Of a stretch of 32,000 nucleotides of DNA, positions 1 through 32,000 are shown piece by piece; position 1 is the stretch's first letter, and every line of letters begins with the position of its first letter. Location: the NCBI RefSeq assembly GCF_047786645.1, contig NZ_JBLNNI010000012.1:46286-78285 (forward strand). The letters are read 5' to 3'. Both the position numbers and the translations under genes were made by a program. Source of the stretch: Methanobacterium sp. MZD130B. Its GTDB lineage: Archaea > Methanobacteriota > Methanobacteria > Methanobacteriales > Methanobacteriaceae. Under the pieces are notes generated by a model. It saw only the letters and a list, made by a program, of their open reading frames with translations. It searched no databases and was not told where the DNA came from.

Positions 1-63
<63 letters not shown>

Positions 64-138
64 CTTTTAAAACCATCAATTAGCCTTTCTTTGTTATTAT
101 AATATTCTAAATCTTCTTTAGATCATTTCAAATCCCAT

Positions 139-213
<75 letters not shown>

Positions 214-408
214 GAATATTTTTATTACTATTTTTCATGGGCCATGTTGGAGATTAGAAGTTGCCATAATTAAATTATATGTTACTGGGTTTGGATTAAG
301 AATGGTATTGGACTTATTCATTTATTTAGCACATATTTCACTATCTCTGGGAATGTTCAGAATAAATTTGTTAATTTATTGTAATGGCGTAATGGCAGAT
401 TATATTTT

Positions 409-1227
409 TTAAAAGAATACAATAACCAGAACGTAGATCACCAATACTACAAAGAAGACGATGGTGCCTTTGGTTAAAATAGTGTTTAAATCCCGATCTG
501 ATAGGAGTACCAACCCATATGAGAGTGCTGCTGCGGTTAGTATTTTGTAAATCCCTAATGTGGCTGCATTTGTTCCTATGAAATAAGTTATCAATGATGA
601 CAGAAAATAGACGATAATAATTAAAGACACAGTGTTAGTAAGTAGGGGTTTTATTCCTGGGCTTGGCAATGAAAGGGTTTCAGACAATGATCCTCTTCTT
701 TTGGCCCTATTTAAAGTAACTTTGCTCCTACTAAAAAAACTAGATGAAGTTGGACTTGTTTTGGGAAATGATGAGGAAGTTTTTGAGGAGGGCTTGTAAA
801 TTTCTGTTACTCCACTTGCATCAGAATCATCATCTTGGTCATATACTTCAGCACCACTATACTCATTTTTCTGAGCTGAGAATTTCTTGGCTAAAACCAT
901 TAAACCATCTTTATCTATGGTTTTAATATTCCTACGGCTTGCATAGTTAATGGCGCTGTTGGTGAAGTATGAAGTCGTCACTACCACTATTTTTGAAGCC
1001 TTAAGGGTTTTTGCAACCATTTCCATTTCTTTCAAAACATCTAATCCAACTTCCCATCTATCATCATAGTTTTTACATGAAACCACAACTCCTATATCGC
1101 CTAAAACAGTGGGAAGAACTCCATATATGTCTATGATATGTCGAGAAGTCTGAAAGTTCCGGTAAACCTTAAAGCCAGATTCCTCCATTACCCTTGCCAT
1201 GAAATTTATTAATCTGTTTTTATCCAA
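409..1227 (-). CDS. Restriction-endonuclease-like (Mrr_cat-type) domain protein with Ser/Thr-rich linker and C-terminal transmembrane helices
   Basis: 272-aa ORF. The N-terminal ~115 aa show the Mrr/PD-(D/E)xK-like pattern (IIDIYGV ... GVVVSCKNY ... IVVVTTSYFT). A low-complexity S/T/K linker follows, then about three hydrophobic helices (LIIIVYFLSSLITYFIG, AALSYGLVLL, IVFFVVLVIYVLVIVFF). Confidence 0.6.
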   Translation of the reverse strand: MDKNRLINFMARVMEESGFKVYRNFQTSRHIIDIYGVLPTVLGDIGVVVSCKNYDDRWEVGLDVLKEMEMVAKTLKASKIVVVTTSYFTNSAINYASRRNIKTIDKDGLMVLAKKFSAQKNEYSGAEVYDQDDDSDASGVTEIYKPSSKTSSSFPKTSPTSSSFFSRSKVTLNRAKRRGSLSETLSLPSPGIKPLLTNTVSLIIIVYFLSSLITYFIGTNAATLGIYKILTAAALSYGLVLLSDRDLNTILTKGTIVFFVVLVIYVLVIVFF

Positions 1228-1296
1228 TTACCCCACCTTCGAACAGGGATGATTTAACATCAAATCATAATTTCAATATCTATTACATTATACTAA

Positions 1297-1331
<35 letters not shown>

Positions 1332-1391
1332 ATACGTAATCAGAAAGAATCACGCAAACTATTTAGAGGTGAAGATATATAATCTGCCTCT

Positions 1392-2168
<777 letters not shown>

Positions 2169-2364
2169 TACTTTTTTGATAACAATTTTTACCCCTTTAA
2201 AACTTTTAATTTGTACCTCAATCATATCTGTATTGGCACTGGTTATCAAAAATATCATTTATTTCCTAATCCCAAAATTTATTTCTAAGAATATTCAATA
2301 ATTATTAGCTACATATAAAAAAGTCTATAAATCAAAAGTTTGAATTCATTCCTAGAGGGATTTT

Positions 2365-2673
2365 ATGGTTGCTCGTGATTATAGGAACAGGATAATAGAA
2401 CAAGGATCTTTTGTTCAGTACGTTGGAACCAAAACAAGGGGGGTTGTTGATAAAATATCAACAAAAAACAGTGAAACATGGATTCGAATTAATTCTACGG
2501 GTCTTTTTTACCGTTCTGATTATTTGGTCTTGTTGGATCCAGAGGAGCAGCCCATTAAAAAATCAAAGATGACCAGTATTAAGGAAAAGGTAGTTCAATC
2601 TAAAAACTATCGTAAAATAGCTCCCACCGAGATATCTGATCATAATGATGGTCCAGGTTATGGTGGAGGATGA
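2365..2673 (+). CDS. Small conserved hypothetical protein (102 aa)
   Basis: Clean ORF with a GAGGG Shine-Dalgarno-like element 6 nt upstream of the ATG. Normal amino-acid composition. No motif I can assign. Confidence 0.55.
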   Translation: MVARDYRNRIIEQGSFVQYVGTKTRGVVDKISTKNSETWIRINSTGLFYRSDYLVLLDPEEQPIKKSKMTSIKEKVVQSKNYRKIAPTEISDHNDGPGYGGG

Positions 2674-2742
2674 ACAAGTTTTATAACAGAATTAAACTAG
2701 TTTTGAAGGATAATGCTTGTCTTTGTAAAAGTGCAATCCCCT

Positions 2743-2880
2743 TTCTACTGTAGAAATTATTATTCATTGAGTGATTGGATATATTTGCTTTCATCATTGT
2801 GGTTGCTGGATTTTTCTACTGTAGAATTTTATAATTGTTTTTTTTTAACAAACACAAAACATTGTTCTTCTACTGTAGAA
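2743..2880. repeat. Cluster of three perfect 13-bp palindromes TTCTACTGTAGAA (2743-2755, 2814-2826, 2868-2880)
   Basis: Read directly from the sequence. Arms are TTCTAC/GTAGAA around a central T. Start-to-start spacings are 71 and 54 bp. The cluster lies between the convergent 3' ends of the 2365-2673 (+) and 2931-3923 (-) genes. Confidence 0.9.
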
Positions 2881-2930
2881 AAAAAAGAAGAATTTCTTAC
2901 TTTATTAACCTCTAATCAGTTTAATTAGGT

Positions 2931-3923
2931 TTATAATACTTTAATCCCAAGTATATCCTTAGCACCTTCATAAATAGCCTTTGCAATCTGGGCACTTCCA
3001 ATCGAACCAGAAGTAGGGGGAATCATAACTACTTCGCCAATGTTTTCGATTTTATCTTTTAGATTACCGAAGAAATCAAATGGTTCGCGCATGGATCCCA
3101 CTGAACCAGTAAGAACCACTCCCTCAATTTCATTATGTGCAACTCCTGCTAAGCCATATATTTCCATGGTGATGGTCATTAGCATTGTTTCCAAGGCCAG
3201 TTCAGCCTTATGATCCCCTCCTTGGTATTTTTTCAGAAGAACATCCTTTGCTTTGGCCACTTTTTCATCAATACCTGCTACTTTAACTGCACCCGCGCGC
3301 GAAAAACACTCATTCGCAGTTCGCACACCTTCATCTATGTCACGAATCATTTTTAAATCTAAAGGGCCATGTATTATGCCCATAGAGCCTAGGCACGCAT
3401 CGACTGCTCCTTTGATAATCCCATTTTCAAGGAGAATGCTGACAGTGTTTGAACTAATATCTGACACAATAAAATTTTCATAACCAGTTTTTAGATGGGC
3501 ATTGTAGCAAATACTTACCTTTTCAGCACTGGCGTGATGTGAATATGCTTCACGAAAAAGAGGATCCATAGAAGGAGTACCTTGGTGAAGGCCAGGTATC
3601 AATACAGTGGGGATGCTTGAGTTTTCAATTTCATCATAAACAGTTGTACCTCCTCCTGTAACCTTCCCTGCACCCTCTATTGAAAGAATACCTCTATCTT
3701 TAACCTTATTTAAGGGTGTTATCTTAGTTATTCCATCACCCATGGCATAAGTGATAGCCATTAATTTGATTTTTTCAGTTTCAATCCGCTGTGATAGTTC
3801 TGCTAGAGCAGAAACTTCTCCTGATGAGAGTTCATCCCTTCCAATCTTAAAATGAGTGATGTTATCTTCTAAAATCGTAAAAGAAACACCAGTTGTGCCA
3901 TGGTCCATCCCCACAAATACCAT
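2931..3923 (-). CDS. Methanogenesis marker protein 12 (UPF0285 family, ASKHA/BadF-BcrA-like ATPase fold)
   Basis: 330 aa. N-terminal phosphate-1-like motif GMDHGTTG, plus later GGGTT and LTGSVG glycine motifs typical of the acetate/sugar kinase-Hsp70-actin fold. GGTGA SD upstream. Sits beside ilvC as in Methanobacteriales genomes. Confidence 0.7.
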   Translation of the reverse strand: MVFVGMDHGTTGVSFTILEDNITHFKIGRDELSSGEVSALAELSQRIETEKIKLMAITYAMGDGITKITPLNKVKDRGILSIEGAGKVTGGGTTVYDEIENSSIPTVLIPGLHQGTPSMDPLFREAYSHHASAEKVSICYNAHLKTGYENFIVSDISSNTVSILLENGIIKGAVDACLGSMGIIHGPLDLKMIRDIDEGVRTANECFSRAGAVKVAGIDEKVAKAKDVLLKKYQGGDHKAELALETMLMTITMEIYGLAGVAHNEIEGVVLTGSVGSMREPFDFFGNLKDKIENIGEVVMIPPTSGSIGSAQIAKAIYEGAKDILGIKVL

Positions 3924-4013
3924 TTAATTCACCAGCTGGGTAGGAAATTTTATTGTGTATTAGTTGATTATTTTCTAGAAAAAGAAAAATATAGGAATCC
4001 AAGGGAAAAATTT

Positions 4014-5000
4014 TTATTTTTCAAGACCGCAAAGTTTACGAAGTTTTTTTCCCTGTTTTTCAATTTCTAATTCGTTTTCAATGTCACGCATCCGATTCAG
4101 CTGCGGGCGACCGGCTTGGTTCTCAAGAGCCCATTCTTTGGCAAATTTGCCTGTTTGAATCTCTTTAAGTATTTGTTTCATTTCATTTCTAGATTTTTCA
4201 GTAATTATTCTATCTCTGCGGGTGAGTCCTCCGAATTCAGCGGTGTTACTCACATCATTCCACATACCAGCGAAGCCTTTTTGATAGATCAAGTCCACGA
4301 TAAGTTTAAGTTCGTGGCAAGTTTCAAAGTAGGCCAGTTCTGGCTGGTAACCGCCTTCAACAAGGGTTTGAAACCCTGCTTTTATTAGTTCAGTGGCTCC
4401 TCCACATAGAACTGCTTGTTCACCAAAAAGATCAGTTTCAGTTTCTTCTTTAAATGTTGTTTCTAGGACTCCTGCACGAGTAAGGCCACTTCCCTGTCCC
4501 ATGGCCAGGGCAACTTGTAGAGCATTTCCTGTGTAATCCTGTTCCACTGCTACCAGTCCAGGCACACCAAATCCATCTAAATACTGTTTGCGGACAGTCG
4601 AACCAGGCCCTTTGGGCGCTATCATGATTATGTCAACGTTTTTCGGTGGTTTTATATATTGAAAATGGATATTGTATCCGTGAGAGAAACTTATCGCGTT
4701 TCCCTGTTTAATCCCAGGTTGTATTGATTTTTTATATACTTGGCCTTGAATTTCATCAGGAATTAGTATATGAATTATATCAGCTTCTTTGGATGCTTCT
4801 TCCACAGTCATGACTGGCATATCATGTTCAATAGCCGTTTCCCAAGAGTCACCACCTTTACGGAGCCCTACAATAACATCTAATCCGCTTTCTGACATAT
4901 TTCGTGATTGTGCCATTCCTTGGCTACCATATCCGATAACTGCCACGGTTTTATCTTTTAATACATCCATATCCACATCTTTTTCGTAGTAAATTTTCAT
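4014..5000 (-). CDS. ilvC: Ketol-acid reductoisomerase
   Basis: 328 aa. NADP-binding [16 protein letters not shown] motif and class I KARI length. AGGTGA SD upstream. Confidence 0.95.
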
Positions 5001-5252
5001 ATAATATCACCTCTTTCAAAAATTAAAGGGAAATACAATGGGGATAATAAAAAATTTTTCTGCCCAAACCTCTATGTAAATAGTAGATGAAGTCCATTAA
5101 TAAAGTTTGTTTGATTTAACTTGGAAATCGAATCGAAAACATTTAAACGGCGTATTATTAAAAGGATTTAATATATTGGTTGGTTTCTTGTTTTTTTAAT
5201 TGTTAGTTCTACCTAATCACATATGAGCGTAGGATAACAAGTGGAAAATCCC

Positions 5253-5753
5253 TTAAATAGTTTTTGAACCTCTTGATATAGCCGTTGGTCCTGTTCTAGC
5301 AACCTCTTTAACGCCAAAACTCTTTAATAGGTCTATCAGGGCATCTATCTTTTCTGGGGCACCAGTAATCTCCAAAGTCAGATTTTCAGGCCCCACATCT
5401 ACTATTCTTCCCCTGAAGATGTTTGCATACTGAATAATTTCGGAACGGGCTCTTTCTGAGGTGGCATGTGTTTTGATCAAGCATAATTCCCGAGTCACAG
5501 TTACATCTGCATTCAAATCCCTAACTTTAATTACCTCAATGATCTTGTTGAGTTGTTTAGTTATCTGTTCTAGAACTTTATCATCACCAGTTGAAATAAT
5601 GGTCATGCGGGCCAAACCTTCCTGTTCAGACGGCCCTACGGTGATACTGTCAATATTAAATCCTCTGCGGGTGAATAGGCCAGCAACACGTTGAAGCACA
5701 CCTGGCCTGTGCATTACTATGGCGCTTATTATGTGACTTCTCAATTCGTCCAC
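5253..5753 (-). CDS. ilvN: Acetolactate synthase small (regulatory) subunit
   Basis: ACT-domain motif HRPGVLQRVAGLFTRRGFNIDSITVG. The ORF track extends to an ATG at 5801. I place the start at the in-frame GTG at 5753-5751 because it follows a strong GGAGGTGA SD and lies 1 nt after the ilvB stop (GATTAATGTG). Confidence 0.85.
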   Translation of the reverse strand: MDELRSHIISAIVMHRPGVLQRVAGLFTRRGFNIDSITVGPSEQEGLARMTIISTGDDKVLEQITKQLNKIIEVIKVRDLNADVTVTRELCLIKTHATSERARSEIIQYANIFRGRIVDVGPENLTLEITGAPEKIDALIDLLKSFGVKEVARTGPTAISRGSKTI

Positions 5754-5754
5754 A

Positions 5755-7491
<1,737 letters not shown>

Positions 7492-7724
7492 ATTAACACC
7501 GAATTGTGTTTATAATTCAAAAATCATGATTTTCACAATAAAAACATGACTTAATTTATCATATGCCGATTTTAATTTTCATGGTATATGTATTTTTTAG
7601 TATTTTTGTGTTTGATATCTTCAACTTTTTTATTTATTGAATTGATCTTATGACACATGAAAAAGACAGGAATATATGTGGTGTGAAATTAAAGATGTTT
7701 ACTCAAGATACATGGAGGATTAAT

Positions 7725-9035
7725 ATGAAGATTCTAGTGGTAGGAACTGGAGCAAGGGAACACGCAATTTGCCAAGCATTGCATGAAGAAGCCGACCTTT
7801 ATTCTTTAATGAGCAATCAAAACCCAGGTATTGCTCGTATATCTCAATTTAAAATTGGTAGTGAGATGGATATTCAAGGAGTCAAAAAATATGCTTTAGA
7901 CTCAAAGGTTGACATGGCTGTAATAGGGCCTGAAGCTCCTTTAGAACATGGGATTGTGGATGCTCTTCAAGAAGCAGGAATTCCTTGTGTTGGTCCCACA
8001 CAAGAAGCTGCCAAGATAGAAACCGACAAGGCTTTTATGAGAAACCTTTTTGTTAAACATAAAGTTCCTGGATCAATAGCATTTGGGGTTTTTGACAATG
8101 TAAGGGATGCTGAAGATTTTATCGACGATTTTGGAAAGGATGTGGTGGTAAAACCTGTGGGGCTAACTGGTGGTAAAGGCGTAAAAATAGTGGGAGAACA
8201 CTTAAAAAATTTAACAGACGCAAAATCTTATGCTAAAGATATTATAGACAACAAAATTGGGGGACATGCCAGTGTAGTTATTGAAGAACGTCTGGTGGGT
8301 GAAGAATTCACTGTACAAGCCTTAGTGGACGGTGAAAATTTAGTGCCAATGCCTGCAGTTCAAGACCACCCCCATGCCTTTGAAGGAGATCAGGGGCCTA
8401 TAACTGGTGGAATGGGTTCTTACTCCGAAACCAATGGTTTGTTGCCTTTTTTGGATCAGAAAAGTTATGATGCATCGGTTGAAGTGATGGAAAAAACTGT
8501 TAAGGCAGTCAAAAATGAAGTTGGGCCTTATAAGGGCGTTCTTTATGGTCAATTCATGCTTTGCAGTGATGGGCCACGTTTAGTAGAGTATAATGCACGT
8601 TTCGGTGATCCAGAGGCCATGAATGTTCTACCCATCTTGGAAACTAGCTTATTAGGACTTTTTCAAGGCGTGATTGATGGAAATATTAAAAAAGCTAAAT
8701 TCAAGCCTGAAGCTACCGTATGTAAGTATTTAGTGCCTAATGGATATCCTGATAGTGGGAAAGCGGGTCAACTTGTCCATGTAGATGAAGAAAAAATAGA
8801 AGCAGAAGGTGGCATGGTATTCTATGCCGCAGTTAATCAAAGAAATAACGAAGTTCTAACTACAAGTTCCAGAGCTTTGGCTGTGGTAACTACTGCAAAT
8901 GACTTGCAAGATGCAGAAGAACGATGTGAAAGGGCCACCAAACACGTGCACGGGGATTTGTATCATCGAAGTGACGTGGGAACTAAACAACTCATTGAGA
9001 AACGTATTCAGCATATGATTGAAATAAAAAAATAA
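7725..9035 (+). CDS. purD: Phosphoribosylamine--glycine ligase
   Basis: [16 protein letters not shown]-terminus and ATP-grasp body. The ORF track starts at 7650. The ATG at 7725 follows a GGAGGA SD and matches the family N-terminus. Confidence 0.9.
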
Positions 9036-9458
9036 AATAAGTTCCATAAAAACAAGCATTTATCTATTTGGATGAATTCATACCAGATCTAAAGAATATC
9101 TGCTACTATACAATACATTAAACCCCAAAAAACAACTTACCTATGGAAATTCCCCTAAAAAATAATAGTTAAAACTAAGAAAAGTTCCATATCGGTTTCA
9201 AAGGAAATTCTATCAAATTTCGTGAATTATGGGATCGTTACCTTGAAAAAAATCATTAGAATACTAAAAAAACCACAACATGAAAAACAACTTCAATTAT
9301 CAGAAGAATAATAGTAGTCTAAATAGGCATGAAAATTAATTATGGGGTTTCACAAAATTTAAGTAAAAGCATTCCCAGATAGTTCAATTTCAATGATGCC
9401 CAGAATTCATATTTAATCAATTCGATGTAAAAAAATATAATAAATTAGGGATGAATCT

Positions 9459-10361
9459 ATGATGCACCTTTTATCAGCATTAGATGCTCGTAACAATGTA
9501 TGGGACATAATTTCAGAAGCTAAGGAGTTTAAACACGGAAATATTTCAAAAAAACCATTAAAAAATAAATCACTGGCCATGGTTTTTGAAAAAGCTTCTA
9601 CTCGAACGCGAATGTCCTTTGAAGTGGGTATGTATCAATTAGGGGGGCAACCGCTCTATTTGTCTGCTTCTGATCTTCAATTAGGTCGAGGAGAACTAAT
9701 TGAGGACACGGCCAAGGCAATGAGTCGTTACGTTGATGGGGTCATGATCAGGGCACATAAACATGATGATGTTCTTCAATTTGCAAGATATTCTGACGTA
9801 CCAGTCATTAACGGGTTAACTAATCTAGAACATCCTTGCCAAGCTTTTACAGATATTTTCACCATTAATGAACAAAAAAATACCCTTGACCTTCATATGA
9901 CATTTATGGGTGATGGGAACAATGTCTGTAATTCTTTATTATTGGCTGCGGCCATGGTAGGCATGGATGTCACTGTAGCATGTCCTAGCAACTATGAACC
10001 AGATCCAATTATTTTTAAGGACGCCAAGAAAGTAGCCAAAAAAACCGGTTCAGTACTAAAGATCACCGGTGATGTTCAAGACGCGGTAAAAGGTACAGAT
10101 GTGATATATACAGATGTGTGGGTAAGTATGGGCGATGAATCTGAAGAATCACAACGATTAGGTGATTTAAAGGATTATCAAGTTAACCAGGATATTTTAA
10201 ACTTGGCGCATCCTGATGCAATAGTTTTGCACTGCCTACCTGCTGTTCGTGATCAGGAAATAACTGAAGAAGTATTAAACGGACCCCAATCTGCTGTGTG
10301 GGATCAAGCTGAAAACCGCTTGCACGTTCAAAAAGCCATTATGAACTGGCTTATGGGGTAA
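9459..10361 (+). CDS. argF: Ornithine carbamoyltransferase
   Basis: 300 aa. Carbamoyl-phosphate motif STRTR, HPCQ, the ornithine-specific DVWVSMG, and HCLP. Confidence 0.9.
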
Positions 10362-10448
10362 ATATATTTTTAATAAATAGAAAAAGTAATTAGAAAAAAA
10401 CCAATACATTACAAGAAATCATATTTACATAGCTACCTTCAATACTAA

Positions 10449-12143
10449 TTACATTGAATCTGGTGATTCTATTCCTAATAAATCTAGGCAATTTCTGATG
10501 GTTATTCTGGATTTATCAACTAATAATAATCTTAAGATTTCTTTTTCAGAACCAATTACTGGCACGGATTTGTAGAATTTGTTGAAAGCTCCCGCCATTT
10601 CCATGGCGTATTGGGCTATTGGATGGACTCTAAGGTCTTTTGCTGAATTTTCCACAATACTCGTGAATTTAGCAATGGTTTTAAGGAGGTCAATTTCCAG
10701 TGTATTAAGATCAGAAAAATCCAGTGTATCGATTTCTACTGATAATTTGTCTTTTGCTGATGCATTTTCCAATAATTTGCATGCTCTAGCATGTGCATAT
10801 TGTATGGATGCACATCCTCTCTCAAAGCTCAATGCTTCATCCCATTTAAACACTAAATGTTTTTCTGGAGATAATCGGGCTATAAAGTAACGTATAGCTC
10901 CAATACCTATTTTTTCGGCGATTTCTTTAGATAGAGATTCGTTTAATTCTGGCCTTCTATCTTCTAATTCACTTTGCGCCCTTGCGAATGCTTCATCCAT
11001 TAACTGATCCACGCTGATAAATACTCCTTTCCTAGTGGACATAGATCCTTCAGGGAGAGTAATGAACTCATAAAAAATTACTTCTGGTGTTTTCCCTCCC
11101 AAAAATTCCAATGCAATTGTAAGTTGATCAATAGCCAGCTTATGGTCAGAACCAAGAACATCTACCACCCAATCCGCTTGTTCAGATTTTTGGAGGTGAT
11201 AAGCGAGATCTCGGGTGGTGTAAAGAGAAGTTCCATCTGAACGGGTGAGAATTAGTTCTTTTTCAATACCATAATCTGTAAGATCTAGGTAACTCACATC
11301 GTTATGGCTAATATGATCTTTCAGATTTTCCATAATTAGGTTCACCGAACCATCCCTGATAAACTGACTTTCCCAAACGAAACGGTCGTGGGTGATCTGA
11401 AGGCGATGTGATGTTTCTTTCACTCCTTCCAAACACTTGTTAACCACGTTTTTAAACATGAATTCCAATTTTTCCGGGTTTTCTTCTTCATAAGTTCTTA
11501 GAATCGCACTTACCTGATTTTTAACATCAGGATCTGCTTTTAATTCCTGGTTAACCTCGAAATAAAGTTTACCTATAGCTATATCTGATTTTTCATCAGG
11601 ATTCAGATGGTAATCCAAGTTTTGAAGGCCCCATACGATCATTGCAATCTGTCGCCCCATATCATTCACGTAGTATTGTGTTTCTACTTGGAAACCAGCT
11701 GCTTTAAGGATACGGGCCAAAGAATCACCAATTATTGCATTACGAATGTGGCCTATGTGTAAAGGGCCGTTAGGATTGGCAGAAGTGTGTTCAAGAATCA
11801 CTTTAGTGTTTTTATCTTCAAGTGAACCATAATTTTCTTGTACAGATTTTAAAACCAACTTAAAAAAAGTTTCATTATCTAAAAAGAAGTTTAGATATGG
11901 GCCTATGGATTCTACCTTTTTGAATGGAGATTCTACATTCAATACTTCTTTAATTCGCTTTGCAATGTCAACTGGGGAACTTTTTCGCTGGCTTGCTATT
12001 TGGAATGCCACTGAAGTGGCCAGATCACCCATATTGGGATTGGGGGGTTGTTCAAATGCGATATCTTCAATTACTTCCCATTCTAGGGATTTCAATGCCT
12101 TTTCAACTGAATTACGGGCATTTTTTTCCAGAATTCTGTACAT
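10449..12143 (-). CDS. argS: Arginine--tRNA ligase
   Basis: 564 aa. Class I HIGH motif ([12 protein letters not shown]) and an anticodon-binding C-terminal domain ending in M. AGGTGA SD. Confidence 0.95.
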
Positions 12144-12224
12144 AACTTCACCTTAATGAGCTTAAATTCATGTAATAATAAGTTACTCTTTAGAATAAAT
12201 TATCAAAAATTATGTCTCTGTGGA

Positions 12225-12719
12225 TTAAAGTCCACGAATTAATAGGGTGATATAACCTATTTTAGGGATCACCAGTGGATGGTTCCCAATTGTAATTACT
12301 TTAGCTTTAACTTGGGCTCCTGAAACTAGTGCAGGGTCTGCATTAGAGTTATTATCTCCTTTGGTAATATAATATTTTTTTCCATCTGAACCTTGTTTTA
12401 TTCCAACAATTCGATGAATAACCGGTTCTGCAAACCAAGTAGCATCATATATTATAATGTCTCCTATTTTAAGATCTTCGGCATCCATCTCACTGAAACC
12501 CATGAAGTTTGTTTTTTCAATTATCACCACATCTCCACGATAGAAGACCGGTTCCATGCTCCCAGATACCACTACGTTAAGGTGTTGTGCCAGAATTAAT
12601 CCCAAAAGTATTATGGCAAGGTAACTAATTATTTCTCGCTCTGTAGCAATATCATTTTCTTCAGAGTAGTTTGAATTTTCATCAACCTTTCTTTGGCTTC
12701 CTGAACGCCTTTTGACCAT
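12225..12719 (-). CDS. Signal peptidase I, archaeal Sec11/S26B type
   Basis: N-terminal TM helix followed by the catalytic-serine motif SGSMEP, then RGD(V/I)VI and GDNN motifs. The start is set at ATG 12719-12717, preceded by a GGGTGG SD. It overlaps the ilvD stop by 1 nt (TAATG). The ORF track's TTG at 12731 is less likely. Confidence 0.8.
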
Positions 12720-14383
12720 TAAACCACCCAATCTAAAATGGCTCCTTTATCTGCAGAGCTTACTAATTTACTATATCGTGATAACCATCCTTTTAATTTT
12801 TTTTCAGGGTGTTTTACTTTACTAAACCTTTTCTGGATTTCTTCCTCTTCTAACATTATTTCCAGTTTCCTGTTCGGTATGTCAATTTTTATTATGTCTC
12901 CGTTTTCAACAATAGCGATTGGGCCATTTGCCATGGCTTCTGGAGAAACATGACCTATGCATGGTCCTCTAGTACCGCCAGAAAATCTACCATCAGTAAT
13001 CAGCGCAACTGAGTCTAATCCTCTTCCAGATATGGCTGAAGTAGGGTTTAACATTTCCCTCATTCCAGGACCTCCTTTGGGACCTTCATAACGGATAATG
13101 ACTACATCACCATTTGTGATCTTGTTTTGAAAAATGGCTTGCACACATTCTTCTTCACTGTTATAAACTTTGGCTGGACCTTCATGTATTAACATATCTT
13201 CAGTAACAGCAGCTTGTTTAACAACAGAGCCATTGGGAGATAAATTGCCTTTAAGAACTGCAATACCTCCTTCACTGTGCACCGGATTGTTAATTGGGCG
13301 GATAACCTGGTCATTTTTGACTCTAGCAGCACTGATATTTTTTTTCAAGGATTGTCCAGTACAAGTTAGATTTCCTCCTTTGATTTCATCTTCTAGAACC
13401 TTTAAAATCGCAGGTATGCCTCCTGCTTTGTCTAAATCCATCATTGTATGGCTTCCGGATGGACTTATAGCAGTTAAATGAGGTATTTTTCGACTGAGTT
13501 CATCAAAAATGTCTAAATTAATTTTAACTCCTTTATCAGATAGTTCATGGGCTATGGCGGGTAAATGAAGGGTGGTGTTACTGGATCCTCCTAGGGCTAG
13601 ATCAACAACTACTGCATTATAAAATGCGTCTTGGGTCATAATCATGGAGGGGGTGATGTTTTTTTCCACCAATTCTATTATTTTTTCTCCGGATTCCCTG
13701 GCCATCTGGATCTTCTTAGAATCCACTGCATGAGTAGTTGCACAGTAGGGTAGGCTCATTCCCATAGCTTCAGTAAGACATGCCATACTGTTGGCGGTGA
13801 AAAGACCAGCACACGATCCTGCTCCAGGACAAGCGCAGCGTTCCAACTCATCTAATTCTGTTTCACTCATATTTCCTGCTGAAACTTTTCCCACACCTTC
13901 AAAAACATTAATAAGATCCACAGCTTCACCTTTGTACTCTCCAGGTAGCATTGGACCACCAGTAACTACAATAGCAGGAATATCTAGCCGGGCCGCACCC
14001 ATAAGCATTCCTGGGACAATTTTATCACAAGTTGGTAAAAGAACCAAGGCATCCAAGCTATGGGCTTGCGCCATACTTTCCACGGTGTCAGCTACAATTT
14101 CACGGCTGGCCAGGGAATAACGCATTCCCTCATGGTTCATGGCGATTCCATCACAAATAGCCATGGTGTTGAATTCGAAGGGAACGCCTCCGGCTTGACT
14201 TATCCCAAGTTTAACTGCATTTGCAATCTGTTTTAAATGAATATGTCCTGGTACTATGTCTGTAAAACTGTTAGCCACTCCTATAAATGGTTTTTCCATC
14301 TCGGCATCAGTCACGCCGCATGCTCTCAAAAGGGAACGATGTGGGGCCCGCTGCATTCCCTTTTTTATTTTATCACTTCGCAT
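12719..14383 (-). CDS. ilvD: Dihydroxy-acid dehydratase
   Basis: 554 aa. N-terminus [18 protein letters not shown] and the Fe-S cluster cysteine regions (CDKIVPG, CPGAGSC). Confidence 0.95.
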
Positions 14384-15209
14384 TATATCACCTGTGAGTT
14401 AGAACAAATGGTAAATTGTAATAATATAAATATGTCATTTTATCTTTTAAATGCTATCTTTATAAACAATTTTAATATTAATTCATCAAATCTCAATCTT
14501 ATTAATACTCATTCATCAATCAATTCCTTTTTTGGAAAATTTTTTATAGAATTTGATGTTTATGAACTAACAATTATTGTCTTCACATCCTCAAATTTTT
14601 AATCCTAATGAAATGCTTACATCCTATTTAAAGACAAAAATACGTGAAAAAACCTACAATTTAGATTATTATATTTTTAATCATATTATTGCTAAGATTA
14701 CTACCATTTTTTCCGGTTATTCTTTCTTTTTGGATTATTATTTTGATTGATGGCTACAGAATGTTTTTAGGGTAACGGTTGGTTAAAATAGGGATTTGAG
14801 CATCTGCCCAATTTTTATCTTAAGTTTTCCATAAGGTGTTATGCTGTACTAATGGAGGCATAGTAATGCATATTACTGACTTTCAGCAACGCTTTTAAAA
14901 CAGTTTTTAATGTTTATTTATCATTAATCATCCTTCAACGTAATATTAATGCACGGAATCTGCGGATAATGGGATATTGTGATCATATTAAAAATTACGA
15001 TTTTTGGCAAACAGTTGTGTTAAATCTTTTTTTTTAAGGGTTAATATTCTGAGAATTAAATTCATGATAAATCCGAGATGAATAAAAATTCTAGTTATTT
15101 TGCCTGTTAGAGGTAGCTTATAAATAACATCATGACAGAACTTTATTTTTAGTGAATCATTCTTGACAGGAATAAATACTATTACAGTTATTTAATTTAC
15201 AGGTGGTTA

Positions 15210-17046
<1,837 letters not shown>

Positions 17047-17108
17047 TAATTATATCTTTCCAGTCCTGATGTTGCATATGAATTAATGATATATAGGGGG
17101 TTATTCCT

Positions 17109-18299
17109 TTGAAAAAAACTCCGGTATCTGAAATGGAAAATAGAATGGGTAAATTTAAGGAGGTCATGTCTGCAGTTGATCCTGAATGGGATATGGCTGT
17201 AATTTTTAGTAATATTAATCTTTTTTATTTCACTGGAACCATGCAAGATGGGATGCTGCTTATTCCTAGAGATGAAGAACCCACATTTTGGGTGAGGCGT
17301 AGTTACCAGAGAGCACTGGATGAATCATTTTTTCCAGATATAAAGCCAATGAATAGCTTTCGTGATGCAGCAAAACATATGTGTACACTTCCAAATAGCA
17401 TACATCTTGAAACAGAAGTTGTTCCTTTAGCGCTATATCACAGATTCAAAAAACATTTTCCTTTTCAGAATTATAAACCTTTAGATTCTTGTATAGCTTC
17501 TGTCAGGGCCGTTAAAAGTGAATACGAGCTTTCATTAATGAGAAAGTCTGGAAAGATACATCAGCATGTATTGGAAGATATAGTGCCGAATATACTTTGC
17601 GAAGGGATGAATGAGGCTACTCTCGCATCCAAACTTTTTTCTATTTTAATAGATGAAGGGCACGATGCGGTTACTCGTTTTGGAATGTTTGACACCGAAA
17701 TTATTGTTGGGCATGTGGGGTTTGGTGAAAGTTCACTTTATCCAACATATTTTGATGGTGCTAGTGGAAATAAGGGGCTTAGTCCCGCGGCACCAGTTTT
17801 GGGAAGCCGTGACCGGAAATTGAGGAGGGGAGATCTTGTTTTCGTAGATGTTGGTTGTGGAGTTGATGGTTATAACACTGATAAGACTATGACTTACATG
17901 TTCGGCTGTTCATTGCCTCAGCACGCCATTGAAGCACACCAAAAGTGTGTTGAAATACAAAATGAGATTGCAAAAATGCTTAAACCAGGAGCAATTCCTT
18001 CTGAGATTTATAGGAAAATAATGGATAATTTGGATGATAAATTCCTTGAAAACTTTATGGGTTTTGGAGAACACAAGGTAAAATTTATTGGACATGGAAT
18101 AGGTTTATTAATTGATGAAACTCCAGTTATTGCAGAAAAATTTGACGAACCAATTCAAGAGGGGATGGTATTTGCGGTGGAACCTAAAAAAGGCATCGAA
18201 AATATTGGAATGGTTGGAATCGAAAACACTTTTTTGGTTACTCCCTATGGAGGGGAATGCATTACTGGAACTAGTCCTGGTTTGATTCCAGTTTTTTAG
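17109..18299 (+). CDS. M24-family Xaa-Pro aminopeptidase/dipeptidase
   Basis: 396 aa. Creatinase/prolidase N-domain plus pita-bread catalytic domain with metal ligands in DVG...D, HGIGL and EP contexts. The start is a TTG at 17109, 8 nt after AGGGGG. An ATG at 17133 is an alternative. Confidence 0.8.
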
Positions 18300-18367
18300 A
18301 TATACGCATTTTCTCATTTAAATTTATGATATTAGCATTTTTATCTAGATCTCCCCAGACTTGGTGA

Positions 18368-18409
<42 letters not shown>

Positions 18410-18423
18410 TTAGGAGATCAATT

Positions 18424-19209
18424 ATGGCGGAAGTTATAGCAATTTTAAATCAGAAGGGAGGTTGTGGTAAAACCACCACTGCAGTTAATCTTTCTACTTC
18501 ATTAGCACTTTATGGAAAGAACATATTGGTTATAGACATGGATCCTCAAGCTAATGCTACCACTGCATTTGGTTTGGAGAAAAATGAAGATAATTCAATA
18601 TATCGAGTTTTAACAGGACAACAAACTCTGGATGAGGCTATTGTTGCAACTAAAATATCAGGATTAGATCTTCTTCCCAGCCACATCTCTCTGAGTGGTG
18701 CCGAAATCGAACTTAGCAAGGATATAGGATTTCCATTTATTCTTAAAGAGACTATGGATGATGTTCAGGAGAATTACGATTATATTTTTTTGGATGTGCC
18801 GCCTTCCTTAGGTATACTGACAATAAATTCATTAGTAGCTGCTGATAGTGTCATAATTCCAATTCAAGCTGAATTTTATGCATTAGAAGGAATGGCTGAT
18901 CTGTTAGATGCCATGAACTTAGTGGAAACTCGTTTAAACAGTCCTTCACCCATCAAAGGAATCTTAATCACCCTTTATGATTCTCGAACTAGGTTAGGTA
19001 GGGATGTTTACCAGAATGTAAAGCAATTCTTTGGTGAGACAGAGTATATCTTTAACACAACGATCCCTCGTAATGTGAAGCTGGCTGAAGCACCTAGCCA
19101 TGGCAAACCATGTGTAATTTATGATGAGGAATGTGTTGGAACTGAAGCATATAATGACCTTGCCAAGGAAATTTTAACAATGAACGGGCAAGGAACGGAG
19201 GAAGCATAA
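18424..19209 (+). CDS. parA: ParA/Soj/SegA-type partition ATPase (deviant Walker A)
   Basis: 261 aa. Deviant Walker A NQKGGCGKTT, MDPQ motif and Walker B IFLDVPPSLG. No N-terminal HTH extension, so a small type Ib/chromosomal class. Its stop overlaps the next start (TAATG). Confidence 0.9.
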   Translation: MAEVIAILNQKGGCGKTTTAVNLSTSLALYGKNILVIDMDPQANATTAFGLEKNEDNSIYRVLTGQQTLDEAIVATKISGLDLLPSHISLSGAEIELSKDIGFPFILKETMDDVQENYDYIFLDVPPSLGILTINSLVAADSVIIPIQAEFYALEGMADLLDAMNLVETRLNSPSPIKGILITLYDSRTRLGRDVYQNVKQFFGETEYIFNTTIPRNVKLAEAPSHGKPCVIYDEECVGTEAYNDLAKEILTMNGQGTEEA

Positions 19210-19601
19210 TGACTCCATCAAAAAAGAGTGAAAAAGCATTAGGTAAGGGATTAGACGCTTTAATTCGTAAAGAAAAATCAGAATCTACCGTAAATACGAA
19301 AAAATCTCCTATGAAGGGGAACGTTTCGATTAAAGGTTCTGCTATAGAAAAACCAAAGACAAGAAAAGTCAGGAAAACTCAAGAAGATCCTTACAAAATG
19401 ATTTTTGAAGGTGTTGTACTAGAAGTTCGCAAGAATCCGCGCATATCCCTTTGGTCAGCAAAATCCGCAGCCGTTTTTAGATTTTTAAAAAAAACTAAAC
19501 CTGCATTTAGTATTAGCAAAGAGGCGTCAGTGCTTATTGAAGAAGCCGTGCAACAGAAGTATCCTGAAATCTGGGAATTGTTTGAAGACGAAGAATTTTA
19601 A
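19209..19601 (+). CDS. Small partition-adaptor candidate (SegB / mini-ParB-like): ParB-type N-terminal peptide, basic linker, putative RHH C-terminus
   Basis: 130 aa, translationally coupled to parA with a GGAGG SD. Residues 10-19 ALGKGLDALI resemble the conserved N-terminal GLG(K/R)GLxAL(L/I) peptide of bacterial ParB/Spo0J. No ParB/Srx CTPase or HTH region is visible. The C-terminal RISLWS / AKSAAVFRFLKKT / SKEASVLIEEAVQQ pattern fits a strand-helix-helix layout. Confidence 0.6.
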   Translation: MTPSKKSEKALGKGLDALIRKEKSESTVNTKKSPMKGNVSIKGSAIEKPKTRKVRKTQEDPYKMIFEGVVLEVRKNPRISLWSAKSAAVFRFLKKTKPAFSISKEASVLIEEAVQQKYPEIWELFEDEEF

Positions 19602-19608
19602 TTTTTTT
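19602..19608 (+). terminator. Oligo-T tract (T7) immediately after the stop of the parA-adaptor operon
   Basis: TAA at 19599-19601 is followed directly by TTTTTTT. Archaeal RNA polymerase terminates intrinsically at oligo-T runs. Confidence 0.4.
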
Positions 19609-19819
19609 AAATTTTCTCATGAGGTTACGATTATCAGAGAAAAAAATCTTTCAATATCCTGTTCAACATATTAATTAATAGCTATACTACTTTAAAAATT
19701 GATTAACTATTTGACACATTGATCTTGATAAAAGATGATTTTTGATTTGAATATCACAAAAATTGATTTTCTATTGTTGCGTCTAGAACTCTAATCAAAA
19801 ATATGAAATGACATGAATT

Positions 19820-19861
19820 ATAACATATAAGTTATAACTAATAACTTAGAACTTATAAGAC
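19820..19861 (+). repeat. Six consecutive 7-bp units ATAACAT-ATAAGTT-ATAACTA-ATAACTT-AGAACTT-ATAAGAC
   Basis: Read directly. The last 28 bp match the 18382-18409 array at 24 of 28 positions in the same orientation. Contains the 10-bp palindrome AGTTATAACT. Overlaps the last codons and stop of the radical SAM gene on the minus strand. Confidence 0.6.
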
Positions 19862-20976
19862 AATGTTGTTTGATGATTTTTATCAAGTTTTAAGAATGGC
19901 TCTGCTCTTTTAACAACCACCCCTAACCTTTTAATCTCATCCAATTTCGTAAATTTCATTCCATTTTTCCTTGCTTCAATAATCTTTCTCGCAGAAATTT
20001 TACCTATTCCTGGAACACGAAGTAATTCTTTAAAACTAGCTTCATTTATTTCCATGGGGAACAATTCTTTATGGAGTTTGGCCCAGACCAATTTTGGATC
20101 ATCATCCAAGAAAAGAAATCCATCATCATCCAACACCAACTCATCAAAAGAAAAACCATACGAATTTAAGAGAAACTGAGCCTGATACAAACGAGGTGTT
20201 CGATTATCAGCAGGTTTTTCATGCTCTTCCATCGGAGTCTTTTTCAGAGGTTCAAAGGGGCTTAAATAACTTAAATTTATATTCAGATGTTTATTCAGCC
20301 ATTCGGCCCGTTTGAGTATGTCTTGATCTGTTTCATCATTAGCACCCACAATTAACTGTGTACTTTGGCCAGAAGGCGCCATTTGAGGGTGGCGTTTCTT
20401 CAAACGTTCGATCCATTTCATTCTACGCAAAACATCATTATGATAATCTTTGGTACTAGTGAGTTCTTCAAAACCAGAAGAAGTAGCTGATTCGAGGTTT
20501 ACACTGACCCGGTCAGCAAGGCTCATTGCCCTTTTTATCATATCATAAGAAGCCCCTGGAATTATTTTCAAGTGTATATATCCACGGTATTCATATTCTA
20601 ATCGTAACTTCCTGGCCACAGCAATCATTTTTTCCATGGCTTGATCAGCATCTCCCGGCATTCCTGAACTTAAAAAAAGTCCTTCCGCATAATGATTCTG
20701 ATAGTAATGAAGGAAAACCGTTATTAATTCTTCTGGAGTGAATTCAATTCTCTCAAAACGATTGTGGCAATGGTTTATGCAGTAATTACAATCATTAGTG
20801 CAAAAATTACTCATTAAAACCTTGAATAATGGAACTTGACAACCACCTTGTGTTCGTGCATTATAAATTCCTGGAAGATTTTTGGATGTGAAATTTTCCT
20901 GGTTTAAACTCACATAGTTACAAAGGTCGTATTGTGAGGCCTCCCCTAGAATGCGTAGTTTTTCTATGTCCATCAT
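19846..20976 (-). CDS. Radical SAM protein with C-terminal helix-hairpin-helix domain (putative DNA modification/repair radical SAM class)
   Basis: 376 aa. CxxxCxxC cluster motif CTNDCNYC preceded by ASQYDLC. C-terminal HhH motif [19 protein letters not shown]. Confidence 0.75.
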
Positions 20977-21125
20977 TTTTTTTATGTTTTTAATGATTAA
21001 TATACAATTTCAAAAAGAGGTATTGGGAAGTATTTAACCTTCTTTGTCTGAAATAAACATCTATCTATAATTTAGCATCTATTAACCCTCTATGTTTTTA
21101 AAGCATTGATAACAATTCATAGTAT

Positions 21126-22478
21126 ATGCGTATTGTCTTAGCTGGAACAGGAAGTGCAGTGGGGAAAACAACAGTCTCCACAGGAATTATGAAAGCTCTC
21201 TCAGAAGAACAGAGAGTTCAACCTTTCAAGGTAGGTCCGGATTATATTGATCCCACTTACCATACTCTAGCCACAGGCAATATCAGCCGAAACCTGGACT
21301 CATTTTTCATGAGTTACCCCCAGATCAGGGAGGCTTTTGAAAGGGCTTTAAAGATCTCAAACTCCAACATGGGAATTATTGAGGGTGTAAGGGGTCTTTA
21401 TGAAGGTATTAGTCCTATTGAGGACGTTGGCAACACAGCTTCCATAGCAAAAGCACTTAATTCTCCTGTTATCCTTATTTTGAACTCTCGAAGCTTAGTG
21501 AAAAGTGCTGCTGCAGTGGTTATTGGATTTAAAACTCTAGATCCATCTATCAAGATTGAAGGGGTCATTTTGAATTTAGTAAAAAATCGTAAACACTACC
21601 TTAAAACCAAGGAAGCTGTTGAAAAACTAGCTAATACTCAAGTCATTGGAGGAATACCACGTGATGAATCTATTAGTGTGGAACAAAGACATTTAGGTTT
21701 GGTGCCGGCCGTTGAACATGATAGCATATTACGCAACATCGAAGATTGGGGTCAGGTTATGGGGGAAAATATTGACCTAGACGCCCTCATGGCCATAATG
21801 AAAGCAGCAGGAAAACTCCCTGATGGACGTGAGCCACTATTCCATAAAAAAAATAAGAAAAAGCTTAAAATCGGCATAGCAAAAGATGAAGTATTCTCTT
21901 TTTATTATCAGGATAATTTGGAATCTTTCGAAGCTAACAACGCTGACTTAGTATATTTCAGCCCTTTACATGATGATGCTGTGCCAGATGTGGATGGTAT
22001 CTACATTGGTGGGGGTTACCCTGAAATTTTTGCCAAAGAACTTTCAGCTAACCAGTCAATGCGCACTTCCATGAAAAAATATCATGAAAACAACCAACCT
22101 ATATATGCTGAGTGTGGAGGGCTCATGTACTTAACCCGTTCAATAAACCATCAGGAAATGTGTAATATTTTTCCTTATCAATCCCACATGACCAAAAAAC
22201 CACAAGCATTAAGTTACGTTGTTGCCAAAGCGATTCAAGATAATATTATCATCCCAGGGGGGGAGATGTTCCATGGTCACGAATTCCACTACTCGAAACT
22301 GGAATTGGAAGGTCAAAAACCAAAATTTGCATTCGATATTTTGAGGGGTCGAGGAGTGACTGATTCCATGGACGGGCTTATGAGTAAGAACACTTTAGCC
22401 AGTTACGTTCATACTCATGTGGCAGCTTGCCCAACTTTCGCCACTCAAATTATTAAAAGTGCATTAGGAGATTTTTAA
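21126..22478 (+). CDS. Cobyrinate / Ni-sirohydrochlorin a,c-diamide synthase family (CbiA/CfbB)
   Basis: 450 aa. N-terminal P-loop [10 protein letters not shown], a C-terminal glutamine-amidotransferase domain with the nucleophile context AECGGLMYL, and HEFHYS. The B12 (CbiA) and F430 (CfbB) paralogues cannot be told apart by eye. Confidence 0.8.
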
Positions 22479-22550
22479 TATATTTTTTACATTTTCCAAT
22501 GTAAATGAGTGGTCTTTTGTTTAAAAACTTGCAGTGATTGATTATATAAG

Positions 22551-22709
22551 GTCTACAGTAGAAACAAAAATCTTGTAGATCTCAAAATTGCTATTATTCA
22601 TCTTATTATTTGTGCCAGAAAATGTAAGAAACATTTCTACTGTAGACCGATAGTGCTCGGTGAATTTGCTGAATTTGTGATTTTGCACTGTATTTATTCT
22701 ACAGTAGAA
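22551..22709. repeat. Second cluster of three TCTAC-W-GTAGA palindromes (GTCTACAGTAGAA 22551-22563, TTCTACTGTAGAC 22635-22647, TTCTACAGTAGAA 22697-22709)
   Basis: Read directly. Same 11-bp core as the 2743-2880 cluster. An additional half-site-like TCTTGTAGATCT is at 22571-22582. Located 73-231 nt downstream of the CbiA/CfbB stop and about 280 nt upstream of the next start. Confidence 0.9.
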
Positions 22710-22985
22710 GTAAATAAGTTGGATCAGCATAACAAATAATGTCATATTGTTAGAATCCCGCAGGAGCTTAAACACAAACGAAATAATATAAGCTAAAAAA
22801 GGCAATAAAAGAATTTGAGATTAAGTAGTAGATAATTTAAAAATATAAAATTCTGGATATTCAATTTAGACCACTACAATCTGCATCAAAAATAGCAATT
22901 CTAATTAAGAATACACTCATATCTTAATCCACATCATATCATATACCTTACTTCATCATGAAGAATATATTCAGGAGCATTATTC

Positions 22986-24167
22986 ATGAAGTTTTCAGAA
23001 TTAAAAAGAGTTGATCTATTTTCACCATACATTTTGGTGCTAATAATTGTAATATATGTATTATTAGCAGCCATTGCATATCAAGAGCACTTGAGAAATC
23101 TTCAATGGATTTCAAGCACATCTTTTCTCTACATTTTTATTGGAACCTTATTTTTCACAATAGGTGTATTTGTTCCTAAAATAATTCACGATCATAGTGT
23201 GAAACTAAAATCTATTTTTAGGGATCTTAAAGTCACTGAAGATAATTCTGAACAATGGTACAACAAATGCCGTGTCTTGTTAGATGAAAGGGTATTGTTA
23301 GCCGCAGTATTCATTGCTATTTTTCTACAAGGTCTTAACATCTATCTTCTGGGAGGCATACCAATTTTAAGTGGATATCTGAAATTTAAAGCCACCACTG
23401 ACTTATGGCGCATTGCATATCCCCTTTTTTTGCCTGCCATTACAATTCTACTGGCTAAATATCCTCGTAAATGGTACTATGTAATCTTCATAATAGGTCT
23501 GGTTGTATTTGCCATTAATGGATATCGTACCACTACCATGGCCATTCTCATAAGTGCTTTCATCACCTTATATTACACTCGCAAAATGAAAACCACCTAT
23601 GTATTAATTTCAATACTTATTATTGCTTTAATTGGAATAGCAGCAGGATATATAGCTGTAATGTCAATTCAATGGCAACAATGGAGTTTAAACCCATTAC
23701 AACTAGTTGCTTACCGCGCTGGATTCACCATGATGGTATTTGACAAGATCGTGCACATGGCTGGAGCTACTGGAGGAGACTTGATCCATCAAGCCCTTAC
23801 CACTGGACACCCACGAGTTACTGTGGGACATGTCGTTTTGAACTATCCAGTAGGGGGAAATACTCCCACAACCAGCATTACATCCACAATTTTTGGACCA
23901 GCAGTACTGGACTTTGGATTATATGCCATGATTGTGCAGATGTTTGTTATGGGAGTGGTGTTGAAAATAATCCATGCAACACACCAGAAAGCAAACGGAG
24001 CGCTCACAGCTTTATATGCAATTGTACTCACCCATACGATGATTTGGGTCGAGACTGGCCCCACCGATAGTGTAGTCTATCTATTCTATATTTTAGCCAT
24101 TGTTGCAGTGATAATATATGCAATCCAGCTTTTTAGAATATCCCAGAAAAACCAACAAATTAAATGA
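22986..24167 (+). CDS. Polytopic integral membrane protein (about 10 or more TM helices), possibly Wzy-like oligosaccharide repeat-unit polymerase
   Basis: 393 aa, dominated by hydrophobic helices. One larger loop at residues 70-95. The functional guess rests only on size, topology and a GYRTTT loop motif. Confidence 0.5.
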   Translation: MKFSELKRVDLFSPYILVLIIVIYVLLAAIAYQEHLRNLQWISSTSFLYIFIGTLFFTIGVFVPKIIHDHSVKLKSIFRDLKVTEDNSEQWYNKCRVLLDERVLLAAVFIAIFLQGLNIYLLGGIPILSGYLKFKATTDLWRIAYPLFLPAITILLAKYPRKWYYVIFIIGLVVFAINGYRTTTMAILISAFITLYYTRKMKTTYVLISILIIALIGIAAGYIAVMSIQWQQWSLNPLQLVAYRAGFTMMVFDKIVHMAGATGGDLIHQALTTGHPRVTVGHVVLNYPVGGNTPTTSITSTIFGPAVLDFGLYAMIVQMFVMGVVLKIIHATHQKANGALTALYAIVLTHTMIWVETGPTDSVVYLFYILAIVAVIIYAIQLFRISQKNQQIK

Positions 24168-24670
24168 CTTTCATTTTTTTGGGGTGATTTAAATATTTTT
24201 TAAATCATTATCAAATTTTTTAGATAAAAGTTACACTTGAAACCCATGTCTAACTTGTTGAAATAGTATCACAAAATTCTTGAAAAAAAAACAACTATAC
24301 GTATATAAATAAAATTAATTCTCGTTTGGTGTTATTGAGATATGTTATTGGGAATACAAATCTTTGGAAACCGCAGTGGTTTTTGTAACTCTGTTGGTAT
24401 ATACTAACCTCCAAATTGGCATGCAATATAAAAGTTAACACCCTAATGAAAAATTTTCTATTTATTTACTATTATCCATGTGAACTATCCTCAACACATC
24501 CAGAGACGGATATCAGGGCTCAAAATATAATAATCATTAGAATATTTACAAAAAATTTCATAATAATGCCTATTCAAATAGTGTTTTTTTTTATAAATGT
24601 ATTTTAAATCAATTCATTGTAACTCCTTTATATCACAGCAATCTGTTTTTAAACTTTTTCGCAAACTCAA

Positions 24671-24705
24671 AAATCTCATATATAAATCTTCCCCTATAAA
24701 TTAAA
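24671..24705 (+). promoter_or_regulatory. Candidate archaeal BRE/TATA promoter for mtd
   Basis: An A-rich stretch is followed by CATATATAAATC and CCTATAAATT, 48-76 nt upstream of ATG 24753. The GGTGA SD at 24744-24748 would lie in the leader. TATA-like strings are common in this AT-rich DNA. Confidence 0.3.
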
Positions 24706-24752
24706 TGAAAAAATACTTATGCCGATCTTCCAAATAGCAAAACGGTGATAAT

Positions 24753-25583
24753 ATGGTAGTAAAAATAGGAGTTATTAAATGCGGTAACTTAGGTACCTCT
24801 CCTGTCATTGACTTAGTACTAGACGAGAGGGCCGATAGGCCTAACATAGACGTTAGAGGTGTAGGTTCTGGAGCAAAGATGAACCCAGAACAAATCGAAG
24901 AAGCCGTGCCAAAAATAAAAGATTTCGACCCAGATTTTGTTGTATTTATCAGCCCAAACCCTGGTGCTCCTGGCCCTGCCCGAGCAAGGGAACTGTTATC
25001 TGAATTCGACATCCCGGCAGTCATCGTTGGTGACGCTCCTGGAATGGGTAAAAGAGAAGAAATGGATGAACAAGGCTTAGGATACATGATCGTACTAGGT
25101 GACCCAATGATTGGTGCCCGAAGAGAATTCTTAGATCCTACTGAAATGGCATCATTCAACGCTGATGTGATCAAGGTTCTAGCTGCTACTGGAGCATACC
25201 GTGTTGTCCAGGAAACCCTAGACGGAATGATCGCTGCCTGTGAAGCTGGAAGCGATGTGGAACTACCAAAAGTAGTCATCGACGCAGCAAAAGCCACAGA
25301 AGCAGGTGGATTCACCAACCCATACGCCAAAGCCAAAGCCATGGCAGCATACGAAATCGCCGCCAAAGTAGGTGATGTTGACCTCAAAGGATGTTTCATG
25401 GTTAAAGAAATGGAAAAATACGTACCAATAGTGGCTTCTGCCCACGAAATGATTGCAGCCGCCGCCAAGTTAGCTGTGGAAGCTCGTGAAATTGAAAAAG
25501 CTAACGACACTGTACTACGTAAACCACACGGTGGAGAAGGCCAGACCTTATCCAAAACCGAGTTAGTTTCCAAACCACAGTAA
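24753..25583 (+). CDS. mtd: F420-dependent methylenetetrahydromethanopterin dehydrogenase
   Basis: 276 aa. N-terminus MVVKIGVIKCGNLGTSPVIDLVLDERADR is characteristic of Mtd. GC-richer codon usage than neighbours, consistent with high expression. Confidence 0.95.
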   Translation: MVVKIGVIKCGNLGTSPVIDLVLDERADRPNIDVRGVGSGAKMNPEQIEEAVPKIKDFDPDFVVFISPNPGAPGPARARELLSEFDIPAVIVGDAPGMGKREEMDEQGLGYMIVLGDPMIGARREFLDPTEMASFNADVIKVLAATGAYRVVQETLDGMIAACEAGSDVELPKVVIDAAKATEAGGFTNPYAKAKAMAAYEIAAKVGDVDLKGCFMVKEMEKYVPIVASAHEMIAAAAKLAVEAREIEKANDTVLRKPHGGEGQTLSKTELVSKPQ

Positions 25584-25595
25584 ATGAGTATTAGA

Positions 25596-25621
25596 GCGGT
25601 CCATCTGGACTGCTTATTTTT
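25596..25621 (+). terminator. Short imperfect hairpin plus T-run after mtd
   Basis: GCGGTCCATCTGGACTGC (GTCCA/TGGAC arms) is followed by TTATTTTT, 13 nt after the mtd stop. Confidence 0.3.
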
Positions 25622-25710
25622 AATTTTAATTTATTATTTTTCAAATCCTTTTTTTAATCATAATCTCATTCCTTCATACCAGTTTTCACATAACATGCTC
25701 AGGCGGTATA

Positions 25711-26907
25711 ATGATTGAAAATATTATAGAACGATTTTCTAAAGCAGCCAGCATGCAACGCTGGAATGACCACATTCGCCCTGTTGAATTTACTGAATTG
25801 GATAAACAGGCACATAAAATGGTTATAGCATATGTAATAGCTAGATTTGAGGAAGAACGCATGGGTCAGGGTAGTGTGGACTGGATAGCCCTAATAGAAG
25901 GTGGAATTTTTGAATTTTTGCACCGAACAGTTTTAACTGATATTAAACCACCAGTATTTCATCGAATGATGAAAGAAAAAGGTTATGAACTTAATAAACA
26001 TGTTTTTGAAAAGCTTGAGATGGATATGGATGGTTTGGATAAAAACTTTCAGCAAAGATTTAAAGATTATTATCTAAAAAGTACCAACACTCTTGAACGG
26101 CGGATTTTAAGAGCAGCTCACTATTTAGCCACACAATGGGAGTTCAAAATTATCTATCATGCCGCGCCTTTCATTTATGGTATTGATAAGACCAAAGAGA
26201 ACATTGAAAACCAGATTGAAGATCATTATGACCTAATTGGTGTTCAAAAGATACTCTTGGGTAAAAAATCCTTTGGGTTCATTGATCTTTGTGGCCAGCT
26301 TCGTTTTCAGAAGCGTTGGGCTCATATTCCTAGAATACCAGAGACTTCGGTGCTGGGGCACATGTTCATTGTAGCCGCCACCAGTTACCTCTGTACTATG
26401 GAGATGGGTATTGAAGCATGCTCCAAACGTTTATATAACAACTTCTACGCTGGTCTCTTCCATGATTTGCCAGAAGTTCTTACAAAAGACATCATATCAC
26501 CAGTTAAAGGATCTGTTGAAGGGCTTAAAGATATTATTAAGGATTATGAAGATTTTCAAATGAATGAAGAGCTTTTACCTCTTTTACCGCGGCCTTGGCA
26601 TGAAGACATGAAATATTTTTCTGAATCAGAATTTAACAATAAGATAAAAAAGAACCAAAAAGTCTTGTTAGGTATTAGTTTCCATGATATTAATGAAAAA
26701 TACAATAAAAACGAATATCATCCTTTGGATGGAGAACTTCTTCATGTTGTTGATCGTTTAGCTGCTTTCATCGAGGCTAAACTTTCCATTGATCATGGTA
26801 TCAAATCTGAAGAACTAGAAAAAGCAGCAGAAAATATATTTCAGGAATACAATGGGCTGAAGATTTCAGGAATAGATTTTGGAAGGATTTTTAATTATTT
26901 CAGATAG
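25711..26907 (+). CDS. HD-domain metal-dependent phosphohydrolase (extended, 398 aa)
   Basis: His...HD...D pattern: QAHKM near the N-terminus, GLFHDLPEVLTKDI in the centre, and DRLAAFIEA late. About twice the length of YfbR-like 5'-nucleotidases. Confidence 0.7.
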   Translation: MIENIIERFSKAASMQRWNDHIRPVEFTELDKQAHKMVIAYVIARFEEERMGQGSVDWIALIEGGIFEFLHRTVLTDIKPPVFHRMMKEKGYELNKHVFEKLEMDMDGLDKNFQQRFKDYYLKSTNTLERRILRAAHYLATQWEFKIIYHAAPFIYGIDKTKENIENQIEDHYDLIGVQKILLGKKSFGFIDLCGQLRFQKRWAHIPRIPETSVLGHMFIVAATSYLCTMEMGIEACSKRLYNNFYAGLFHDLPEVLTKDIISPVKGSVEGLKDIIKDYEDFQMNEELLPLLPRPWHEDMKYFSESEFNNKIKKNQKVLLGISFHDINEKYNKNEYHPLDGELLHVVDRLAAFIEAKLSIDHGIKSEELEKAAENIFQEYNGLKISGIDFGRIFNYFR

Positions 26908-26979
26908 ATTTAAAGAAATACATTAGGTTTACAATAAAGAACTTCAAAAGATTAGACTTTATAAAGGAGAGAACTCGAA

Positions 26980-27354
26980 ATGGAACCTCAATTTGTAACT
27001 TGTCTAAACTGTATAGATGGTCGAGCTCAGTTGCCAGTTATACAATGGATCGCTAAGAATTACCCAGTTGACTTTGTGGACATGATCACTGAACCCGGTA
27101 TGGATGGAATACTGGCAGACGAAGATTCCAACCTGGACGAAATTTTAAGAAAGTTGGATCTTTCCAGGGATGCCCATAACACTGATGAACTGTTTATAGT
27201 AGGACATTACGATTGTGCTGTAAATCCAGTGGATACGCAAACTCACCATGAACAAATTAAACAAGCAGTGATGCGAGTGAAAATGCTACGACCTCACTTT
27301 GAAGTTTATGGATTATGGCTAGCAAATCAACATTCAGTTGAATTAGTATTTTAA
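26980..27354 (+). CDS. Small protein with beta-carbonic-anhydrase-like zinc-site motifs (CxDxR ... GHxDC)
   Basis: 124 aa with an AGGAG SD. Has C11-I-D13-G-R15 and G75-H76-Y-D-C79, in the same order and with similar spacing to the Cys/Asp/Arg and His/Cys signature of beta-class carbonic anhydrases. Considerably shorter than characterised enzymes. Confidence 0.45.
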   Translation: MEPQFVTCLNCIDGRAQLPVIQWIAKNYPVDFVDMITEPGMDGILADEDSNLDEILRKLDLSRDAHNTDELFIVGHYDCAVNPVDTQTHHEQIKQAVMRVKMLRPHFEVYGLWLANQHSVELVF

Positions 27355-27394
27355 AAAAATTTATTCAACTATATAAAAAAGCATAACTCCCCTT

Positions 27395-27871
27395 TTAATT
27401 CTCGTTAATTAGTTTTTGGGCAAATTCTTTAGTCATTGTTTCCCATTCACCACTTTTTTGTGCACTGCCACCGATAATTAGTTTGTCAATAAACTCCATT
27501 TCTTTTGCTTCCAGACCATTCCGTATCTGAATGGTGGCTAATTGATTCCCATCCCCTCCCATGGTAACCAGAACTGCAAATTTTTTGCCTGAAGTGTTAA
27601 CCAATTCATCTAAGTACTGGATAACACCAGGAGTTGTACGACCGGCCCAGATAGGGCAACAAACAATCAAACAATCATAGTCATCAATATCTGTAGTGCA
27701 AGGTTTGATTGGCCATTTTTTTTCTAAATATGCGTGTATGGCTTTTATCAAATACCACCGATCTTTAACAGGTTCAATACGTGTGAAATCTGCATTTATC
27801 TCTTTTTGTAGTTTCTCAGCAACAGTCAATGTTTTCCCGGAATGGGAGTAGCAAGCAATTAAACTTTTCAT
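27395..27871 (-). CDS. Flavodoxin-family protein
   Basis: 158 aa. N-terminal FMN phosphate-binding loop context IACYSHSGKT. Short-chain flavodoxin size. AGGAG SD. Confidence 0.7.
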   Translation of the reverse strand: MKSLIACYSHSGKTLTVAEKLQKEINADFTRIEPVKDRWYLIKAIHAYLEKKWPIKPCTTDIDDYDCLIVCCPIWAGRTTPGVIQYLDELVNTSGKKFAVLVTMGGDGNQLATIQIRNGLEAKEMEFIDKLIIGGSAQKSGEWETMTKEFAQKLINEN

Positions 27872-27927
27872 GTTTTTCTTCTCCTTAGTTTCTTAATCTC
27901 TTTAAATTCAGCATTAATTATATTTTT

Positions 27928-28506
27928 TTATAAAACACCTTTGGTGCTGGGCATTTGTTCGTGAACCACGCGAGTTGCGTCAAACAGAGCCCGAGCCAAT
28001 GCTTTGAACAGAGCTTCTACTTGATGATGGTCATTTTCCCCTTCACAGCGGGCATGAAGGTTTATTTTCCCGGTTTGGGCAAAAGACTCAAAAAAATGAC
28101 TTACATTTTCAGTACTGAGATCTCCTACTTTATATTGGTGAAAATTCATGTCTAAAACAGTGTAATTCCGACCAGAGAGATCTATGGCCACCATTGCCAG
28201 AGATTCATCCATAGGTATCAGTGCATGGGCCATTCGCCTGATTCCTTTTTTATCTCCCATGGCTTCTTGAAGGGCCTCTCCCAGCACTATTCCCACATCT
28301 TCTATTGTGTGGTGGTCATCTATTTCAATATCCCCGATGGCTTCAACTTTAAGATCAAAGAGGCTATGTCTGGCAAATGATTCTAGCATATGGTTGAAAA
28401 AATGGATTCCTGTTTCCACACTGTATTGGCCGGTACCATCGATATTTAGTTCAAGACATATTTCTGTTTCAGAAGTTTTCCTTTGTATTTTACTTTTTCG
28501 CATCAT
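27928..28506 (-). CDS. hisB: Imidazoleglycerol-phosphate dehydratase
   Basis: RKTSETEI start region and the DxHHxxE motifs (DDHHTIED, NDHHQVEA). The ORF track starts at 28515, but the GAGGG SD abuts that ATG. The ATG at 28506 has a 9-nt spacing. The 5' end overlaps the ferredoxin gene. Confidence 0.9.
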   Translation of the reverse strand: MMRKSKIQRKTSETEICLELNIDGTGQYSVETGIHFFNHMLESFARHSLFDLKVEAIGDIEIDDHHTIEDVGIVLGEALQEAMGDKKGIRRMAHALIPMDESLAMVAIDLSGRNYTVLDMNFHQYKVGDLSTENVSHFFESFAQTGKINLHARCEGENDHHQVEALFKALARALFDATRVVHEQMPSTKGVL

Positions 28507-28696
28507 TTGGGGCATCCCTCACTATAGTAATTGCATCTTCCGGGCATTTAGAAGCACAAATAGTGCACAAGTGACAGTAACGGAGATTAGTGGCCACGGC
28601 ATTCTGATTCACATTCCAGATCTTGGGGCCTTTGGGGCATGATTCTTTACAGATCCCACAACCAGTGCATTTTTCTTCATCAACATCAATCCTCAT
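28490..28696 (-). CDS. 2x[4Fe-4S] ferredoxin (68 aa)
   Basis: Two complete CxxCxxCxxxCP motifs (CTGCGICKESCP and CHLCTICASKCP). GGAGA SD upstream. Confidence 0.85.
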   Translation of the reverse strand: MRIDVDEEKCTGCGICKESCPKGPKIWNVNQNAVATNLRYCHLCTICASKCPEDAITIVRDAPNDAKK

Positions 28697-28712
28697 GAAA
28701 TCTCCTTTACTA

Positions 28713-28733
28713 ATAACTTATAACTTATAATTA
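28713..28733 (+). repeat. Iteron copy ATAACTT-ATAACTT-ATAATTA (contains exact 20-mer ATAACTTATAACTTATAATT)
   Basis: Read directly. Lies 17 nt upstream of the ferredoxin ATG (28696, minus strand) in the ferredoxin-hisB promoter region. Confidence 0.7.
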
Positions 28734-28805
28734 CTAATTCATTTTTTAAAATTTGATTTAATTTACGTTTGAAACATTTAATCTTATTAACGCTCTTATG
28801 GAGTT

Positions 28806-28833
28806 ATAAGATATAACTTATAACTTATAATTT
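28806..28833 (+). repeat. Iteron copy ATAAGAT-ATAACTT-ATAACTT-ATAATTT (contains exact 20-mer at 28813-28832)
   Basis: Read directly. The 20-mer starts exactly 100 bp after the 28713 copy. The array ends 21 nt downstream of the stop of the minus-strand flavoprotein gene (stop at 28855-28857). Confidence 0.7.
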
Positions 28834-28854
28834 TTATACCAGATTCATGTTCAT

Positions 28855-29448
28855 TCACTGGTATTTTTCCAAAAATTCATGAAACCTCTTAATTGTTTTA
28901 TTGAGACTTCTGAATCCTTCTTCATCTTCTTTAACACCTTTTAAAGTGTCATGAGACCAAAAATTTGCTCCAAGATTGGAACCGAAAGGCCCCCCACTAA
29001 CTGGTATGGCACCATTTAAAATGAAAAAAGTCATTATCTGTTGAATTGCCAATTCTTGACCTCCAATACGATCTCCACCAACAGTGATTGCCATTCCCAC
29101 TTTATGTTTAAGGAAGTCGATGTCAGCTGCTGCCGCCGCCCTGGTACGGTCCATGATTGCTTTGATCTGGGCAGTGACACCACCATTATAAACTGGGGTG
29201 GCTATTATAATTCCTTGAACATCTTTAAAAATCGGATAAAGTTCATACATGTCATCTTTCAAAATACATTCTTTTTCACGTATGCAATAGTCACAGTTTC
29301 GGCAGGGGCTTATGTTTTTCCCCCGAACCGTGAATAATTCGGTTTTGCAACCCCTTTCTTCCATCAAATTCAGAGCTTCTCTTAATACATGTTCTGTGGA
29401 CTGTTTCCTAGGACTCCCGGATATTCCTAAAATTGTCTTGTTCACCAT
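28855..29448 (-). CDS. Iron-sulfur flavoprotein / NADPH-dependent FMN reductase family
   Basis: GISGSPRK FMN-binding N-terminus and the compact cysteine cluster CRNCDYCIREKEC typical of Isf proteins. The start is set at ATG 29448 after a GGGGGA SD. The ORF track's GTG at 29460 is less likely. Confidence 0.8.
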   Translation of the reverse strand: MVNKTILGISGSPRKQSTEHVLREALNLMEERGCKTELFTVRGKNISPCRNCDYCIREKECILKDDMYELYPIFKDVQGIIIATPVYNGGVTAQIKAIMDRTRAAAAADIDFLKHKVGMAITVGGDRIGGQELAIQQIMTFFILNGAIPVSGGPFGSNLGANFWSHDTLKGVKEDEEGFRSLNKTIKRFHEFLEKYQ

Positions 29449-29692
29449 TAATTCCCCCACATAATGATTATTTGAATTTATTAAGTTTTAACTTTTTTCT
29501 CATCAACATTAAATTTTTATTGCCTTTAACTTAACAATTTTAAAAAAGTACATCTAATTTAATTCCAAAATCAGAAATCTGTTTTTATTTTGTTGGAAAA
29601 ATCTAGTAATTATAGAATTATAGATTTTTTTAATGTTTATTTAAAGAATAATGTAAAAAATGAATTAAGAGCAATAAAAAGAAAAGTTCTTA

Positions 29693-30913
<1,221 letters not shown>

Positions 30914-30957
30914 AAACATGATCCTCCTTTTCTAAGTCTCTATTTAATCTATTGGTT

Positions 30958-30975
30958 AACTGGTATAAATAGGGT
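30958..30975 (-). promoter_or_regulatory. Candidate TATA box for fae-hps
   Basis: The minus strand reads CCCTATTTATACCA, about 50 nt upstream of the start codon. This would give a leader of about 25 nt containing the SD. Confidence 0.3.
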
Positions 30976-31106
30976 TTGATGAAATGGTTCATCCGCGATT
31001 ATGAAAACTACAAAGAAATAAGTAAAAGTGTTAAAAATGATGAATGACTGAATTTGCGAGTAAAGGAAATAAATTCAAAAAAAAATAAAAAAAAGAAGTA
31101 AGATGA

Positions 31107-32000
31107 TTAATCTACTATTTTACCTTCTAGATAATCATCGTAACCTGCTAGATCCAAGAGACCGTGACCTGAAAAGTTTATAACAATATTTTTTTCTTCA
31201 CCAGTCTTCTTACATTTAAGGGCCTCATCAATTCCAGTTTTTATAGCATGACAAGTTTCTGGGGCGGGAACAATTCCTTCAGTTCGGGCAAAAAGCACTC
31301 CACTCTTGAATACTCCGGTTTGAGGAATTGCTCTTGGCTCCACAATGCCTTCATGTACAAGTAAAGCAACTAATGGTGACATGCCATGGTAACGCAAGCC
31401 GCCAGCATGATCTGATGGTGGTATGAAATCATGGCCCATGGAATACATCTTGATGAGGGGTGTAAGTCCGGCAGTGTCTCCAAAGTCGTAACAGTATTCT
31501 CCTTTGGTTAGGGTTGGGCAGTGAGATGGCTCAACTGCAATGAATTTGCAGTCTATTTTTTCGTCTAAATGGTCTTTGATGAAGGGGAATGTAGCTCCAG
31601 CAAAGTTACTTCCACCACCAACACAACCAACCATTACATCGGGAGTTTCATCGAATACTTCAAGTTGTTTTTGTATTTCCTGACCAATAACTGTTTGATG
31701 CAACATCACATGATTTAGGACACTTCCCAAGGAATAATTCACTTTTTCATCATTTAAAGCATCTTCAATAGCCTCCGAAATAGCCACACCAAGGGTTCCA
31801 GGATGGTCTGGATTTTCTCTTAGAACTTTTCTACCAAAATCAGTCTTATCACTGGGTGATGGTAATATTTCCCCATCATAAAGTTCCATAATAGTTTTAC
31901 GGTATGGTTTTTGGTCAAAGGACACTCTAACCATATAAACTGTGCAATCAATACCCATAAGTTTGCATGCTAATGAAAGCGCAGTTCCCCATTGTCCTGC
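31107..32000 (-). CDS. trpB: Tryptophan synthase beta-chain-like protein (TrpB2 class), N-terminus outside the window
   Basis: PLP-enzyme motifs ([17 protein letters not shown]). The reading frame stays open upstream of the ORF-track Met to the window edge (..[19 protein letters not shown]..). The [15 protein letters not shown] segment is typical of TrpB2. Confidence 0.85.

Follow-up and report, generated by a model that had tools for sequence, protein, structure and literature searches.

A SegB-type protein with a ParB-like N-terminal peptide in a likely chromosome-partition operon of Methanobacterium

To our knowledge, SegAB has been studied only in Sulfolobales; among RHH proteins, omega is the classic heptad binder. 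The SegB of Saccharolobus solfataricus (SSO0035) has been solved as an RHH protein (PDB 7DUV and 7DV2), a dimer in which helix 1 and a strand are followed by three helices (PMC8682754), and the signature K/R-D/N-P-K/R-I-G/T-V/L-W-S has been described for SegB (bioRxiv 2025.04.15.649018). The segS of S. acidocaldarius consists of three 7-bp repeats, [AGNGTNN]x3. Euryarchaeal SegB orthologues, including those of Methanobacteriales, have already been published, together with the views that SegB is unrelated to ParB, that the euryarchaeal N-termini are lineage-specific and of unknown function, and that SegAB was transferred from Sulfolobaceae (PMC5120986, PMC12284271, bioRxiv 2025.04.15.649018). 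In bacteria, the ParA-binding motif of M. xanthus ParB has been mapped by mutagenesis to L11, R13, L15, L18 and I19, the four aliphatic residues being needed for ParA binding and R13 for ATPase stimulation, and K takes the place of R13 in about half of the bacterial ParB proteins (PMC12462528).

Here we compare with these systems a gene at 19209-19601 (+) of the window, by which we mean the whole 32,000-nucleotide stretch of Methanobacterium DNA that was analysed. The open reading frame encodes 130 aa, its translation is the protein quoted in the first-pass annotation, and the gene is single-copy in the genome. It starts with an ATG that shares bases with the TAA stop codon of the 261-aa parA gene before it (ATAATG, 19207-19211), so that it lies downstream of and overlaps a gene for a ParA-family ATPase, as segB does. 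A Soj-like parA is found directly 5' of segB in 72 of the 80 related loci, the search for which returned only Methanobacteriales. The gene is a segB orthologue and, judged from its sequence and surroundings, is likely to encode the SegB-type centromere-binding protein of a ParABS-like chromosome-partition operon of Methanobacterium.

The identity of the protein comes from its C-terminal part. A database search gave 771 relatives, nearly all from Methanobacterium or Methanobacteriaceae, many of which are misannotated as 'AAA family ATPase'. A profile built from 26 relatives and searched against the PDB with hmmsearch matched both SegB entries over residues ~37-127 (E=1.4e-10 for 7DUV, 7.4e-8 for 7DV2), and on the strength of the match to 7DUV the protein is a SegB orthologue, which the first-pass annotation had offered as an alternative next to its own description of an RHH-like, non-ParB DNA-binding end; the former is correct and the latter is supported. 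The SegB signature reads K75-N76-P77-R78-I79-S80-L81-W82-S83, with S at the G/T position as the sole departure, and K-N-P-R-I-S-L-W-S is invariant across 68 orthologues. The segments previously singled out map to residues 78-83 (RISLWS), 84-96 (AKSAAVFRFLKKT) and 103-118 (SKEASVLIEEAVQQKY). In an AF2 model made with 68 orthologues, residues 60-127 have pLDDT 82-92 and form helices at 61-75, 81-96, 102-117 and 119-127, an order that agrees with the crystal description of SegB (PMC8682754). NPRIS (76-80) occupies the position expected of the strand but is coil in the AF2 monomer, where no beta strand is formed, and when this monomer was compared with PDB structures in Foldseek no match reached significance (best E 0.9), as expected for a 40%-disordered RHH monomer; the RHH fold therefore rests on sequence homology. 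Such homology indicates that the C-terminal 67 residues form a SegB RHH domain (residues 61-127; 19389-19589, +; hmmsearch against 7DUV/7DV2 and AF2), which would consist of helix 1, an NPRISLWS strand and three helices and would dimerise. Aligned with the S. solfataricus protein, the base-contacting residues K52, W56 and K75 become R78, W82 and S101 (alignment with PMC8682754), from which it follows that the domain is the same and that its DNA specificity is probably different.

Scans of the 130-aa protein against Pfam and NCBIfam, at E up to 1, gave no match; there is therefore no ParB/Srx and no HTH domain, in agreement with what had been noted at first pass. Neither the ParB/Srx CTP-binding N-domain with its GERRxR box nor the HTH parS-binding domain of ParB/Spo0J is present, the C-domain being homologous to an RHH protein, and no PF02195 (ParB_N) domain occurs in the whole 99.75%-complete genome. 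The same scans place the protein outside the ParG and omega families, and its likeness to those proteins is one of architecture only. The proposal of a novel 'minimal hybrid adaptor' has to be given up, as the protein falls into the SegB family, and both this family and its euryarchaeal clade are in the literature (PMC5120986, PMC12284271). The family is thus known, and the protein does not represent a new class.

What distinguishes this SegB is its N-terminus. Residues 8-21 (EKALGKGLDALIRK; 19230-19271, +) contain a ParB-type ParA-binding motif, in which L11-G-K13-G-L15-x-x-L18-I19 matches the M. xanthus motif residue for residue, numbering included (compared with PMC12462528), with L11, L15, L18 and I19 as the four aliphatic residues around a central R/K, here K13. 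The first-pass annotation had let its reading depend on conservation of this end among orthologues, and the stretch A10-L-G-x-G-L-D-A-L-I19 (ALGxGLDALI) is invariant in 68 of them. When the archaeal peptide profile (23 columns) was searched against a PDB set of 177,635 sequences, its top match was N-terminal in T. thermophilus Spo0J (4-18, E=0.015), and the N-termini of H. pylori ParB (1-19) and C. crescentus ParB (3-19) were among its six matches. A degenerate form of the motif occurs six times in 800,000 residues of six-frame open reading frames of the genome, and only the one in segB is N-terminal. The motif is thus not due to chance, since it is invariant in 68 orthologues, rare in the genome and able, as a profile, to find ParB N-termini in the PDB; we conclude that the ParB-type peptide, as read from sequence, is real, and that the resemblance first noticed was a genuine one.

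The motif extends into the wider family. A scan of 1.84 billion cluster representatives yielded 185 proteins at E up to 0.001, and 81 of the 149 representatives (clustered at 50% identity) examined from the best 150 of these 185 carry the pattern [LVIM]-G-x-G-[LIVMF]-x-x-[LIVMF]-[LIFM] within their first 60 residues. Among motif-bearing sequences, the motif has its median start at residue 11, and of the central residues in 242 such sequences 123 are R, 100 are K and 19 are others (8%; M in 12), a mix of R and K that resembles the bacterial one (PMC12462528). K13, previously put forward for mutagenesis, is therefore a sensible target at a position that is not strictly invariant, with K or R in 223 of 242. 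Between the peptide and the RHH domain lies a Lys-rich linker (residues 22-60; 19272-19388, +), which contains 28% K+R, has pLDDT below 50 over residues 22-57 in the AF2 model and varies among orthologues in length and sequence, where it aligns poorly. It is predicted to be disordered, as the first-pass annotation had supposed. The 'evolutionary bridge' between type Ia and type Ib systems, on the other hand, is not demonstrable. The peptide, of some 10 residues, is compatible with descent from ParB as well as with convergence.

The partner ATPase bears on how this peptide may act. The 261-aa product of 18424-19209 (+), the 'SegA' of this lineage, is a Soj-type ParA (Pfam AAA_31 5.6e-64, CbiA 1.5e-25) with the deviant Walker A KGGCGKT. 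Its best PDB matches are bacterial chromosomal ParA/Soj proteins (8RAY 2.6e-62, 6IUB 1.2e-58, 1WCV 6.4e-58), with bit scores of 199-214 compared with 70 against S. solfataricus SegA 7DUT (1.5e-18), and identities of 42-46% to bacterial Soj compared with 29% to SegA. A homologue from Archaeoglobaceae, whose SegB starts MKRLGRGLDAIIG, similarly has bit scores of 222 with Thermus Soj and 76 with SegA, and S. solfataricus SegA itself reaches only ~67 bits against Soj. In a MAFFT alignment, the M. xanthus peptide pocket V116/L150/L152/L155/L187/L192 together with the invariant Y81/E117 site corresponds to I, L, I, I, L, L, Y and E in the window ParA and to L, L, T, I, S, A, K and E in S. solfataricus SegA; the pocket residues of the Methanothermobacter, Methanobrevibacter and Archaeoglobaceae ParA proteins are similar to those of the window ParA, in a comparison that left out an Archaeoglobales metagenome contig (L085) with a frameshifted ATPase gene. 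The window ATPase thus has the deviant Walker A, the closest relatives, the pocket and the Y81/E117 site of a chromosomal Soj/ParA. The M. xanthus Arg-binding-site residues D110 and E82 are S and R in the window ParA, which counts against a shared mechanism. On the SegB side, 49 of 53 Sulfolobales proteins start MSELDFLL followed by a basic run, and so keep the LDxLL half and are without LG(K/R)G. Since peptide and pocket are both present here, and Sulfolobales combine a SegB without LG(K/R)G with a SegA without half of the pocket, the two seem to travel together, and we infer that peptide and pocket co-vary between SegB and its partner ATPase.

The DNA around the operon offers a candidate site of action. 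An upstream array of heptads, ATAAATA TTATAAC TTATAAC TTATAAT TTATAAG (18373-18408), lies 16-51 nt before the parA ATG and is the best scorer in the genome, with 27/28 matches to (TTATAAS)x4; we regard it as a candidate SegB operator and centromere site. A second array (...TTATAAC ATATAAG TTATAAC TAATAAC TTAGAAC TTATAAG; 19811-19860) lies ~210 nt 3' of segB, between the convergent segB and radical-SAM genes, and overlaps the last codons of the latter. Two further arrays in the window are intergenic, TAATAAC TTATAAC TTATAAT (28711-28731), 9 kb from the operon, and TTATAAG ATATAAC TTATAAC TTATAAT (28804-28831), and two more lie outside it (C12:39603-39637 and C12:44311-44345). In another register, the heptad TTATAA(C/G) is the near-palindrome TAASTTA. 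TTATAA resembles the archaeal TATA box, so that some arrays could be promoter elements; the downstream array is not a promoter, since it is located between two 3' ends. A genome-wide scan against (TTATAAS)x4 found six array clusters scoring at least 23/28 in the 2-Mb genome, and no such cluster occurred in ten order-5 Markov genomes, where the maximum score was 22. All six are intergenic and lie within 39.6-75.1 kb of contig C12 (a span of about 35.5-36 kb), the contig on which the main orc1/cdc6 gene is found at ~28 kb.

This arrangement is conserved. In four genomes that represent three genera, the arrays are likewise grouped about the operon at a distance of 36-41 kb from cdc6, and the reversed patterns used as controls had 0-1 hits. 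In a complete Methanobacterium chromosome, all array hits fall at 610, 633.5, 635.0 and 665.5 kb, with the operon at 634 and cdc6 at 595 kb; the clustering holds also in a Methanothermobacter and a Methanobacteriaceae MAG and largely holds in a Methanobrevibacter draft (G004), where a few arrays are on other contigs. Across the 72 loci in which parA is adjacent, the 700 bp upstream of parA contain 0.89/kb of runs with three or more phased AASTT cores (~100x enriched), compared with 0.19/kb downstream, 0 inside the operon, 0.009/kb in other DNA and 0 in reversed sequence. AASTT-core heptads are also found directly upstream of parA in two Archaeoglobi loci, in one of which the operon lies between two cdc6 genes and beside ORB-like repeats. 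A conserved site fits with the protein, as the DNA-reading strand of SegB is invariant. The 7-bp arrays near the replication origin are probably the SegB centromere.

We propose the following mechanism, in which the homology steps are shown and those of binding and activation are inferred. The RHH domain would bind the TAASTTA heptad arrays, one dimer per heptad, in the manner of the omega repressor. The upstream array overlaps the parA promoter, which would allow autoregulation, and the arrays across the 36-kb zone beside orc1/cdc6 would jointly mark the origin region as the centromere. The flexible Lys-rich linker would present two peptides, L11-G-K13-G-L15-D-A-L18-I19, per dimer; each may fold into a short helix, whose K13 would contact the conserved Tyr/Glu site and trigger ATP hydrolysis, as ParB has been shown to do in bacteria. 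The overall process would be a ParABS-like diffusion-ratchet, in which an RHH protein replaces the CTP-dependent ParB clamp.

The arrays could be read in other ways. It is conceivable, but in our view unlikely, that they serve some other factor, be it as a TBP/TFB promoter element or for Orc1/Cdc6 or a nucleoid protein, for which the TATA-like TTATAA speaks, and that SegB binds elsewhere, for example at the TTCTACWGTAGAA palindromes. The palindrome TCTACNGTAGA has only six copies in the genome, arranged as two triplets in the same zone as the heptad arrays, and the half-site GTAGAA of the TTCTACWGTAGAA palindrome resembles the Sulfolobus S1 site, which is TACGTAGAAGAGTCTAGACTGAC in S. solfataricus. 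However, four relatives show no conservation of the palindromes in the equivalent zone, their hits being scattered and at control level, although the SegB beta strand is invariant; we have therefore rejected the TTCTACWGTAGAA palindromes as a conserved SegB site and treat the TCTACNGTAGA palindromes as a species-specific feature. The Sulfolobus S1 core GAAGAGTCTAG is likewise not enriched in the window (4 matches compared with 5.9 expected), whereas the heptad arrays stay next to the operon from genus to genus and also in Archaeoglobi, one of them in its place between two 3' ends. Another view would make the 130-aa protein a plain RHH autorepressor of the parA operon, with the arrays as its operators and no centromere role. 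The strongest array does overlap the parA promoter region, and repression is a known activity of RHH partition proteins, ParG and omega among them. Of the six arrays, however, four lie 9-25 kb from the operon beside unrelated genes, other genera have kept this pattern of several sites near the origin, and the conserved ParA-binding peptide would have no role in a pure repressor, all of which makes this view very unlikely.

The role of the peptide can also be questioned. R20/K21, and not LGKGLDALI, could be the ATPase activator, with LG-K-G serving self-association or another partner. This would accommodate the 8% of motifs without a basic central residue, as well as the Sulfolobales SegB, which keeps only LDxLL and a basic run (LDFLLKKKRK) and yet activates SegA via residues 1-21 (PMC8682754). 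Such a division of labour seems decidedly improbable, given that the peptide matches, position by position, the motif mapped by mutation in M. xanthus, that the ratio of R to K is bacteria-like and that the hydrophobic pocket with Y81/E117 is kept in the partner ATPase here and not in SegA. We thus favour the reading in which the N-terminal peptide of SegB would activate its Soj-type partner from a centromere formed by the heptad arrays.

Within the phylum, 309 of 329 genomes encode the SegB domain, 215 of 223 if only those of high quality are counted, and all genera (30 of 30) are represented. In the open-access text that we searched, we found no mention of a ParB-type motif in these proteins, of their partner being a Soj or of the heptad arrays. 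It is possible, and we put it forward only tentatively, that the combination of Soj, a SegB with the ParB peptide and TAASTTA heptads is the ancestral and widespread form of SegAB, core in Methanobacteriota and present next to oriC in Archaeoglobi also, and that the SegAB of Sulfolobales is a derived offshoot that lost LG(K/R)G as SegA diverged. If this were true, the published direction of transfer would be reversed, the ParB-peptide/ParA-pocket switch would be common to bacteria and archaea and independent of the ParB CTPase clamp, and euryarchaeal methanogens would have, in the heptad arrays, their first defined chromosomal centromere. The euryarchaeal branch appears to couple a canonical Soj to an RHH protein via the peptide-and-pocket switch mapped in bacteria. 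With a near-universal gene across the phylum and a concrete, conserved, origin-proximal candidate centromere, chromosome segregation in methanogens becomes directly testable.

Among known systems, type Ib omega (pSM19035) and ParG (TP228) are, by analogy, similar in being small RHH dimers whose flexible N-tail activates a small ParA, and omega binds contiguous 7-bp heptad arrays and autoregulates, as would the protein described here. There is, however, no detectable sequence similarity to either (no Pfam match); both belong to plasmids, whereas the present system is chromosomal, core-genome and origin-adjacent, and the tail motif here is of the chromosomal-ParB type and not of the ParG/omega type. 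HpaB of Haloferax volcanii pHV3 (PMC13722703) is likewise a centromere-binding protein of the RHH type from an archaeon; its gene follows one for a ParA that came from bacteria, and its interaction depends on the N-terminus. It has been reported to resemble no known centromere-binding protein in sequence and to be SegB-like only in predicted structure (PMC13722703), a description that, together with its service to a secondary chromosome, sets it apart from the protein here.

The SegB proteins of the Sulfolobales S. solfataricus and S. acidocaldarius share with the present one a homologous C-terminal RHH domain (E=1.4e-10), a gene that overlaps the 3' end of a ParA-family gene, a disordered N-terminal tail that acts on the ATPase (here predicted) and binding sites adjoining the operon (here candidates), and the segS of S. 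acidocaldarius also has a 7-bp repeat. On the other hand, the N-terminus is MSELDFLLKKK there and LG(K/R)GLDALI here, SegA is atypical there and its counterpart here a canonical Soj, the S1 palindrome is replaced by candidate TAASTTA arrays, and in place of the base-contacting K52 and K75 of S. solfataricus SegB we find R78 and S101. The hosts differ too: rod-shaped methanogens of this kind divide with FtsZ, whereas the Sulfolobales have spherical, ESCRT-dividing cells. Bacterial ParB/Spo0J of M. xanthus, T. thermophilus and H. pylori shares the N-terminal motif, with the same hydrophobic positions and a central R/K, the pairing with a ParA of the Soj type in which the peptide pocket is kept, and sites clustered near the origin, which are candidates here. 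It differs in having the ParB/Srx CTPase, HTH and C-terminal dimerisation domains; these are absent from the present protein, in which the RHH ribbon reads the DNA, so that no CTP-gated clamp or sliding is possible, and the operon may thus represent a natural experiment in which a ParA is activated by a ParB-type peptide without a CTP-dependent clamp.

The main orc1/cdc6 gene of Methanobacterium sp. MZD130B is located outside the window, at about 27.4-28.6 kb of contig NZ_JBLNNI010000012.1 and some 18 kb ahead of the window start, placing the parA-segB partition operon 36 kb from it. In three other genomes, the corresponding spacing is 36-41 kb, and the TTATAA(C/G) heptad arrays, which are the candidate centromere sites of SegB, all lie to one side of cdc6. 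Downstream of the operon, coding DNA and heptad repeat share sequence, since the final codons of a radical-SAM/HhH gene (window 19846-20976, minus strand) overlap the downstream array. The competing DNA element, the palindrome TCTACNGTAGA (TTCTACWGTAGAA), occurs six times in total in the 2.03-Mb genome, with all six copies inside the window, arranged as one triplet on each side of the partition operon (2743-2880 and 22551-22709); it is not conserved in the corresponding zone of four relatives.

Some relatives carry two to three SegB-domain genes per genome (genomes G071, G079, G080, G084 and G085, coded genus g10; proteins P0221, P0423, P0394, P0397 and P0413), among them paralogues of 100-120 aa without the LG(K/R)G motif of the ParA-binding peptide; these paralogues may be part of plasmids or integrated elements. 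Many of the 130-aa SegB orthologues (P0002, P0020, P0026, P0037 and others) are named 'AAA family ATPase' by NCBI; the proteins so named contain no ATPase domain, and the name has probably been taken over from the adjacent gene.

On an Archaeoglobales metagenome contig, parA (L085:645-1401) has an apparent frameshift near position 750, and the gene call begins at 754, yet the Walker A motif is found upstream of that start; the apparent frameshift is either an assembly error or the mark of a pseudogene. In an Archaeoglobaceae contig (L084:4239-4947), the parA-segB operon is flanked by two cdc6/orc1 genes and adjoined by about seven copies of TTTCTCATTAAATTGAAA, which are probably origin recognition boxes.

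Follow-up and report, generated by a model that had tools for sequence, protein, structure and literature searches.

Heptad arrays beside a segAB operon in Methanobacterium as candidate segS-type binding sites of a SegB homologue

In this study, we report that a 20-mer occurring three times in a 32-kb stretch of Methanobacterium DNA (the window, meaning the whole stretch analysed) is probably the core of a segS-type centromere-like site, to which a SegB homologue encoded nearby would bind. Such a site is likely to consist of at least three contiguous 7-bp units, each made up of the palindrome TTATAA and one C or G. The cassette described in the sequence-only reading as parA with a 130-aa adaptor is a segAB-type partition operon, and profile comparison identifies the 130-aa protein as a SegB homologue of the ribbon-helix-helix (RHH) centromere-binding type. 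The arrays would be the first SegB sites predicted for methanogens. New here are the predicted recognition sequence, the obligatory intergenic location of the sites, a conserved site pair on a metabolic promoter and a mosaic protein machinery. The DNA of the window is chromosomal and belongs to a Methanobacterium species that is common in anaerobic digesters; contigs of up to 1.95 Mb (e.g. GCA_050950625.1) also encode the 130-aa protein, and the neighbours of the segAB region encode aminoacyl-tRNA synthetases, IlvD, MTD and Fae-Hps.

Heptad arrays in the window

The three copies of the exact 20-mer ATAACTTATAACTTATAATT claimed earlier, all in one orientation, were confirmed on the + strand of the 32-kb window (Table 1). 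When up to three mismatches were allowed, 14 overlapping matches were obtained in the window, against 0.02 expected from dinucleotide-preserving shuffles, in agreement with the view that the recurrence is not due to chance. The repeat unit was identified as the 7-bp heptad TTATAA(C/G), of which the 20-mer represents three tandem boxes, and the 7-bp-phased units noticed around the copies proved to be arrays of this heptad. A phased-array scan and Tandem Repeats Finder agreed on exactly four period-7 arrays in the 32 kb, together comprising 17 heptads across ~10.5 kb. In Markov simulations, arrays of at least three units arose 0.07 times per window and arrays of at least four units did not arise. 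The two-heptad sequence TTATAASTTATAA, with up to one mismatch, gave 12 matches in the window against 0.09 expected, and all 12 were inside the four arrays. Two points of the earlier description required amendment. Its inventory was right in the three arrays that bear the 20-mer, but it overlooked a fourth (A2) downstream of the 130-aa gene; the 100-bp distance within the fdx spacer is correct as the offset of the exact 20-mers, but not as the spacing of the arrays, which is 93 bp from start to start.

Array A1 spans positions -44 to -17 from the segA ATG, with the TATA-like sequence CTATAAATA directly 5' and the ribosome binding site (RBS) AGGAGAT 3' of it. Array A2, whose heptads are of mixed orientation with C-type and G-type units, lies ~215 bp past segB between the convergent 3' ends of segB and a radical-SAM/HhH gene, the final codons of which it overlaps. 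Arrays A3 and A4 share the spacer between the stop of the FMN-reductase gene (28855) and the ferredoxin ATG (28696), which measures 158 bp as reported; A3 is 14 nt upstream of the ATG (opposite strand) and directly adjoins the RBS, its 20-mer being 17 nt from the ATG as previously noted, and A4 lies 23 nt past the FMN-reductase stop codon. The arrays are thus found at two promoters and at one non-promoter site, and because A2 lies between convergent gene ends they cannot be described simply as promoter elements. All six reading frames of the triple heptad are closed by stop codons, which confines it to intergenic DNA; in a compact genome it is consequently pushed into promoter or terminator spacers, which also accounts for the overlap of A1 with the segA core promoter.

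Table 1. Arrays, genes and other features of the window, in order of position
Feature	Position	Strand	Composition or product	Basis or remark	Predicted role
Array A1	18380-18407	+	4 heptads: TTATAAC TTATAAC TTATAAT TTATAAG	contains 20-mer 18382-18401	predicted segS-like SegB site and autoregulatory operator
segA/parA	18424-19209	+	261 aa, deviant Walker-A ParA/Soj-type ATPase	Pfam AAA_31, CbiA, ParA, MipZ	
segB homologue	19209-19601	+	130 aa	profile match to SegB structure sequences	
Array A2	19818-19859	+	6 heptads: TTATAAC ATATAAG TTATAAC TAATAAC TTAGAAC TTATAAG		predicted segS-like SegB site without promoter context
hisB	27928-28515	-	imidazoleglycerol-phosphate dehydratase	Pfam IGPD	
fdx	28490-28696	-	68 aa, 2x[4Fe-4S] ferredoxin	Pfam Fer4	
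Array A3	28711-28731	+	3 heptads: TAATAAC TTATAAC TTATAAT	contains 20-mer 28713-28732	predicted SegB site, placed like an operator at the fdx-hisB promoter
TATA-like A/T-rich stretch	28742-28754	-	AAATTTTAAAAAA (gene strand)	between A3 and A4; read from sequence	putative core promoter of fdx-hisB
Array A4	28804-28831	+	4 heptads: TTATAAG ATATAAC TTATAAC TTATAAT	contains 20-mer 28813-28832	predicted distal SegB site
FMN-reductase gene	28855-29460	-	NADPH-dependent FMN reductase-like flavoprotein	Pfam FMN_red; 3' end bounds the 158-bp spacer	

The segAB operon and its products

The genes segA/parA and segB overlap by 1 nt, segB being immediately downstream, and the pair was found in all relatives. 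In a comparison with PDB sequences, the ATPase of the window matched bacterial ParA/Soj proteins with E values of ~1e-58 to 1e-62 and Sulfolobus solfataricus SegA (7DUT) with only 1.5e-18; it is 46-51% identical to Soj of Bacillus and Clostridia. By these sequence comparisons, it is a Soj-like member of the ParA family, much nearer to bacterial Soj than to Sulfolobus SegA.

The segB product is laid out as an N-terminal ParB-like ALGKGLDALI, a disordered basic linker (~21-58) and a C-terminal RHH. No Pfam or NCBIfam family matched it, and sources that name it call it an 'AAA family ATPase'. A profile of 22 homologues searched against the PDB matched S. solfataricus SegB (7DUV, E=8e-11; 7DV2, E=7e-8) over the C-terminal 65-90 residues. 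The stretch KNPRISLWS is invariant in the 22 homologues, with S at the position where the published SegB signature, K/R-D/N-P-K/R-I-G/T-V/L-W-S, has G/T (PMC12139799). In the AlphaFold2 model, the disordered linker (21-58) is followed by the order a1-b1-a2-a3-a4, as reported for S. solfataricus SegB (PMC8682754). A Foldseek search of the AlphaFold2 monomer against the PDB gave nothing below E=1; the mean pLDDT was 61 and the RHH fold is dimer-dependent. This monomer search is uninformative either way, and the homology to SegB is argued from the sequence-profile match. Two of the three base-contacting residues of S. solfataricus SegB are changed here in the profile alignment (K52 to R78 and K75 to S101), a K-to-R change having been noted in euryarchaeal SegB (PMC8682754), so that the recognition chemistry is not simply transferable from S. 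solfataricus. From the alignment, it is plausible that the specificity has changed while the binding geometry has been conserved. The beta-strand of the SegB homologue is invariant in the family, as is the heptad motif. SegB homologues of Methanobacteriales are known from BLAST searches in the literature, and the literature searched gives no DNA site for them.

The N-terminal peptide ALG[K/R]GLDALI is invariant in the Methanobacteriaceae SegB homologues. The same motif is found in bacterial ParB proteins whose genes adjoin parA genes of the Soj-like type, as translation of these parB genes showed: VAKGLGRGINVFF in Spo0J of B. thuringiensis, MAKGLGKGINALF in ParB of P. megaterium, AKGLGKGLAALLG in ParB of Vescimonas, and SALGRGLDALI in ParB of Parabacteroides distasonis, the 11 residues of which are identical to those of several SegB homologues. 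Bacillus Spo0J shares the core motif of the N-terminus. Membership of the bacterial ParB (Spo0J) family was rejected, since the protein matches no Pfam or NCBIfam family and only its extreme N-terminal peptide is ParB-like. A phmmer search of the PDB with the 30-aa N-terminus and a search of NCBIfam returned nothing, and neither did a tblastn search of plasmids with the 24-aa N-terminal consensus or a literature search for the motif. A chimeric query, which is a weak test, did not bring residues 1-9 of S. solfataricus SegB into alignment with the ParB-like motif, a weak indication that Sulfolobus SegB is without it. The N-terminal tail of ParB is what stimulates the Soj ATPase. The ParB-like peptide on the SegB homologue fits a Soj-like partner ATPase, and in sequence, the protein of the Methanobacteriaceae resembles the DNA-binding domain of SegB joined to an activating peptide of ParB type, to suit a motor of Soj type.

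We infer the binding of SegB to the arrays, its stoichiometry, the stimulation of the ATPase and the effect of the arrays on transcription as follows. One RHH dimer of the SegB homologue would occupy each hexamer, so that an array would be coated by 3-6 dimers. The flexible N-terminal tails of bound SegB, carrying the ParB-type peptide, would stimulate the nucleoid-bound Soj-like ATPase, which in turn would move or position this region of the chromosome, and the four arrays would jointly form a multi-site partition zone of ~10 kb. Bound at A1, SegB would probably autoregulate segA; A3 and A4 would bracket the fdx-hisB core promoter, and their occupancy would probably also damp that operon. The RHH partition proteins omega (pSM19035) and ParG (TP228) are repressors, and with these as precedent, the centromere and operator readings of the arrays are, by analogy, not mutually exclusive.

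Conservation of the arrays and alternative readings

Loci were fetched with SegB homologues at 80, 73, 63, 63 and 55% identity. Heptad arrays were present upstream of segA and downstream of segB in all five, and the fdx-hisB spacer contained two or three arrays in each of the three loci that reached it. Three array positions (5' of segA, 3' of segB and in the fdx-hisB spacer) are conserved where SegB is only ~50% identical. In most species, the TATA-like sequence AAATATTTATA abuts the first heptad upstream of segA, and the RBS and the ATG come after the array; in one subgroup the array is instead located ~95 nt upstream of segA. Of 296 units from 27 loci, in DNA of ~37% GC, 79% have C or G at position 7 of the heptad. 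A contig with 49% GC has kept two arrays upstream of segA, and the motif is therefore not a product of AT richness or drift.

A scan of genomes (one per species) for the exact 20-mer gave at least 119 stretches; 39 of the 119 were from Methanobacteriales, among the matches listed. The Methanobacterium-like 20-mers, again among the matches listed, comprised 16 just upstream of segA, 7 in the spacer between fdx and the FMN-reductase gene, and a single one at another place, so that 23 of 24 are at two loci. Non-archaeal 20-mers among the matches listed were mostly from Bacteroidota, inside simple (ATAACTY)n tandem repeats, a separate phenomenon. A metagenome scan with TTATAASTTATAASTTATAA returned at least 120 rows, mostly unrelated heptanucleotide repeats of diverse organisms; among the matches listed, roughly 10 of 120 resembled Methanobacteriaceae, and segA or the neighbouring ThrRS gene was visible in nine of these.

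The genes fdx and hisB overlap by 26 nt, and the pair is syntenic, together with its spacer, across Methanobacterium relatives. Arrays A3 and A4 are in the promoter region of this operon, and the A/T-rich stretch between them may be its core promoter; a comparable stretch is present in the fdx spacers of relatives. A non-coding RNA in this spacer was considered and rejected, as Rfam gave only two tRNAs, at the window start. Alignment of the spacer from 11 species showed a mean column identity of 52%, with the invariant columns clustered in both arrays: 17 of 20 aligned positions of the proximal array are invariant in the 11 species, while the remaining spacer has diverged. The distal array is likewise present in all 11 species, although in one (L079) it is interrupted and falls below the threshold of the array scan.

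This spacer gives rise to the reading that SegB does bind, but that A3 and A4 are an operator of fdx-hisB only, SegB acting as the repressor of a small regulon and these two sites having no role in segregation. We regard this as possible, though on balance somewhat unlikely. The proximal array abuts the fdx RBS in 11/11 species, 10-20 nt from the ATG, and the two arrays bracket the TATA-like stretch at a start-to-start spacing of 93-96 bp in 7 of 10 measurable species, equivalent to about nine helical turns; both features, and the repressor activity of omega and ParG, are as would be expected of an operator. Against this, there is no evident functional link between a ferredoxin/histidine operon and segregation, and in relatives the spacer site is always within ~6-13 kb of segAB and on the same side, as expected for a centromere cluster. 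Moreover, the operator and centromere functions normally coincide in RHH systems.

A further reading would assign the arrays to a different, unlinked transcription factor found family-wide and acting on segAB, fdx-hisB and housekeeping operons of Methanobrevibacter, with SegB binding something else. Arrays A1 and A3 do overlap the predicted TATA-to-start region of their operons, and these classical operator positions are as compatible with a transcription factor alone as with a centromere. The Sulfolobus SegB motif TCTAGASTCTAGA had no match in the window at up to two mismatches. In addition, Methanobrevibacter-like genomes had arrays between genes at several further conserved places close to metabolic genes, including at least the HAD-hydrolase/GatA spacer (four species), a site beside a PLP enzyme (two species) and sites near Usp and TruD, all of which a dispersed regulon or global regulator would explain equally well. 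We nevertheless consider an unlinked factor improbable. The arrays are built like the SegB sites that have been defined by experiment, with 6-bp palindromes each followed by S, a period of 7 bp and three repeats 5' of segA, and arrays occur on both sides of segAB in every relative examined. Neither A2 nor a cluster beside segB on a Methanobrevibacter-like metagenome contig is at a promoter; in that cluster, the ~800 bp of non-coding DNA that separate segB from the radical-SAM gene contain ~14 triple-heptad boxes, one every 50-60 bp, an arrangement that by analogy is a textbook centromere layout. The joint invariance of the SegB beta-strand and the motif also speaks for SegB as the binding protein, and the segAB neighbourhood, in the window and in the fetched relatives, contained no other conserved DNA-binding gene.

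It is very improbable that the 20-mer is a strong-promoter (BRE/TATA-like) module, a neutral, slippage-prone heptanucleotide microsatellite or the remnant of a MITE: TTATAA does resemble a TATA box, and the (ATAACTY)n repeats of Bacteroidota do explain many of the non-archaeal exact 20-mers among the matches listed, but the other promoters in the 32 kb are without the motif, the MTD, Fae-Hps and aminoacyl-tRNA synthetase promoters among them, A2 lies between convergent gene ends, the Methanobacterium-like exact 20-mers among the matches listed are almost confined to two loci, species with otherwise scrambled spacers have retained the position and the number of units, and the likeness between copies ends at the array borders with unrelated flanks, as had been described, on which ground a MITE or other dispersed repeat was rejected. 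The general BRE/TATA form and the MITE were the two explanations that the sequence-only reading had itself set against its proposal, and both fail on this evidence. That proposal, additional sites of the factor of the par cassette that would act as secondary centromere sites or a small regulon, is favoured by the SegB homology, the 7-bp-phased build and the family-wide recurrence, all of which point to the SegB homologue as the likely binding protein.

Significance and comparison with known systems

On the reading that SegB binds the arrays, three or more repeats of (TTATAA-S) offer a specific candidate SegB site for the whole family Methanobacteriaceae, to which both the gut genus Methanobrevibacter and the principal methanogens in anaerobic digesters belong, and a general rule for SegB sites is suggested: 6-bp palindromes at a 7-bp period with one G or C between them. 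A site that is unable to lie inside a gene must share space with promoters, and this makes a link between a segregation protein and gene expression directly testable at the fdx-hisB operon.

More tentatively, and with considerable doubt, the Methanobacteriaceae may possess a hybrid machine composed of a Soj ATPase, an RHH SegB with an acquired ParB peptide and a (TTATAA-S)n multi-array centromere, in which the fdx-hisB array pair would be a regulatory output coupling SegB occupancy to expression of the operon. If so, segregation or cell-cycle state would be coupled to the expression of ferredoxin and histidine biosynthesis, and this would occur in rod-shaped archaea, where SegB was not expected to operate. 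SegB has been linked to coccoid cells and proposed to have evolved for coccoid archaea (PMC12139799). A mosaic system in rod-shaped cells bears on that proposal.

To our knowledge, SegB sites have been defined experimentally in Sulfolobales only. By ChIP-seq, the S. solfataricus site is TCTAGA-S-TCTAGA, that is two 6-bp palindromes at a 7-bp period with G/C between them, and ~83% of sites with the Sulfolobus motif are intragenic (PMC12284271). In the crystal, one SegB RHH dimer is bound per half-site (PMC8682754), and the segS site of S. acidocaldarius is a triple 7-bp repeat, [AGNGTNN]3, at -25 to -6 of segA (PMC12139799). A search for the Sulfolobus motif in Thermococcus found no convincing site near segAB, and a differing motif was suggested (2025 ChIP-seq study, PMC12284271). 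The system described here resembles SegAB/segS of Sulfolobales in having one operon with the gene of a ParA-family ATPase and, after it, a small SegB gene, in the SegB layout, where a variable basic linker connects a conserved N-terminal tail to a C-terminal RHH with the signature, in sites whose 6-bp palindromes or 7-bp repeats recur every 7 bp with S at the centre, in a triple repeat 5' of segA, and in the presence of further sites elsewhere on the chromosome. It differs in its predicted recognition sequence, TTATAA against TCTAGA or AGNGT, with two of the three base-contacting residues changed; in its necessarily intergenic sites, as opposed to the largely intragenic ones of Sulfolobus; in the occurrence of full-length arrays at least four times within 10 kb and not once; and in its Soj-like ATPase, ParB-like N-terminal peptide and rod-shaped methanogen host.

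Bacterial ParABS (Soj/Spo0J/parS) shares with the present system a Soj-like ATPase, the ParB N-terminal motif and several sites within ~10 kb of the par operon. Unlike ParB, the SegB homologue is without an HTH or CTPase domain and would bind DNA via its RHH; the sites are heptad arrays in place of the 16-bp parS palindrome, and no CTP-dependent clamp sliding or spreading is expected.

In the omega/delta (ParB/ParA type Ib) system of plasmid pSM19035, one RHH dimer of omega binds per 7-bp heptad, whether direct or inverted. Its heptad arrays are found in the promoters of several operons, where they serve as operators and centromere sites, and the partner ParA ATPase is activated by the N-terminal tail of omega. 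The present arrays resemble these in their contiguous 7-bp heptads, mixed orientation and location at two promoters, with one further site away from promoters, the RHH here being predicted from the SegB homology. Unlike the plasmid-borne WATCACW heptad of omega, the heptad here is TTATAA(C/G) and chromosomal, and by this analogy the likeness to omega is a mechanistic resemblance, not membership.

Array clusters downstream of segB

A large group of heptads (7-bp units TTATAA(C/G), which are predicted SegB sites when arrayed in phase) was found in L221, a Methanobrevibacter-like metagenome contig with a GC content of 27%. Here 14 triple-heptad boxes, with the sequence TTATAAG TTATAAG TTATAAT and variants of it, occur once per 50-60 bp across approximately 800 bp of non-coding DNA, flanked by the radical-SAM gene on one side and segB on the other. 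This group is a large centromere-like cluster in the same position as array A2 of the window, which lies between the convergent 3' ends of these two genes. Five triple-heptad boxes, about 54 bp apart, were also present at the end of a contig of Methanobrevibacter sp. 87.7.

In M. ferruginis (AP027738.1), an insertion of three genes (unknown, amine-oxidase-like and GtrA-like) separates segB from the radical-SAM gene, and the positions of the heptad arrays (Table) suggest a splitting or duplication of the downstream array around the insertion.

Features located in the window and in related loci
Feature	Location	Remark
tRNA gene	window 1-63	cut by window edge
tRNA gene	window 140-211	
ParB-type N-terminal motif of SegB homologue	window 19209-19280	residues 1-24; compared with homologues P0002-P0120
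Overlap of hisB and ferredoxin gene	window 28490-28515	26 nt
Triple-heptad boxes	L221, 1760-2545	
Heptad arrays, M. ferruginis AP027738.1	L009, 10460-10487 and 12929-12970	one either side of three-gene insertion
Three heptad arrays, fdx spacer	L007, 19332-19520	
Heptad array, HAD hydrolase/GatA spacer	L018, L037, L078, L119	among matches listed
Heptad array adjoining PLP-dependent enzyme gene	L024, L082	among matches listed
Heptad array by Usp gene	L071	among matches listed
Heptad array by TruD gene	L129	among matches listed
Heptad array, BacA/IlvE-like spacer	L080	among matches listed

Heptads at other sites

Among the matches listed, Methanobrevibacter-like and some other Methanobacteriaceae genomes carry heptad arrays at further conserved intergenic spots beside housekeeping genes; these may be dispersed predicted SegB sites, or else a wider regulon. 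The pairing of ferredoxin and hisB is kept across the Methanobacterium relatives examined, and in the window hisB overlaps the gene for the 68-aa 2x[4Fe-4S] ferredoxin. In a relative of 80% identity (L007), a segment of about 74 bp in the spacer upstream of the ferredoxin gene, comprising an array and adjoining spacer, is duplicated in tandem. An Rfam search of the whole 32 kb found no family besides the two tRNA genes.

Most of the listed non-archaeal exact matches to the 20-mer, the triple-heptad core, stem from heptanucleotide simple repeats. Intergenic tandem repeats (ATAACTC / ATAACTT / ATAATTC)n, in some cases of more than 10 units, occur among these matches in many Flavobacterium, Chryseobacterium, Cytophagales and Ignavibacteria genomes (L016, L019, L042, L049, L055, L091, L107, L125 and other Bacteroidota loci of the 20-mer scan). 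These repeats are unrelated to SegB.

SegB and its partner ATPase

The SegB-family protein is labelled 'AAA family ATPase' in NCBI and UniRef and 'outer membrane biosynthesis protein TonB' in one JGI record; both labels are misannotations, since the ATPase domain is absent from the window protein (19209-19601) and its homologues. At the N-terminus, ALG[K/R]GLDALI, the bacterial ParB N-terminal motif, showed no variation among 22 homologues. Several SegB homologues share the 11-residue stretch SALGRGLDALI exactly with a Parabacteroides distasonis ParB. The partner ATPase shares 46-51% identity with Bacillus and Clostridia Soj, with Sulfolobus SegA being much more distant. On these protein comparisons, the segAB-type system of the window looks like a bacterial/archaeal mosaic.
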